Shown here piece after piece: positions 1 to 64,000 of a stretch of 64,000 nucleotides of DNA (positions are counted from its first letter, which is position 1; the number at the start of each line of letters is the position of its first letter). The translations under genes and the position numbers were made by a program. The notes beneath the pieces are model-generated. The model saw only the letters and a list, made by a program, of their open reading frames with translations. It was not told where the DNA came from and ran no database searches. The stretch is from an uncultured Pseudomonadota bacterium (GTDB taxonomy: Bacteria > Pseudomonadota > Gammaproteobacteria > Steroidobacterales > Steroidobacteraceae), in NCBI GenBank assembly GCA_903927005.1, contig CAIYLH010000004.1, forward strand, positions 19,177 to 83,176. The letters run 5' to 3'.

Positions 1-1329
1 GTCGCCCTCTGCGCCGACCTTCAGGTCCCGGAATTTCCGGGCCGCCGGCATCAGCCGCGTCTCGAGCGAGCCGACCGCCTCGTTGTAGGCGGTCAGTGCG
101 CCCGATAGGCCCTTGCCCATCTTGACCCAGTGTTCGGCCATCTTCTGCAGGCGTTCGTAGAGGTCCTTGCCGAGCGCAGCGATGTGGCGGGCATCATCGG
201 CGAGTGCTTCCTGGCGCCAGCTGTAGGCAACGGTACGCAGCAGCGCGATCAGCGTCGTCGGTGTGGCGAGGATCACTTTCTGGTTGATGCCGATCTCGAT
301 CAGCGACGGATCCTGCTCGAGTGCGGCGCTGTAGAAGGCTTCGCCCGGAATGAACAGGACGACGAATTCCGGAGTGTCGAGCTGCGCCCAGTAGGCCTTG
401 CCGGACAGTTTGGTGATGTGGTCGCGGATCTGTCGCGCGTGATCTGCGATCTTCGCGGCGCGTATGGTTTCGTCTGTTGCTTCAAGTGCGTCGAGGTACG
501 CCTGTAGCGGTGCCTTTGCGTCTATGACCAGGCTGCGGCCGCCCGGCAGGCGGACGAGCATGTCGGGGCGCAATGCGCCGTCCTCGGCGTCCATGTGCGT
601 CTGCTCGTCGAAGTCGACGTGCTCGATCATGCCGGCGAGTTCGACGACCCGGCGCAGTTGCAGTTCGCCCCAGCGACCGCGGACGTTAGGTCGGCGGAGC
701 GCACCGACCAGATTGCCAGTCTCGCGCTTGAGGTCCTGTTGGCCGAGGGCTAGCGAATCAACCTGGGCCAAGAGCGCGCCATAGGCGCCGGCACGGTCCC
801 GCTCTATCGCACCGATCTGGCCGAGCACCTTGTCGAGCGACTCTCGCACCGGCGCCACCAGTTCGGCGATCGACTGTTGGCGCCTCTCGAGGTCGCCCTT
901 CGCTCCCTGTTGCAGCGACTCGAATTGGACGCGCGCAAGGTCGATGAACTGCTGGTTGTTGGCTTTCAGCGTGTCGGTGGCAAGGGCCTTGAAGGTGTCG
1001 GTGAGTCGCGCCTGGGCGGTGTCAAGGAGCGCTCGCTGGTCGACCAGTGCCTTTTCCTGGGTCTCAAGGCGGGTGGCCAGCTCGCGTCTGGACTCGGCGA
1101 GCGCGCGTTGCTCCTGGCGCGCCTCGGTCAACTCTCGCTCGCGGGCGGCGAGGGCGGTTTCGGCGGACTCCTGGCGGGCGCGGCTCGCGGCGGCGGCGGC
1201 TTCGACCGCGCTGCGCTCAAGCGCCTCGCTGATGGCGAGTTTGCGGTCGCGGGCGCCCTGATACTGGCGGCCGAACACGAATCCGAGGAATCCGGCCAAC
1301 AGGCCGGCAATTAGAGCGATTGCGATCAT
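1..1329 (-). CDS. rmuC: DNA recombination protein RmuC, C-terminus cut by window edge
   Basis: Not in the ORF track because there is no stop inside the window. Manual minus-strand translation from ATG at 1329 gives [20 protein letters not shown] (TM anchor). A long A/E/R/Q-rich coiled coil follows, then RmuC core motifs [58 protein letters not shown] and [22 protein letters not shown]. The frame stays open for all 443 codons down to position 1. Confidence 0.85.
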
Positions 1330-1438
1330 CCTGCGAGTGTACCCGCCCATCGACAGACGGGGCAGGGGCGCCCGGCTCGCTCCCTTGCTAGACTGTGGGC
1401 TCGGGCCTGTAGCTCAACGGTTAGAGCAGGGGACTCAT

Positions 1439-1716
1439 CGATCCGACCGGGTCGGAATGGTGCCTTCGTGCGGTAACGCACGAAGTGGACGGGATGAATT
1501 CAGGGAACCCTTACCGACCGCCGCAAGGCGTTCGCTGGCAACCCTGAGCCAAGCCGGCGGTACACCGCCGGAAGGTGCAGAGACTACCTGGGGGCTGGGC
1601 GTTTGCCCGAGAGCCCTTAATGACAGGCAAGAGCGTCCCGCACCCGACCGTCGCGCCCCGTGGGCGGCGAGGGTGAAGAGATAGTCCACTCCCACGGGAA
1701 ATCGTGGGGCAGAGTG
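1439..1716 (+). ncRNA. Group I self-splicing intron (Azoarcus tRNA-Ile / IC3-like), no ORF
   Basis: Begins right after anticodon U (5' exon ends CAU), which can pair with GUG at 1460-1462 as P1 with a U-G wobble. Ends in G1716 (omega-G). It carries, in Azoarcus order: a P2-like hairpin 1464-1485 CUUCGUGCG-GUAA-CGCACGAAG; UUCAGGG (1499-1505) pairing with CCCUGAG (1542-1548); CGCC-GCAA-GGCG (1519-1530); GAGCCAAGC (1546-1554); CCGGCGG-UACA-CCGCCGG (1554-1571); and GAAGGUGCAGAGACUAC (1571-1587, P7/G-binding region). Confidence 0.8.
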
Positions 1717-1742
1717 AATCCCTTGGTTCTGGGTTCGAATCC

Positions 1743-1756
1743 CAGCGGGCCCACCA
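1743..1756 (+). repeat. attL core: 14-bp direct repeat CAGCGGGCCCACCA (3' end of the tRNA)
   Basis: Identical 14-mer recurs at 7045-7058. The two copies bracket an integrase-led gene set. Confidence 0.8.
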
Positions 1757-1880
1757 AACAACCATTTCGCGACGCGTTGTAACGCCCCTCCCTTCGGGGG
1801 CAACGCGACTAATCTACTGTAAAACAAGCGAATCATGTCGTCGCTACGCACCGGCACGCTCCATTGCATCCCATAACGCG

Positions 1881-1902
1881 TGGGGGTACCTTTGGGGGTA
1901 AC
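1881..1902 (+). repeat. 22-bp repeat TGGGGGTACCTTTGGGGGTAAC (two tandem GGGGGTA half-sites), left-arm copy; candidate integrase arm-type site
   Basis: Exact 22/22 copy at 6961-6982. Located 125 bp inside attL. Confidence 0.6.
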
Positions 1903-1930
1903 ACACGGAACGGGGCCGCGCTGACGCGCA

Positions 1931-1940
1931 GTTACCCCCA
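1931..1940 (-). repeat. Inverted copy of the half-site (GTTACCCCCA = reverse complement of TGGGGGTAAC)
   Basis: Read directly. Lies between the 22-bp repeat and the integrase start codon. Confidence 0.5.
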
Positions 1941-1963
1941 ACCGAGTAACCGAGGGGTTCGCT

Positions 1964-3217
1964 GTGAGCAAGAACGCGCTAAACAAACTCACGACCGTCG
2001 CGGTGGATGCCGCCAAAGGCCGCGCCAAGCCCTACAAGCTTGCCGACGGCGGGGGCCTGTACCTGTTGGTCAACGAGGACGGGCGCCGCTACTGGCGCAT
2101 CAAGTACCGCGTAGATGGCAAGGAGAAGCTTCTCTCTCTCGGAGTCTTTCCCGAGGTGACGTTGAAGCGCGCCCGGACTCTTGCCGGCGAAGTCCGCAAG
2201 CTCAAGGCGACGGGAGCCGATCCCGCGCAGGAGCGCCAGTACGCTAAAGCGAAGCGCCGCGCTGACGCCGCCAATACGGTGGAGGCAATTGCCCGTGAGT
2301 GGGTGGCGAAGGAAGCGAAGCGCTGCGACTGGGCCGACTCTCACGGCCGCGTTGTGCTGCGCCGACTGGAGAAGGACGTATTCGGGCGGCTCGGGTCGAA
2401 GCCGATAGGCAGCGTGACGCACGCCGACTTGCTGGCCGCGCTCAAGCGGGTAGAGGAACGCGGGGCGATGGAGAGCGCCCACCGCGTGCGCCAGTATCTC
2501 GACGCGACGTTTCGTTACGCGATGGCGAAGCACTTGGTGCCCGCCAACCCGACGCCGAACCCCCAAGAGCTTGAGGTGCCTGACCGTGGCCGGTTCGCCG
2601 CGATAACCGATCCCAAAGGCGTGGGCGCTCTACTGCGGGCGATTGGCGGGTACTCGGGCTCGCACGTTGTCCGTACTGCGCTGAGGCTCGCGCCGTTGGT
2701 GTTCGTGCGGCCGGGCGAGCTGCGGGCTGCCGAATGGGCTGAGTTCGATCTCGACGCCGCTGAGTGGATGATTCCCGCCGAGCGCATGAAGATGCGCCGC
2801 CCGCACCTTGTGCCGCTCAGCGCTCAAGCTGTCGCGCTACTGCGGGAGCTTCACGACCTAACCGGCACGGGCAAGCTTGTGTTCCCGAGTGAGCGCGGAC
2901 GCGGGCGGCCGATGAGTGAGAACACGCTGAAGGCAGCGCTAGACACGCTCGGCTTCGCCGGCAAGCACACGGCGCACGGCTTCCGGCATATGGCTTCGAC
3001 GATGCTCCATGAATCGCGGAAGTTCCGCAGCGAGGTTGTCGAGCGCCAGCTCGCCCACGCCGACAAGAACACGATTCGCGCCGTCTATAACGCCGCCGAG
3101 TATCTGGAGGAGCGGCGCCAGATGCTGCAATGGTGGAGCGACCGACTGGAGACGCTCGCCGCGACCGATAACGTCGTGAGTCTGGGCAAGCGCCGGCCGG
3201 GTACGCGCAATGCCTAA
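1964..3217 (+). CDS. Tyrosine-type site-specific integrase, P4-like (DUF4102 N-terminal arm-binding domain)
   Basis: 417 aa with GTG start. N-terminus KPYKLADGGGLYLLVNEDGRRYWRIKYRVDGKEKLLSLGVFPEVTLKRAR is typical of P4-family integrases. C-terminal catalytic region has HGFRHMASTMLHE ... LAHADKNTIRAVYNAAEY. Confidence 0.9.
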   Translation: MSKNALNKLTTVAVDAAKGRAKPYKLADGGGLYLLVNEDGRRYWRIKYRVDGKEKLLSLGVFPEVTLKRARTLAGEVRKLKATGADPAQERQYAKAKRRADAANTVEAIAREWVAKEAKRCDWADSHGRVVLRRLEKDVFGRLGSKPIGSVTHADLLAALKRVEERGAMESAHRVRQYLDATFRYAMAKHLVPANPTPNPQELEVPDRGRFAAITDPKGVGALLRAIGGYSGSHVVRTALRLAPLVFVRPGELRAAEWAEFDLDAAEWMIPAERMKMRRPHLVPLSAQAVALLRELHDLTGTGKLVFPSERGRGRPMSENTLKAALDTLGFAGKHTAHGFRHMASTMLHESRKFRSEVVERQLAHADKNTIRAVYNAAEYLEERRQMLQWWSDRLETLAATDNVVSLGKRRPGTRNA

Positions 3218-3773
3218 ACCATACAAGCGCACCGCACCATCGAAAGTCTGCGTCCGCACGTTCGTTTTCAAACCCGATTCCTGGGCCGCGCTCGCTAAAT
3301 TGCTTGGCGGGCAAAGCCCGCAATGCTTGCATGCACGAAAGGGTACCGAGCGAATCCTGACACTCGCAGTAGCCCGAGAGGTCACCGAGACAAAACGCGC
3401 TCGGCCGGAGAAAAAGGGGGCTCCCGAACGCGAGGCGATACAGCTCGCTGTAAAGGAACTAATTAAGATCTTTCGTGGCTACTACCGGCCCCCCGACGCC
3501 CCGAAGCCGCGCCCCACTCCATACGCGTTGCGCCGTCTGGAAACAGCGTTTGTAAGGCGCTGTCTACTGCAAGCCAAGCTGATAGCGTCAACTGACGGCA
3601 AGGATCGCGCCCCAAGCTTGCGATGGTACTTGGAGGATTCCCGGCTATCGGGCAGCCGCGCTGAGGCGCTGGACAAGATCGCGGGGCGAGCCGATAAAGC
3701 CCTAGAAAGGATTGGTTTACCGGAGTGGCCCTCCGACGAGAACGGGGGGCCGTCCGAAAAGGAACCCGAATAG
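3210..3773 (+). CDS. Hypothetical protein (island-encoded)
   Basis: 187-aa ORF. Its ATG overlaps the integrase stop by 8 nt. No recognisable motif. Confidence 0.5.
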   Translation: MPKPYKRTAPSKVCVRTFVFKPDSWAALAKLLGGQSPQCLHARKGTERILTLAVAREVTETKRARPEKKGAPEREAIQLAVKELIKIFRGYYRPPDAPKPRPTPYALRRLETAFVRRCLLQAKLIASTDGKDRAPSLRWYLEDSRLSGSRAEALDKIAGRADKALERIGLPEWPSDENGGPSEKEPE

Positions 3774-3870
3774 GCCCGCATATCGGCGGTGTACCTTTTC
3801 CTACGCGTCTCCCGACGCACGTTCCGTAAAGCTTCGCCCACAGCCGCGCTTTGCGGTTCTGGGAGAAGCC

Positions 3871-4065
3871 ATGACAACCCGATTGATTCGACTCGCTGAG
3901 ATGCTCGCCCGCACGGGCCTGAGTCGCAGCACCCTCTATCGACTAGAAGCGGATGGAAAGTTTCCACGCCGCGTGAAGCTCGGCGCCCGCTCGGTCGCAT
4001 GGCATGAAGCGGGGTTACTCCAATGGATGGAGAGCCGCGCCGCTGCCGCGAACACCCCCAACTAG
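3871..4065 (+). CDS. alpA: AlpA-family transcriptional regulator / excisionase (prophage CP4-57-type HTH)
   Basis: Internal ATG of ORF 3712-4065 preceded by GGGAGAAGCC. Sequence is MTTRLIRLAEMLARTGLSRSTLYRLEADGKFPRRVKLGARSVAWHEAGLLQWMESR, the characteristic AlpA HTH pattern. Confidence 0.85.
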   Translation: MTTRLIRLAEMLARTGLSRSTLYRLEADGKFPRRVKLGARSVAWHEAGLLQWMESRAAAANTPN

Positions 4066-4114
4066 AAAAAGCCGCCGGTCCTGAAAGGGATACGGCGGCA
4101 TAGAGGTATTGCGT

Positions 4115-4294
4115 ATGTATTCTACAAATTCTGCACCACGATTCCCCATGATTGACACTCCTTCGTGCGGGAGTTGCGGGCTGCCGTTGCCGGATGAGAA
4201 GCAACGGCTGTGTCGGAGGTGTCATGGCTACGGAATGCTGAGAGCCGTGCTTAAGGAAGCGCTGCGCGACATTCGCGACGAGCGTCCGGAGTGA
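4115..4294 (+). CDS. Small zinc-ribbon protein (CxxC...CxxC), hypothetical
   Basis: ATG at 4115 with GAGG 8 nt upstream (the track uses TTG at 4109). Contains CGSCGLPLPDEKQRLCRRCHGYG. Its stop overlaps the next start (GTGA). Confidence 0.5.
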   Translation: MYSTNSAPRFPMIDTPSCGSCGLPLPDEKQRLCRRCHGYGMLRAVLKEALRDIRDERPE

Positions 4295-5457
4295 ACGCCG
4301 CCAACCCGCTGCTTAACCCCGGTCTCGGACTGTCGCTGTTGCGCGGCGATGAGGTGACACCCGAGCCGGTGCGCTGGCTCTGGAAGGGATGGCTCGCCAA
4401 GGGGAAGCTCCATGTTCTGGCAGGAGCCCCAGGAACTGGGAAAACTACGCTCGCCGTCAATCTTGCTGCCGTAATAACCAAAGGCGGCACATGGCCCGAC
4501 GGAACGCGAAGCCCCGTCGGAGACGTTCTTATTTGGAGTGCTGAGGATGACGTTCGAGATACGCTAATTCCGCGATTCCACGCTGCGGGCGCCGACGTAT
4601 CCCGGGTATGGTTTATTCGGCACGTTGATGTCGATAATGGCGTGCGCGACTTCGATCCCGCTTCCGATCTCTTGCTGTTAGAGGAGCGGTTGCGGGTAAT
4701 GGATAGCCCCGCGCTCTTGATAGTCGATCCCATCGTGAACGCAATTGCTGGCGACTCTCACAAGAACGGCGAGGTACGCCGTGCGCTGGCCCCGATGGTG
4801 GCGCTCGCGGAACGGCACAGCGTCGCGGTATTGGGCATTACCCACTTCAGCAAGGGAACCGCCGGCAGGGAGCCAACCGAGCGCGTAACCGGATCGGTTG
4901 CTTTCGGCGCCCTCGCCCGAATCGTAATGGTCACTGCAAAGGGTGAGCTGACAGAGGATGGCGAGGAGTCCGACAGGTTGTTCATGCGCTCGAAGTCGAA
5001 TATCGGGCATGACGACGGCGGGTATAAGTACGCGTTGGAGCAAGTCCCACTTGTCAACTATGTAGACATTGCTGCGAGCGTCGTGCGCTGGCGCGGCGTC
5101 ATGGAAGGCTCGGCAAGGGACGCGCTTGCGGCCGCTGAAGTCAGAGGCGACGAGGAGGGAGGAGGCGCGTTGCGTGAGGCGGTCGAGTTTCTTCGCGACT
5201 CTCTCGCGCATGGCTCGGTGCCGGTCAACGACCTACAGACTGCTGCACGCGCCGCCGGTCATTCGCCCAGTACCCTCCGGCGGGCGAAAGAGCGGCTCGG
5301 CGTGCGACCGTCGAAATGCGGCCGGGCGGGTGGGTGGGTATGGGCTCTCCCTGAAGATGCTCAATTGAATGGCAAGATGCCCACTCAAAATGGCATGGAC
5401 ACCTTCAGAAAGCATGGGCACCTTCGGGGCGCCGATGAGTCCGAGGCGCTGGAATGA
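4291..5457 (+). CDS. RecA-fold AAA ATPase (AAA_25 / RepA-like replicative helicase family) with C-terminal HTH-like tail
   Basis: 388 aa. Walker A is LAGAPGTGKTTLAV and Walker B is ALLIVDPI. VRWLWKGWLAKGKLHVLAG is typical of island/plasmid RepA-like ATPases. No primase (TOPRIM/zinc) domain is visible. Confidence 0.8.
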   Translation: MNAANPLLNPGLGLSLLRGDEVTPEPVRWLWKGWLAKGKLHVLAGAPGTGKTTLAVNLAAVITKGGTWPDGTRSPVGDVLIWSAEDDVRDTLIPRFHAAGADVSRVWFIRHVDVDNGVRDFDPASDLLLLEERLRVMDSPALLIVDPIVNAIAGDSHKNGEVRRALAPMVALAERHSVAVLGITHFSKGTAGREPTERVTGSVAFGALARIVMVTAKGELTEDGEESDRLFMRSKSNIGHDDGGYKYALEQVPLVNYVDIAASVVRWRGVMEGSARDALAAAEVRGDEEGGGALREAVEFLRDSLAHGSVPVNDLQTAARAAGHSPSTLRRAKERLGVRPSKCGRAGGWVWALPEDAQLNGKMPTQNGMDTFRKHGHLRGADESEALE

Positions 5458-5840
5458 GCGCCGACGACGCCCTAGCCGCGCTTGCTGCCGACGGCGCGGA
5501 GCTGCTGTTGCGGGGCGGGCGGTTGCACGCCAAGCCGCCCGGGCGCGTCAGTGAGGCGACGGCCGTGCTCATTCGCTCCCATGCCGAGGAGCTGCGGAGC
5601 CGGCTGGCCCATCCCCTCGACCTCACCGACGGCTGTGCTGCCATGTTGGCGTTGGGGCGGTGGGTAATCTGCGAGTCCTGCAACCGATTCAATGCGAGGC
5701 CCGCCCATAGGCCAGACGGCTTGTGCACGGCGCATGGTGAAACGTGGGCCCGCGCCCCTCTCCATTGCGAAACCTTCCTATCGGCTGCGCCTGATCTGAA
5801 CAGCCGAGGATCACAACGCCCGGAGGGATATGCAGCATGA
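5454..5840 (+). CDS. Hypothetical protein, N-terminal TubC_N-like segment, Cys/His-rich C-terminus
   Basis: 128 aa. ATGA overlap with the upstream gene. Contains ALAALAADGAELLLRGGRLHAKPPGRVSEATAVLIRSHAEELRSRL, then CESCNRF...CTAHG...HCE. Confidence 0.6.
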   Translation: MSADDALAALAADGAELLLRGGRLHAKPPGRVSEATAVLIRSHAEELRSRLAHPLDLTDGCAAMLALGRWVICESCNRFNARPAHRPDGLCTAHGETWARAPLHCETFLSAAPDLNSRGSQRPEGYAA

Positions 5841-6232
5841 AGTACCAGAAAGGCAGGAGCGGCAATCCACGCGGACGCCCGGCGGGGATTCAAGACAAAC
5901 GCACCGAATTGCGACGATTGTTAGAGCCACACGCGGAGGAGCTTGTGCGCAAGGCGGTAGAGCTTGCGAAGGCTGGCGACGGCGCGGCGATGCGGCTTTG
6001 CCTCGACCGGCTCATTCCGACGCTCAAGGCTCGCGACGAGCCCGCGACGGGCTTTAGCGGGGGCCCTGACGATGGGGCCAACCTAGGCCGCGCTGTCCTG
6101 CGGGCGATGGCGGCGGGTGACGTTACCCCGGACCAAGCGTCCGTGATGATGGCCGCGATATCGGCTCACTCGCGGATAGTGGAGGTGGACGAGCTGGAGC
6201 GCCGCGTTGCGGCATTAGAGAAGCCCGAGTGA
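5837..6232 (+). CDS. DUF5681-like protein (N-terminal GNPxGRPxG motif common in phage/satellite proteins)
   Basis: 131 aa beginning MKYQKGRSGNPRGRPAGIQDKRTELRRLLE. ATGA overlap with the upstream gene. Confidence 0.65.
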   Translation: MKYQKGRSGNPRGRPAGIQDKRTELRRLLEPHAEELVRKAVELAKAGDGAAMRLCLDRLIPTLKARDEPATGFSGGPDDGANLGRAVLRAMAAGDVTPDQASVMMAAISAHSRIVEVDELERRVAALEKPE

Positions 6233-6636
6233 ATAAGCAACTGGAGCGGCGAGTTGTCTCGCTGGAAGCTGCTCGCGGCGCTCGGGCGCCTAGCGGCCTG
6301 ACCGAGGTCGAGCTGATCGAGCTGCTACAGGACCGATTCGCCGCCTATGAACGCCGCGAGCTGGATCTGGCGAGGATGAGCCCTACAAGCCGCGCTGAGG
6401 CACTACGGACGGAGTTGGCAGCGCGTCGCGCCAAGTGGGCAGAGGATCTCGCCCGACCCAACACGGGCCGCCTGAGCGCCCATACGCCCGCGCTCGAAAG
6501 GCGGATGCAGCAAGAGCTGGAGCTTCGGATTCTGAAGGCAGAGGGTGAGCCGCTAGCGAGTTTGGAATTGCAGAGACGGAAGATGGATGAACTATTTAGC
6601 GGCGGCGGTTCTCGGGCACGTACTTGTGCACGCTGA
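6229..6636 (+). CDS. Hypothetical coiled-coil protein
   Basis: 135 aa. GTGA overlap with the upstream gene. Rich in R/E/L heptad-like sequence. Its 3' end overlaps the convergent lipoprotein gene by 45 nt. Confidence 0.5.
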   Translation: MNKQLERRVVSLEAARGARAPSGLTEVELIELLQDRFAAYERRELDLARMSPTSRAEALRTELAARRAKWAEDLARPNTGRLSAHTPALERRMQQELELRILKAEGEPLASLELQRRKMDELFSGGGSRARTCAR

Positions 6637-6846
6637 ATAACCGTCATGGCAGGCCGCAAGTTGGTTGTTCTGCACTATGCCGCCCGTCACGCATGACGAG
6701 TAAGCCGTTGTACATTGGCGAACGCACGCCGGCTCTTTGTCGCGTACATCAATCTCCGTGATGCTGCGCGGAGCTGCGGTGCATCCAGCAAGCGATGCTG
6801 CGACGGCGAAAATGGCGAGATGTCTCGCTGAGCAAAAGTAGGTCAT
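6592..6846 (-). CDS. Small Cys-rich lipoprotein (island cargo)
   Basis: 84 aa. Lipobox in MTYFCSARHLAIFAVAASLAGC. The mature part has 6 further Cys (CVRQC, SSC, AC, SAC, STC). Confidence 0.55.
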   Translation of the reverse strand: MTYFCSARHLAIFAVAASLAGCTAAPRSITEIDVRDKEPACVRQCTTAYSSCVTGGIVQNNQLAACHDGYSACTSTCPRTAAAK

Positions 6847-6960
6847 GTAGCCCCCTATCCCGTGGCACGCCCGATGACTGCACCGTAGCCCTGTGCCACG
6901 CTACCCGCCATTGGGCAATCGCATACGGCCGCATCTTGTCGCGAACCAGTTGTCCATCTC

Positions 6961-6982
6961 TGGGGGTACCTTTGGGGGTAAC
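6961..6982 (+). repeat. 22-bp repeat TGGGGGTACCTTTGGGGGTAAC, right-arm copy
   Basis: Exact copy of 1881-1902. Located 63 bp inside attR. Confidence 0.6.
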
Positions 6983-7044
6983 TCCAGGAATGTCATAGCA
7001 TTAACGGGTTCAAAACCAATAGGTTAAGCGCTCGTTGCGGTGGA

Positions 7045-7058
7045 CAGCGGGCCCACCA
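7045..7058 (+). repeat. attR core: CAGCGGGCCCACCA (displaced tRNA 3'-end copy)
   Basis: 14/14 identity to 1743-1756. The flanks diverge on both sides. Confidence 0.8.
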
Positions 7059-7120
7059 TAATTGCGTGCGCCGCCGAACTCGGCGGCGCGCGCAAGTCAG
7101 CGTGACGGCGTTGCCGCCGG

Positions 7121-7399
7121 TCAGTTACCGCACCATTGCCTTTCGCACGGAATGCCGTCGTGGTCGCCGTCCATCTTCACGTCCGGGCAATGCTGCAGGA
7201 AGAACGTGGCCTCGTCGCAGGAGGTCATCTGCGAGCAGGAAGTACGCCCATCGCAGGCGAAGGCTTTTTCCTCCTCCGGCGGCTGGAACCGGTCCAGGCC
7301 AACAGGCGCGGGCGTCGGCTGCGACATTGGCGGCGTGTCGTGGTGGCGCCAGAACCAGGCCGCAGTCCCTAGCGCGACGACGATTAGCAGCTTGCGCAT
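7121..7399 (-). CDS. Excalibur calcium-binding domain protein (secreted)
   Basis: 92 aa. N-terminal signal/anchor MRKLLIVVALGTAAWF. C-terminal FACDGRTSCSQMTSCDEATFFLQHCPDVKMDGDHDGIPCERQWC matches the DxDxDGxxCE Excalibur pattern. Confidence 0.8.
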   Translation of the reverse strand: MRKLLIVVALGTAAWFWRHHDTPPMSQPTPAPVGLDRFQPPEEEKAFACDGRTSCSQMTSCDEATFFLQHCPDVKMDGDHDGIPCERQWCGN

Positions 7400-7469
7400 C
7401 GATCCTCCGGTCAGGTGAGGCCTGTACTGGCTATGTGGGGCTGACAGACGAAGGCGGGCGTCACTGCGG

Positions 7470-9203
7470 CTAGCGGCCGATTGGGGCTTTTTTTACTCGA
7501 GCTGCCCAGGACTGCATGTGCCGTTCCAGTACTTCCAGCGGCATCGGTCCGCCGTCGATCAGGGCGTCATGGAAGGCGCGGATGTCGAAGCGATCGCCCA
7601 GCGTGCGCTCGGCTGCGCGGCGCATCGCCAGGATGCGTAGCTCACCGACCTTGTAAGCCAGCGCCTGCGCAGGCCAGGCCACGTAACGCTGAGTCTCGTA
7701 TTGGACGAAGCGCTCCGGCAGCGTCGTGTTCTCGCGCAGGCACTGCTCCGCCTGCGGTACGGTCCAGTCCTTCCAGTGCAGGCCGACATCCATCATCAGT
7801 CGGCACGCTCGCCAGATGTTGAACGACAGCCGACCGAAGCGTTCGTAGGCATCGCGGTAGACGCCCATCTCCTCGCCGAGATACTCCGAGTACAGAGCCC
7901 AGCCTTCCACGAACGCGGTAATGTCGTCGCGCCGGCGGAACTTTGGCAGGTCGGTCCGCTCCTGTGCGAGCGCGATCTGCAGGTGGTGGCCTGGCACGCC
8001 TTCGTGCAGCACCCACGAGGGCAGACTGAACAGCGGATCGGCGTTCGAGCGCGCGCCGATCACCACGCTGCCGGCAACGCCTGCGACCGGATCACCAGCA
8101 TCGTAGCCAGAGGAGGAGGCCTCCAGCTCCGGCGGCTTGCGCCGAAATCCCCAGCTAAGCCGCGGCAGCTTGCCAAACCAGCGCGGCAGCATCGCGTCGA
8201 CCCGCTTGCCGATCTCACTGGCCTTTTCTACATAGGCAGGCACGTCTGGGGAATAGAACTTCGGCTCGCTACGCAGCATCGCGACGAACTCAGGCAGCGT
8301 GCCGGTGAAGCCGGTGTCGCGCATTGCGCGCTCCATTTCCCCATGCAGTCGCGCGACTTCCGTCTCGCCCATCGCGTACACCTCGTCGGGCGTCAGCGGC
8401 AGCGTCGTCGAGCGACGCACGAGATAGGCGTAGTAGGCCTCGCCGTCCGGCAGGCTGCGTGCCCCCGGAGCGCTGCGCGCGTGCGGCACGTACTCCTTCT
8501 CGAAGAACTCCACCATTTCGCGCTGTGCCGGCTTTACGTTAGTCGCTACGGTTCGCGTTGCGTCCGCCAGTAGCGCCGCCTGCAGGCCGGCTGGCAGTGT
8601 CGATGGCAGTCGCTTCAACGGGCCAAGCAGCGGGCTTGCTTCGGCGGGCTGTTCCGCTGCGACGCGCAGCACGGCGAGAATTCCCTCTGCGATAGAGCGC
8701 GGTTGCACGAACCCGCTGGCAATGCCCCGACGCATGTTGGCCATCTCGATCGCGTAGTAGCCCGGCAAGGTCGCGAGCCGCGCGATCCAGGCGCGCGCCT
8801 CATGTTCGTCATGCAGCACCGTATTGGCGGCGACGTAGTTGGCGGTATTGAAAAATCCATCGCCGTTGTCGAATGGGATCCGCTCCTCGTCGAAGCGCGC
8901 GCCTTCGATCGCGATCGCCAGGCGCCAGCCGAGCAGCTCGCGGGTCAGAGCGTCCTCGCTGTCACGGCGCGAGGCTGGCAGCGCTGTAAGCCGGGATTGC
9001 AGCGAGCGATAGGCGGTCGTGCGCTGAGCGACCGCGGCCAGGCTAACGTCCGGCCAGCCGGCGGGGTTGTCGCCATCGGTTTGGCTGGCGACACGATCGT
9101 AGTCGGCGACGATTGCCTCGAGGCGTTCCGCCGCTATCGTAGGGCTCGCCCAGGTTGCCGTCACAGCAACAGCTATGGCCATCAAAATCGCTTGAATCCG
9201 CAT
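7470..9203 (-). CDS. DUF885 family protein (metallopeptidase-like), secreted
   Basis: Start chosen at MRIQAILMAIAVAVTATWA (signal peptide); the track ORF extends to 9251. Contains HEGVPGHHLQIALAQE, characteristic of DUF885. Confidence 0.8.
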   Translation of the reverse strand: MRIQAILMAIAVAVTATWASPTIAAERLEAIVADYDRVASQTDGDNPAGWPDVSLAAVAQRTTAYRSLQSRLTALPASRRDSEDALTRELLGWRLAIAIEGARFDEERIPFDNGDGFFNTANYVAANTVLHDEHEARAWIARLATLPGYYAIEMANMRRGIASGFVQPRSIAEGILAVLRVAAEQPAEASPLLGPLKRLPSTLPAGLQAALLADATRTVATNVKPAQREMVEFFEKEYVPHARSAPGARSLPDGEAYYAYLVRRSTTLPLTPDEVYAMGETEVARLHGEMERAMRDTGFTGTLPEFVAMLRSEPKFYSPDVPAYVEKASEIGKRVDAMLPRWFGKLPRLSWGFRRKPPELEASSSGYDAGDPVAGVAGSVVIGARSNADPLFSLPSWVLHEGVPGHHLQIALAQERTDLPKFRRRDDITAFVEGWALYSEYLGEEMGVYRDAYERFGRLSFNIWRACRLMMDVGLHWKDWTVPQAEQCLRENTTLPERFVQYETQRYVAWPAQALAYKVGELRILAMRRAAERTLGDRFDIRAFHDALIDGGPMPLEVLERHMQSWAARVKKAPIGR

Positions 9204-9401
9204 CCGCGTTCCTCCACGGGACCAGCCCGCCGTGGCTCCAAGTATAGGCATGGCGCCGCCCGCCGCAGCCGTCGGTCAGGGTCGGAAGTGGCGGTTCACT
9301 GGCCCTGAAGGGCTCGACCGCTCCGTGTTCGGCCCTGTCGAATCACCGCCGCTTGGGTCGACCACGCCTGATGCCCGGCGCGGGTTGCCGCGGTGGGTTG
9401 T

Positions 9402-9659
9402 TCAGGGCTTGTCGGGGCTCTGGCGGGATTGCCAACGCCAACGGGGAGGTTCGCCTGTCCGCCAACAGACCAGGATCAGCAGCAGGCTCATTGAGCCTAT
9501 GAAGGCACCGTTGAGAGCCGTGCTTTCCCGGCGCAGCAGCACGAGGCCCACCGCCGACACGGCAGTCCACACGATCAGCACGAGCCAACCTTGCCAGGCG
9601 CACGGCAGGCCCCAGCCCCAGCCATAGCGTTTAGCAGCAAACCAGTAGGACGACCGCAT
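9402..9659 (-). CDS. Small membrane protein, hypothetical
   Basis: Internal ATG at 9659. MRSSYWFAAKRYGWGWGLPCAWQGWLVLIVWTAVSAVGLVLL is followed by a second hydrophobic helix. Confidence 0.5.
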   Translation of the reverse strand: MRSSYWFAAKRYGWGWGLPCAWQGWLVLIVWTAVSAVGLVLLRRESTALNGAFIGSMSLLLILVCWRTGEPPRWRWQSRQSPDKP

Positions 9660-9688
9660 TGGCGCTGGCTCGGTGTTCACGGCGTTCC

Positions 9689-10039
9689 TCAGCTGTCGAT
9701 CCGCGGCGGCCCTACTGTTCCCAGCAATCGGGGTACCCGTATGCGGAGGATTTCGACCAGTTGCGGATCCATGAATTTGTAGATGTCGGGGATATCCAGA
9801 CAGATCACCCGTTGGCGCCGCAGGTGCCTGCCAAACTTTGCGGCCAACTTGCGGGAATGCACCCGCTCCATCGTAAATACGATCTCCGCCCACTCGAGCA
9901 ATTCTCCGCTCAACGGCGTCTCCGCAGTCGCGTCGAGTCCGGCGGAGGCGACCTCAAGTCCAGGCCAGTCCGCGAACACCTGCTCCGCAGTCGGGCTGCG
10001 GAGTCGGTTCTGGCTACAGACGAACAGTACGCGGCGCAT
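9689..10039 (-). CDS. Low-molecular-weight phosphotyrosine phosphatase-like protein (COG4551-type)
   Basis: MRRVLFVCSQNRLRSPTAEQVF carries the CX5R(S/T) P-loop. Alternative start at 10069. Confidence 0.75.
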   Translation of the reverse strand: MRRVLFVCSQNRLRSPTAEQVFADWPGLEVASAGLDATAETPLSGELLEWAEIVFTMERVHSRKLAAKFGRHLRRQRVICLDIPDIYKFMDPQLVEILRIRVPRLLGTVGPPRIDS

Positions 10040-10152
10040 GGTTGGGTTCGCTGGCGGCTGGTTGTCCACGGCAGGTCAAGGCTGAAACTCCACTTTGCAT
10101 TGCAAGAGCTTGTCGCCGGGCAGCGCTGAGGGATGCTACGCGCCTGTTCATC

Positions 10153-10500
10153 TCATCGTCTGGCTCTGGCCCTGCGCAGTGCCATATAGACCAGCGACGC
10201 ATTGACGCTCGGTGCGGCAAGGATCCCGGCCAAGAACCAGCCCCATTCTGCGCGGGCCGCCGAGGCAAGGGCATGGGGTACGCCGAAAATCACCCCGGCA
10301 AGCAGTAGCCAGGGCACCGGGTGTATGAGCGTAAGGAAAATTCCGCTCTTCTGCGGGCGCTGGGCGGACGTGCCGAGGTTAGGAGGAAGCTTTCCGAGCG
10401 ACGCGAGCAGCAGCAGGAGCCAACGAAATAAAAGCGGTGTGGCGACCAGCCCCGCAAAGAAGCCAAGAGGCAGAGGCCAGACCTGGGATAGAAAATTCAT
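10153..10500 (-). CDS. Hypothetical membrane protein
   Basis: 115 aa with three or four hydrophobic segments. No known motif. Confidence 0.5.
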   Translation of the reverse strand: MNFLSQVWPLPLGFFAGLVATPLLFRWLLLLLASLGKLPPNLGTSAQRPQKSGIFLTLIHPVPWLLLAGVIFGVPHALASAARAEWGWFLAGILAAPSVNASLVYMALRRARARR

Positions 10501-10568
10501 ACTCGCATCCGCTTAATGGTTGGACGTATGCGCCGTCCAAAGTCCCCGCCTGGCTGCACCTCTTTGTC

Positions 10569-11210
10569 TCAGCCGATAGGGCGGTGAGCCTCGATGGCCG
10601 CCGCCATCGCTTCTGCCTCTGCACCGCCACGGGCGTGCAGCGCGGCGAGTAGCGAGGTCCGGTTCGCTTCTGGCTGGTTCTGGCTGAGCTTGAACTTGCC
10701 AGTCATGGTGCTGACTTGCAGTCGGATCCCGACAATGCCGCGCATCATTGCTTCAAGAAAGTCGGCGGGTGGTTCCGCCAGTGTCCACGGGGTGGGCTGG
10801 TCCGCCTCGTAGGCGGATGCGGCGTCCGTCAGGACCGAGCGTACCCAGCCGGCGTCCTCGATCGCCTGCAGTGTGCCGGTGACGTGTACAACTTCATAGT
10901 TCCATGTGGGCACGACTTGACCGGTCTCGGAGCGTGTTGCGTAGCCGTTGGGCGAGATGTAGTGGTGACGCCCATGAAATACCGCCAGGCACTCGATCGC
11001 CGATGTCGCCTGCTTCCAGAGCGGGTTGGCGCGCGCGACGTGGCCGACCAGACTGCCATGCGGCCCATCGTCCGGACGCAGAGCCAGTGGAATGTGATTG
11101 GCCGTCAGCCCGTTGCTGCCTGCGATGAAGAGCGTCGCCAGCGAGTTGAGCTGCAGGAATCGCTGCAGTTGCGCAGGCCGGGTCTCTTCAAAATGCTTGG
11201 GCAGGTACAT
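10569..11210 (-). CDS. FMN-binding negative transcriptional regulator (PaiB family)
   Basis: Start at MYLPKHFEETRPAQLQRFLQ, the typical PaiB N-terminus. The track ORF extends to 11288. Confidence 0.75.
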   Translation of the reverse strand: MYLPKHFEETRPAQLQRFLQLNSLATLFIAGSNGLTANHIPLALRPDDGPHGSLVGHVARANPLWKQATSAIECLAVFHGRHHYISPNGYATRSETGQVVPTWNYEVVHVTGTLQAIEDAGWVRSVLTDAASAYEADQPTPWTLAEPPADFLEAMMRGIVGIRLQVSTMTGKFKLSQNQPEANRTSLLAALHARGGAEAEAMAAAIEAHRPIG

Positions 11211-11232
11211 GGCGGACCTCGTGTTCGGGGAT

Positions 11233-12576
11233 CTAAAGCGGCCGCAGTGCTGCGCGGATGGCGCGGCCGGTAAGGGCGACGATTTCATCTAGCACGTCAG
11301 GCGGGGCATTGAACGCAGGTGCCAGGATGAGGGCGTCGCCGCGCACACCATCGACGTTGCCGCCAATGGGATAGAGCATGAGGCCCAGCGCAGTCGCCGC
11401 CTTGCCGATCCTGGCGCTGACTTGCTGATCCGCGTCGAACGGCTCGCGCGTTTTCGCATCGCGGACCAGTTCGATGCCAACGAAGAAGCCGCGGCCGCGG
11501 ACATCGCCGACAGCATAGATGTCCGCCAGCTCCGCGCTCAGGGCGGCACGGAACTTCTCACCGTCGCGAGCGACGCGCTCCAGCAGTCGATCGCGTGTGA
11601 CGATGGTCTGTACGGCGACGCCCGCCGCACAGGCGAGTGTGTGGCCGGTAAAGGTGTGGCCAGTGAGTGCGCCGCCGTCGACCTCGTCAATCACGGCGGC
11701 GATGCGGCGGTGATACAAGGTCGCGCCGAGTGGGACATAGCCGCCGCCGAGTCCCTTGGCCACTGCGCAGATGTCGGGGACGACCCCGTCGTGCTCGAGT
11801 GCACGCCAGGTGCCGCAACGCCCGGATCCGCACATAACCTCGTCGGCGATCATCAGTACGCCATGTCGGTCACAGACTTCTCGCACCAGCCGCGCATAGC
11901 CGCTCGGCGCCGGGATCACGCCCCCGGCGGCGCCGACCACGGGTTCGAAGATGAATGCGGCGACCCGCTCCGGCCCAACGCGCAGGATTTCCGCTTCGAG
12001 TTCGGCGGCGGCGTGGACGGCGAGATCGGCCACCGCGATGCCGGCGGGGGGGCGGTACGCGTTGACGCTGGGAAGGAAAGACGCCTCGACCAACGCCCCT
12101 TCGAATGGCTCGCGGCGAGCGCTGAAGTCGGAGACGGCGAGCGCCCCGAGTGTATTGCCGTGCCACGAGCGGCGTCGCGCGATGAACCGGCGGCGACCGG
12201 GCTCGCCGCGAGCGCTGTGAAACTGCAGCGCAATTTTCAGGGCAGACTCCACCGCCTCCGAGCCGCCGGAGACGAACACCATCGAGCTGAACTCCGGGCC
12301 CGCACTGGCGGTGATCAGTGCCTCGAGTTGCTCAAGCGGGTCACTGGTGAACGTGTAGCGGTAGCCATGCGCGATGCGCTCGAGCTGCTGGCAGATCGCC
12401 GCGTTGACCTCCTCGTGCCCGTGGCCGAGGCAGAAGACGGCAGGGCCCCCGGATGCGTCCAGATAACGGCGCCCGGCAGTGTCGTGTACGTAACAGCCGC
12501 GGCCCCAGGCGACTCGCGGCAGGCCAGCGCCTGCCCCTGGCGGTGCTGGATCCCAGGAAGGGTCGCGACGGCTCAT
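11233..12576 (-). CDS. Class III (omega) aminotransferase, PLP-dependent
   Basis: 447 aa. Contains GGSEAVESALKIA and DEVMCGSGRCGTW...AVAKGLGGGYVPLGA (PLP lysine context). Confidence 0.85.
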   Translation of the reverse strand: MSRRDPSWDPAPPGAGAGLPRVAWGRGCYVHDTAGRRYLDASGGPAVFCLGHGHEEVNAAICQQLERIAHGYRYTFTSDPLEQLEALITASAGPEFSSMVFVSGGSEAVESALKIALQFHSARGEPGRRRFIARRRSWHGNTLGALAVSDFSARREPFEGALVEASFLPSVNAYRPPAGIAVADLAVHAAAELEAEILRVGPERVAAFIFEPVVGAAGGVIPAPSGYARLVREVCDRHGVLMIADEVMCGSGRCGTWRALEHDGVVPDICAVAKGLGGGYVPLGATLYHRRIAAVIDEVDGGALTGHTFTGHTLACAAGVAVQTIVTRDRLLERVARDGEKFRAALSAELADIYAVGDVRGRGFFVGIELVRDAKTREPFDADQQVSARIGKAATALGLMLYPIGGNVDGVRGDALILAPAFNAPPDVLDEIVALTGRAIRAALRPL

Positions 12577-12579
12577 GTG

Positions 12580-14703
12580 CTACACGAGACCCTGCTGGGA
12601 CGCGAATGGCAGCGCGCGCACGCGCTTTCCGCTCGCTGTAAACAGAGCGTTGGCAACGGCCGGCGCGACAACCGCGGTCGATGGCTCGCCGATGCCGCCT
12701 GGCGCCTCGCTGCTCTCGATGAGGTGAACCTCGAGCTCGGGAGTGTCGTTGAGGCGCAGTACTCGGTAGTTGTCGAAGTTGGTCTGGCGAACTTTGCCGT
12801 TCGCCAGCGTAACCTCTCCCCATAACGCGGCCGACAGGCCATAGATGATGCCGCTGGTGACCTGCGACTCGACAATCTTCGGATTCACCATCTGGCCGCA
12901 GTCAACGGCGCAGGTGATCTTATGGACCTGCATTTTACCGTCCACCACGGAAATATCGGCGACCTGCGCAACATAGGTGCCGTAGCCTTCCATCACTGCG
13001 ATCCCATGATGGTGGCCAGGGGCCGCTCTTCCCCAGCCGGAGCGACTGGCGACTTCCTCCAGCACGCGCTTGGCGCGCGGCTGCTTTTCGAGCAGCGAGC
13101 GCCGGAACTCGAAGGGGTCTTTGCCTGCGACGTGCGCCAGTTCGTCCATGAAGCTCTCGACGACGAAGCAGTTCAGTGAATGCCCGACCGAGCGCCAGTA
13201 ACCGACGTCGATGCCGACCTCGTGCTGCAGATACTCGATCGAGACGTTCGGAACGTCGTACAGGTAGTTTGCCGCGGCCTCTACCGCAAACCGATCGACG
13301 TGTTTTTCTACTGCGGCCGGGAATGTGCGCGCGCTGATCGAGGGGCTGGTGAGCTTCAGCTGGAAGGCGCTGAGTGCGCTGTTTGTGTCAAACGCGGCGG
13401 TAGCAACGTCATAGGCAGGCGGCCGGTATAGGTCGTGCGTCATGTCGTCCTCGCGCGACCAGATCACTTGTACCGGCGCGCCGATGGCCCTCGAGGCCTC
13501 TGCGGCCGCCGGGATGAAGTCGACCTCAAGCCTGCGGCCGAAGCTGCCGCCGACCATCTGCGTGTGGATACGCACCTGCTCGGGCTTTAGACCGAGCGCA
13601 GTAGCGACGGATTTTTGCGCGAACTGCTGGCTTTGCGTGCCGACGTAGACGTCGCAGCCATCCGCTTTTGCATCGGCCGTACAGTTAATGGGTTCCATGG
13701 CGGCATGGGCGAGTAGTGGCAGCTCGTAGGCGGCGGTCACCTGGCGCTTGGCAGTCAGCATTGCGGCCGATAAATCGCCCTCTTTGCGCGCCGATTGCGG
13801 TGTGCCGCCGGCGGCTTTGAGGCCGGCAAGAATCTTGGCGTTGTTCAGGCCCGCGTTCGGGCCGGCGTCCCAAGTGATTTTTAGCGCATCGCGGGCTACG
13901 CACGCCTGCCAGTAGTGGTCGGCGATCACCGCGATGCCGCTGCCGACGGTTACGATCCTGACGCCGCCGGGCATCTTTGCCGCTGCGCTGGAGTCGACGG
14001 CCAGGGCCTTGCCGCCGAGCGTTGGGCTTTGCGCGAGCGCTGCGTACTTCATGCCTGGCAGCCTGATGTCGATGCCGTACACCGAGCTACCGTCCACTTT
14101 TGCCGGCGTATCGAGTCGCGGCTGTGGTTTGCCAATCAGCGCGTAGGCGGATCGATCCTTGGGTCTGGCGCTCTTCGGCGGTGTACGGCTGGAGGCGGCC
14201 TGCGCCAGCTGGCCGAACGTTGCTCGCTGGCCGTCCGTGCCTACCACTGCGCCGTCCTCCAACTGCAGTGTTGCGGCATCCACCTGCCACTGCTCGGCGG
14301 CGGCGCCGACGAGCATCGCGCGCGCCTGCGCGCCTGCAGTGCGCAGCTTCGTCCACGCTTCCCGCACGCTAGTGCTGGCACCGGTGAGCTGTGCGCCAAG
14401 TAGCGTGTTGGTGTATTCCTTCCCGGCAGGGGCGAATTCAACGCGTATTGCCGCGAGCGTCACGTCCAGCTCTTCGGCGATCAGCATCGGCAAGGCCGTG
14501 AAAACGCCCTGACCCATCTCGCACTTGTCGATAATGATCGTGATCGACTCGTCGCCCCCGATGCGCAGCCAGGCGTTTGGCTGACCGCCTACGCCGCGCG
14601 TCTGCACCTTGTCGGATGACTTGCTGCAGCCGGTCAGGCTGATGCCGATGATCAGGCCGCCGCCGCCGAGCACGGAGGTCTGCAGGAACCTGCGCCGGTC
14701 CAT
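12580..14703 (-). CDS. Molybdopterin-binding subunit of xanthine dehydrogenase-family aldehyde/isoquinoline oxidoreductase (IorB-like), Tat signal
   Basis: Start at MDRRRFLQTSVLGGGGLIIGISLTGC (twin-arginine signal). Large MoCo-binding domain; the track ORF extends to 14955. Confidence 0.85.
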   Translation of the reverse strand: MDRRRFLQTSVLGGGGLIIGISLTGCSKSSDKVQTRGVGGQPNAWLRIGGDESITIIIDKCEMGQGVFTALPMLIAEELDVTLAAIRVEFAPAGKEYTNTLLGAQLTGASTSVREAWTKLRTAGAQARAMLVGAAAEQWQVDAATLQLEDGAVVGTDGQRATFGQLAQAASSRTPPKSARPKDRSAYALIGKPQPRLDTPAKVDGSSVYGIDIRLPGMKYAALAQSPTLGGKALAVDSSAAAKMPGGVRIVTVGSGIAVIADHYWQACVARDALKITWDAGPNAGLNNAKILAGLKAAGGTPQSARKEGDLSAAMLTAKRQVTAAYELPLLAHAAMEPINCTADAKADGCDVYVGTQSQQFAQKSVATALGLKPEQVRIHTQMVGGSFGRRLEVDFIPAAAEASRAIGAPVQVIWSREDDMTHDLYRPPAYDVATAAFDTNSALSAFQLKLTSPSISARTFPAAVEKHVDRFAVEAAANYLYDVPNVSIEYLQHEVGIDVGYWRSVGHSLNCFVVESFMDELAHVAGKDPFEFRRSLLEKQPRAKRVLEEVASRSGWGRAAPGHHHGIAVMEGYGTYVAQVADISVVDGKMQVHKITCAVDCGQMVNPKIVESQVTSGIIYGLSAALWGEVTLANGKVRQTNFDNYRVLRLNDTPELEVHLIESSEAPGGIGEPSTAVVAPAVANALFTASGKRVRALPFASQQGLV

Positions 14704-14744
14704 CGTAGGCGGCTGGCCGTCTGGCAGGTTGACGGGACGCGAGT

Positions 14745-15215
14745 TCAAGCCGCGCCGCTGGTCTTGATCAGCTCGGCCGCGCGGTGAATCGCGGCGCGGA
14801 TGCGCGGGTAGGTGCCGCAGCGGCAGATATTTCCCGACATCGCCGAATCGATCTCGGCATCGGTGGGCGTTGGGTTCTGCTGCAGCAGCGCTGTCGCCGC
14901 CATGATCTGGCCGGACTGGCAGTAGCCGCACTGCGGCACGTCCAGCTCTATCCACGCCCGTTGCACCGGGTGCGAGCGGTCTTTAGAGAGGCCCTCGATC
15001 GTGCGGATGTCCTTGCCTGCCACTGCGCCAAGAAGCGTCACGCAGGAGCGGGTTGCCGACCCGTCGACGTGGACGGTACACGCGCCGCACAGCGCCTTGC
15101 CGCAGCCAAACTTCGTGCCGGTCATGCCGAGGTGATCACGCAGGACCCATAGCAGCGGCGTCTCGAGGGAGGCGTCGGTCGCCAGAGTCTGGCCGTTCAC
15201 ATTGAGCGTGGTCAT
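14745..15215 (-). CDS. (2Fe-2S)-binding small subunit (IorA-like)
   Basis: Start at [11 protein letters not shown]. Cys clusters [11 protein letters not shown] and [10 protein letters not shown]...CRCG are present. Confidence 0.85.
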
Positions 15216-15401
15216 GCAGCGCTTCCTCGTGGATAAGCGGCCCCACCGGAGCGGCCCGCTTTTCGCGGATCCTAGCACCCCTCGGCGCTGCTGGCGTTCG
15301 TTGCGAGGGGACCGCGGGGAGGAACTTCGGGGTCAGGTTGTGGTCATGCCATAAGGGCGGGCCACGCTGTGGTCCCCACCCCCTTCTGTTAAGGTCGCTG
15401 A

Positions 15402-15731
15402 ATGACTCTCCGGGCCCCGCCTTCCCTGCCGCGCTGGATGTTCAGCTCACTGGCTGCTTGCCTGCTGATGCTGACGCTGGTGTTTGCCTGGGCGCAGCTG
15501 CACGCATTGACGCATGGCGTCAGCCATTTCGGCCGTGGGCATGCTGCGCCGCATGCCACGCTCTGCGCCGACTGCATCGGCTCGGCGAATGCGGGCGCCG
15601 CGCCGCCCTCGGTGATCGCTGCTGCGGTGCTCGGCGTGGTCGCCGTGGCTTTCGTCGCGGCGGCGGTAGTGGGCGTCAGCCCCAGGCTGCCGCTGGCGGC
15701 CTACCGTTCTCGCGCTCCGCCTCGACCCTGA
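15402..15731 (+). CDS. DUF2946-like small membrane/periplasmic protein with His-rich and CxxC motifs
   Basis: 109 aa with high GC3 codon pattern. A hydrophobic N-terminal segment is followed by HALTHGVSHFGRGHAAPHATLCADC. Positioned directly upstream of a TonB-dependent receptor, as DUF2946 genes usually are. Confidence 0.6.
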   Translation: MTLRAPPSLPRWMFSSLAACLLMLTLVFAWAQLHALTHGVSHFGRGHAAPHATLCADCIGSANAGAAPPSVIAAAVLGVVAVAFVAAAVVGVSPRLPLAAYRSRAPPRP

Positions 15732-15802
15732 GCTTGAGCCCCGTGGACCGGCTCGCGCAGCAGGCGCTCCGGTTCCCCTCGAGTCTGTCGTCGGAGTTCT
15801 CA

Positions 15803-17923
15803 ATGCCTTATTCCCCGCGCGTGGCTCTTCTAGCCGCCGCCACAGCTATCGCCCTGTACGCGCCGTTTGTAATGGCTGTGCCCGGCGATGCGAGTGCCGA
15901 TCCCACGCTACTGACCGAGGTGCAGGTCACGGCACACCGTCTCGACGAGGCGCGCAACGCGCTGATGCCTGAAACCGGCACCAGCGCCTACCGCCTGGGC
16001 ATTGAGGACCTTAAGAACCTGCCGTTGGGGGAATCAACGCCCCTTAATGACGTCCTGCTGCGCGCACCTGGCGTGACACAGGATTCGTTCGGCCAGCTGC
16101 ACGTGCGCGGTGATCATGCGAACCTGCAGTATCGTATCAACGATGTTGTGATCCCCGAGTCGATCGCGCTGTTCGGTCAGGCGCTCAACCCGCGTTTCGC
16201 CAGTCAGATCAGCCTGCTGACTGGCGCGCTGCCGGCGCAGTATGGTTATCGCACCGCGGGCGTCGTCGACATCCATACCAAGGGTAGCGACTATGAGCAC
16301 GGCGGGTCGCTGAACGTCATGGCGGGATCCCAGCAGCATCGCGAAGCAAATGGCGAGGTCAGCGGCACGGTGGGTGCGTTGTCCTACTACGCCACCGGCG
16401 GCTACTTGCGTGACGAGCAGGGCATAGAAAACCCGCTGCCGACGAGTCATGCGCTGCACGACCACACCGAGCAGTGGAATGGCTTCGGGTATCTCTCCTA
16501 CGTGCTCGTCAGTGAGGCGCGCATCTCGCTGATGGGCGGCGCCTCGGATGACGGGTTTCAGATTCCGGTCGTGCCTGGCCAGATCGCGGACTTCGCGCCG
16601 CCCGCCGGCGGCGTGCCGCCCTCCGCAGCGCTCGACCAGCGGCAGCGCGAGGGTAACCGTTTCGCGATCCTGTCCTACGAGAATGCCCCGTCTGCCCCGC
16701 TACATTTTCAGGTCGCACTCTACGATCGTTTCACCAACGTGCATTACCGTCCCGATCCGCTGGGGGATCTGGCTTATACCGGCGCTGCCGGTGACGTGGC
16801 GCGCAGCAACAGTCGCTGGGGCGTGCAGGCCGATGCGAGCCTGAAGGCGGGCGATGCGCACACAGTGCGAGCCGGCGCGACCTACAACGCTGAAACTGCG
16901 ACTGCGCGGACACGCACCACCGTCTATCCGCTGGATGCTAACGGCGACGTTCTCTGGGCGCCGGTTGTGGTCACTGATGACGGTTCTGATGGGGCGCGAC
17001 TTTGGGGTGTCTACCTGCAGGACGAGTGGCATCCGCTCGATGCCCTGACGGTAAACTATGGTGCGCGCTACGATCGTTACGATGGGTTCGCGAAGGAAGA
17101 CCAGTTCAGCCCGCGAGTTGGCCTGGTGTACGAGTTCTCGCCTGCCATCTCGCTGCACGCGGGCTATGCCCGCTACTTTACGCCGCCGCCGTCCGAGAAG
17201 ATCCAGGTGGCGTCCATTGCGTTGTTTCAGGGCACGACCGCCGCGCCGCCGTCCACCGGCAATGATGCGGTGCGCTCCGAGCGCAGCCATTACTACGACG
17301 TCGGCGTGCTCGCCCACGTGACGCCGGTCGCTACGCTGGGACTCGACGCCTACTACCGCAAGGTCGCCTACCTTGGTGACGAAGGCCAGTTTGGGCCGGC
17401 GGTGATCTTCGCGCCGTTCAACTACGCTGAAGGCCGTATCTGGGGTGTTGAGCTGTCGACGGGCTGGCATGCGAGCGGCAGCAGCGCGTACCTGAACGTG
17501 GCCTATGGCTCCGCGCGCGGCCGGCAGATCGTTTCGGGCCAGTACAACTTCGACTCCGACGAACTCGCGGCGCTTGCCCTGCGCTACATTCCATTGGATC
17601 ACGACCAGCGTTGGACCGTGTCAGCCGGGCTTACCCACTTGGTGCGCGGCACGACTTTTAGCGTTGATGGCTTGTTCGGCAGTGGGCTGCGGCGCGGCTC
17701 CTTGAATGCCGATCATCTGCCGTCCTACCTGACGCTGAACCTGAGCGCCCGACGCACGCTCGATTTGCCATTCTTCGGGGCGCTGGAAGCGAGCGTGAGC
17801 TTGCTGAACGTTCTCGATCACGTCTACGAATTGCGTGACGGCAGCGGCGTGGGTGTAGGCGCGCCGCAGTGGGGTGCGCGGCGCACGTTATTTGTCGGGC
17901 TCGGTCACCCGTTCGGCCGTTAA
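15803..17923 (+). CDS. TonB-dependent outer-membrane receptor
   Basis: Start at MPYSPRVALLAAATAIALYAPFVMA (signal peptide) inside the 861-aa track ORF. Plug domain has LTEVQVTAHRL...LLRAPGV...HVRGDHANLQYRINDV. Ends in an aromatic residue-containing terminal beta strand ...LFVGLGHPFGR. Confidence 0.85.
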   Translation: MPYSPRVALLAAATAIALYAPFVMAVPGDASADPTLLTEVQVTAHRLDEARNALMPETGTSAYRLGIEDLKNLPLGESTPLNDVLLRAPGVTQDSFGQLHVRGDHANLQYRINDVVIPESIALFGQALNPRFASQISLLTGALPAQYGYRTAGVVDIHTKGSDYEHGGSLNVMAGSQQHREANGEVSGTVGALSYYATGGYLRDEQGIENPLPTSHALHDHTEQWNGFGYLSYVLVSEARISLMGGASDDGFQIPVVPGQIADFAPPAGGVPPSAALDQRQREGNRFAILSYENAPSAPLHFQVALYDRFTNVHYRPDPLGDLAYTGAAGDVARSNSRWGVQADASLKAGDAHTVRAGATYNAETATARTRTTVYPLDANGDVLWAPVVVTDDGSDGARLWGVYLQDEWHPLDALTVNYGARYDRYDGFAKEDQFSPRVGLVYEFSPAISLHAGYARYFTPPPSEKIQVASIALFQGTTAAPPSTGNDAVRSERSHYYDVGVLAHVTPVATLGLDAYYRKVAYLGDEGQFGPAVIFAPFNYAEGRIWGVELSTGWHASGSSAYLNVAYGSARGRQIVSGQYNFDSDELAALALRYIPLDHDQRWTVSAGLTHLVRGTTFSVDGLFGSGLRRGSLNADHLPSYLTLNLSARRTLDLPFFGALEASVSLLNVLDHVYELRDGSGVGVGAPQWGARRTLFVGLGHPFGR

Positions 17924-17938
17924 GCGGCGCGAACGGGG

Positions 17939-19717
17939 TCACTCGGCGCTGGCGTTGAACTGCAGCGCGGCGAGCCGCGCGTAGAGAGGGTTCGTCAAGA
18001 CCAGCTCTGCGTGCGTGCCCTGCCCGACGATTCGGCCGCGGTCCATGACGATGATACGGTCGGCCTTGAGCACGGTCGCGAGCCTATGCGCGATGATCAG
18101 CGTCGTGCGTCCGCGCATCAGTCGTTCGATCGCTTCCTGTACCAGGCGTTCACTTTCAGCGTCCAGTGCCGATGTGGCCTCGTCCAGCAGCAGGATCGGC
18201 GGGTTCTTCAGCATCGCTCGTGCGATTGCCAGACGCTGCCGCTGCCCTCCCGATAGCCGCAGGCCGCGCTCACCCAGGAACGTGTCGTAGCCCTGCGGCA
18301 ATTCGCGTAGGAAGCCATCTGCCGCCGCTGCCTCGGCGGCCGCGACTATCTCCTCGTCGCTCGCGCCTGGTCGGCCGTAACCGATGTTCTCGCGCGCGCT
18401 GGCTCCAAACAGGACAGTGTCCTGCGGCACCAGCGCGATCTGCCTGCGCAAGTCCTCGGGCGCGAGGCTTGCGATATCGATGCCGTCGACGAGCACGCGG
18501 CCGGCGGCCGGATCATAGAATCGCAGCAACAGCTGGAACGCCGTGCTCTTGCCAGCGCCCGAGGGGCCTACCAGCGCGACGGTCTCGCCCGGCGCTATCT
18601 CCAGTGTGTAGTCCGACAGGGCGGCCGCGTCCGGACGCGACGGGTAGTGGAACCGGACGCCCTCGAAGCGAATTTGACCCGCCGTGCGCGCCGGCAGTCG
18701 CGCCGGATGCGCAGGCGCCGTGACTGCAGGTGTCGCTTCCAGCAGTTCCGACAGGCGCTCCATCGCGCCGGCACCGCGCTGCACCTCGCCCCAGGTCTCG
18801 CTAAGTGCCGCTGCGGAGGCGCCGACATAGACGGCGTACAACAGGAATTGGCCAAGTTGGCCGCCGGTCATTTGGCCGGCGAGCACCTCGCGGGCGCCGA
18901 GCCACAGTACGGCGGTGATGGCGCCGAACACGAGCATGATGCCCAGCGCCGTCAGTGCCGCGCGTACGCGCGTTCGCTGCACGCCGGTATCGAAGCCGGC
19001 CTCAACCGCCGTGTCGTAGCGCTGCGCCTGCAGCGTCTCGAGTGTGTAGGCCTGCACGGTCTGCACGGCGTTGAGCGTTTCGCCGGCCAGCCCGCTGGAG
19101 TCGGCGATCCGGTCCTGCGAGGTGCGAGACAGCGAGCGTACGCTGCGACCGACCATGATCAGCGGCACGATCACCAGCGGCAGAAGTACGACTAGTGCGC
19201 CGGTGAGCTTCGGGCTGGTCAGTGCGAGCATCACCAGTGCGCCGGTCAGGCTGAGCATTGAGCGCAGCGCGATCGACAGCGAGGAGCCGGCAATCGACTG
19301 CACGAGTGTCGTGTCGGTGGTCAGCCGCGACAGTACTTCGCCGGTGCGGGTGACTTCGAAAAAAGTCGGGTCCATGCGGATAACGCGGTTGTAGACCGCG
19401 CTACGCACATCGGCGACGATCCGCTCGCCGAGCCACGTGACGTGATAGAAGCGCAGCGCAGCGAAGCCGCCGTACGCTACTGCGGCGCCGAGGAAGCCGA
19501 AGAAGTAGCGGTTGATCGTCGCTGCGCTGTTGGCGGCGAGGCCGTGGTCGATCAGCTGCCGCAGGGCCACTGGCAGTGCCAGCATCGACGCTGCAGCCAC
19601 CAGCAGAGCGAACAGCGCGAGCAGCGCGCGGTGCCGGTACGGGCGCAGAAACGGCCGCAGGGCGGCCAGCGGCTTGAGCGAACGGGCCTTGGGGCGGTCG
19701 GGAATCGGCTCAGCCAT
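17939..19717 (-). CDS. ABC transporter, fused permease/ATP-binding protein (ABCB/MsbA-ATM1-like exporter)
   Basis: 592 aa. Six-helix TMD followed by an NBD with GPSGAGKST, LSGGQRQRLAIARA and ILLLDEATSALD. Confidence 0.9.
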   Translation of the reverse strand: MAEPIPDRPKARSLKPLAALRPFLRPYRHRALLALFALLVAAASMLALPVALRQLIDHGLAANSAATINRYFFGFLGAAVAYGGFAALRFYHVTWLGERIVADVRSAVYNRVIRMDPTFFEVTRTGEVLSRLTTDTTLVQSIAGSSLSIALRSMLSLTGALVMLALTSPKLTGALVVLLPLVIVPLIMVGRSVRSLSRTSQDRIADSSGLAGETLNAVQTVQAYTLETLQAQRYDTAVEAGFDTGVQRTRVRAALTALGIMLVFGAITAVLWLGAREVLAGQMTGGQLGQFLLYAVYVGASAAALSETWGEVQRGAGAMERLSELLEATPAVTAPAHPARLPARTAGQIRFEGVRFHYPSRPDAAALSDYTLEIAPGETVALVGPSGAGKSTAFQLLLRFYDPAAGRVLVDGIDIASLAPEDLRRQIALVPQDTVLFGASARENIGYGRPGASDEEIVAAAEAAAADGFLRELPQGYDTFLGERGLRLSGGQRQRLAIARAMLKNPPILLLDEATSALDAESERLVQEAIERLMRGRTTLIIAHRLATVLKADRIIVMDRGRIVGQGTHAELVLTNPLYARLAALQFNASAE

Positions 19718-19993
19718 GCAGGCTCGGCCTCGCTAGAGCGGTACGCGGGGGCATTGGCTCACTCCTGGGGGTGGGCGGGGGTCAGTGTAGCGGGGGCGGC
19801 CGTCCTGAACGTCAAGAACCGTAAAGGCAGCGGCAGATAGGCGGGGCCGGATGAACTCCATCGCCCGACTAACGTCTAAACTGGCGTTCAGATGCCAATA
19901 GGGTGGAATTGCAGGCCCTGTTTCGTTTTGCGCGTCAGCCCCGGGCTACCGAAGACGTTATAGGGGTAGCGGTTGCCGCCACGGAGAAGTTTC

Positions 19994-20566
19994 ATGCGCA
20001 TTGCCACCCTTTTCTCGGTCCTCGCGCTGTCCGCTACGGTCAGCGCTTGCGTCGACGCGCCGCCGCGCCGCTACCAGCGAAACTACGAGTCGCCGCCGTC
20101 GGTCGCGCTGCCGCCGCGGATGAGTGAACTGATCGTCTATCCCGGCCGCGGCCAGTCGCCGCAACAGACCGACCGCGATCGGTATGAATGCCACACATGG
20201 GCGGTGCGCCAGACCGGATTCGATCCTAGCCAGGCCGCCCCAATGTCGCCACCGCCGCCGCGTATGCGGGACAGCGACGCGCCTCCGCCGGGTGCCGGGA
20301 TCGCTGCGGGAGCCGTGGCTGGCGCCGTGCTTGGAGCGATTGTCGCGCCACACGGCGATGAGGGTGGCGGTGCAGCCGTTGGTGCAATCGCTGGCGCTAT
20401 TTTCGGCGGTGCGGCCGAGCAGGCGCAGAATGAGGCGTTGCGGGCCGATGACGATCGGATGCGCCAGCAGGCCGGCATTTACGGCGTGCAGCACGGCGAA
20501 CGCGCCGGGGCATATCGTCGTGCAATAAGCGCCTGCCTCGAGGCGCGTGGCTATACGGTCAAGTGA
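19994..20566 (+). CDS. Glycine-zipper lipoprotein
   Basis: ATG at 19994 preceded by GGAGAAG. Lipobox LALSATVSAC. Glycine zipper GAGIAAGAVAGAVLGAIV...GAIAGAIFGGAA. Shares a Cys-containing module with the next gene. Confidence 0.75.
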   Translation: MRIATLFSVLALSATVSACVDAPPRRYQRNYESPPSVALPPRMSELIVYPGRGQSPQQTDRDRYECHTWAVRQTGFDPSQAAPMSPPPPRMRDSDAPPPGAGIAAGAVAGAVLGAIVAPHGDEGGGAAVGAIAGAIFGGAAEQAQNEALRADDDRMRQQAGIYGVQHGERAGAYRRAISACLEARGYTVK

Positions 20567-20580
20567 CCAGGAGTCCTGCA

Positions 20581-21249
20581 ATGAACGCTAACCATCCGAT
20601 TCGCTGGATGCTCGCCGCACTCCTGGCGCTAGCGCTCACAGCTCCTGCGCTTGCAGACCCCGGGGGACGCCCGAATGGCCGCGAACACGGCGGTGCGCGG
20701 CTGTCTGCGCCAGTCGGCCATCCGCAGGCGTTCCCGTCGCGCGGCTCAATGGTCGGCGCGTTGCCCCGCGGCGGGGTCGAAGTCAACCATATGAACCATC
20801 GTTACTGGTATCGCGGTGGCGCTTGGTATGCGCCGCACGGGCCGCGCTGGATCGTGGTTGCACCACCGATTGGTGTCTACGTGCCGTTTCTGCCTGGCTT
20901 CTACTCGACGTTCTGGTTCGGCGGCATGCCCTACTACTATGCGAACGATGTGTACTACGCGTGGCGTGAGCCGCAGCGCGCCTATGAGGTTGTCGAGCCG
21001 CCGCCGGGCGCGGTCGCCGCCGCGGCACCGGCTCCCGAGGACATCTTCATGTATCCGCGTAACGGTCAATCCGATGAGCAGCAGGGTCAGGATCGCTACG
21101 ACTGCCATCGTTGGGCGGCTGATCAGACTCACTTCGATCCGACCCGCGTTGCCGGTGGTGTCGAGGCGGGCGACGTAGGCAGTCGCCGCGCTGAATATTT
21201 CCGGGCGATGAGTGCGTGCCTCGAGGGGCGCGGTTACAGCGTCAAGTGA
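20581..21249 (+). CDS. Secreted hypothetical protein (Tyr/Trp/Pro-rich middle, shared C-terminal Cys module)
   Basis: Signal peptide MNANHPIRWMLAALLALALTAPALA. Contains YYYANDVYYAW. The C-terminal YPRNGQSDEQQGQDRYDCHRWAADQTHFDP...YFRAMSACLEGRGYSVK is paralogous to 19994-20566. Confidence 0.7.
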   Translation: MNANHPIRWMLAALLALALTAPALADPGGRPNGREHGGARLSAPVGHPQAFPSRGSMVGALPRGGVEVNHMNHRYWYRGGAWYAPHGPRWIVVAPPIGVYVPFLPGFYSTFWFGGMPYYYANDVYYAWREPQRAYEVVEPPPGAVAAAAPAPEDIFMYPRNGQSDEQQGQDRYDCHRWAADQTHFDPTRVAGGVEAGDVGSRRAEYFRAMSACLEGRGYSVK

Positions 21250-22016
21250 GGGTCTCCAGAACGCGCTATGGCCGTGGCGGAGTTGTACTAGGCGTATTCG
21301 CGACGCTATTAATGGCGGGTTGCGGTACGCCGCGTCTGGCGAGTGCTCCGCTGCCGGCTGCTGACCTGTCCGGTCAGTGGGTGCTCGATCCCGCTGCCAG
21401 TGACGACGCGATGCGGCTGATCACCGCAGCGCTGCCGCTGCCCAAGATCCGCCGGCCCCGCGAAGACGACGACGATGGCGCGCATCTGCCGCCGGTGCGC
21501 AACGACGGCAATGGCCGAACTGGTCGTGGTGGCGGTGGCCGTCGCGGTGGTAGTTCCGATAGCGGGCGCGGTGAGCCGCAGCCGCCGACGCGCTCGGCTG
21601 ACATCGCGAGCTCGTGGGGAAAGCTGACGCCGCGCGACTTTGTCGGGGCATTCGTGCTACCGCCTGAGAGGCTCAGCGTCGTGCAGCAACCGTCGCTGAT
21701 GCGTGTAGGCGCTGGTGATCGACCGCGCGCTTTTGAACCGGGCGACGAGGAGGCGGTGACGGTCAATGATCGCTACGGGTCGCGCGCGGTGCACGCTGGA
21801 TGGAAGGCTGACGCGTTCGTGATCACGAGCCAGGACGGTGGCCGCCTCGACGTCGTCGAGCAGTTGCGCCACAACCGCGACGATCGGCTCGAGAGGGTGG
21901 TCGAGTTTCACGCGCGGTCGGTGAAGTCTATACACGTGCGTTCGGTGTACCGGCGCGCGACGCCGCTCGAGCTGCAGACCGGCAGCGTCGACGGCCCGCC
22001 GGCGCCGAATCGCTAG
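21246..22016 (+). CDS. Hypothetical lipoprotein with Gly/Arg-rich low-complexity segment
   Basis: GTG at 21246 overlaps the upstream stop (GTGA). Lipobox LLMAGC. Start is uncertain (track gives 21216). Confidence 0.55.
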   Translation: MRVSRTRYGRGGVVLGVFATLLMAGCGTPRLASAPLPAADLSGQWVLDPAASDDAMRLITAALPLPKIRRPREDDDDGAHLPPVRNDGNGRTGRGGGGRRGGSSDSGRGEPQPPTRSADIASSWGKLTPRDFVGAFVLPPERLSVVQQPSLMRVGAGDRPRAFEPGDEEAVTVNDRYGSRAVHAGWKADAFVITSQDGGRLDVVEQLRHNRDDRLERVVEFHARSVKSIHVRSVYRRATPLELQTGSVDGPPAPNR

Positions 22017-22035
22017 CCGCGGCTTGGGGGCGCGC

Positions 22036-23304
22036 TTAGGGCGTGCCGCGTACGCCTTGGCGTACGACCCGGCCATTCTTCATCACGAAGTCCACCCGCC
22101 GCAGTACCTCGATGTCGGCCAGCGGGTCGGCCGGCACGGCGATCAGATCGGCCGCAAGGCCGCGCGCTATGCGGCCGCGCGTGCCATCGACGCGCAGCAA
22201 CTGTGCCGCTTCGCTGGTCATTCCCTTGAGCGTTTCCATCGACGAAAGGCCCGCCTGTTTCCAGACTGCGAGGTAATCGAACATCAAGTCTGCGCGTGTC
22301 TGTCCGGGCCGCTCCATGACGATGTCGCTGCCGTATACGATGCGTACGCCGAGCCGGTGCGCGCGCGTCAGTCGGTCGAGGATCTTCGGCGCCAGCACTT
22401 CGGGGGGCGGGAAAATGCCGCCGGAAGTGCCGATAACATCGAGTAGCGCGCGCGGAAAATCCGTGCTGACAAGGAAGATGCCCTTGTCGTGGATTTTCTT
22501 CAGCTGCGTGTCGGTGAGGAAGAATCCATGCTCTATCGAGTCAACCCCGGCCTCGATGGCGGTGTCGGCGGCTTCGCCGCCATAAACATGTACGGCAACC
22601 GGGAACCCAGCGCGATGGGCCTCGTCGACGGCTGCACGCACTTCCTCAAGAGAGTAGTGATACGGCGAGTTGTCCAGCACCAGTTTGATGACGCCCGCGC
22701 CGTAATAGATGTTGGTGCGAACGGCTTTGCGGATTTCGGCGGCGTTGTCAGCGTCAAGGTATTCGTACTTCCAGAACGAGCCCTGCTCCGGCGGAATTTC
22801 ATGTGATTGGCCGCCGAACGGCGTGATGATCTTGCCCGCATCGATGATTGTGGGGCCCACAAACCAGCCTTTCTCGATCGCGCGGCGTACGTCCTGCATC
22901 GCGTACTCACCGGAATTTCCGATATCGCGCAGCGTCGTGAAGCCTGCGTCGAGCAGCGTCTGCGCGTTGTGCAGGCCGCGCATGGCGCGGTAGGTCGTGC
23001 TCTCTTTGATGTAGAACGACTCGAAAGGCGCGTCACCGGTGACTTCGGTGAGCGTCAGGTGGGTATGAGCGTCCATCAGTCCCGGCAGCACCCACTCGTG
23101 CGAAAGATCGATCACGCGGGATCCGGCAGGGATTGAAACTGCCGCGCCGATCGCCGTGATCATTCCGTCGTTGACGAGAATGATCTGGTTGCGCTCTATG
23201 GTGCCGCTGGCCGGGTCGATCACGGCGCCGGCGCGCAGCGCGACGGTTTCTGCAGCCACCGGTATCGCTACCAGCAGCAGGACGAACGCAAACAGGGCTT
23301 TCAT
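22036..23304 (-). CDS. Amidohydrolase family metal-dependent hydrolase, secreted/periplasmic
   Basis: 422 aa. Signal peptide MKALFAFVLLLVAIPVAAE. Contains PGLMDAHTHLT, VAVHVYGG and IEHG metal-ligand motifs. Confidence 0.85.
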   Translation of the reverse strand: MKALFAFVLLLVAIPVAAETVALRAGAVIDPASGTIERNQIILVNDGMITAIGAAVSIPAGSRVIDLSHEWVLPGLMDAHTHLTLTEVTGDAPFESFYIKESTTYRAMRGLHNAQTLLDAGFTTLRDIGNSGEYAMQDVRRAIEKGWFVGPTIIDAGKIITPFGGQSHEIPPEQGSFWKYEYLDADNAAEIRKAVRTNIYYGAGVIKLVLDNSPYHYSLEEVRAAVDEAHRAGFPVAVHVYGGEAADTAIEAGVDSIEHGFFLTDTQLKKIHDKGIFLVSTDFPRALLDVIGTSGGIFPPPEVLAPKILDRLTRAHRLGVRIVYGSDIVMERPGQTRADLMFDYLAVWKQAGLSSMETLKGMTSEAAQLLRVDGTRGRIARGLAADLIAVPADPLADIEVLRRVDFVMKNGRVVRQGVRGTP

Positions 23305-23324
23305 GCAACTCTCCGGGGAGTGAA

Positions 23325-24080
23325 TCAGCGGGGGCGGGCAAGCATGCCGCTGGCGAGGTTTACCTCGCTAAGCGCGGGTAGGCTGGTCAGTGCGTCGGCT
23401 ACTAGCCGTTCGCCGTACGTCAGATCGATCCGCCACAGTTCGGCGGCGCGGGCACCGTCATGGGACTCAATCGCATCCACGATCTGCAAGTGTTTGTCGC
23501 GAAACCAGTCCGACACGTTCAGCCGTCCCAGGCCAACGTACAGGATGCGCAGCGTCAGATCCTGGAGTTGCGTGATCGTCGCCTGCAGGCGGGCGTTGCC
23601 GCTTTTTGAGGCGATCAGCAGGCTGAATTCCCGGTTGGCATTCAGGAAGGCCTTGCGCTCGTCGTGACTGCCGGCCTCGTAACGGCACTGCGAAATCTGC
23701 CGCAGGCGGTCGGCTTCGGAGGACGACAGGCCGGCGGCGGCGGCTAGCTCTGCAGCGCGGGGCTCAAGCAGTAGGCGCAGGCCATAGATGTCGCGTACAT
23801 CCTTGAGTGTCAGCGGCGCAACGCGAGGGCTGCGCTCGTCCGATTTGTCGATAAGGCCTTCCTGCACCAGTCGCAGCAGCGCTGAGCGGACCGCGGCGTG
23901 GCGCAGCCCATAGCGTTGTGTCAGCGATGCTTCCGAAACCCTGACGCCTGGGGGTAGCTGGTAGAAGAGGATGTCAGCACGAATGCGCTGAAACGCCTGT
24001 TCACCGAGATTTCCTGCCTTGTCAGCGGCGGGCTCGGAACGTTCTGGGTCGAGGGTCGGCAGGTCCGTCATGGAGCTCAT
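23325..24080 (-). CDS. GntR-family transcriptional regulator (FadR/FCD subfamily)
   Basis: 251 aa. wHTH region PGVRVSEASLTQRYGLRHAAVRSALLRLVQEGLI plus a helical FCD-like C-terminal domain. Confidence 0.85.
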   Translation of the reverse strand: MSSMTDLPTLDPERSEPAADKAGNLGEQAFQRIRADILFYQLPPGVRVSEASLTQRYGLRHAAVRSALLRLVQEGLIDKSDERSPRVAPLTLKDVRDIYGLRLLLEPRAAELAAAAGLSSSEADRLRQISQCRYEAGSHDERKAFLNANREFSLLIASKSGNARLQATITQLQDLTLRILYVGLGRLNVSDWFRDKHLQIVDAIESHDGARAAELWRIDLTYGERLVADALTSLPALSEVNLASGMLARPR

Positions 24081-24354
24081 GTCCCTAAGGTCGTCCCATA
24101 ACCAGATTTCATACTAGCCGTTTCAAAATGTCGACAGTCTTGATTTGATATTCGGATACTACATTTACAACATTTTTTGCCGGTGTTACATTCAAATGAT
24201 GGGGGGTGCAAGCGCTGATCGCCAACGATCCCGCGCGGCTGTGCGCCGTTGCCTCGAGTTGGTCGGATCTGCGTTTTGCATCGCATCAAAACAGGCGACG
24301 CGCCGCGGTGCCCCTCTCCGCTGGCCCGACGCACGTGTGACGTAGGAGCCTTCC

Positions 24355-24750
24355 ATGCCCGCAAAGCGGCAGCCGATTGAGTACGCCGAGGCCTCCGCCG
24401 AGGTCCGGGCGGTCTATGACGACATCATGGCGACGCGCAAGACCGATTGGGTCAACAATTTCTGGAAAGTCCTCGCCCACGACCCGCCGGCGCTGCGGCG
24501 CATCTGGTCGAACATTAAGGAAGTGATGGGCCCAGGTGCATTGGACCCGCTGACCAAGGAGTTGCTGTACGTCGCCGTCAGTGCGTCCAACGGTTGCCGC
24601 TACTGCATTGCCTCCCATGGCGCTGCTGCCCGCAACAAGGGCATGAGCGAGCAGCAGTATTCCGAGCTGCTCGCCATCGTCGGTCTTGCCAACGAAACCA
24701 ATCGGATGGTCACTGCGCTCGACGTCGACGTCGACGCACGTTTTCTGTAA
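24355..24750 (+). CDS. Carboxymuconolactone decarboxylase (AhpD-like) family protein
   Basis: 131 aa. Contains SASNGCRYCIASH (CxxC, AhpD-like). Confidence 0.8.
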   Translation: MPAKRQPIEYAEASAEVRAVYDDIMATRKTDWVNNFWKVLAHDPPALRRIWSNIKEVMGPGALDPLTKELLYVAVSASNGCRYCIASHGAAARNKGMSEQQYSELLAIVGLANETNRMVTALDVDVDARFL

Positions 24751-24789
24751 TTATTTTCGTGCCCTATTGCCTTGCCACGAGGAAATGAA

Positions 24790-25170
24790 ATGAATTCGGC
24801 CGACTACAACAGCGTTACTCACCACGTCTGGGACGAAATTCCGGCTGAGCCGCTCAAGGGGACCCTGACCCGCAAGCTTATTACTGGCGAGCGGATGATG
24901 ATCGCGCACGTGAACTTCAAGAAGGGCGACGATGTGCCCACCCACCACCATGAAAATGAGCAGTTGACGTACATCGTTTCTGGCGCGCTGCACTTCTGGT
25001 TCGGTGAGCACGGTGAGCGAGAGATCATCGTGCGCGCCGGTGAGGTCGTTGTGATTCCGTCGAACGTGCCGCATCGGGCGCTTGCGCTCGAGGACACGCT
25101 CGACGTGGACGTTTTCAACCCGCCGCGCCAGGACTGGCTCACCGGCACCGACGCCTACCTGCGGCGTTGA
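24790..25170 (+). CDS. Cupin domain protein
   Basis: ATG at 24790 with GAGGAA 5 nt upstream (track TTG at 24772). Cupin motifs HHHENEQLTYIVSG and VVVIPSNVPH are present. Confidence 0.8.
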   Translation: MNSADYNSVTHHVWDEIPAEPLKGTLTRKLITGERMMIAHVNFKKGDDVPTHHHENEQLTYIVSGALHFWFGEHGEREIIVRAGEVVVIPSNVPHRALALEDTLDVDVFNPPRQDWLTGTDAYLRR

Positions 25171-25207
25171 ACGTGCCCCCGCTCGTCCAACGCAAGGACT
25201 TACGCTG

Positions 25208-25942
25208 ATGGATCTTTCACTGGGTAACCGCCGTGCATTGGTGATGGGCGGATCGCGCGGCCTCGGCAAGGCGATAGCAAAGGCGTTGCGTGCCGAGGGT
25301 GCGCAGGTTGCGATCTGCGCGCGCGGCGCTGAGCGCGTCGCCGCGGCCGCAGCCGAGCTCGGCGTCGAGGGGTTGGTCTGTGATTTGTCAGTCCCCGGTG
25401 CGGCGGCCGCCGTGGTGGAAGAGGCGACCCGTCGTCTCGGCGGTGTGGATATCCTGGTCGTAAACACCGGCGGCCCACCGCCGTCGCTGTTCATCGACCT
25501 CGATGACAGTGCCTGGAGGCGGGCATTTGAGGGATTGTGGATGAGCAGCGTCGGCGCGATTCGCGCCGCGTTGCCGGGAATGCGCGAGCGTCGCTGGGGC
25601 CGGATTCTAATGGTCACTTCGGTCGCGGCGAAGGAGCCGGTCCCCAACCTGATGCTGTCCAACTCTTTGCGTGCAGGCCTGCACGGCATGATCAATTCAC
25701 TTGCGCGAGAGGTTGCTGCCGACCAGGTTACGGTCAACGCACTGCTCCCCGGCTATACGCTCACCGAGCGTCTGCAGGAGCTGCGCCTGAACGAGGCTGT
25801 CCTTGCTGCGACGATTCCAGCCGGTCGCATCGGTAGCCCTGAGGAGTTTGCGGCGGTCGCCGCGTTTCTCGCCTCAGGTCCTGCCAGTTACGTTACCGGC
25901 CAGGCACTGGCTATTGATGGTGGGCTTTTGCAGTCAATTTGA
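25208..25942 (+). CDS. SDR-family oxidoreductase
   Basis: Start at MDLSLGNRRALVMGGSRGLGKAIA (Rossmann TGxxxGxG variant) inside the longer track ORF. Contains NTGGPP. Confidence 0.85.
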   Translation: MDLSLGNRRALVMGGSRGLGKAIAKALRAEGAQVAICARGAERVAAAAAELGVEGLVCDLSVPGAAAAVVEEATRRLGGVDILVVNTGGPPPSLFIDLDDSAWRRAFEGLWMSSVGAIRAALPGMRERRWGRILMVTSVAAKEPVPNLMLSNSLRAGLHGMINSLAREVAADQVTVNALLPGYTLTERLQELRLNEAVLAATIPAGRIGSPEEFAAVAAFLASGPASYVTGQALAIDGGLLQSI

Positions 25943-26047
25943 CCCACGCCATGATGACTACGAAGCGTCTCCCAACTGACCGTTGCAGGCCTATCTGAAG
26001 TCTTCCGGCTCATTTAATTTTCATTCCGTACTTTCTGCAGAGGCACC

Positions 26048-28561
26048 ATGAACAAACCTACATGTCCGGCATCAATTACCCGTAGCGGACGCATCGCCAG
26101 CGTTGCCCTTGCCGTCTGCGTCGCGCAGGCGCTCGCTTCGGCCGCGAACGCGCAGACCGCGCCGGCGCCGACCGTCAGCGGCGGTCTCGAGGAGATTGTG
26201 GTTACGGCGCAGAAGCGCGCCCAGAACTCGCAGGAAGTCGGCATCGCGATTTCTGCGGTCAGTGGCGATGAGCTCAATGCGCTTGGTGCCGGCAGCGCCA
26301 GCGACATCACCAAGATGATGCCCGCTGTAGTTCTGACCCAGCCGAACGGTCCGTCTTCGTTTAGTCTCTCGATTCGCGGCGTCACCCAAAACGACTTCGC
26401 TGACCATCAGGAAAGCCCAGCGGCGATCTACGTTGATGACGTTTACGTCAGTCAGATGGCGGGCCTTGCCTTCTCGATGTTCGACATGGAGCGCGTCGAG
26501 GTGCTGCGTGGTCCGCAGGGCACGCTGTTCGGTCGCAACGCAACCGGCGGCCTGGCCAATTTCGTGACTCGCCGTCCAACTGCCGAAATTAATGGATACA
26601 CCGATGTCACCTTCGGTCAGCGCAACCTGACTCGCATCGAGGGCGGCGTCGGTGGCGCTATCGCCGACGGCATCGATGGTCGGTTCTCCTATCTCAGCAA
26701 CCACTACGACCCGCTGTTCCACAACCTCTCCGGGGGCGCGCCGGATTCAGAGAACGGCAACGACTGGGGCCTCCGTGGCCAGTTGTTGTTCAAGGACGTC
26801 GCCGGCGGCGAACTGCTGCTCAACGCGCGCTTCTCGCACGAGGATGTCCACGCGGGCGCCTGGGAGCAGTACGCGATCCTGCCGGGTGCAAATGGCCTCA
26901 ACACGCTGGCCGGGCCGCAGGACAACGCGTGGGGCACCTGCGCCGGCTGCAACGCCAGCGGCCTGCCGAGCAGCGCGCCGTTTACGACCCGGGACAACCA
27001 GGCCGGCTACGCGCGCATCAAGACCAGCGGCGGTACGGTCAAGTACACGCATGACCTGAGTGGTGCGACGTTCACGGCGATCGCCGACTACTCGACCTTG
27101 AAGAAGGAATACCAGGAAGACTCGGATACCACTCCGTACACGATCTTCCAGTTCTTCAACGGCAGCGACGTCAAGCAGAAGTCGCTTGAGCTGCGCTTGA
27201 ACGGTGGCGATAAGACTCTGAACTGGACTGCAGGACTCTATGGCCTGAACATTGACGGCCAGTATTACGAAGGTTGGCAGGGTCCGGCTTTCTTCGGTGC
27301 CAATGAGTTCAACGTTGATGGCATCCCGGCGTACGGTATCGGCTCGAATCCGGACGCGATCATCAGCTCGAACCCGAACTCCGCCTACGGCATGTACTCG
27401 GTCGCCGCGGGCGCCTGGCCGTACAGCCCGACGCCGTACCCGTACGCCATGGACGGCAGTCAGGGTTTCGGCCCTGGCTTTGTTGTCGGTGGCGCCTCGG
27501 CGGCGCCGAATGGCGGCATGCCGGCGACGATCGCTCCTTATACGCTGGTGACAAAGTCGTACGCGGCGTTCGGCCAGCTTGAGTACCGGATGTCTGATCT
27601 CATCGGCCTGACGGTCGGCGCGCGGATCACGAAGGACCAGAAGGACTACAACTACAGCTGGCATCCGTACGAGTACTTCCCCCAGAGCACAACGGGCGAG
27701 ACGCTGACCCTGACCCGCCCGCCAAGTGCGCTTGGCGATTACACGTCCAGCCGCAGTGACACGCTGTGGGCCGGCAAGGCGCAGGTCGACTTCCACGTCT
27801 CACCGGATGCGTTGCTGTACCTGAGCTACAACCGTGGCGTTAAGGGCGGCGGCTTCACTGCGCCGCTATTCCCGGCGACGATCGCGGCCGTCAGCGCGCT
27901 GACGTTCAAGCCGGAAGTTCTGACCTCGTATGAGGCGGGCTTCAAGACGGAGTTCCTGCAGCGCACGGTCCGCCTCAACGGCGCGGTCTATTACTACGAT
28001 TACAAGGACTACCAGGCCCTCATCTACACGGTTAGCCTGAACCAGTTGATCGTCAATGCGGATGCCAAGCACAAGGGTGCCGAGCTCGATATGGAGTGGG
28101 CGCCTAACGAGTACTGGCGCGTCGGTGTTGGCGCATCGTATGTCGATGCGATCGTCAAGGACGTCGCGGCGCTGTGCTGCTCCTCCGAAGGCACGGCTAT
28201 TCGGCACGATTACATCCCGCCGAATGCGCCGAAGGTATCGGGCAATGCGATGGTTCGGTACACGCAGCCGATCGGCGCAGGCGCGCACCTGGCAATGCAG
28301 GTGGATGGCGTTTACCTGTCGCGCTTCTGGTTCAACCTTGGCGACGCGCCGTCGGTCGAGCAGCCTGCATATGGTGTTGCGAACGCTCGCGTCACCTACG
28401 TGCCGGCTGGCGGAAAGTTCGAGGTCGGTGTCGCCGTCGAGAACCTTGCGAACAAGCACTACGGCTCGATGGGCTTCGACAACACAGGTGTTAATGGACT
28501 GGCGCAGCGTTACCCGGGCATGCCGCGCTGGGTAAAGGCACACGTGAACTTTAAGTTCTGA
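26048..28561 (+). CDS. TonB-dependent outer-membrane receptor
   Basis: 837 aa. Signal peptide ending ASAANA. Plug region LEEIVVTAQKRAQNSQEVGIAIS...VEVLRGPQGTLFGRNATGG. C-terminal ...WVKAHVNFKF. Confidence 0.9.
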   Translation: MNKPTCPASITRSGRIASVALAVCVAQALASAANAQTAPAPTVSGGLEEIVVTAQKRAQNSQEVGIAISAVSGDELNALGAGSASDITKMMPAVVLTQPNGPSSFSLSIRGVTQNDFADHQESPAAIYVDDVYVSQMAGLAFSMFDMERVEVLRGPQGTLFGRNATGGLANFVTRRPTAEINGYTDVTFGQRNLTRIEGGVGGAIADGIDGRFSYLSNHYDPLFHNLSGGAPDSENGNDWGLRGQLLFKDVAGGELLLNARFSHEDVHAGAWEQYAILPGANGLNTLAGPQDNAWGTCAGCNASGLPSSAPFTTRDNQAGYARIKTSGGTVKYTHDLSGATFTAIADYSTLKKEYQEDSDTTPYTIFQFFNGSDVKQKSLELRLNGGDKTLNWTAGLYGLNIDGQYYEGWQGPAFFGANEFNVDGIPAYGIGSNPDAIISSNPNSAYGMYSVAAGAWPYSPTPYPYAMDGSQGFGPGFVVGGASAAPNGGMPATIAPYTLVTKSYAAFGQLEYRMSDLIGLTVGARITKDQKDYNYSWHPYEYFPQSTTGETLTLTRPPSALGDYTSSRSDTLWAGKAQVDFHVSPDALLYLSYNRGVKGGGFTAPLFPATIAAVSALTFKPEVLTSYEAGFKTEFLQRTVRLNGAVYYYDYKDYQALIYTVSLNQLIVNADAKHKGAELDMEWAPNEYWRVGVGASYVDAIVKDVAALCCSSEGTAIRHDYIPPNAPKVSGNAMVRYTQPIGAGAHLAMQVDGVYLSRFWFNLGDAPSVEQPAYGVANARVTYVPAGGKFEVGVAVENLANKHYGSMGFDNTGVNGLAQRYPGMPRWVKAHVNFKF

Positions 28562-28634
28562 TGTCCGAAACGACGGGCCGGACGCGGGAACAATCCCGCG
28601 CCCGGCGCTGTTAAAATCGACGACGGAGACGGAA

Positions 28635-29450
28635 GTGAACAAGATCTGCATCGCAGCAATCGGAGCGCTGGCGGCGCTCGTCGCCGGCCCAGTCACTGCG
28701 GCCGAATCGAGTAAGGCGACCAGCCTCAACGGCGTCTACGCGACCCTTGCCTCCAAGACATTTGTCGACCTCACGCATACCTTCGGTCCCTCGACGCCTC
28801 ATTGGAAAGGCTTTGGCGAGGAGACCGTGACGACCCTGTACTCGATCCCGAAGGACGGGTTCAAGGTGCAGCAGTTTACTCATGTCGGTCAGTGGGGCAC
28901 TCACATCGACCCGCCGGCCCACTTTCATGATGGTCTGCGCACGGTTGACCAGATTCCGCCGAGCCAGATGCTGATGCCGCTGGTCGTGCTCGACGTGCAC
29001 GAAAAAGTAGCCAAGAACCCTGACTACACAATTGCCCTCGATGACGTTCGTGCGTGGGAGAAGAAGCACGGCCGCATTCCCAAGAACGCCTTCGTCGCGA
29101 TGCGCACGGACTGGTCCAAGCGCTGGCCGAACGATGTGGCGATGCAGAATCGCGACGCCGCCGGTCACGCCCACTATCCGGGCTGGAGCAAGGACGTATT
29201 GAAGCTCCTTTACGAGGAGCGTCAGATTACCGCCTCGGGTCACGAGACCACGGATACCGACCCGGGCGCGGCGACGGACAAGGATGACTATTCGCTGGAG
29301 AGCTACATCCTCAGCCTGAATCACTATCAGATCGAGATGCTGGCAGATCTTGATCGGGTGCCGGAGGCGGGTGCGCTGGTGATGGTCACCTGGCCGAAGC
29401 CGGACGGCGGCACAGGCTTTCCCGCGCGCGTAATCGCGATCCTGCCCTGA
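28635..29450 (+). CDS. Putative cyclase / kynurenine formamidase-like hydrolase (PF04199-type), with signal peptide
   Basis: 271 aa with GTG start. Signal peptide NKICIAAIGALAALVAGPVTA. QWGTHIDPPAHF matches the HxGTHxDxPxH metal motif. Confidence 0.8.
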   Translation: MNKICIAAIGALAALVAGPVTAAESSKATSLNGVYATLASKTFVDLTHTFGPSTPHWKGFGEETVTTLYSIPKDGFKVQQFTHVGQWGTHIDPPAHFHDGLRTVDQIPPSQMLMPLVVLDVHEKVAKNPDYTIALDDVRAWEKKHGRIPKNAFVAMRTDWSKRWPNDVAMQNRDAAGHAHYPGWSKDVLKLLYEERQITASGHETTDTDPGAATDKDDYSLESYILSLNHYQIEMLADLDRVPEAGALVMVTWPKPDGGTGFPARVIAILP

Positions 29451-29462
29451 TCCTTGCCACTG

Positions 29463-29487
29463 CCGGCGGCGTTATCTACGCCGCCGG
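29463..29487 (+). terminator. GC-rich hairpin CCGGCGGCG-TTATCTA-CGCCGCCGG downstream of the cyclase gene (no U tract)
   Basis: 9-bp perfect stem read directly. Lacks a T run, so its function as a terminator or attenuator is uncertain. Confidence 0.3.
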
Positions 29488-29586
29488 ATCCCCAGGCCGA
29501 TCGCGGGCGTGCTGCCGCTCGCCCGGCCCAGCCTGCTTTTACCTTCGTCGACGGAAGCCGGACATGACGCATACCCTGGGATCCGC

Positions 29587-30948
29587 ATGAGTGGGCAGCG
29601 CTGGTCCACGGATCTGGGCTTCATGCTCGGCGCCGTTGGCGCTGCCGTGGGACTTGGCAGCATCTGGCGGTTTCCGTACCTGGCCGGTGCTGGTGGCGGG
29701 TTTGCGTTCATCGCTGTCTTCGTCGTGGCCTGTCTTGTGTTCGGCGCGCCGTTACTGATTGGCGAGGCGATTCTCGGACGCTGGTCGCGCACCAGCCCGC
29801 AGCGGGCCGCTGGCAGCATCGGCGCGCCGTTTGGTTATTCTCGTAGCTGGAACATCGTCGGCTGGACCGGGCCGATCGCCGGCTTCCTCGTCACCTCCTA
29901 CTACACCATGATCGCCGGCTGGGTACTGGCCTATGCCTGGTCGTTTCTGACCGGCCAGTACGCTCATGGCGGGGTCGCCGCGGCGGCCGAAAAATTCCAT
30001 TCGCTGACTACCAACACGACCGCAGCCTCTCTCTGGCAGTTGGCGTTCTTTGCGATGGTGACCTACATCTCAGCACGGGGCGTTAATCGCGGGGTTGAGT
30101 TTGCCAATCGGTGGCGGGCGCCTGCGTTACTCGCGGTGCTGCTGGTGCTGGTGATCTATTCGCTTGCGACCGGCGACGTACAGCGCGGCCTGAGCTTCGC
30201 GTTCGCACCTGACTTCACGCGCCTGACGCCAACGGTACTGCTCGATGCTGTTGGCCAGGCTTTCTATGCGCTGGGGATTTGTGTCGGCGTAATGATGGTC
30301 TATGGCGCCTACATGCCGGCAGGCGAACCCCTAGGGCGCAGCGTCGTCGCAGTGATTGGTTCTATCCTCGCCGTGTCGGCGCTCGCGACGATCGTGATTT
30401 TTCCACTTGTATTCCACTACGGCCTGAATCCTGCCAGCGGTCCTGAACTCGTCTTCCAGGTGTTGCCTGTGGCGTTTTCCGAGATGCCTGGCGGCCGCGC
30501 TATAGGCACGCTGTTCTTCGCATTGCTGGTGCTCGCGGCGTTCACGCCGACGATGGCGCTGATGGAGCCATGGGTATCCTGGCTGATGGAGCGCTTCGGC
30601 CTGCGCCGCGCTGTCGCGGCCTGCGTCGCCACCGGCTCATGCTGGCTGGTCGGGCAGGGATCGGTGGCATCTTTTGGCGCGGCCGCCGACTGGCGACCGC
30701 TGGCGGCGATACCGCGTTTCGCGACCATGAATCTGTTTGGGCTGGTCGATTTCGTCAGCTCCAACGTGTTGATGCCGGTGTCGGCGCTGTTGGTCAGTGT
30801 GTTTCTAGGCTGGCGGCTCGCCGGTCGTGTGCCCGACGAGGAGTACGTCGGCCTGTCGCCGGGCGCTCGCCGCCTGCTCCTTTTTTCTCTGCGTTACCTG
30901 TGCCCGGTCGGCATCACGATCGTGCTGGTCGTTGGACTGGTTGGCTAG
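29587..30948 (+). CDS. Sodium-dependent transporter, neurotransmitter:sodium symporter (NSS/SNF) family
   Basis: Start at MSGQRWSTDLGFMLGAVGAAVGLGSIWRFPY, the canonical NSS TM1 motif. About 11-12 TM segments. Confidence 0.9.
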   Translation: MSGQRWSTDLGFMLGAVGAAVGLGSIWRFPYLAGAGGGFAFIAVFVVACLVFGAPLLIGEAILGRWSRTSPQRAAGSIGAPFGYSRSWNIVGWTGPIAGFLVTSYYTMIAGWVLAYAWSFLTGQYAHGGVAAAAEKFHSLTTNTTAASLWQLAFFAMVTYISARGVNRGVEFANRWRAPALLAVLLVLVIYSLATGDVQRGLSFAFAPDFTRLTPTVLLDAVGQAFYALGICVGVMMVYGAYMPAGEPLGRSVVAVIGSILAVSALATIVIFPLVFHYGLNPASGPELVFQVLPVAFSEMPGGRAIGTLFFALLVLAAFTPTMALMEPWVSWLMERFGLRRAVAACVATGSCWLVGQGSVASFGAAADWRPLAAIPRFATMNLFGLVDFVSSNVLMPVSALLVSVFLGWRLAGRVPDEEYVGLSPGARRLLLFSLRYLCPVGITIVLVVGLVG

Positions 30949-31024
30949 CGTGACTGCGTTCGAATCCAATTCTGTCAATCGCTGTGCCGCCACCTTGTGG
31001 CTGGCGCTTACCTGAGGCGCTGCT

Positions 31025-32122
31025 ATGTCCAACTACACCATCGATCCCGCCGTCAACGCGGCACTTGCGGCTTTCAAGCTGCCTGAGAAGCTCGGCTTCG
31101 GAATCGTACTGGCCCCAGTCATGTACTCGGTCGAGTGGGCCGATGGTCACTGGGGCAAGGGCGCACTCGTGCCTTACGGACCTATTGAGATTGCGCCGGG
31201 TGCGCGCGCGCTGCATTACGGCGAACTCGTATTCGAGGGCATGAAGGCTTATCGCGCCGGTACGCCATGGCCGAACCTGTTTCGTCCGTTGGACAACTGT
31301 CACCGCCTCGCCCGTTCGGCAGAACGGATGGCCATGCCGGTCGTTCCCGACGAGCTGTTCATGGAGGCGATCGATGCGGTCGCAGGCGCCATGGCGCCGT
31401 TTGTGCCCACTGGTGGCGGCAAGTCGCTCTACCTGAGGCCGTTCCTGTTTGGCACCGAACCTGGTTACATGCTGCGCAACTCGCAGACCTTCCGTTTTAT
31501 CGTGATTGCGAATCCGGTCGAGTCTTACGCCAGCGGCCCGATGCGAGTGGCGATCGAGCGTCGTGACGTACGCGCCGCGGTTGGCGGCATCGGCGTTGCC
31601 AAGGCGGCAGCGAACTACGCGGCAAGCCTGCGTGCATCGAGTTCCGCAATTGCTCGCGGCTATGCCGTCGCGCTATGGCTGGATGCCACCGAGCACCGTT
31701 ACATTCAGGAGCTGTCCGGCATGAACGTGTTCGCCGTGATCGGCGGCGAACTACACACCCCGGAGCTCGACGGTGCGATCCTGCCTGGAATCACGCGTGA
31801 CTCGATCATCACGCTCGCCCGTCATCGCGGCTACAAGGTGGTCGAACGGCCGATAGTGCTCGATGAGCTGCTGGCCCAGATGGCCAGTGGTGAATGCACC
31901 GAGGTGTTTGCCTGCGGCACGGCCGCGATCGTGGCACCGATCGGGGCGCTCGGCGATGCCGATGGTCGCGATCACGTTCCGCGCCAGGTCGACGTTGTCG
32001 CCGCCGAGTTGCGTGAGGCGCTGCTTGCTATGCAGGAACGCCGCGCGCCGGATCCCTTCGGCTGGACCCGCGATGTCGCAGCGCCGCCTGTTGATGCGCC
32101 GTGGGCGCCGCGAGCCGGGTGA
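31025..32122 (+). CDS. ilvE: Branched-chain amino acid aminotransferase (class IV, long form)
   Basis: 365 aa. Contains LHYGELVFEGMKAY, YLRPFLFGTEP and ILPGITRDSII. Confidence 0.85.
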   Translation: MSNYTIDPAVNAALAAFKLPEKLGFGIVLAPVMYSVEWADGHWGKGALVPYGPIEIAPGARALHYGELVFEGMKAYRAGTPWPNLFRPLDNCHRLARSAERMAMPVVPDELFMEAIDAVAGAMAPFVPTGGGKSLYLRPFLFGTEPGYMLRNSQTFRFIVIANPVESYASGPMRVAIERRDVRAAVGGIGVAKAAANYAASLRASSSAIARGYAVALWLDATEHRYIQELSGMNVFAVIGGELHTPELDGAILPGITRDSIITLARHRGYKVVERPIVLDELLAQMASGECTEVFACGTAAIVAPIGALGDADGRDHVPRQVDVVAAELREALLAMQERRAPDPFGWTRDVAAPPVDAPWAPRAG

Positions 32123-32850
32123 CCCAGGCGTACGCCAAGCACGTCGGCGGCTTGCCGCCTACGGCGCGAGCCGCCTTTGCGCTCGGCATGCGCGAGATGC
32201 TGCCTGGCGTTCCGGCAATGGCCGCATGGTCGCTGGTGACGGGCGTCGCAATGGCGAAGTCGGCGCTGTCGCTGGGCGAGGCGATGGGGCTGTCGCTGAT
32301 CGCGTATGCCGGCGCTGCGCAGCTGGCCGCACTGCCATTGCTGGTTGTTGGCGCGCCTGTCGCAGTGACGATCATGAGCGCGCTGATGGTCAACTTGCGC
32401 TTCGTGATTTACAGCGCGGCCGTTGCGCCGTCGCTGCGTACACTGCCGATGCGCCAGCGGCTGCTGCTGGGCTATCTGATTTCGGATATGGGCTTCGTCT
32501 TCTACATGCGACGCGAGCCCCAACTGCGCGATTCGCCGATGCGCGCCTGGTACTTCGCCGGTCTAGGCGTGATTGTGTTCTTCGTCTGGCACGCGGCGTC
32601 GCTGGTAGGTCTGTTTGCTTCCGCCGTGATCCCAGAACGATGGGGTCTGGATTTCGTCGGCACGCTCGTGCTGCTGGCGCTGCTCGTGCCGATGCTGGCC
32701 ACGCGCCCGTCTCAGGTTGGAGCGGTCGTCGCTGCGTTACTCAGCCTGTCGCTCGCCGGCCTGCCGTTCAAGCTTGGTTTGGTGGTGTCGATCGTCGCAG
32801 GCATTAGTGCCGCGGTGCTCGTGGACCGGCGGGCGAGGCGCATAGCGTGA
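32101..32850 (+). CDS. azlC: AzlC-family branched-chain amino acid transport protein
   Basis: 249 aa, polytopic. Followed by an overlapping azlD-like gene. Start uncertain (several in-frame candidates). Confidence 0.75.
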   Translation: MGAASRVTQAYAKHVGGLPPTARAAFALGMREMLPGVPAMAAWSLVTGVAMAKSALSLGEAMGLSLIAYAGAAQLAALPLLVVGAPVAVTIMSALMVNLRFVIYSAAVAPSLRTLPMRQRLLLGYLISDMGFVFYMRREPQLRDSPMRAWYFAGLGVIVFFVWHAASLVGLFASAVIPERWGLDFVGTLVLLALLVPMLATRPSQVGAVVAALLSLSLAGLPFKLGLVVSIVAGISAAVLVDRRARRIA

Positions 32851-33179
32851 CGCCTACGATGAAGTTCTGGGTCGCGGTCGTCGGCATTGGCCTGACGGGC
32901 ATCGTCACCCGCTGCAGCTTTCTGCTGTTCGGTGAGCGGCTGGTGCTGCCCCGCGGGGTTGAGCGGGCGCTGCGTCATGCGCCGGCGGCCGCGCTTGCAG
33001 CGATCATTGCGCCGAGCGTGCTGCTCGCAGACGGCCACACGGACTTCTCGCCCGGTAACCCACGCCTCGGTGCGGTAATTGTTGCGGCGCTGGTGATGTG
33101 GCGGACGCGGGAAATGCTGTGGTCGATGGCGGCCGGAGTCGCCGTCTATACGGCGCTCCGGCTGCTGTGGCCGGCCTGA
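32847..33179 (+). CDS. azlD: AzlD-family branched-chain amino acid transport protein
   Basis: 110 aa with 4-nt overlap with azlC. Begins MKFWVAVVGIGLTGIVTRCSFLLFG. Confidence 0.75.
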   Translation: MTPTMKFWVAVVGIGLTGIVTRCSFLLFGERLVLPRGVERALRHAPAAALAAIIAPSVLLADGHTDFSPGNPRLGAVIVAALVMWRTREMLWSMAAGVAVYTALRLLWPA

Positions 33180-33198
33180 GGGGCCGGCCGGTGCGCTA

Positions 33199-35073
<1,875 letters not shown>

Positions 35074-35198
35074 GATAGGTACCCCTAATGCGGGCTTAAA
35101 AGAGCCGTGCATTGTACACGGACAGGCCCCGAGCCCCAAGGCGGAGCCCTAAATCAAGGGCATTGTCAAGAATCATGCCGACGGGCGCCGACCGGATT

Positions 35199-37016
35199 TC
35201 AGCCCGCGGGGTCGGGCAGGGGGCGCGTCCGCGCCTGCAATTCACGCAGTTCGCGCTTTTCGTCGTCGCCGAGGCCTTCACCGGCGGCCTTGTCGATCAG
35301 TTCGTCGATCCGTCGCTCCGGCCCCGCCTCGGCCACCAGCTTGGCCACGGCCGCAGCGAGCTCCCGGGCGACCGCCCCGTCCTCAAGCTCCGGCAGCGGA
35401 ACCGCGGCGAGTTCCGCCAAGCGCGCATGCTCCGGGCGGTCCCGCCAACGTTCGACCAGCTGGGCCGAGTTCAGGGTGGGCTCGGCGTGCATGGTTTCAA
35501 TCAGTTCAGCCAGTACCGCCAGCCCACGGTCGCCGGACAGGCGCAGCGCCTCCGGTTCGCCAACCGTGGCGGCAGCGGCCGGGTGTTGCAGCAGCCGGGC
35601 GATCGCCTGGCTGGCGAGTGAGCCGCGGCCGGTGGGTCGGCGCAGCGGCTGCGCCTGTCGCTGGCTGCCTGGCATGGCGCTCGCTGAGGAGCCTGGGCCC
35701 GGTGTGCCGAGGCCCAGCAGCGCCGATAGCCGCCCGGCGGGCATGCGCACCTCGCGCGCCAGCCGGTCGATCAGCAGCTCCCGGTAGATGCCCTCCGGTA
35801 CGCGGGAAATCAGTGGCCGAGCCAGTTCCGCCAAGCGCGCACGGCCGTCTACAGAGGTCAGGTCCGTTTCTGCGGCGAAGTGGCTGACGAGGTATTCCGA
35901 TAACGGCATCGCGCCTGCGACGCGCGCCTCAAACGCTTCCTTGCCCTCGGCGGCGACCAGAGTGTCTGGGTCGTGGCCTTCTGGCAGGAACAGGAACTTG
36001 ATCTGGCGTCCCTCCTTGGCGAACGGCAGGCAGGTTTCTAGGGCGCGCCAGGCGGCCTGCCGGCCGGCCTTGTCACCGTCAAACGAGAACACGACGTCGC
36101 CGGTGACGCGGAACAGCCGGTTCAGGTGCTCGGGGGTCGTCGCCGTGCCGAGGGTCGCCACCGCGTAGTGGATGCCGGCCTGCGCGAGGCGCACCACGTC
36201 CATGTAGCCCTCGACGACCAGTAGTCGCTCGATCTTGCGCATTTCCTGGCGCGTTTCGTACAGCCCGTACAGCTCGCGGCCCTTGTGGAACAGCGGCGTT
36301 TCGGGGGAGTTCAGGTACTTCGGTTCGCCCTGGTCGAGGATCCGGCCGCCGAAACCGACCACGCGCCCGCGGGAATCGCGGATCGGGAACATGATCCGGT
36401 CGCGGAAGCGGTCATAGAAGCCTGGGCCCGCGCCGCGCTGCTGCTCCGGCGCGCGCTCGATGATCAGCCCGGCGGCCAGCAGGGCCTGCTGGCCGGCCTC
36501 GGTTGCGCCGAATTTCTTCAGTACGGCATCCCAGCCGGCCGGTGCGTAGCCAAGGTGGTAGCGGGCCGCGGTCTCGCCGACCAGTCCGCGCCCTTTCAGA
36601 TAGTCCTTGCCGCGGTCTGAGTCCTTCAGCGCGTCGCGGAAGTGCTGGTCGGCTGCCGCCATGAGCGCGAACAGGTCGTCCAGCAGCCGGTCGCGTGGAT
36701 CGGGTCCGGCGCCGCCTTCGCGCGGTACCTCAAGGCCCGCCCGGCCGGCCAGGTCCTCGACCGCGTCCGGGAACGGCAGGCGGTCGTGCTCCATCAGGAA
36801 GGTCAGGGCCGTGCCGTGCACGCCGCAGCCGAAGCAGTGATAGAACTGCTTGGTTTGCGAGACCGTAAAAGAGGGGCTTTTCTCGTTGTGGAACGGGCAG
36901 TTAGCCTTCCACTCGCGACCCGCCTTCTTGAGCGGGACGCGGCTGCCGATCACCTCGATGATATCGGTGCGGGCGAGCAGGTCGTCAATGAAAGCGCGAG
37001 GGATCCGGCCGGCCAT
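35199..37016 (-). CDS. dnaG: DNA primase
   Basis: 605 aa. Zinc finger CPFHNEKSPSFTVSQTKQFYHCFGCGVHG. TOPRIM region LLVVEGYMDVV...FSFDGDKAGRQAAWRA. Confidence 0.95.
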   Translation of the reverse strand: MAGRIPRAFIDDLLARTDIIEVIGSRVPLKKAGREWKANCPFHNEKSPSFTVSQTKQFYHCFGCGVHGTALTFLMEHDRLPFPDAVEDLAGRAGLEVPREGGAGPDPRDRLLDDLFALMAAADQHFRDALKDSDRGKDYLKGRGLVGETAARYHLGYAPAGWDAVLKKFGATEAGQQALLAAGLIIERAPEQQRGAGPGFYDRFRDRIMFPIRDSRGRVVGFGGRILDQGEPKYLNSPETPLFHKGRELYGLYETRQEMRKIERLLVVEGYMDVVRLAQAGIHYAVATLGTATTPEHLNRLFRVTGDVVFSFDGDKAGRQAAWRALETCLPFAKEGRQIKFLFLPEGHDPDTLVAAEGKEAFEARVAGAMPLSEYLVSHFAAETDLTSVDGRARLAELARPLISRVPEGIYRELLIDRLAREVRMPAGRLSALLGLGTPGPGSSASAMPGSQRQAQPLRRPTGRGSLASQAIARLLQHPAAAATVGEPEALRLSGDRGLAVLAELIETMHAEPTLNSAQLVERWRDRPEHARLAELAAVPLPELEDGAVARELAAAVAKLVAEAGPERRIDELIDKAAGEGLGDDEKRELRELQARTRPLPDPAG

Positions 37017-37040
37017 GGCGGCCTCGCTAGAGTTCTACGG

Positions 37041-37487
37041 TTAGCCGCCGAGCAGTGCCTTGACGCGGGCGCCCACGGCACCCATGTCGGCACGACCTGC
37101 GGCCTTGCCTTTGACGATGCCCATGACCTTGCCCATGTCCTTGACGGACGTGGCGCCAGTCGCGGCCATTGCCTCCTGGATCAGGGCGTCGAGCTCGGCA
37201 TCCGCCAGCTGCGCCGGCAGGTACGAGGTCAGAACCTCGATCTCCGACGCTTCCTTGGCGGCCAGGTCGGCGCGACCGCCAGCCTCGAACTGCACCACCG
37301 ACTCCTTGCGCTGCTTGATCATCTTTTCGATGACCGACAGCGTTTGGATGTCGTCGAGCGTGATCCGCTCGTCGACTTCGCGCTGCTTGATCGCCGCTTG
37401 CAGCATGCGAATCAGGCTCAGGCGATCTTTTTCGCCTGAGCGCATCGCCGTCTTCATTTCATCGGTGATGCGTTCGCGCAGCGTCAT
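37041..37487 (-). CDS. yqeY: GatB/YqeY domain-containing protein
   Basis: 148 aa. MTLRERITDEMKTAMRSGEKDRLSLIRMLQAAIKQREVDE in the conserved position between rpsU and dnaG. Confidence 0.9.
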   Translation of the reverse strand: MTLRERITDEMKTAMRSGEKDRLSLIRMLQAAIKQREVDERITLDDIQTLSVIEKMIKQRKESVVQFEAGGRADLAAKEASEIEVLTSYLPAQLADAELDALIQEAMAATGATSVKDMGKVMGIVKGKAAGRADMGAVGARVKALLGG

Positions 37488-37501
37488 CGCGGTGTCGCCG
37501 C

Positions 37502-37711
37502 TCAGCGCGGCGCGCGCATCCCTTCGCGGGACAGGCGCTTGAGGTGGCGCTTTACGGCAGCCGCCTTCTTACGCTTACGCTCCTGGGTCGGCTTCTCGTA
37601 GAATTCGCGGCGCCGCAGCTCCGTGAGCACGCCCGCTTTCTCGCAGGCGCGCTTGAATCGACGCAGGGCGGCGTCGAAGTACTCGTTCTCGCGGATTCGT
37701 ACGCTCGGCAT
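37502..37711 (-). CDS. rpsU: 30S ribosomal protein S21
   Basis: 69 aa beginning [49 protein letters not shown]. Confidence 0.95.
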
Positions 37712-37841
37712 TGAGATCGACCTTTCTCGGGGTAATTACCCGACGCATGCCGGGCACAGAGCCGGTTAGTTTACGGATGTCCTTCCTGAAAATCAAAAAC
37801 GTCATTGCATCGCCCCAAATCTGCCTTTCGCCGGGGGGGCT

Positions 37842-38864
37842 GTGAGGGTCCTCGGCGTCGAGACTTCCTGCGACGAAACGGCTGTCGCGGTCTATGACGG
37901 CGCCGCTGGATTGCAGGTTCACTGCGTCTATACGCAGGCCGATTTGCACGAGATCTGGGGTGGGGTGGTGCCGGAGCTGGCCTCCCGCGACCACGTCCGC
38001 CGGCTGCTGCCGATGGTTCGGGCCGTGCTGGCTGACGGCGGCCTCAAGCCCGCCGACCTCGACGGGGTGGCCTATACCGCCGGTCCCGGCCTGATTGGGG
38101 CGCTTTTGGTCGGTGCGCTGGCCGGTCGCAGTCTGGCGTACGCCTGGGGCCTGCCGGCGCTGGGGGTGCACCACCTCGAGGGTCATTTGCTGGCGCCGCG
38201 GCTGGAGGCCGATCCGCCGGCATTCCCTTATCTGGCGCTCTTGGTGTCCGGCGGCCACACGATGCTGATCGACGTCGAGGGCGTGGGGCGCTACACGGTG
38301 CTCGGTGAGTCGCTGGACGACGCGGCGGGCGAGGCCTTCGACAAGACCGCCAAGTTGCTGGGGCTGGCTTATCCGGGGGGCGCCAAGCTTGCTGCCCTGG
38401 CGGAACAGGGGCGCCCAGGCGTCTACCGCTTTCCGCGGCCCATGCTCGACCGGCCGGGCTTCGATTTCAGCTTCAGCGGGCTCAAGACCGCTGCGCTGCT
38501 GGCGCTGAAGGCCGCGCCTGCTGGTGAACAGGCGCGCGCAGACCTTGCGCGCGGGTTCGAAGACGCGATCGTCGATACGCTGGTCGTCAAAACCGGCCGG
38601 GCGCTTGCCGCCACCGGCCGGACGATGCTGGTCGTCGCCGGTGGGGTCGGGGCAAATCGCCGGCTGCGCGCGGCGCTGACCGAGGTCGCTGCCCGGCACG
38701 GGGCCCGAACCGCCTATCCGCGCGCCGAGTTCTGCACCGACAACGCGGCGATGATCGCGCTGGCCGGGCACGAGCGGCTGATTGCCGGCGAGAGATCTGG
38801 CCTGCCGGTGCTGGCGCGCGCACGCTGGCCGCTGGCCGAGCTGAGGGCGCCTGGCGAGGGATGA
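37842..38864 (+). CDS. tsaD: tRNA N6-adenosine threonylcarbamoyltransferase TsaD
   Basis: 340 aa with GTG start. Contains [19 protein letters not shown] and [10 protein letters not shown]. Confidence 0.95.
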
Positions 38865-38939
38865 CCGTGCAGTCCGGGCCGGGCGCTGGTAGGGTTCGGC
38901 ACCCCGCTCGCCGGTGGCATGACTTTTAAGGAATCTCAG

Positions 38940-39311
38940 GTGAAGGGCGACCGAATCTTCCTGCGCGAACTGAAGACCGAGACCATCATCGGGATCTACG
39001 ACTGGGAGCGGAAGATCCGCCAGACGTTGTCGTTCGATTTCGAGTTTCCGGGCGACATCCGTCGGGCCGCGAAGAGCGACAAGATCGAAGATACGCTCGA
39101 TTACAAGTCGGTCGCCAAACGCGTACTCGCGTTCGTCGAGGCCAGCCAGTACCAACTGGTCGAGACCTTGGCGGAGAACATCGCACAGATGATCCTGCGC
39201 GAGTTCGGCCTTGAGTGGGTCAAGATCACGGTCAGCAAGCCCGGGGCGGTGCGTGGCAGTCGGGATGTAGGCGTGATCATCGAGCGCACGCGCGCCGACC
39301 TCGACGCCTGA
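38940..39311 (+). CDS. folB: Dihydroneopterin aldolase
   Basis: GTG at 38940 with AAGGA 7 nt upstream (track ATG at 38919 is an alternative). Contains DRIFLRELKTETIIGIYDWERKIRQ...DYKSVAKRV. Confidence 0.85.
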   Translation: MKGDRIFLRELKTETIIGIYDWERKIRQTLSFDFEFPGDIRRAAKSDKIEDTLDYKSVAKRVLAFVEASQYQLVETLAENIAQMILREFGLEWVKITVSKPGAVRGSRDVGVIIERTRADLDA

Positions 39312-39316
39312 ACGCG

Positions 39317-39850
39317 ATGACCCTCCCGCGCGCGTCGGCAGCAGGCGGTACCCCGGTCCGGGTGTACGTGTCGGCCGGCTCGAACGTGGCGCCGATCGAG
39401 AGCCTGAATCGTGCGCTAGACAGCGTGCGCGCGGCATTTTCCGATGTCGTCATCTCGCAGGCCTATGCCAACGCAGCGATCGGCTTCGTAGGGCCGGACT
39501 TCATCAACCTCGCGTTCAGCTTCACCACCGATCGTTCGCTTGCCGACGTGCTCGCGGTGCTGCATGGGATTGAAGAGGATTGCGGTCGCGGCCGAACCGA
39601 CCCGAAGTGGGCGCCGCGGCGCATGGACCTAGACGTGCTGCTATTCGGCGACCTGGTGGGCGAGTTCCCCGGTGCAAAACTGCCGCGACCAGACTTTGTG
39701 AAGCGCGCGTTCATGCTTGGGCCGCTGGCCGAGATCGCCCCTGACGCCGTGCACCCGACGCTCGGTGAATCGATTGGCTGGCTGTGGTCGCAGTTCGATC
39801 AGGCTTCGCACCGCCTGCGGCACGTACAGCTCGATTCGAGCGCGGGCTAG
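39317..39850 (+). CDS. folK: 2-amino-4-hydroxy-6-hydroxymethyldihydropteridine diphosphokinase
   Basis: Start at MTLPRAS...VRVYVSAGSNVAP. Contains WAPRRMDLDVLLFGD and LPRPDFVKRAFMLGPLAEIAPD. Confidence 0.85.
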   Translation: MTLPRASAAGGTPVRVYVSAGSNVAPIESLNRALDSVRAAFSDVVISQAYANAAIGFVGPDFINLAFSFTTDRSLADVLAVLHGIEEDCGRGRTDPKWAPRRMDLDVLLFGDLVGEFPGAKLPRPDFVKRAFMLGPLAEIAPDAVHPTLGESIGWLWSQFDQASHRLRHVQLDSSAG

Positions 39851-40608
39851 AACCCGCCGACCGTCCGCCCGCCGTCTACCGGCAGGATCTGGCCGGTCAC
39901 ATACGGGGCGTCGCGGACGAAGAACAGAGCGGCGCGCGCGATGTCGTCCGCGCTGCCGATGCGCTTGAGCGCGGTGCGCTCGATGATCCGCGCCTGCAGG
40001 TCTGCATCCATCTCGCCCTCCGGCCACATCACAGGTCCCGGTGCGATGCCGTTCACGCGTATCTCCGGCGCAAGCTCGCGTGCCAGCGATTGCGTCAGCA
40101 TCGCCAGTCCCGCCTTCGCGGCCGAGTACACAGGATGGCGCTTGAGCGGCCGGAAGGCGTGGATGTCGACCATGTTCAGGATCAGCCCGCCGTGTTGCCG
40201 CAGCGCAGGCGCTGCGGCCTGGCTCAGGAACAGCGGTGCGCGCAGGTTGCTGCCGAGCAGGTCATCGAACTGCGCGGCGGTGATCTCGCCGATCGGTGTC
40301 GGATAGAACGTCGAGGCGTTGTTGACCAGCACGTCGAGTCTGCCGAAGGCACTGATCGTCGCCGCGACGATGCCTGGCAGGACAGCGAGGTCGTTGAGGT
40401 CGGCCGCGACGCTTGCGGCGGAGCCGGCGCGCAGCGAGTTGAGTTCGTCGACCAGCGCCTGAGCTGCCGCGGCGGAGTCGCGGTGATGGATCATCACCCG
40501 GCAACCTGCGCCGTGCAGCGTGCGTGCCATCGCGGCCCCGAGGCGGCGGGCGCCGCCGGTGATCAGGACGGCGTGTTCGTACAGGGACAGTGGCGCGGAG
40601 GACGTCAT
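39847..40608 (-). CDS. Pteridine reductase (SDR family, FolM-like)
   Basis: 253 aa. Contains VLITGGARRLGAAMARTL and YSAAKAGLAMLTQSLA. Adjacent and convergent to folBK. Confidence 0.75.
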   Translation of the reverse strand: MTSSAPLSLYEHAVLITGGARRLGAAMARTLHGAGCRVMIHHRDSAAAAQALVDELNSLRAGSAASVAADLNDLAVLPGIVAATISAFGRLDVLVNNASTFYPTPIGEITAAQFDDLLGSNLRAPLFLSQAAAPALRQHGGLILNMVDIHAFRPLKRHPVYSAAKAGLAMLTQSLARELAPEIRVNGIAPGPVMWPEGEMDADLQARIIERTALKRIGSADDIARAALFFVRDAPYVTGQILPVDGGRTVGGF

Positions 40609-40649
40609 CGGGCGAGGATACCGGTACCGTTTCTGCCCTGCACGGCCCT

Positions 40650-41822
40650 ATGTTCATCCCTCTCGAGCTCGTCCCACTGTCAGCCGACGAAGCCGCCCAC
40701 GAAGCGCGTGTCGTTGCGGCTGTGCGCGCCGCCCTCGTGGGTGCGGGCGGCTGGCTCTCCTTCGAGCACTACATGGACCTTGTCCTGTACGGCCCGGGAC
40801 TAGGCTATTACGCCGCTGGCGCCCACAAGCTCGGCGCAGGCGGGGATTTCGTGACCGCACCGGAGCTGTCCGCGGTGTTTGGTCGTTGCGTTGCGAGCCA
40901 GTGCGCAGAGGTGCTGGAGGCGCTCGGCGGTGGCGAGATCATCGAGATCGGCGCGGGCAGCGGGGCGCTCGCCGAGCAAGTGCTGACGGAGCTGGCGGCG
41001 CGCGAGCGGCTGCCGACTCGCTACCGCATCCTCGAGATCAGCCCCGACCTGCAGGCGCGCCAGCGCGACCGACTGGCACGGTTGCCGGCTGCTGCCGCGG
41101 CCTGTGTCGAGTGGCTCGAATCGGTGCCATCTGCGCCGCTGCGCGGAGTGGTGCTGGCTAACGAAGTTCTTGATGCACTTCCCGTTGAGCGCTTCCGTAT
41201 CGAGTCCAATGGCGTCAGTTCGCTCGGCGTCGAGTGGCGCGACGGCCGCCTCGCCTGGGCGGCGCGGCCCGCCTCTGCAGGGCTTGCTGCGGCGATCGAG
41301 AGGCTCGAGGTGCCGCTGCCTGCCGGTTACGTCAGCGAGACCTGTCTGCGGCTCGGGCCATGGCTGGCCGCCGTCACCGCGCCGCTTGCGGCGGGCATCG
41401 CGCTGTTCATCGATTACGGGTTCGGGCGCCGCGCGTACTACGACCCATCGCGCGACGGCGGAACGCTCGCTTGCTTCCATCGCCATCGCCGTCACGAGGA
41501 TCCGTTTGCGAATGTCGGCCTGCAGGATCTGACGGCATGGGTCGACTTCACCCGCGTTGCTGAGGCGGCGCTGGCGGCGGGCCTGGAGATCGGCGGCTAT
41601 ACGACGCAGGCGAACTTCCTGCTGGGTACGGATTTCGAGGGGCACCTGGCGGCACTGCGGACGACATTACCGCCCGAGCGCGAGCCGCTGGCGGCCAACG
41701 CGGCACTGCGGCTGGTATTGCCCGGCGAGATGGGTGAGCGGTTCAAGGCCATCGCGCTGACGCGCGATTACGAAGGGCCGCTGTCGGGGTTCGCGCTGCG
41801 GGATATTACGGCGACGCTGTAG
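40650..41822 (+). CDS. Class I SAM-dependent methyltransferase (DUF185 / MidA-NDUFAF7-like)
   Basis: Start at [10 protein letters not shown]. Contains [26 protein letters not shown] and [10 protein letters not shown]. The 3' end overlaps convergent cca by 17 nt. Confidence 0.8.
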
Positions 41823-43047
41823 GCGGACGTGCTGCGCACAGCAGTGCCAGGGCCTCAAGTCTGCGTTCTCGCATCCTCACGCCGATCGCAGGTCCCGCAA
41901 GGCCTGCGCGCTCCTCGGCCGTCAATGCCACTGCGGCGACCGCCGCGAGCGCCGCGGCGAGAAACGTAGCCTGTGGATACGGTCGCAGTTCGAAACCGTA
42001 GCGACCGCGGAAGTCGGCCTCGCAGGCGGTCAGGAACTCGCCGAACCGTTCCGGGCGACGCTGCGCGTCGCAGCGCTCAAGCAGATCGAGCACGGTGGCT
42101 GGGCGCAGCTGTAGTGCGCGGTGACAGTTGCCGTGGTCGCGGGCCACCGCGACCGCCAGTTCGCGAAAATCGTTTGGTACGCGCAGCCGTTCGCCAAGCG
42201 CGTGAATCAGCGCAACGCCGCGGCGCTCGTGGTCTATGTGGCGCGGCCACTCGGCGGGCGGGGTCGTGCCTTTGCCCAGATCGTGCATCAGCGCGGCGAA
42301 TCGCACTCGTGGCAGTGGCGACAGTTGTGCCGCGGCGCGCAGCACGAGCCGCACATGCACGCCGGTGTCGATTTCCGGATGCCACAGCGGTGGCTGTGGC
42401 ACGCCGTGCAGGCGCTCAAGCTCGGGGAAGATCACCGCCAGCGCCGCGGCTTCGCGCAGCACGTCGAAGTACACCTCCGGCGACGGCTCCGCGAGCGCCT
42501 TGGCGGTTTCCTGCCAGACGCGCTCGGCGACCAGGGCGTCGATTTCGCCGGTTGCCGCCATCTGCCGCATCAGGGCCATCGTTTCGGGGGCGACGCTGAA
42601 GCCTAGACGGGCGTAGCGGGCGGCAAAGCGGGCGACCCTGAGCACCCGCACCGGGTCTTCCGCGAATGCCGGGGAGACGTGCCGTAGCAGGCGTGCCTCA
42701 AGGTCGCGCTGGCCGCCGTAGGGGTCAACCAACGTGCCGTCACCGCCGCGAGCCATGGCGTTGATGGTCAGATCGCGTCGTTCCAGGTCTTGTTCGAGCG
42801 TCACATCCGGGGTGAAGCGCGTTTCGAAGCCATGATACCCAGGCCCGGTCTTGCGCTCGGTTCGCGCCAGCGCGTACTCCTCGCGACTGTGCGGGTGCAG
42901 AAATACCGGGAAGTCGCGCCCGACGCGCCGGTAGCCTTCGCGCTCCAGTGCCTCGGCGGTGGCGCCGACGATGACCCAGTCGCGCTCGTGAACCGTTAGG
43001 CCCAGCATCGCGTCCCGTACCGCACCGCCGACGAGAAAAGTCTGCAT
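41806..43047 (-). CDS. cca: Multifunctional CCA-adding enzyme (tRNA nucleotidyltransferase with HD domain)
   Basis: Start at [17 protein letters not shown]. Contains DLTINAMA and an HD region [11 protein letters not shown]. Confidence 0.9.
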
Positions 43048-43133
43048 GGGGGGGATTCTAGCGGCGCGGCGCGTCGGCGGGGGCGGCGCGTTAGACTCCG
43101 GCGAGTGTCGCCCGCCTGCACCGGTCCCGCCCA

Positions 43134-44156
43134 ATGACGCCGCGCCTCGGCTTGCTGCTGCTCGCCACGTTGCCGCTCGCGGGCTGCTACGTTCTGCAGG
43201 CGGCCGGCGGACAGCTGCGGCTCAACGCCAGCCGGGTGCCGGTAACCACGCTGCTGCAGGCCCCCTCGACGACCCCTGAGCTGCGCAAGCGCCTCGCCGG
43301 GGCGACGCGGATGCGCGATTACGCTAGCCGCGAGCTCGCCCTGCCCGACAATCGCAGCTATCGCGCCTATGCGGATCTGGGCCGACCATACGTGGTCTGG
43401 ACGGTGTATGCGGCGCCGGAGTTTTCGGTGGAGCCGCGCACCTGGTGCTTCCCGATCGCCGGCTGTGTCGCCTACCGGGGCTACTTTGACGAGGCGCGCG
43501 CTCAGGCCTTCGCGCGCCGCTTACGGGCACGCGGCGATGATGTCGATGTGCAGGGGGTCGTCGCCTATTCGACGCTCGGTCATTTCGCCGATCCGCTGCT
43601 CAGCTCGATGCTGCGCTGGGACGATGACGAGCTGGCAGCGCTGATGTTCCACGAGCTGGCCCACCAGCAGCTCTATGTGGTGGGTGACACCGCCTTCAAC
43701 GAGGCGTTTGCCAGTCTGATTGAGGAGGAGGGTTTGCGTCGCTGGCTCGTCCACGAGGGGCGGCCCGAGGCGCTCGCCACGCATGATTTGCGCATGCGCG
43801 GGGCGCGCGAATTCGCCGCCTTGCTGCGCGACAGCCGGGCCCGACTGCGCGCGTTGTACAGCCAGCCGCTCGCCCCGGCGGCGCGGCGGGCGGCCAAGGC
43901 GGCCGAGTTCGAGCGGCTAAGGGTGGCGTACGCTGCCGCACGCCCCGGCGGTGGCAGTTATGACTGGCTGCTGCACGCGCCATTGAATAACGCGGTGCTG
44001 CTGGAGGTCGCGACCTACCGGGACTGCGTGCCAACGCTGACGCAAGCCCTGGCGCGCGTGGCGGGCGACCTGCCTAGGTTCTATGCGCAGATGGCAGCGC
44101 TCGCTGCCGGCCGGCCGGTGCCGCGGCAGGCGTTGTGCGAGGCGGTCGCGCCTTAG
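43134..44156 (+). CDS. Predicted aminopeptidase lipoprotein (COG4324-like, HExxH)
   Basis: 340 aa. Lipobox [16 protein letters not shown]. Zinc motif MFHELAHQ. Confidence 0.75.
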
Positions 44157-44226
44157 TTGGCGCAGGTCATCCAGACAGAGCGGCACCCGCAGTGTCCGCA
44201 GCGGTTGCGCTGTAGGTGGCCGCCCG

Positions 44227-45189
44227 TCACACGCTCGTGTGGGCGGCGGCTGACTCGCGTTGCAGTACCGCGCCGCGATGATCGCCCAGATAGGTCGGCG
44301 CGATCGCGGTGAGCGTGGCGGGCGTGATGCCCAGTCGGCCACAGCCATCGTCGCTGCATATCGAATCCAGCAGCAGTGAACGGAAGTTGTCGAGTGACAG
44401 TGGCTTGCCGGGGAAATAGTCGAGCAGCGCTGCCTGCAGTCGACCGAGTGAGTCGGGTAGGCCGATCACCGGCCGACGGCGACCGGTCAACGCACCGACG
44501 TAGCGGACGATCGCGGCCAGCGTGACGATGTCTGGGCCGCCGAGTTCATAGGTGGCGCCGACGCTGTCGCGGCGCACGAGCGAGCGCGCCATTGCCTCCA
44601 CCACGTCGCCCACCCAGATCGGCTGGAAGCGGGCCCCCGCCCGGGCCAGCGGCAGCATCGGCGCGAAGCGCAGCAGCGCCGCAAACCGGTTGAGGAACGA
44701 GTCGCCGCGCCCGAAGATCACCGACGGTCGGAATATCGTCCAGGCGAGCTCGTCGCCAGCGCCAGCGCGGATCGCCTGTTCCGCCAGGGCCTTGCTGCGC
44801 AGGTAATGGCTGGGGGCGTCGCGGGAGGCGCGCAGTGAGCTCATCTGCAGCAGCCGAGGAACTCCGGCCGAGCGGCATGCGTCGACCAGTGTCGTGGCCA
44901 GTTCGGTGTGCGCGCGCAGGAAGCCGCGGCCATCGTGGCCGCGCTCGTTGAGGATACCGATCAGGTTGATCGCGACGTCCTGGCCGCGCAGCGCCACTGA
45001 CAGTTGGGTTGCGTCGTGGACGTCGGTGTCGAGCAGTTCGAGCCCCGGCAGCACACTGAGTGCGCGGTGTCGAAATCGGTTGCGGGTCAGGATCCGCACG
45101 CGGTGCCCGTCGCGGATCAGGCGGGAGGCAAGGTGGCTGCCGACGAAACCGGTGCCGCCCAGGATGCAGAGGGACAGTGAGCGCATCAA
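44227..45189 (-). CDS. NAD(P)H-binding complex I NDUFA9-like / epimerase family protein
   Basis: 320 aa. Contains ILGGTGFVGSHLASRL (Rossmann fold). Confidence 0.8.
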   Translation of the reverse strand: MMRSLSLCILGGTGFVGSHLASRLIRDGHRVRILTRNRFRHRALSVLPGLELLDTDVHDATQLSVALRGQDVAINLIGILNERGHDGRGFLRAHTELATTLVDACRSAGVPRLLQMSSLRASRDAPSHYLRSKALAEQAIRAGAGDELAWTIFRPSVIFGRGDSFLNRFAALLRFAPMLPLARAGARFQPIWVGDVVEAMARSLVRRDSVGATYELGGPDIVTLAAIVRYVGALTGRRRPVIGLPDSLGRLQAALLDYFPGKPLSLDNFRSLLLDSICSDDGCGRLGITPATLTAIAPTYLGDHRGAVLQRESAAAHTSV

Positions 45190-45244
45190 AATTCCCGACT
45201 CGGCGACGGGCCGAGCCGGGAGTATAGCGTCGTCGCGTGTGCGC

Positions 45245-46642
45245 TCAGCGCAGCGGCACGATCAGTGTCGTGTCGCCGCGCTTGACGGTCAGCAGCAGGG
45301 TTGCCTGGTCCTTGCTGGCCGCGCGCAGCTCTTTCAGGCTGGCGACGGCCTTGCGGTTCACCGTCGTGATCACGTCATTTGGGTGCAGCTGCGTCTGGCT
45401 CGCTGCGCTGCCAGGCTCTATCGAGCGCACCACGACGCCGCCGCCTGCGGCATCGCCCAGGTCCGCGCCCTCGAGGGCGTGGTGCAGTTCGCCGGCCGCG
45501 GCCTCCTCGGTCGTGCCAGCGGCACCGCTCTTGGCAGTAACCAGTGCGGATAGGTGGCGGCTCTTGCCGTCGCGGAACACGCTGACGTCGACGTTTTCGC
45601 CGACGCGCATCAGGCCGATGCGGTTGCGCAGGTCGGCCGCCGACTTGACCGCCGTGCCGTTGACGCTGGTGATGACATCGCCTGCCTTGATGCCGGCCTT
45701 GTCCGCGGCCGAGCCCTCGACCACTTGCTGTACGAGCGCGCCTTGCAGGTCCTTAGCGCCTAGATTGTCGGCCAGGTCCGGCGTCAGCGTCAGGATCGTG
45801 ACACCGAGCAGGCCGCGCTTGACCTCACCGTACTTGACCAGCTGGTCCATGATCGAACGGACCATGTTCGACGGGATGGCGAAACCGATGCCGATGTTGC
45901 CGCCGGAACGGGACAGGATCGCCGAATTGATGCCGATCAGCTCGCCGCGCAGGTTAATCAGCGCGCCGCCGGAGTTGCCGGGGTTGATCGAGGCGTCGGT
46001 CTGGATGAAATCCTCGTAGCCGTCTGGGTTGATGCCCGAACGGCCGAGGGCGCTGATGATGCCGTAGGTGACGGTGTGCTGCAGGCCGAACGGGTTGCCG
46101 ATCGCCAGCACGAAGTCGCCGACCTCGGCCTTGCTCGAGTCGCCCAGCGGGATTTCAGCGAGCTTGGCGTCCTTGACCTTGACCACGGCGATGTCGGCGG
46201 CGGCGTCGGAGCCGACGACGGTCGCCTTGTAGTCGCGACCTTCGTTGGTCGTAACGGTGATCTCGGTGGCGTTCTCGACCACATGGGCGTTGGTGACAAT
46301 GAGCCCCTGCTTGGCGTCGATGACGACGCCGGAGCCGGCACTCTGGAACTGGCGCTGCCGGGGGCCTTGCTCGGGGACGTCGAAGAAGCGACGGAAGAAT
46401 GGGTCCTCGAGCAATGGGTTGCGCTGGCCGCGCTCGGCCACCGTGCCGCGTGTTGCGATATTGACGACGGCAGGGGAGGCGCGCTTGACGACCGGCGCCA
46501 GCGAGGGCAGCGGTGCGCCGGTCGCGTCGACCGGCGGCTGGCCGGCGTGGGCAGGGGCGATGGGCGCCAGGGCGCCGGCCATGAGCAGCGCGGCGAGAGC
46601 TGCGCCTGCGGTGTGGCGCCGTATGGACAGAGCAGTAAGCAT
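45245..46642 (-). CDS. Do/DegQ-family periplasmic serine endoprotease with two PDZ domains
   Basis: 465 aa with signal peptide. Contains VTNAHVV, DIAVVKV and TDASINPGNSGGALIN (catalytic triad contexts). Confidence 0.9.
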   Translation of the reverse strand: MLTALSIRRHTAGAALAALLMAGALAPIAPAHAGQPPVDATGAPLPSLAPVVKRASPAVVNIATRGTVAERGQRNPLLEDPFFRRFFDVPEQGPRQRQFQSAGSGVVIDAKQGLIVTNAHVVENATEITVTTNEGRDYKATVVGSDAAADIAVVKVKDAKLAEIPLGDSSKAEVGDFVLAIGNPFGLQHTVTYGIISALGRSGINPDGYEDFIQTDASINPGNSGGALINLRGELIGINSAILSRSGGNIGIGFAIPSNMVRSIMDQLVKYGEVKRGLLGVTILTLTPDLADNLGAKDLQGALVQQVVEGSAADKAGIKAGDVITSVNGTAVKSAADLRNRIGLMRVGENVDVSVFRDGKSRHLSALVTAKSGAAGTTEEAAAGELHHALEGADLGDAAGGGVVVRSIEPGSAASQTQLHPNDVITTVNRKAVASLKELRAASKDQATLLLTVKRGDTTLIVPLR

Positions 46643-46767
46643 GATGATCCCTTGGGTCCAGTGGGGACGAACGGTGACGTGCCGTTTCGCGCGGCAGCCG
46701 GCGGGGCCATGCTACCGCGCAAGACGCGACGTTGCGGATGACCGTTAGCGCGCCGCAAAAGTTCCGC

Positions 46768-46806
46768 GGTCCGGGGCGATGGGATTGGGTCCCAGCGCCC
46801 CGGACC
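46768..46806 (-). terminator. Long hairpin just downstream of hsp20 (11-bp stem GGTCCGGGGCG/CGCCCCGGACC with inner TGGGA/TCCCA pairing)
   Basis: Read directly. On the minus strand a short UUUU follows 7 nt after the stem, so it is only weakly intrinsic-terminator-like. Confidence 0.4.
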
Positions 46807-46812
46807 TGGCGA

Positions 46813-47253
46813 TCAAGCCGCCTCGACGGTGACCCGGCGCGGCAGGACCTGTGCCTGTTTCGGGATCGTCACTTCGAGCACGCCGTTGGCATGGCGGGCC
46901 TTGACCGCGTGCGAGTCCGCAGTGTCGGGCAGGCTAAAGCGGCGATAGAACTCGCCACTGACCCGTTCTACGCGCCGAAAGCCGTCTTTTTCGTCCCGGC
47001 CGGTCAGCTCGCGACGTCCGCGGATCGTCAGATCGCCCTTCTCAAGCGACACGTCGATGTTTTTCGGATCGACGCCTGGCAGGTCTGCGTGCAGTACGAA
47101 CTGCTTTTCTTCCTCGCGAATGTCGACGGTCGGAGCCCAGTCGACGACGGAACTTGGGGTGCCTTCGCCTAGCGCGGACGGAGTCATCAGGCGATCCAGA
47201 TCGCGGTGCAGGCGGTTCATCAGGGACCAAGGTTCATAGCGGATGAGGGTCAT
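46813..47253 (-). CDS. Hsp20/alpha-crystallin family small heat-shock protein
   Basis: 146 aa from ATG 47253. MTLIRYEPWSLMNRLHRDLDRLM...WAPTVDIREEEKQFVLHADLPGVDPKNIDVSLEKGDLTIRG...ANGVLEVTIPK. The 340-aa track ORF is an upstream read-through artefact. Confidence 0.9.
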   Translation of the reverse strand: MTLIRYEPWSLMNRLHRDLDRLMTPSALGEGTPSSVVDWAPTVDIREEEKQFVLHADLPGVDPKNIDVSLEKGDLTIRGRRELTGRDEKDGFRRVERVSGEFYRRFSLPDTADSHAVKARHANGVLEVTIPKQAQVLPRRVTVEAA

Positions 47254-47288
47254 GACGGCTCTCCTGGGGAGTTCGGGACACAAACCTG

Positions 47289-47316
47289 AGATAGGGAACC
47301 GCCGGCGGTTTTCAAG
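47289..47316 (-). promoter_or_regulatory. RpoH (sigma-32)-type heat-shock promoter for hsp20
   Basis: The minus strand reads CTCTTGAAA-N13-CCCTATCT, against the consensus CTTGAAA-N13-15-CCCCATnT, about 35 nt upstream of the ATG. Confidence 0.6.
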
Positions 47317-47587
47317 AGCGGGTTGGCCCGGATAGCACCTGCGCGAGGGCCTGCCGCAGGCAAGAGCCGACACGGCAGACCGGCCGGTGTCCCCGGCCCC
47401 GATGCCTGCGGCCGGCGATATTGCCGCGCCAAGGGACAACCCCGAGCATTGGCGGCGAATAAACAAAACACCGGCGATCAGTGACTTGGCGCGGGCTGCA
47501 GGGCCCGGCGGGCTGCCGTCACCCCGGCGCCCTTGAGCGGTGCATAACCTGTGGGTCAGCGGTGGAGCACGTGTGCGATCGCAGTGC

Positions 47588-47603
47588 ACACAATATCTTG
47601 TGT
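47588..47603. promoter_or_regulatory. NrdR-box candidate 1: ACACAATATCTTGTGT
   Basis: 16-bp palindrome matching the NrdR consensus acaCwAtATaTwGtgt. Lies in the AT-rich region upstream of nrdJ. Confidence 0.6.
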
Positions 47604-47726
47604 CTAGGCGTAGAGAACGTCTTGACAGTCCGGAGCCGTTGAGCGGCCCTAATATGTCGTAGGTAAAATATGTAACTAATTGAACTAAAAGGTTAAAAAT
47701 GGATGAGAAAAATTCTCCGCTGGCTC

Positions 47727-47755
47727 TTGACGTAGGCCTCGCCGAAAAATAACTT
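47727..47755 (+). promoter_or_regulatory. Candidate sigma-70 promoter for nrdJ: TTGACG-N17-TAACTT
   Basis: Hexamers and 17-nt spacer read directly. NrdR box 2 starts 11 nt downstream of the -10. Confidence 0.4.
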
Positions 47756-47765
47756 AGCTCACCTG

Positions 47766-47781
47766 CCACAAGATGTTGTGG
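47766..47781. promoter_or_regulatory. NrdR-box candidate 2: CCACAAGATGTTGTGG
   Basis: 16-bp palindrome with the CACAAnATnTTGTG core. Overlaps the predicted transcription start region. Confidence 0.6.
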
Positions 47782-47916
47782 CAAGCGAAAACAGGGAAGG
47801 ATGCGGTCGAAGGTAGGGAGAGCGGGGCAAGCCATCAGGCTTGTCAGGGATTAGCTGCCGTTTCCGAAACAACGATTAAAACAACGAATTCAGGCTCAAC
47901 GGAGCACTACGTCAAG

Positions 47917-50900
47917 ATGAGCATGGCCTACAAGTTAGAGCCCCGGGATGGATCCATTCCATTCCAGGAAGCGTCGATCGATATCTGGGACAAGAAGTAC
48001 CGCCTGACTGCGAAGGATGGCTCTGCCATCGACCAGTCGATGGACGATACCTACCGACGAGTCGCAGTGGCGCTGGCCGATGTCGAGCCGGCGGAATTGC
48101 GCGAGCATTGGTTTGAGCGGTTCTTCTGGGCTTTGCGCAAGGGCGCGATCCCGGCGGGCCGCATCACCTCGAACGCCGGTGCGCTCGAGCACAAGCCGGC
48201 TACCTCGACGATCAACTGCACCGTGTCGGGGACGATCCTCGACTCGATGGACGACATTCTCAACAAGGTCCACGAAGCGGGGCTGACGCTGAAGGCCGGC
48301 TGTGGCATCGGTTACGAGTTCTCGACGTTGCGTCCGCGCGGCGCGTACGTCTCTGGTGCCGGTGCCTATACGTCGGGCCCGATGTCGTTCATGGATATCT
48401 ACGACAAGATGTGTTTCACCGTGTCCTCTGCCGGCGGCCGTCGCGGCGCGCAGATGGGTACCTTCGACATCGGTCATCCGGACGCGCTGGAGTTCATTCG
48501 CGCCAAGCGTGAGAACGGCCGACTGCGCCAGTTCAACCTGTCGCTGCTGATCACCGACGAGTTCATGGACGCGGTGAAGTCCGACGGCAACTGGAAGCTC
48601 GCTTTCCCGCTGTCGAAGAAGGAGTACGAGGCGGAGCAGCCGGACCTCGCCGACGAGGCCAAGTACGTCTGGCGCGAATGGCCGGTCACGACCAACTACG
48701 TCACCCGGGACGACGGCCTGGTCTGCTGCAAGATCTACAAGATCCTGCCGGCTCGCCGCGTCTGGGACCTGATCATGTCGTCGACCTACGATTTCGCGGA
48801 GCCCGGCTTCGTGCTGATCGACCGCGTCAATGAGATGAACAACAACTGGTGGTGCGAAAATATCCGCGCTACCAATCCCTGTGTGCCTACAGACACCTGG
48901 GTGCAAACCGCGGTCGGTCCGCGCCAGGTTGCCGATCTTGTTGGTACGCCGTTCCTTGCCCGCATCGATGGGCATGACCACGCGACCGGCGGCGAGGGCT
49001 TCTTCAAGACTGCAGACAAGGCGCTCGTGCGGATCGAGACGGACGAGGGCTATTCACTGCGCTTGACGAGCGATCACCGCGTTCGTCGGGTGACACACCA
49101 GACGCGCTGGTCGATGGCAACCGAATGGTGCGCAGCGGATGCGCTTGCAGTGGGCGACCGCGTCCTGCTCAACGACCATCGGAGTGGGGCATCGTGGGCG
49201 GGCGCCCACACGTTCGACGAGGGCTACCTGCTGGGTCTGCTGATCGGCGACGGCACATTCGCCGACGGGCGCGCGGTATTGTCGGCGTGGCCAATGGCCG
49301 AGGTTGTCAACGGCGAACCGGCGAGCGGTGGGGTTGGCGCGGTTATGACGGCCGCGCTTGCAGCGGCTCGCCCACTCGCGAGCCGTGCCGACTTTAGCGG
49401 CTGGCACGCGACTGCCGGGAGAGGCGAGTACCGCTTGCGTCTTGCCGGCCTGACGCGTCTCGCCGCTGGGTTCGGTATCGCGGCCGGAACTAAGACAATC
49501 ACGCCGGCCGTTGAGCGCACTTCAAGCGAGTTCCATCGCGGCTTGCTGCGAGGCCTTTTCGATGCGGACGGCTCGGTGCAGGGCTCGCAGGCCAAGGGCG
49601 TCTCGGTACGCCTTGCACAGTCCGATCATGCGCTTCTCGAGGCGGCTCAGCGCATGCTGCTGCGTCTGGGTATCGCCTCCCGGATCTACGCAAACCGTCG
49701 CGACGCCGGCATGTCGTCGCTTCCGGATGGTCATGGCGGCACACGCGAGTATCCGACACGCGCACAGCACGAACTAGTGATCGGCGGCGACAACCTCGCG
49801 CTATTCCATGACCGGGTCGGCTTCACCGATATCGCAAAGTCCGGCAGCCTTGCGGCCGCGCTCGCCGGCTACCGTCGCACACTCAACCGGGAGCGCTTCA
49901 CTGCGACCGTGGCGGCGGTCGCCGCGGACGGCTTCGAGGCGGTATACGACGTACAGGTGCCGGGCATCAACACGTTCGACGCCAATGGCCTGCACGCGCA
50001 TAACTGCGGTGAGCAGCCGCTGCCGCCGTACGGCTCGTGTTTGCTCGGCTCTGTGAACCTGACGCGCTTCGTCGTAAGTCCCTTCACGCCGGACGCGAAG
50101 TTCGACTGGGACGAGTATCGCGAGGTGACCAAGATCTTCACCCGCATGCTCGACAACGTCGTCGAGATCAACGGTCTGCCGCTGCCCGGACAGCGCGATG
50201 AGATCATGCGTAAGCGCCGCCACGGCATGGGGTTCCTGGGCCTGGGCTCGGCGATCACCATGCTGGGCATGCGGTACGGCTCGATCGAGTCGGTGCAGTT
50301 TACCGAGGCGGTATCGCGCGAGATGGCGATCGCTGGTTGGGAAGCGGGTCTGGACCTCGCCCGCGAGAAGGGGCCTGCCCCAATCATGAACGAGGAGTTC
50401 GTGATCACCGCGAAGATGCTCCGGCAGCGGCCGGAGATGGTGAAGGACGGCTGGAAGCTCGGTCAGAAGGTTCCCGGCCGCATCCTGCACGCGCGCTACA
50501 GCCGCTACATGCAGCGCATCGCGGCGGTGCAGCCGGCGCTGGTTGAGCAGCTGGCGACGACGGGCGCGAGATTCACGCATCACAGCTCGATTGCGCCGAC
50601 CGGCACGATCTCGTTGTCGCTCGCCAACAACGCTTCGAACGGCATCGAGCCGTCGTTCGCGCACCACTACATGCGCAACGTGATCCGCCCGGGCCGCAAG
50701 ACGAAGGAGCAGATCGACGTTTACTCGTTTGAGTTGCTGGCCTATCGCGAGCTGATCAACCAGAAGGCGATGCCTGGCGCAACCAAGCCGGACGAAGCGC
50801 TGCCCGAGTACTTCGTGACTGCGGATGCGATCACGCCAGAGCAGCACGTTGACGTGCAGGCGGCGGCGCAGAAGTGGATCGACTCAAGCATCTCCAAGAC

Positions 50901-51186
50901 AGCCAATGTCCCGACCGACTTTAAGTATGAGTCGTTCAAGAACATCTACCTGTATGCGTATGAGCAGGGCCTGAAGGGCTGTACGACGTTCCGTTTCAAC
51001 CCCGAAGCGTTCAGTGGCGTGCTGGTCAAGGAGGAAGATCTTAAGAACACGACCTATGTGTTTACCCTTGACGACGGCACTGAGGTCAAGGTCCGAGGCG
51101 ACGAGACCATCGAATACGATGGCGAGACGCACGGCGCCGCGAACCTGTTCGACGCGCTCAAGGAAGGGTACTACGGGAAGTTCTGA
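47917..51186 (+). CDS. nrdJ: Class II (adenosylcobalamin-dependent) ribonucleotide reductase, large fragment NrdJa, containing an intein
   Basis: ATG at 47917 (MSMAYKLEP...) within the track ORF 47773-51186. Extein motifs include TINCTVSG, GCGIGYEFSTLRPRG and IRATNP / CGEQPLPPYGSCLLGS. The spliced product is predicted at 714 aa (321 + 393). Confidence 0.9.
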   Translation: MSMAYKLEPRDGSIPFQEASIDIWDKKYRLTAKDGSAIDQSMDDTYRRVAVALADVEPAELREHWFERFFWALRKGAIPAGRITSNAGALEHKPATSTINCTVSGTILDSMDDILNKVHEAGLTLKAGCGIGYEFSTLRPRGAYVSGAGAYTSGPMSFMDIYDKMCFTVSSAGGRRGAQMGTFDIGHPDALEFIRAKRENGRLRQFNLSLLITDEFMDAVKSDGNWKLAFPLSKKEYEAEQPDLADEAKYVWREWPVTTNYVTRDDGLVCCKIYKILPARRVWDLIMSSTYDFAEPGFVLIDRVNEMNNNWWCENIRATNPCVPTDTWVQTAVGPRQVADLVGTPFLARIDGHDHATGGEGFFKTADKALVRIETDEGYSLRLTSDHRVRRVTHQTRWSMATEWCAADALAVGDRVLLNDHRSGASWAGAHTFDEGYLLGLLIGDGTFADGRAVLSAWPMAEVVNGEPASGGVGAVMTAALAAARPLASRADFSGWHATAGRGEYRLRLAGLTRLAAGFGIAAGTKTITPAVERTSSEFHRGLLRGLFDADGSVQGSQAKGVSVRLAQSDHALLEAAQRMLLRLGIASRIYANRRDAGMSSLPDGHGGTREYPTRAQHELVIGGDNLALFHDRVGFTDIAKSGSLAAALAGYRRTLNRERFTATVAAVAADGFEAVYDVQVPGINTFDANGLHAHNCGEQPLPPYGSCLLGSVNLTRFVVSPFTPDAKFDWDEYREVTKIFTRMLDNVVEINGLPLPGQRDEIMRKRRHGMGFLGLGSAITMLGMRYGSIESVQFTEAVSREMAIAGWEAGLDLAREKGPAPIMNEEFVITAKMLRQRPEMVKDGWKLGQKVPGRILHARYSRYMQRIAAVQPALVEQLATTGARFTHHSSIAPTGTISLSLANNASNGIEPSFAHHYMRNVIRPGRKTKEQIDVYSFELLAYRELINQKAMPGATKPDEALPEYFVTADAITPEQHVDVQAAAQKWIDSSISKTANVPTDFKYESFKNIYLYAYEQGLKGCTTFRFNPEAFSGVLVKEEDLKNTTYVFTLDDGTEVKVRGDETIEYDGETHGAANLFDALKEGYYGKF
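48880..50004 (+). mobile_element. Intein (375 aa) with LAGLIDADG homing-endonuclease domain, inserted in the NrdJ active-site motif
   Basis: Interrupts ATNP|CGEQPL. Begins CVPTDTWV (block A, Cys1). Has LRLTSDHRV (block B, TxxH), LLGLLIGDGTF and LLRGLFDADGSV (two LAGLIDADG motifs) and VYDVQVPGINTFDANG (block F). Ends LHAHN, followed by the +1 Cys. Confidence 0.9.
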
Positions 51187-51187
51187 C

Positions 51188-51907
51188 ATGATAAAAATCG
51201 AAAAGCACATCGCGAAGTACCGCGTAGAAAAGCCTGCTGACGTCGCCGAGGCCGCTGCCAGGGCGGCTGAGCGCAAGGCCGACGCCGCCGAGATCCGTCG
51301 GGATGGGGGCAAGGTCATTCGCCTCACCGAGAAGCTTGAGCGGCCCGAGGTCCTGATTGGTTCTACATACAAGATCAAGACCCCGGTCTCTGATCATGCG
51401 ATGTACGTAACCATCAACGACATCATCCTCAACGAAGGCACCGAGCATGAGCAGCGCCGCCCCTTCGAGGTGTTCATCAATTCCAAGAATCTCGATCACT
51501 TCCAGTGGATCGTGGCACTCACGAGGATCATCTCGGCGGTATTCCGCAAGGGCGGCGACATCTCGTTCCTGGTGGACGAGCTGAAGTCGGTGTTTGACCC
51601 GCGGGGTGGCTACTGGCAGCCAGGCGGCAGGTTCATGCCGTCGATAATTGCCGAGCTTGGCTACGTGATCGAAAAGCATCTGCAGACGATCGGTGTGATG
51701 CCTCGCCCTGAGATGGACGAGCATCGCGCTGCGATGATCAAGCAGAAGAAGGAAGAATACGACGCCCGCAACAAGCAGCAGGACGCTTTCTCCCGCAGTC
51801 ACTTTCCCGAAGGTGCGCAGCTCTGCCCGAAATGCAGCACCGCCGCCGTAATCATGATGGATGGTTGCATGACATGCCTGAGCTGCGGCGACTCGAAGTG
51901 CGGCTGA
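51188..51907 (+). CDS. nrdJb: Class II ribonucleotide reductase C-terminal fragment NrdJb
   Basis: ATG 51188 lies 1 nt after the nrdJa stop. Contains RPEVLIGSTYKIKTP...MYVTINDI...RPFEVFINSKNLDHFQWIVALTRIISAVFRKGGD and the C-terminal Cys cluster CPKCSTAAVIMMDGCMTCLSCGDSKCG. Same split arrangement as I recall for Pseudomonas aeruginosa nrdJab. Confidence 0.85.
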   Translation: MIKIEKHIAKYRVEKPADVAEAAARAAERKADAAEIRRDGGKVIRLTEKLERPEVLIGSTYKIKTPVSDHAMYVTINDIILNEGTEHEQRRPFEVFINSKNLDHFQWIVALTRIISAVFRKGGDISFLVDELKSVFDPRGGYWQPGGRFMPSIIAELGYVIEKHLQTIGVMPRPEMDEHRAAMIKQKKEEYDARNKQQDAFSRSHFPEGAQLCPKCSTAAVIMMDGCMTCLSCGDSKCG

Positions 51908-51970
51908 GCGACTGACGACGAACCCGTCGACACGTGCGCCTGCCTGACGGCAGGGGGATGCGTGTCTTCC

Positions 51971-52001
51971 GGGCCGCCCCGCGAGGGGCGGCCCTTTTTT
52001 T
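51971..52001. terminator. Rho-independent terminator GGGCCGCCCC-GCGA-GGGGCGGCCC + TTTTTTT
   Basis: 10-bp perfect GC stem followed by 7 T, between convergent nrdJb and the DUF2721 gene. Confidence 0.85.
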
Positions 52002-52010
52002 GTCTAAAAT

Positions 52011-52460
52011 TTAGGGCTGGCGCGGCCCTATCCTGATGGTCAGGGTCGCGATTCGAACTTCCACCAGAAACGCGACCAGCGCCCCGATGAGCGAGGTCAT
52101 CGCGCCGATGAACAGCAGCGCCACGGGTGTTGCCAGGTTGAAGCGGATGAAGGTCGCGCCGAACAGAAGCCCGACCACGATAGCCACGAGCAGAGCCGAG
52201 ACGGTGCTGAGCGTGATCGCGGTGTTCATGAGTCGCGTGCGGCGGGAGTAATGCTGCAGCTGCTTGCGCAGCTCCTCTGCCGCTGCGCCCTGCGCGGAGA
52301 CGTGCAGCGCTTCGGTTGTGCGCGCCCGATCGACGACCCGCGCCAGTCGATTGGTCAGTACGCCGAGCAGCACGCCGATGCCGGAAAGCAGGAATACCGG
52401 CGCTACTGACAGCTGGATCGAATGGGCGATGCGGGCAATGTCGGTCGGTGTGGCGTCCAT
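52011..52460 (-). CDS. DUF2721-like membrane protein
   Basis: 149 aa. Hydrophobic N-terminal helix, charged central helix and two C-terminal TM helices. Confidence 0.6.
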   Translation of the reverse strand: MDATPTDIARIAHSIQLSVAPVFLLSGIGVLLGVLTNRLARVVDRARTTEALHVSAQGAAAEELRKQLQHYSRRTRLMNTAITLSTVSALLVAIVVGLLFGATFIRFNLATPVALLFIGAMTSLIGALVAFLVEVRIATLTIRIGPRQP

Positions 52461-52476
52461 CAGGTTCTCCAGGGAA

Positions 52477-52944
52477 TCAGGCCGGCACGTTGAGTCGCAG
52501 CCGAACGTAAAGGCGCTTTTGCACGCGTGCGATGACCTGTCCCTGCTGGTCGTGTATTTCTACCGAGTACTCGGGTAGCACCTTGGCCCCGCCGCTAGCC
52601 GCGTGGCGGACGCGCTCGCCTTCCGCGCGTGCCATCTCGAAGCGAGCGCTGACGACGCCTATGCCGGGCTTGAGAAACTCTATCGCCGACCACTGGTCCC
52701 AGATCCTGTAGGTGGGACCGAGCTGGTGCTGGAGCATCAACGCGAAGAACGGATCTGTCATCGCGAACAGGCTGCCGCCAAAATGGGCGCCGTGCGGGTT
52801 GCGGTTCATTGTCCGCGGGCGCAGTTCCACCTCTACGGTGCTCCAGTCAGGCGAGATGCTGCGTACGCGGATGCCGGCGCCCCGGAACGGCGGCCACCAG
52901 TTCATCAGCAGGCGAAAGAGGCGTGGGGGCAGGCGCAGTGGCAT
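52477..52944 (-). CDS. DUF4442 / hotdog-fold thioesterase-like protein
   Basis: 155 aa. Contains NWWPPFRGAGIRV...NPHGAHFGGSLFAMTDPFFALML. Confidence 0.7.
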   Translation of the reverse strand: MPLRLPPRLFRLLMNWWPPFRGAGIRVRSISPDWSTVEVELRPRTMNRNPHGAHFGGSLFAMTDPFFALMLQHQLGPTYRIWDQWSAIEFLKPGIGVVSARFEMARAEGERVRHAASGGAKVLPEYSVEIHDQQGQVIARVQKRLYVRLRLNVPA

Positions 52945-53007
52945 GCCTGATACTAGCGCGCTGGAGCGTTTGGTGTGCCGCGACCTGAGCCGTCAGCAGG
53001 CGCCCGG

Positions 53008-53412
53008 TCAACGGCGCTTCGGTGGCGTCCGATCGTAAGGGTTGAAGGTCACTGCCTCGGGGCTCTTCGCGGCGCCGCGGCTGTATGGATCGCTGCCACG
53101 GGTATCGTGCGAACGGGCCGGATGCTTTGCTGCGTGCGTGTCGTAGGGCGTGAATGCGGCGCCCTTCTGTGGCAGCGGGACAGCATTGGGCTTGGTCGCT
53201 GGATTGTCGGCGATCTCAAGCGGTACGGTCGACTCGGACAGTGCGCGGACGCGCTGCGTGCTGGCATTGCGGTCGAACGTGCCGGTCTCGACCGCCCACG
53301 CCCAGATTGCCTGGCCGCGCTCGTCGAACTGGACGCGGCCGGACTTACGCGTCGCGCTATCGCTGGAAGCGTTATTCGATTTCTGCGTCGGAGGGACGGT
53401 TGGCTTCGACAT
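53008..53412 (-). CDS. Hypothetical, largely disordered protein
   Basis: 134 aa. High GC3 frame. Contains RVQFDERGQAIWAWAVETG. No known domain. Confidence 0.5.
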   Translation of the reverse strand: MSKPTVPPTQKSNNASSDSATRKSGRVQFDERGQAIWAWAVETGTFDRNASTQRVRALSESTVPLEIADNPATKPNAVPLPQKGAAFTPYDTHAAKHPARSHDTRGSDPYSRGAAKSPEAVTFNPYDRTPPKRR

Positions 53413-53612
53413 GCGAGTGACCTTGGGCCTTCAATGCCCGACTATTGCGGCACCTAGATACAACATAAGGCTTGCGCGCTGTCACGCAACGACTTTTGGT
53501 CCAGACTGTGACGCAGGTAACCGAAATTCGGCGCGCGTCGCGCGGGCTGTATAATTGATCCGGTCAGATGTGGGCCGCGTGGCGTGAGCCGAGGCTTCTC
53601 GATGGAGGCAAG

Positions 53613-55751
53613 ATGCGACAGCATGGGCGGCGCTGGATTCGTTGGTTAATGGTGTTGTCCGCCGAGGGCGTGCTCGCCTGTGCGTTCTGTCGCCCGGTAG
53701 CCGCTGACCCCGCGCAGTTTCCGCGTCCGCCGCAGCTCGAGCCGGACGTGCAGTTTTGGCAGCGCATCTACAGCAAGGTCACGACGCAGGGCGGCCTGCT
53801 GCATGACGATCGCTTTTTGGGGATCGTCTACGAGGAGCTGGGATTCCCGTCTGGCATGGCGTCGCGCGATCGAGTTGCAATGGTCAACGCTGCGCGCGAC
53901 AAATACGACAAGGCATTGCGACGGCTCGGCAGCGGCGTACGTGACGACCTTTCTGCCGAGGACAGGCGTGTGCTCGCGCTGTTCCCGCCTACCGTGACCG
54001 ACGCTGAGCTCGTCGACGCCGCCGACCATCTCCGCTTCCAGCTCGGTCAGGCAGATCGGTTCCGCGAGGGTCTGCTGCGCTCGGGCACATGGGAGCGCCA
54101 TGTGCAGGAGACGCTACGTCGTGAAGGGCTGCCGCCAGAGTTGTCGGCGCTACCACATGTCGAGTCATCGTTTAATCCGCGCGCCTACTCCAAGGTCGGC
54201 GCCGCGGGGCTGTGGCAGTTCATGCGCTCGACCGGCAAGCGCTGGCTGCGAGTCGATACCGTCGTTGACGAGCGGATGGATCCATACAAGTCGACGCTCG
54301 CTGCAGCACAGTTTCTGAATATCAACTACGCCATTCTCGGTAGCTGGCCGCTGGCGCTGACCGCCTACAATCATGGTGCTGGCGGGATGCGTCGCGCTAA
54401 GGAGCAGATGGGTACCGACGATATCGTTACCATCTTGCGCAACTATCAGAGCCGAACGTTTGGCTTTGCGTCGCGCAATTTCTATGTCTCGTTCCTCGCC
54501 GCGCTGGAGATTGATCGTAACCCGGAACGGTTCTTCGGCCGGATCGAGCGCTCGCCGGCCGACACCAGTCACATCGTGCGCTTGCCGGTCAGCCTCTCGG
54601 CACAGGCGTTGGCGAAGACTCTCGGCACTGACCGCGAGACGCTGCGCAACCTTAATCTGTCGCTGCTCGAGCCAGTGTGGAGCGGCCGGCGGACGGTACC
54701 GCGCGGCTTCGAACTACATGTTCCAGCGGCGACCGACCCGCAGCGGCTGGCCAACCGCCTGGGGGCGGATGAGCGTGAGGTCGGCTCCGGCCGGCCGCTG
54801 AGCTATACCGTTCGCAAGGACGATACGCTCGACCGAATTGCTACGACCTACGGGTTGCGGACGGCGGAACTGGCTGAGTTCAACGGGCTGGTGGATCGCA
54901 GGATTCGGTCCGGCACGACCCTCAAGCTGCCGCCGGTGGCCGTCGCCGCGGTCCCTGTGCAGACGGGCGACGCTGTGGTGGCTGATATCTACGTTGTGCG
55001 CTTCGGCGATTCGTTAACAGAGATCGCGCGTAGGGTCGGCCTTAGCGACAAGGCGCTGCTGGCCCAGAATGGGATCAAGGACCCTAACTTTCTCTATGAG
55101 GGCCAGAAGCTGAAGGTGGGGCACATGGACGCGGTAGTGGCGCTCGTTCCTGCGCCAGCGTCGGACGTGCCGGTGGATGCCCTACCGAGCATCGAGTCCG
55201 CGCATGCCAAGCCCCAACCTACCTCGCGCGAGGAAGCGGCTGCCATGGGTCCGGGTCTGGTGCCGGGTATTGAAAGTGCCGCTTCCGCCGATCCCAGTGA
55301 CTATTCGGTTACCGACGGTGCGGCGGTCGTGCAGGGCGCGGAGACGCTGGGGCACTTTGCAGAGTGGCTCGGCGTCACTCCCGCCCGCCTGCGTGAGCTC
55401 AATAAGATCGCCCTCGGCGCCCCACTCCCAATTGGCCGGCGCATCAGGCTCGACTTCGGAGCGGTGGATCCAGCGGCGTTCTACGAACGCCGCGTCCGTT
55501 TCCATCAGCAGATGCAGGACGAGTTCTTTCGGCATTACCGCATCGCCGGCCAGGAAAAGCGCCGTCTACAGCCGGGTGAATCGCTGTGGTCGCTGACCAA
55601 GCGTTCGGCCGTGCCGGTTTGGTTGCTGCGGCAGTACAATCCAAGCGTCGACTTCGCCGCTATGCGCATCGGCACCGAGCTCGTTCTGCCCAGAGTCGAG
55701 GCCGTGCCCGCGGCCGTCCCGGAACCGGCCGCCACCGGAGGTGAAAAATGA
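53613..55751 (+). CDS. mltD: Membrane-bound lytic murein transglycosylase D-like (SLT domain plus multiple LysM repeats)
   Basis: SLT catalytic region LPHVESSFNPRAYSKVGAAGLWQFM. LysM repeats YTVRKDDTLDRIATTYGL and YVVRFGDSLTEIARRVGL. Start alternatives are 53568 and 53613. Confidence 0.85.
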   Translation: MRQHGRRWIRWLMVLSAEGVLACAFCRPVAADPAQFPRPPQLEPDVQFWQRIYSKVTTQGGLLHDDRFLGIVYEELGFPSGMASRDRVAMVNAARDKYDKALRRLGSGVRDDLSAEDRRVLALFPPTVTDAELVDAADHLRFQLGQADRFREGLLRSGTWERHVQETLRREGLPPELSALPHVESSFNPRAYSKVGAAGLWQFMRSTGKRWLRVDTVVDERMDPYKSTLAAAQFLNINYAILGSWPLALTAYNHGAGGMRRAKEQMGTDDIVTILRNYQSRTFGFASRNFYVSFLAALEIDRNPERFFGRIERSPADTSHIVRLPVSLSAQALAKTLGTDRETLRNLNLSLLEPVWSGRRTVPRGFELHVPAATDPQRLANRLGADEREVGSGRPLSYTVRKDDTLDRIATTYGLRTAELAEFNGLVDRRIRSGTTLKLPPVAVAAVPVQTGDAVVADIYVVRFGDSLTEIARRVGLSDKALLAQNGIKDPNFLYEGQKLKVGHMDAVVALVPAPASDVPVDALPSIESAHAKPQPTSREEAAAMGPGLVPGIESAASADPSDYSVTDGAAVVQGAETLGHFAEWLGVTPARLRELNKIALGAPLPIGRRIRLDFGAVDPAAFYERRVRFHQQMQDEFFRHYRIAGQEKRRLQPGESLWSLTKRSAVPVWLLRQYNPSVDFAAMRIGTELVLPRVEAVPAAVPEPAATGGEK

Positions 55752-56119
55752 CCCGCGTATCTATGTTGCTTGTCTGTGCGCTGCTGGCGAGCTGTGCCAT
55801 GCAGCGTGGCTACGAGGGTCCGCCGCGGCCGTTGGTGGAGCTTGCGGTGATTGAAGGCGCGCCGTCGATCAACGCCGGGCTGCCACTCGCGCCGGTGCTG
55901 CGCAAGGTCGACGAGCGGGTCGTCACGCTCGGCCACTCGAAAGTGATGGTTCTCCCCGGGGAGCACCGGGTGCTTGCCGATTGCGTGATGTCCGCGACGC
56001 ATACGACGACGCGTCACGAACTGGTCTTCGAGACCTACCCGGGACGTCGCTACGTGCTGGTGGCCGACAGTGCCCCCGGGAACCGGACCTGCGGCACAGT
56101 CCGCGTCGAAGAACGTTGA
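55748..56119 (+). CDS. Hypothetical lipoprotein
   Basis: 123 aa with 4-nt overlap with mltD. Lipobox LLVCALLASC. Confidence 0.6.
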   Translation: MTRVSMLLVCALLASCAMQRGYEGPPRPLVELAVIEGAPSINAGLPLAPVLRKVDERVVTLGHSKVMVLPGEHRVLADCVMSATHTTTRHELVFETYPGRRYVLVADSAPGNRTCGTVRVEER

Positions 56120-56148
56120 TCCGGCGCGTCGCTCCGTATAATACGGGC

Positions 56149-56676
56149 ATGCGCTTCATGCACGCCCGCCGCAGCTTCGCTCTCGTCGGCATACTGCTGC
56201 TCGTCCTGTGCGCCGGCGTCCCGCGGCCGGTCTTCGCCAGCGCGGGGCTCGACCTCGCCGATCAGATCGTCGTGGTTAAGAGCGAGCGGCGCTTGTACCT
56301 GCTGCGGGGGGGCGAGCCGTTCCGCACCTACCGCGTCGCGCTGGGCCTCAATCCGCTCGGACACAAGGAGCGCGAGGGCGACTTTCGTACTCCCGAGGGC
56401 CGCTACCGCGTGGACACCCGCAATCCGGCCAGTGACTACTACTTGTCGCTGCACGTCTCCTATCCGAACAACCAGGACGTCGACAACGCACACCGCCATC
56501 ATTGGCAGCCGGGCGGCTCGATCATGATTCATGGCATGCCGAACGTGCTCAAGCACCCGGTCGATTTTTACCGCCGCGCCGACTGGACCAATGGCTGCAT
56601 CGCGCTATCCAACCCGGACATGCTGGAGGTGTGGCTGCTCACTCGCCCGGACACGCCGATCGAGATCCGGCCGTGA
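56149..56676 (+). CDS. L,D-transpeptidase (YkuD) family protein
   Basis: Start at MRFMHARRSFALVGILLLVLCAG. Catalytic HGMPN...TNGCIALSN. Confidence 0.85.
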   Translation: MRFMHARRSFALVGILLLVLCAGVPRPVFASAGLDLADQIVVVKSERRLYLLRGGEPFRTYRVALGLNPLGHKEREGDFRTPEGRYRVDTRNPASDYYLSLHVSYPNNQDVDNAHRHHWQPGGSIMIHGMPNVLKHPVDFYRRADWTNGCIALSNPDMLEVWLLTRPDTPIEIRP

Positions 56677-58064
56677 GCACCCGCGACGCGGAGATCAGCG
56701 GTAACGATTTCATCGACGCGCGCGTCGCGCCCCGGGGCAGCCTGGAGAGCTTGTCGCAGCGCGAGATGGAGCAACTGCAGGGCCGCGGCCAGGGGGGGCT
56801 GCACCGGTTGTTCCGGCAGTGCGCGCTCGCCGTGCTGAACTCCGGCAGCCAGAGCGACGATCCGACCGCCTTGTTCGAGAAGTACCGAGATTTCGAAGTT
56901 GAGATCGTCCGCGAGTCATTCGGAGTCAAGCTCGCGTTGAGGAACGCGCCAGCCCTGGCTTTCGTAGACGGGCAAATGATCCGTGGCGTCAAGGAGCACC
57001 TGTTCGCCGTACTACGTGATGTCGTCTACATAGCCACCGAGATTGTAGACAGTGAGCGCTTCGATTTGCAGGAGCCCGCCGACATCACCAATGCGGTGTT
57101 CTGCATCCTGCGCAACGCACGCACGCTGGAGCACGAAGGCCGCCCCGACCTTGTGGTCTGTTGGGGAGGGCACTCGATCAGTCGAGTCGAATACGACTAC
57201 ACCAAGCTGGTCGGCTACGAACTGGGCCTGCGCGGCCTGGACGTCTGCACGGGCTGCGGGCCGGGGGCGATGAAAGGCCCCATGAAGGGCGCGACGATCG
57301 GTCACGCTAAGCAGCGCATCGCAGCCGGGCGTTATATCGGGCTCACGGAACCCGGCATCGTTGCGGCGGAGCCGCCCAATGCCATTGTGAATCACCTGGT
57401 GATCATGCCGGACATCGAAAAGCGCCTTGAGGCGTTTGTCCGGCTGGGCCATGGGTTCGTGATCTTCCCCGGTGGCGTTGGCACCGCTGAAGAGATCCTC
57501 TATTTGCTTGGAATCCTGCTCGATCCAGGCAACGTCATGCAGCCCGCCCCGCTGGTGCTGACCGGGCCTGCGGAATCTGCCAGTTGGTTTGCGCAGATCA
57601 ACGAGTTCATCGGCCTCACGCTCGGGCGTGAGGCGCAAGCTCGCTACCGGATCATCGTCGACGATCCGGCCGAGGTCGCGCGTACCATGGTTCAGGGCAT
57701 GGAGCGGGTTCGTCGCCATCGGCGCGAGGTCGGCGACTCGTATAATTTCGACTGGACGTTGCGCATTCCGCCCGACTTTCAGATGCCATTCGACGTATCG
57801 CATCAGAGTGTTGCGGCGTTGGATCTGCACCTCGACCAACCGCTGCACCAGCGCGCCGCTAACCTGCGGCGGGTGTTTTCGGCGATTGTCGCCGGCAACG
57901 TCAAGGAAAAGGGTATTCGCCAGATTGCCGCTCATGGCCCGTTCGAGATTCGTGGCGACGCACGGCTACTGCAGCCGCTGGATTCGTTGCTGGCGGCATT
58001 CGTCGCGCAGCAACGAATGAAGATCTCCGGGGAGTACCGCCCGGTCTATCGGGTGGTTTCCTAG
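56673..58064 (+). CDS. ppnN: Pyrimidine/purine nucleotide 5'-monophosphate nucleosidase PpnN (LOG family, YgdH)
   Basis: GTG at 56673 overlaps the upstream stop (GTGA). Long colinear similarity to E. coli PpnN as recalled: LFRQCALAVLNSGS, VVCWGGHSI, CTGCGPGAMKGPMKGA, MPDIEKRLEAFVR, IFPGGVGTAEEILYLLGIL, RAFSGIVAGNVKE-like. Confidence 0.9.
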   Translation: MSTRDAEISGNDFIDARVAPRGSLESLSQREMEQLQGRGQGGLHRLFRQCALAVLNSGSQSDDPTALFEKYRDFEVEIVRESFGVKLALRNAPALAFVDGQMIRGVKEHLFAVLRDVVYIATEIVDSERFDLQEPADITNAVFCILRNARTLEHEGRPDLVVCWGGHSISRVEYDYTKLVGYELGLRGLDVCTGCGPGAMKGPMKGATIGHAKQRIAAGRYIGLTEPGIVAAEPPNAIVNHLVIMPDIEKRLEAFVRLGHGFVIFPGGVGTAEEILYLLGILLDPGNVMQPAPLVLTGPAESASWFAQINEFIGLTLGREAQARYRIIVDDPAEVARTMVQGMERVRRHRREVGDSYNFDWTLRIPPDFQMPFDVSHQSVAALDLHLDQPLHQRAANLRRVFSAIVAGNVKEKGIRQIAAHGPFEIRGDARLLQPLDSLLAAFVAQQRMKISGEYRPVYRVVS

Positions 58065-58179
58065 GTAAAAGTCGCAATAGCTCAAAGCGTGACCCGATTC
58101 CGGGTTACCTGTGACGTAGTTCCTGTGGTGTGCTTCTGAGCGGACTTAGGCTGGAGCACAGTTTCAACAGGTACGTGGC

Positions 58180-58404
58180 ATGAGCGACATTAAGAGTCCG
58201 CGCATTTCCCCAGCCCTCGCGTCGGGCGATGTGGTCCGCACGGGTTCGACGGGGATGACAGGCCGTTTCGAGCGCCCGGTTCTGCCGCGCGTGCCGAGCC
58301 GTCACGGGGCGATTACCCGCACCCTGAACAATTACGCCAGCTACAAGCGTTGGGCCGAAAAGATGATGACTAACTGGGAGCCCGGCAAGGATCCCAAGGT
58401 CTGA
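58180..58404 (+). CDS. Hypothetical small protein
   Basis: 74 aa. Codon third positions are GC-biased like neighbouring genes. Weak RBS. Confidence 0.4.
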   Translation: MSDIKSPRISPALASGDVVRTGSTGMTGRFERPVLPRVPSRHGAITRTLNNYASYKRWAEKMMTNWEPGKDPKV

Positions 58405-58454
58405 CTGTGTTGCTCGCGGGCGTTGGGGGCAGCGCCACTGCCTCGGAGGTTGCG

Positions 58455-58544
58455 ATGGAACGCCTTCTGTTGCTAGCGGATGAACTCGATGATCTGTTTG
58501 CCATGATCTGGCAACAGGCGACGCGCTGCTTTATCCATTTCTGA
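58455..58544 (+). CDS. Candidate 29-aa mini-ORF MERLLLLADELDDLFAMIWQQATRCFIHF
   Basis: Not in the track (too short). Strong SD GGAGG 5 nt upstream of the ATG. Its core is duplicated in the next ORF. Confidence 0.3.
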   Translation: MERLLLLADELDDLFAMIWQQATRCFIHF

Positions 58545-58568
58545 CCCGAGCGCGGTTGACCCGCCGGT

Positions 58569-58850
58569 TTGGCCGCCCTCCCTGGAAATCACTACAGTCG
58601 CCTCGAGCGACTGCAGGCGTCGTTTTTGTTGCTAGCGGATGAGCTCGACGATTTGTCGCTCATGGCCCGCTTGCTGGCCGCGTGTGTGTTCGCCACTAAA
58701 AATCCCGCTACGACGATCGATGACCGTCTGCCCCTTCGGCTCATCTGCCTTTGGCGTGCTCTGCGGTCACTGAATCGGAGCTGGAACGAGGGTTGCGGCG
58801 TGGGGCCGATCCCGAAGTTCCGTGCGGCTAAGAGCCCAGAAAGCGGTTGA
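58569..58850 (+). CDS. Hypothetical protein carrying a paralogous LLLADELDDL segment
   Basis: 93-aa track ORF with TTG start and no SD. Confidence 0.3.
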   Translation: MAALPGNHYSRLERLQASFLLLADELDDLSLMARLLAACVFATKNPATTIDDRLPLRLICLWRALRSLNRSWNEGCGVGPIPKFRAAKSPESG

Positions 58851-58968
58851 AGCAACGGCGGCCTCGAGGGTATCGTGCGCGCCGAACCTACCCTACCCGC
58901 GGGCCGGAGAGGAGGCGAGTGCCACTGCGCGCCGCCTACCTGGATAGCCCCTTATCTGGAGATTCTCG

Positions 58969-59733
58969 ATGAACCGAGCGCAACGGATCGCGCTGCTCGC
59001 TGCTGTGGCGCTGGCGCCGACGGCGTACGCCGATGCACCACCCCCGGAAGGTGTCTGGCTCGGCACTGGCCAGGGCGGCCTGCTGTTATCCAGTGGCAAT
59101 TCCAGTTCGACGTCGCTGAACGCCAAACTAGACCTAGCCCGCATCGATGGGCAGTGGAAGAAAGTGATTTTCTTCGGCGGCTTGTATGGCAAGAACAATG
59201 GAATCACCAGCGGCGAGCGCGTCGAGGCCCGTTACCGGCTTGACCATACCCTTAGCGCCCATAGCTTCTGGTTCACGGGCGTCGACGGTGTTCGTGACCA
59301 GTTCAGCGGTTTCGCCTACCAGCTGACCGCTTCGAGCGGCGCTGGCTACAAGTTCATCGACGGCGAGGCGACCACGCTGGCGGGAACGTTCGGTCTTGGC
59401 TACCAGCGACTAGCGCCGCAGTCGTTGTTGAAGGATGCCGGCGGGGCGGTCGTGCAGCGCATCAAAGGCCCTGCGCAGGGCAATGTCGTAGGCGCCGCCG
59501 GGCTCGACTACGTGCATACGCTGACGGCTTCGACGAAGCTGACCGACAAGTTGTTCGTGACTTCGGGGTCGGCGGATACCGCCGTGTCCAACGACATGGC
59601 GGTCGTGGTCAGCATGAGTGACCGGCTCGCGCTCAGCGTCGGCTACGGCGTGCGTTACAACACGAAGCCTGCGATCGGCGTGAAGAAGCTTGATCAGGTG
59701 ACAACGGTCAACGTCGTCTACAACATCAAGTAG
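58969..59733 (+). CDS. DUF481 (YdiY-like) outer-membrane beta-barrel protein
   Basis: 254 aa. Signal peptide MNRAQRIALLAAVALAPTAYA. Contains GGLLLSSGNSSSTSLNAKLDL. Alternating beta-strand pattern. Ends VVYNIK. Confidence 0.75.
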   Translation: MNRAQRIALLAAVALAPTAYADAPPPEGVWLGTGQGGLLLSSGNSSSTSLNAKLDLARIDGQWKKVIFFGGLYGKNNGITSGERVEARYRLDHTLSAHSFWFTGVDGVRDQFSGFAYQLTASSGAGYKFIDGEATTLAGTFGLGYQRLAPQSLLKDAGGAVVQRIKGPAQGNVVGAAGLDYVHTLTASTKLTDKLFVTSGSADTAVSNDMAVVVSMSDRLALSVGYGVRYNTKPAIGVKKLDQVTTVNVVYNIK

Positions 59734-59902
59734 GGGCGGGCTGCCCAATGCGTTATGCGCCGGCGACCCCCTCGACCCTTGGAGGACGGCGCGCATGTCT
59801 CCGTAGGCGCAGCGACCCGCCGCCGCCACCCCGGCAGGGGATGGAATCGACCTCGTAGGTCAGCCCAACGGGAACTGAATGCCCGCCAATGGTGCTGTGC
59901 CC

Positions 59903-59929
59903 CTTGAAACCTACCGCCGAGCCCCTAGA
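59903..59929 (+). promoter_or_regulatory. RpoH (sigma-32)-type heat-shock promoter for htpG
   Basis: CCCCTTGAA-N13-CCCCTAGA, against the consensus CTTGAA-N13-15-CCCCATnT, about 70 nt upstream of the htpG ATG. Confidence 0.6.
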
Positions 59930-59997
59930 GTGAGCGCGCCGGCCATGCATGGCGGGCGCCGTTTCATGTCTACCACCAGTTCCGGGACCCAGCCGCC

Positions 59998-61911
59998 ATG
60001 ACTTCGACCCCCCAGCGAGAAACCCACGGTTTCCAGGCCGAGGTGAAGCAACTGCTTCGCCTGATGATCCATTCGCTCTATTCGAACCGTGAGATCTTCC
60101 TGCGGGAGCTGATCTCCAACGCCTCCGACGCCTGCGACAAGCTGCGCTTCCGGGCGTTGGCAGAGCCGGCACTGCTCGAGGGCGCGCCGGAGCTGCAGGT
60201 CGACGTTGATTTTGACGCCGCCGCTGGCACCCTGACGATCACCGATAGCGGTATCGGCATGACCCGCGAAGACGTCATCGATCACCTGGGTACGATCGCC
60301 AAGTCCGGGACCGCGGAATTCCTGGCGCACCTGTCCGGTGACCAGCAGAAGGATGCGCAGCTGATTGGCCAGTTTGGTGTCGGCTTTTACTCGGCTTTCA
60401 TCGTCGCCGACAAGGTCGAGGTGTACACCCGTCGCGCCGGCGTGGCGGCCGATCAGGCCGTGCGATGGGAATCCGATGGTTCGGGCGAATTCACGGTCGA
60501 GGCGGTGACGCAGGAGGCCCGCGGAACGCGGGTCGTGCTGCATCTGAAGGAGGATGCACGCGAATACGCCGATGGCTGGCGTCTACGCGGCTTGGTCAAG
60601 CGCTACTCCGACCACATCGCGTTTCCGGTGCGGATGGCCAAACAGGGCGAGTCCGGCGCTGAGGCACCGGTGGCCGATCGCGAGGCGGTAAATACGGCGC
60701 AGGCGCTCTGGACCCGGCCGCGTACTGAGCTCAAGGACGAGGATTACACGGAGTTCTACAAGCACGTCGCTCACGACTTTACGGCGCCGCTGGCTTGGTC
60801 GCACAACCGAGTAGAGGGCAAGCGCGAGTACACGACGCTGCTGTACGTGCCGGCGCGGGCACCGTTCGACCTGTGGAGCCGCGACGCGGCTCGCGGGCTC
60901 AAGCTTTACGTCAAGCGCGTCTTCATTCTCGACGACGCCGATCAGTTTCTGCCGCTGTACCTGCGCTTCGTGAAGGGTGTGGTCGACTCTGCGGACCTTT
61001 CGTTGAACGTGTCGCGCGAGTTGCTGCAGCAAGATCCCGACATCGAGGCGATGCGCGGCGGCATCACTCGGCGTGTGCTCGACATGCTGACCAAGCTCGC
61101 CAAGGATGAACCTGAGAAGTACGTTCCGTTCTGGAAGGAGTTCGGTCAGGTGCTCAAGGAGGGTGTGGCCGAGGATCCGACGAACCGGGAGCGCATCGCC
61201 AAGCTGCTGCGCTTCGCCTCGACCCATACCGAGCTCGAAGTGCAGGATCAGGCGCTCGACGACTACGTGGGTCGCATGCGTCCCGGCCAGAAGCATATTT
61301 ACTACGTGTTGGCGGAGACCTGGAACGCTGCCCGTCAGAGCCCGCATTTGGAGCGCCTGAAGCAGAAGAATGTCGAAGTGCTGCTGCTGCACGACCGCGT
61401 CGACGAATGGATGATGTCCTACCTAGGCGAAATCGACGGCAAGAGTTGTCATGACGTTGGTCGCGGCGATCTAGACCTCGGCGAGCTGGTTCCTCCCGAG
61501 GAGCGTGCGGCTGAAGAGAAGAGCAACGAGGCCTCCCTCGAGCTCTGCGGCCGTCTCAGGGAGGCGCTTGCGGGGCGTGTGGAGTCGGTGCGGGCGACCC
61601 AGCGGCTCGCGGAGTCACCGGCGTGCCTGGTACGGGGCGAGGGCGAGATCGGTGCGCAGATGCGTAAGCTGATGGAGGCTACCGGCCAGTCGCTGCCAGT
61701 GACGCGACCGACGCTGGAGGTCAATCCGGCCCATCCCCTGGTTGCCCGGCTTGCCTCATTGCCTGAGGGCGAGTCGTTTACCGATCTTGCGGGTCTGCTG
61801 GTCGATGAGGCGACGCTCGCCGAGGGAGGCCAGCTTGCCGAGCCTGCCGAGTTCGTGCGGCGGCTGAATCGACTGCTGCTCGCCGGCGTGGCGACGGTAG
61901 CCGCGGCATAA
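59998..61911 (+). CDS. htpG: Molecular chaperone HtpG (Hsp90)
   Basis: 637 aa. Contains [44 protein letters not shown] and [18 protein letters not shown]. Confidence 0.95.
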
Positions 61912-61955
61912 TGGCTGCTACTTCAACAATGGCGGCCGCTGGCCGTGGAGAGACG

Positions 61956-62423
61956 ATGAAAAGCCTATTCGGACTGCTCGCGGCATTGGCACTGGTCTCG
62001 TCCGCCGCCTTCGCGGACTCGGCTCCGGCCCCGGCCCCGGTGGTCGCCCCTGTGTCCATCGAGGGCCTGACCATCACCGAGCTGCAGCCGGGCCCGGCGG
62101 ATGCCATCGCGGTCAAGGCGGGCGACTTCGTGCGCGTGCATTACACCGGTTGGCTGTATGACCCGAGCAAGAAGGACGGCAAGGGCACCAAGTTCGACAG
62201 CTCGCTGGATAACCACAGCCCGTTCCTGTTCCAGCTTGGGCAGGGTCGGGTGATCCGCGGCTGGGATCTCGGTGTCGAGGGCATGCGTGCAGGCGGCCAC
62301 CGACGGCTACTGATCGCCCCGGCGCTGGGTTACGGTGCCCGCGGTGCGGGTGGCGTGATCCCGCCGAACGCGACGCTGCTGTTCGACGTCGAGCTGATCG
62401 ACTTCCGGCCGGGTGGTGGCTGA
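61956..62423 (+). CDS. FKBP-type peptidyl-prolyl cis-trans isomerase, secreted
   Basis: Start at MKSLFGLLAALALVSSAAFA. Contains VHYTGWL...FDSS...PFLFQLGQGRVIRGWDLGVEGMRAGG...IPPNATLLFDVELIDF. Confidence 0.9.
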   Translation: MKSLFGLLAALALVSSAAFADSAPAPAPVVAPVSIEGLTITELQPGPADAIAVKAGDFVRVHYTGWLYDPSKKDGKGTKFDSSLDNHSPFLFQLGQGRVIRGWDLGVEGMRAGGHRRLLIAPALGYGARGAGGVIPPNATLLFDVELIDFRPGGG

Positions 62424-62431
62424 CGTTCTCG

Positions 62432-63082
62432 GTGTCCGAGCAGGCCACCCCGTTTCGGCCGCCCACGCCTGAGAGTGTGGTGGTCGCAGGCCCGGCCGGC
62501 GCGATCGAGGCGCTGGTCGAGGTCCCCGCAGAATTTGGCGGGCGTCAGGTTGCTATCGTCTGCCATCCGCACCCGCTGTATGGCGGCACGATGCGCAACA
62601 AGGTTGTGCACATGACCGCCCGCGCGCTGCAGGAGCGCGGCCTGGCGACCGTGCGCTTCAATTTCCGGGGCGTGGGGGCTAGCGAAGGTGCCTTCGACGA
62701 TGGTCGTGGCGAGACCGACGATGCGCTGGCGGTAGTCGACTGGGCGATGGCTCGCTGGCCTGGCGCCGAACTTACGATGGCGGGGTTTTCGTTCGGCTCG
62801 TTCGTCGCGTTCCAGGTCGCCAGCCGGCGCCAGGTCGTGCGCTTGCTGACGATTGCTCCGCCGGTGCGCCGTTTCGACTTCGATCGCTATCCGGTGCCTG
62901 CCGTGCCGTGGACGGTGATACAGGGCGATTGCGATGAGTTGGTGGAGTACGCCTCGGTCGTCGCGTGGGCGGAGTCGGCACAGCCGGCGCCGCAGCTGGT
63001 GACCCTCCAAGGGGCGGAGCATTTCTTCCACGGCCGGCTCAACGAGCTCATGGCCGCGGTCAAGGGTGCGCTGCAAGCCTGA
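62432..63082 (+). CDS. Alpha/beta hydrolase (COG2945-like)
   Basis: 216 aa with GTG start. Contains CHPHPLYGGTMRNKVV and GFSFGSFVA (nucleophile elbow GxSxG). Confidence 0.8.
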   Translation: MSEQATPFRPPTPESVVVAGPAGAIEALVEVPAEFGGRQVAIVCHPHPLYGGTMRNKVVHMTARALQERGLATVRFNFRGVGASEGAFDDGRGETDDALAVVDWAMARWPGAELTMAGFSFGSFVAFQVASRRQVVRLLTIAPPVRRFDFDRYPVPAVPWTVIQGDCDELVEYASVVAWAESAQPAPQLVTLQGAEHFFHGRLNELMAAVKGALQA

Positions 63083-63116
63083 AGGACGTTTGCGGCCATT
63101 ACGAAGCGCAGAAATG

Positions 63117-63146
63117 AAAAAGCCGGGGCTTTCGCCCCGGCTTTTT
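63117..63146. terminator. Bidirectional rho-independent terminator AAAA-AGCCGGGGC-TTTC-GCCCCGGCT-TTTT
   Basis: 9-bp stem flanked by an A run and a T run, between the convergent hydrolase and HU-like genes. Confidence 0.85.
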
Positions 63147-63179
63147 GGCTGCCTGGCCCGAAGGCCCGGCGCAGCCCGC

Positions 63180-63491
63180 TCAGTTCACGAAGGACTTGAG
63201 CGACTTCAGGGCGACTGCGCGCACCTTCTTCGAGGCCGGCTTCGCCTTGAAGGTCATCTTCTCACCCGTGAACGGGTTGACGCCTTCGCGAGCCTTGCTG
63301 GCCGGCTTCTTCACGACCTTGAGCTTCAGCAGGCCCGGCAGTGTGAAGAGACCCGAGCCGCGCAGGCTCTTCTTGATGATGCCATTCAGCGACTCGAAGA
63401 CAGCTCCGACCTGCTTCTTCGAGAGCTCCGTGTCCTTCGCAATCTGCGCGAGAATTTCGGACTTGGTCGGGGCTGCGTTCTTTTTCGCCAT
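63180..63491 (-). CDS. HU-family DNA-binding protein with Lys-rich N-terminal extension
   Basis: 103 aa. Contains KSEILAQIAKDTELSKKQVGAVFESLNGIIKKSL...GLFTLPGLLKLKVVKKPASKAREGVNPFTGEKMTFKAKP. Confidence 0.85.
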   Translation of the reverse strand: MAKKNAAPTKSEILAQIAKDTELSKKQVGAVFESLNGIIKKSLRGSGLFTLPGLLKLKVVKKPASKAREGVNPFTGEKMTFKAKPASKKVRAVALKSLKSFVN

Positions 63492-63698
63492 TGTGTTCTC
63501 CTGAGAGTTTCTGTTCTTGGCCGTTGTTTTTTTACGGATTCTTCGCTTTAGTCCGCTCGCCGAATCAACTCACAGAGTGGTTCGAGTGACGCCGAAAGTC
63601 GAGAAAATCAGCCTAAAAACTACTGCCCCTTGACTAGATCGATCGAGACAATAACACACCGAAAGCGGAATTCCACTACGTTTTACGATGTTTCTGCT

Positions 63699-63998
63699 CT
63701 ATCGATGAAGAGAAAGTTGCTCGGCGAGTTCGGCTGGAAGCTCACTTGGCGCCCTGATACGTACCGTTTTTTCACGTCCAGTCATGCCGCGGACGAGTTC
63801 GGTCCGTGAGGGAGCTACCCCGAAACGGCCCGCAAGATAGCGCAGCAGGTACGCATTCGCGGCGCCATCAACCGGCGGTGCGGTGATGCGGACCTTGAGT
63901 CGGGTCGTTTCCAGTACCAGCTCATCACGCGAGGCACGCGGCTGCACGCGCAGGGTTAGCACTAGGTCGGCGCCTTCCCAGCGGTGCCAGCTCGTCAT
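63699..63998 (-). CDS. yggU: DUF167 (YggU) family protein
   Basis: 99 aa. Contains LTLRVQPRASRDELV...LKVRITAPPVDGAANAYLLRYLA...GREKTVRI. Confidence 0.85.
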   Translation of the reverse strand: MTSWHRWEGADLVLTLRVQPRASRDELVLETTRLKVRITAPPVDGAANAYLLRYLAGRFGVAPSRTELVRGMTGREKTVRIRAPSELPAELAEQLSLHR

Positions 63999-64000
63999 CC

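Follow-up and report, generated by a model that had tools for sequence, protein, structure and literature searches.

A 278-nt group I intron of a hairpin-bearing subfamily probably excises itself from a tRNA-Ile2(CAU) gene in an uncultured gammaproteobacterium

Four settings in which group I introns interrupt tRNA genes of bacteria are regarded as classical, and Ile2.5Ug is one of them in a survey of 5,292 intron-split tRNA genes, which also reports that all four are marked IC3 in a group I intron database (Williams, bioRxiv 10.1101/2020.01.27.920355). Introns of the Ile2.5Ug class reside in tRNA-Ile2, interrupt the anticodon loop as CUCAU/AA, are preceded by U at position -1, end in G (omega) and carry no ORF. 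The 205-nt intron of Azoarcus sp. BH72 (A. olearius), Aol6.Ile2.5Ug, self-splices in vitro (PMC13168695). In Acidovorax and Burkholderia a group I intron hides tRNA-Ile2 from tRNAscan-SE, so that the genome seems to be without this tRNA (PMC8450103). The IC3 intron of cyanobacterial tRNA-Leu(UAA), Leu.3Ug, is likewise compact, ORF-less and located in the anticodon loop.

The locus described here was found in a 64-kb stretch of DNA, called the window below. It has every one of the Ile2.5Ug features listed above and no class-defining difference from that class. The published seed alignment includes a single Ile2.5Ug sequence, which is of the compact Azoarcus type; the window intron falls in a longer subfamily. 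We put at roughly 90% the probability that the locus is a chromosomal gene for tRNA-Ile2(CAU) in an uncultured gammaproteobacterium near Steroidobacteraceae, that an ORF-less group I intron of the larger Ile2 subfamily, the one having the hairpin between P7 and P3′, splits it between positions 36 and 37, and that it would be spliced as proposed below.

Coordinates are those of the window, on the plus strand unless stated otherwise. Exon 1 (1403-1438, 36 nt) supplies the 5′ strand of the acceptor stem, the D arm, the 5′ strand of the anticodon stem and the loop sequence CUCAU, which ends in the anticodon CAU; it hardly varies in the alignment of 15 homologues. The intron (1439-1716) has 278 nt, and G is its last base. 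Exon 2 (1717-1756, 40 nt) continues with the loop nucleotides AA, the 3′ strand of the anticodon stem, the variable loop UGGUU, the T arm, the 3′ strand of the acceptor stem, the discriminator A and an encoded CCA. The insertion site thus separates anticodon-loop nucleotides 5 and 6, directly after U36. Joining the exons yields a 76-mer with a canonical cloverleaf of 7, 4, 5 and 5 bp stems, two G-U pairs included. An initial annotation, made from the sequence alone, had proposed exons of 36 and 40 nt, 278 nt apart, that rebuild a 76-nt tRNA(CAU), and both coordinates and sequence are as it gave them; ARAGORN, which it had suggested running on the spliced 76-mer, returned a canonical tRNA with anticodon CAU. 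The default ARAGORN search of the whole 64-kb window reported zero tRNAs. This bears out the expectation that standard tRNA finders overlook the gene, in agreement with the tRNAscan-SE 2.0 paper (PMC8450103).

The Rfam model RF00028 (Intron_gpI) matches positions 1426-1708 on the plus strand with 58.3 bits (E 3.2e-12, model positions 1-253), above its gathering score of 50 bits, and this is the sole Rfam match within the window. The search had also been proposed in the initial annotation, whose central claim, a tRNA-Ile(CAU) gene in which a group I intron directly follows the anticodon U, agrees with RF00028, ARAGORN, the P1 wobble and the omega-G alike. The intron folds with an MFE z-score of -3.79, and none of 200 shuffled sequences folds equally well. 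The ORFs that overlap it are mechanical and have no significant Pfam match; there is therefore no sign of a homing endonuclease, and the description of the intron as ORF-less stands.

A fold was proposed for the intron and compared across 15 homologues. Its 87 pairs are formed in 97.5% of the cells (pair by homologue), as opposed to 37-48% when the partners are slid, and compensatory changes occur at 30 pairs; none of 500 shuffles attains the observed values. Every proposed pair forms in the window copy. U-1, the P1 wobble, both strands of P7 and the omega-G are invariant in the 15 sequences. The core helices P1, P3, P4 and P7, together with the extra hairpin's helix a, show no covariation in these sequences, which makes them compatible with the fold and uninformative by themselves. 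Judged from this alignment, the intron family is under purifying selection with compensatory changes.

P1 (1436-1439/1459-1462) pairs exon CAU and the first intron C with the internal guide GGUG and places the wobble U1438-G1460 at the 5′ splice site; its four pairs (CAUC/GGUG) are invariant in the 15 sequences, and the local fold has -11.8 kcal/mol. It is prolonged by a hairpin (1440-1458) that is specific to the window, comparable extensions being present only at loci L036 and L098. P2 (1464-1485) is a locally folding 9-bp helix with a GUAA tetraloop of the GNRA type, and all nine of its pairs show compensatory changes. The 5′ strand of P3, CGGGAUG (1490-1496), pairs at 7 of 7 positions with the 3′ strand CGUCCCG (1634-1640). 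P3 is formed in 100% of the cells, with a single one-sided change from U-G to C-G. The bulged P3 of the Rfam alignment was dropped, as the direct 7-bp pairing fits better. The P4-P5-P6 domain (1500-1576) is also paired in 100% of the cells and comprises, with local folds in support, P4 (1500-1505/1542-1547, invariant), P5 (1509-1510/1537-1538, with a distal hairpin closed by a GCAA loop), P6 (1548-1550/1574-1576) and P6a (1554-1560/1565-1571, compensatory changes at 4 pairs). The G-binding helix P7 is made by the 5′ strand G-A-GACUA (1580-1586), with a bulged A, and the 3′ strand UAGUCC (1682-1687); P7 and P3 together make up a pseudoknot. P8 (1641-1675) has a conserved basal part of 5 bp (98.7% of cells paired, compensatory changes at 2 pairs) and a variable distal part that is longer in the window. 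P9 (1690-1709) is a local 8-bp helix with a GAAA tetraloop and compensatory changes at 7 of the 8 pairs. The intron ends in the omega-G at the 3′ splice site (1716). By inspection, P10 with the 3′ exon appears weak: with GGAAU, 4 pairs out of a possible 5 form. The motifs listed in the initial annotation are all present, namely the GUG guide (1460-1462), P2 with its GUAA loop, GAGCCAAGC (1546-1554) and GAAGGUGCAGAGACUA (1571-1586).

Between P7 and the 3′ strand of P3, at the P7.1 position, lies an extra hairpin (1587-1627; local fold -19.0 kcal/mol), which is found in 15 of 15 introns of the window's subfamily, here called subfamily B. It is composed of helix a (CCUG/CAGG, 1587-1590/1624-1627), invariant in sequence, a 6-nt bulge UAAUGA (1618-1623), helix b (1591-1595/1613-1617), two of whose five pairs show compensatory changes and another one a one-sided change, and an apical GGGC-GUUU-GCCC (1597-1608) specific to the window. 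The Rfam model reads this region as a 45-nt insertion. In the 15-homologue alignment, no correlation between the type of L2 tetraloop and the sequence of the bulge was apparent by eye.

The Azoarcus and window introns occupy the same splice site of the same tRNA, and both have the CAU/GUG P1 and GNRA loops on P2 and P9. In the Williams seed alignment, the Azoarcus P7 strands GAGACUA and AUAGUCC are identical to those of the window (context ...GUAGAGACUA in Azoarcus, ...GCAGAGACUA in the window), and the core motifs of P4-P6 (GAGCCAAGC, GAAGGUG-AGAGACUA) are very similar. Where Azoarcus passes from GAGACUA through a 2-nt GA linker to its P3′ strand CGGCACC, the window has the 41-nt hairpin and a 6-nt linker (47 nt, 1587-1633), and its P3 differs (CGGGAUG/CGUCCCG). 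Azoarcus-type loci L006, L092, L109 and L119 likewise have nothing but the GA linker at this place. The 11-nt tetraloop receptors CCUAAG...UAUGG, present in P5 and P8 of Azoarcus (Aol6) and in the compact loci, are absent from P5 and P8 of the window. The intron had been estimated to exceed the Azoarcus one by about 70 nt, and the measured excess is 73 nt (278 versus 205). It had been ascribed to an expanded P8/P9 periphery; in fact 45 of the 73 nt belong to the hairpin and linker between P7 and P3′, 13 nt to the P1 extension, 12 nt to P8 and only 1 nt to P9.

A hairpin at the same position occurs in four seed introns from other tRNAs, Mga42.Leu.1Ug, Dba165.Lys.2Ug, Pam37.Asn.4Ug and Mba55.Phe.2Ug, and in Mga42.Leu.1Ug the motif ccug...uaauaa...cagg corresponds to that of the window. 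With the gammaproteobacterial subfamily these seeds share the P3′ strand AGCG(U/C)CC and the J8/7 sequence AUGAGAUAGUCC, which in the window itself reads AAGAGAUAGUCC. The distance tree groups them with the window, but they differ from it in host tRNA and loop position and have 51-59% core identity. Cyanobacterial Leu.3Ug is nearly identical to the window in P4-P6 and J6/7, but it occupies another host and site, lacks the hairpin between P7 and P3′ and shows 58% core identity. The P4-P6 core of the window closely resembles the IC3 seeds, whereas the hairpin at the P7.1 position is absent from the compact IC3 introns compared. The Acidovorax and Burkholderia cases are betaproteobacterial, and the betaproteobacterial loci L033, L041 and L045 differ from the window in having another insert and a long P6.

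A scan of species-representative genomes for the intron core gave at least 121 matches in 120 stretches. At least 23 of the matches listed have a tRNA-Ile2 host, and at least 15 of these 23 belong to the window's subfamily, mostly in gammaproteobacteria. Subfamily B comprises Ile2 introns of 232-316 nt with the conserved extra hairpin, and Lysobacter daejeonensis and Luteimonas aestuarii are cultured carriers of the window-type intron. The core identity of the window intron to the gammaproteobacterial subfamily is 67-83%, compared with 55% to the Azoarcus intron. In a neighbour-joining tree of 198 core columns, a rough distance method, the window lies beside the introns that have the hairpin and pairs with a Steroidobacteraceae locus (L096); Azoarcus lies beside the compact Ile2 introns of betaproteobacteria and the classical introns of tRNA-Arg, tRNA-fMet and tRNA-Leu. 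As core identity is only 55% and the two introns fall on different branches, the label 'Azoarcus-like' is not supported in the sense of lineage. Nor is the gene uncommon, as had been supposed: the Ile2.5Ug setting is classical, with at least 23 Ile2 hosts among the 121 core matches listed, and the intron-split Ile2 gene is a known class that is common in the window's bacterial group. A comparison of the first 12 kb of the window with 22 genome loci for synteny returned only spurious tblastx matches inside the intron; either the surroundings of the locus lack conservation, or the 8-kb length of the loci does not suffice to reveal it.

We tentatively consider, as a scenario with rather less than even odds, that the mostly gammaproteobacterial window-type Ile2 introns are a separate lineage that colonised the CAU/AA site independently or displaced an Azoarcus-type intron. 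In this scenario the hairpin between P7 and P3′, with its invariant CCUG/CAGG, URAUNA bulge and covarying helix, might be a new tertiary-contact module replacing in function the 11-nt receptors that Azoarcus carries in P5 and P8 and that are missing from subfamily B.

A putative extended -10 element, TGcTAGACT (1386-1394), ends 8 nt before the 5′ end of the tRNA and may act as its promoter. Nearly all of 13 subfamily-B loci have a TAnnnT hexamer, often with TGn before it, at a distance of 7-9 nt upstream of the tRNA. A strict two-hexamer sigma-70 scan and a terminator scan found nothing at the locus. The rpsU-dnaG-rpoD context named in the initial annotation is correct in that RpoD (33199-35139, minus strand) and DnaG (35199-37016, minus strand) are encoded in the window, but they are 32 kb away from the tRNA. 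In a homology search with RpoD, the nearest homologue bearing a family label, and the sole one with such a label, came from a Steroidobacteraceae metagenome-assembled genome (82%), in line with the lineage suggested above. The immediate neighbours are a truncated minus-strand ORF upstream, identified as RmuC by the gene call on an identical metagenome contig, and a phage-type integrase. The latter is a P4-type tyrosine integrase (1964-3217; Pfam Arm-DNA-bind_3, Phage_int_M and Phage_integrase). Its attL (1743-1756) consists of the final 14 nt of the tRNA, CAGCGGGCCCACCA, which are repeated exactly as attR (7045-7058). This repeat was spotted by eye and then confirmed by exact count: two exact copies bracket the integrase module, and two copies arise in none of 100 shuffles. 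No further copy of the tRNA 3′ end came up when 25 nt were searched with up to 3 mismatches allowed, the real repeat being only 14 nt long. A 5.3-kb integrative element is thus seated at the 3′ end of the tRNA, and the arrangement recurs on three metagenome contigs. The integrase-island genes are rich in AUA codons. AUA codons also occur in chromosomal genes of the window, including one in rpoD.

Other readings of the locus concern the identity of the tRNA and the splice register. The name that ARAGORN gives to the spliced product is tRNA-Met(cat), since its isotype call considers only the anticodon. An elongator tRNA-Met(CAU) is nevertheless very improbable as the product. With E. coli tRNA-Ile(CAU) the spliced tRNA shares 81-83% identity, compared with 69% for the elongators metT and metU and 59% for initiator tRNA-Met. 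Its acceptor stem contains G1-C72, G3-C70, C4-G69 and C5-G68, while elongator tRNA-Met has U-A and A-U at the last two positions. The published identity pairs for TilS, 4:69 and 5:68 in E. coli and 3:70 and 4:69 in B. cenocepacia (PMC11947777), are present in this stem. Moreover, the pipeline of Williams, which uses the isotype models of tRNAscan-SE, calls this class of host and site Ile2. On its identity to the E. coli tRNAs and the TilS pairs, the host tRNA is tRNA-Ile2, neither Met nor fMet. In its intron mode ARAGORN reports tRNA-Gln(ctg) i(35,278), a register 2 nt upstream that would give tRNA-Gln(CUG) with G1714 as a possible terminal G. We give this register next to no credence: it puts C instead of U at -1 and loses the invariant U-G wobble of P1, the body of the tRNA is that of an Ile2, and with homologous introns that end in CG the anticodon on the same body would become CCG or CGA. 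The CAU/...G/AA register is the sole one that gives an identical anticodon, CAU, in every homologue.

The gene could also be a decaying or silent copy, with an intron that no longer splices and AUA read by an uninterrupted tRNA-Ile2 or a tRNA-Ile(UAU) elsewhere. The visible DNA extends over only 64 kb and contains no other tRNA, the strict scan gave no promoter, and metagenomes hold at least 120 uninterrupted Ile2 genes with the intron-less junction, up to 74 of 76 nt identical. Yet none of the uninterrupted genes listed shares the flanks of the window. All core pairs are intact, as are the nucleotides at the two splice sites, the family appears to be under selection for its fold, the gene is identical on three independent metagenome assemblies, and the -10-like element is conserved. 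There is also a precedent in which an apparently missing tRNA-Ile2 turned out to be split by an intron (PMC8450103). We therefore regard a silent copy as unlikely, if somewhat less so than a tRNA-Met product, and favour an active, intron-split tRNA-Ile2 gene.

For such an active gene the following course is proposed. Transcription would be driven by a promoter of its own just upstream. The intron would adopt the standard group I core, with the P3/P7 pseudoknot, the P4-P6 domain, P8 and P9, while exon CAU and the internal guide GUG form P1 with the U-G wobble at the splice site. A free guanosine bound in P7 would attack after U1438. G1716 would then take its place in the P7 pocket, and the 3′-OH of exon 1 would attack after G1716, releasing the 76-nt tRNA. 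The 278-nt RNA would thus probably cut itself out of the tRNA. TilS is predicted to convert C34 to lysidine only after splicing, whereupon the tRNA would be charged with Ile and read AUA.

The present gene leaves knowledge of this kind of element unchanged. As a natural variant of the small group I ribozyme that is best studied, with the same exon context and a different periphery, the subfamily could serve comparative folding studies. For annotation, the intron-split gene is invisible to default ARAGORN and tRNAscan-SE; when it is missed, this metagenome-assembled genome and many genomes of Lysobacterales and Steroidobacterales would seem to be without the essential AUA decoder. If the copy is the sole one, all AUA decoding, from the AUA codon of rpoD to the AUA-rich genes of the island, would hinge on self-splicing before modification by TilS.

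Spliced in silico, exon 1 (1403-1438 (+), 36 nt) and exon 2 (1717-1756 (+), 40 nt) give GGGCCUGUAGCUCAACGGUUAGAGCAGGGGACUCAUAAUCCCUUGGUUCUGGGUUCGAAUCCCAGCGGGCCCACCA, which ARAGORN folded into a canonical cloverleaf of 76 nt that has a CAU anticodon and encodes its CCA end. The sequence at 1403-1756 reads as in the initial annotation, which had rebuilt the same CAU cloverleaf from two exons. Its suggestion that standard tRNA scans may miss the gene was borne out: default ARAGORN made no tRNA call across the 64 kb. The spliced tRNA is 81-83% identical to E. coli tRNA-Ile(CAU) (K-12 ileX and the best RefSeq hit), 69% to elongator Met (metT, metU) and 59% to initiator Met (metZ), all as annotated in RefSeq. 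Pair 1:72 is G1-C72, instead of the C1-A72 mismatch of the initiator. The acceptor stem, with G3-C70, C4-G69 and C5-G68, carries the pairs by which TilS separates tRNA-Ile2 from tRNA-Met both in E. coli (4:69, 5:68) and in B. cenocepacia (3:70, 4:69) (PMC11947777). By sequence, the host is identified as tRNA-Ile2. Genes without an interruption that match this tRNA at as many as 74/76 positions are abundant in metagenomes. When upstream regions were compared, nearly all relatives proved to have a -10-like hexamer 7-9 nt before the tRNA, often with TGn ahead of it; the window's version reads TGcTAGACT (1386-1394). Since a strict two-hexamer scan of the locus for a sigma-70-type promoter found nothing, this element is a putative promoter.

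With introns allowed, ARAGORN shifted the 278-nt intron 2 nt upstream and called tRNA-Gln(CUG). In that register C stands at -1, the P1 U-G wobble is lost, and the anticodon becomes CCG or CGA, on an unchanged tRNA body, in homologues with a CG instead of a UG intron end. Placing the intron between CAU and AA, with a terminal G, gives a CAU anticodon in all homologues, and U-1, the P1 pairs and omega-G are all invariant in the alignment of the 15 closest genes. On all these counts the upstream register is wrong.

The intron matched RF00028 (Intron_gpI) at 1426-1708 (+) over the full model (58.3 bits, gathering score 50, E 3.2e-12), the sole Rfam family above threshold within the window, which confirms the proposed group I assignment. 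ORFs overlapping the intron had no significant Pfam match; it therefore has no homing endonuclease, in keeping with the earlier statement that it holds no ORF. Its minimum free energy fold is better than 200/200 dinucleotide shuffles (z = -3.79), and unconstrained folding recovers P2, P4, P5, P6, P8, P9 and an extra hairpin. A hand-built structure of 87 pairs (the four tRNA arms, P1-P9 and the extra hairpin) was tested on the 15-gene alignment. Standard pairs filled 97.5% of cells, compared to 37-48% when partners were slid by 1-3 columns, and compensatory changes occurred at 30 pairs compared to a shuffle mean of 17.0; 0/500 shuffles matched the observed values. Covariation falls in P2, P6a, P8, P9 and helix b of the extra hairpin; P1, P3, P4, P7 and helix a do not vary, and so fit the fold but are uninformative alone. 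Every one of the 87 pairs is formed in the window copy, and the gene is identical on three independent metagenome contigs. These comparisons indicate that the intron/tRNA fold is under selection. Self-splicing has been demonstrated experimentally for the Azoarcus member only (PMC13168695); introns of the window's subfamily are predicted to do the same.

Counted manually, element by element, against the 205-nt intron of Azoarcus olearius BH72 in Williams' seed alignment, the window intron is 73 nt longer, close to the roughly 70 nt first estimated. The excess had been placed 3' of about 1590 and read as a P8/P9 expansion. The position was right, but the assignment was not: 45 nt lie between the P7 5' strand and the P3 3' strand, an interval holding a 41-nt hairpin (1587-1627) and a 6-nt linker, and the Rfam alignment likewise shows a 45-nt insertion after GAGACUA. 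The remainder comes from the P1 extension hairpin (+13 nt), P8 (+12), P4/P5 (+4), J2/3-P3 (+2) and the P9 tail (+1), with P2 and P6 each 2 nt shorter. All 15 subfamily members carry the hairpin, built of an invariant CCUG/CAGG helix, a 6-nt URAUNA bulge and a covarying 5-bp helix; a variable apical extension is found in the window and in five scanned loci (L028, L036, L037, L084, L098). Optional helices between P7 and P3' are already part of Williams' consensus structure (bioRxiv 10.1101/2020.01.27.920355), and the seed Mga42.Leu.1Ug shares a ccug...uaauaa...cagg motif with this hairpin. Inserts here are common in bacterial tRNA introns, since in 57/121 listed core matches (L004-L123) GAGACUA is directly followed by something other than GAYGG. 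Among these 121, CCUG-starting inserts occur in Ile2 hosts in 15/15 cases.

The core matches come from searching GTDB genomes, one for each species, for the pattern GAGCCAAGC-N8-38-GAAGGUGYAGAGACUA, which hit at least 120 stretches. Most of the matches listed fall within split tRNA genes, which span many isotypes, and at least 23 are in tRNA(CAU) genes interrupted at the CAU-AA site seen in the window. On 198 well-aligned core columns the window intron is 67-83% identical to its own subfamily and 55% to Azoarcus. A neighbour-joining tree, a rough distance method, groups it with hairpin-bearing seeds, and Azoarcus with compact betaproteobacterial Ile2 introns (L006, L092, L109, L119) and the classical Arg, fMet and Leu introns. 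This tree is consistent with qualitative differences: the window has another P3 sequence and the insert between P7 and P3', and lacks the CCUAAG...UAUGG receptors that Azoarcus carries in P5 and P8. The initial reading was correct in its core, that a group I intron interrupts a tRNA-Ile2 gene at the Azoarcus site; on the evidence of identity, tree and architecture, its placement in an Azoarcus-type lineage was not. A third, mostly betaproteobacterial type with a different insert and a long P6 (L033, L041, L045, L101) occupies the same position, so that by sequence at least three intron types share one site of one tRNA.

The intron of L101 (1105-1447) is in a Runella-labelled MAG (Bacteroidota), which could reflect horizontal transfer or mis-binning. 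Three archaeal-labelled MAGs also match the bacterial-type core pattern (L014, L043 and L064; two Pacearchaeota, one Methanosarcinaceae), L014 and L043 in apparently split tRNA-Asn genes; Williams suspected mis-binning in a similar Pacearchaeota case (bioRxiv 10.1101/2020.01.27.920355). A Proteobacteria MAG (L017) has core matches on opposite strands about 470 nt apart (5632-5666 (+), 6134-6167 (-)), the first alone resolved by ARAGORN, as tRNA-Leu(UAA).

Among cultured bacteria, the subfamily occurs in Lysobacter daejeonensis GH1-9 and Luteimonas aestuarii B9. Further members are in MAGs labelled Rhodanobacteraceae, Woeseiaceae, Pseudomonadales and Candidatus Azotimanducaceae, several labelled Gammaproteobacteria only, one Proteobacteria only and one K189A clade. 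The window HtpG is identical to MCX7056214.1, from a MAG labelled 'Proteobacteria bacterium'. Among RpoD homologues with a family label, the nearest belongs to a Steroidobacteraceae MAG (82%; hits above it have at most a phylum label), in agreement with the intron tree, in which the window pairs with a Steroidobacteraceae locus (L096). The rpsU-dnaG-rpoD context first proposed holds only in that RpoD and DnaG are encoded in the window, 32 kb from the tRNA. In E. coli K-12, ileX lies just 3' of rpoD with mug in between, an order that may be the source of the claim. The window's second putative self-splicing element is an intein that interrupts NrdJ, a B12-dependent ribonucleotide reductase (47773-51186 (+), 1137 aa), at about aa 399-744 and has a LAGLIDADG_3 endonuclease domain.

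A 5.3-kb integrative element (1743-7058) occupies the 3' end of the tRNA gene, bounded by identical 14-mers, CAGCGGGCCCACCA, at attL (1743-1756) and attR (7045-7058). Between them lie a P4-type integrase (1964-3217), a 187-aa ORF, a small AlpA-like ORF, an AAA_25/RepA-like protein (4291-5457) and a DUF5681 protein (5837-6232). A 30-nt direct repeat, 90% identical (TGGGGGTACCTTTGGGGGTAAC..., 1881-1910 and 6961-6990), lies close to each att site on the island side; the repeats probably serve as arm-type sites of the integrase, whose domains include one that binds arm DNA. Homologues of the integrase adjoin uninterrupted tRNA-Ile2 genes at four metagenome loci (L149, L138, L198, L188), so the family seems to target tRNA-Ile2 with or without an intron.

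Across 11 chromosomal ORFs of the window AUA is used at 1.13 per 1,000 codons (2.8% of Ile codons), once in rpoD, so that reading it requires a lysidine-modified tRNA-Ile2 or something equivalent. In the island ORFs (1964-5457) it reaches about 6 per 1,000 codons, 24% of Ile codons; the element is thus lodged in the very gene whose tRNA decodes the rare codon that it over-uses. An intron-split gene as the sole detectable Ile2 copy has precedent in 36 genomes apparently without fMet or Ile2 tRNA genes owing to group I introns, which tRNAscan-SE 2.0 'was not designed to detect' (PMC8450103).

Contrary to what had been supposed, the setting is not rare. Williams' survey of about 81,000 genomes found 5,292 group I-split tRNA genes and recognized four classical settings, Leu.3Ug, Arg.5Ug, fMet.2Ug and Ile2.5Ug, all subgroup IC3 in the group I intron database cited there (bioRxiv 10.1101/2020.01.27.920355). 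The window gene is Ile2.5Ug and adds to a known, well-populated class; its interest is modest, and lies in the distinct architecture of its subfamily and in the annotation blind spot into which such genes fall.
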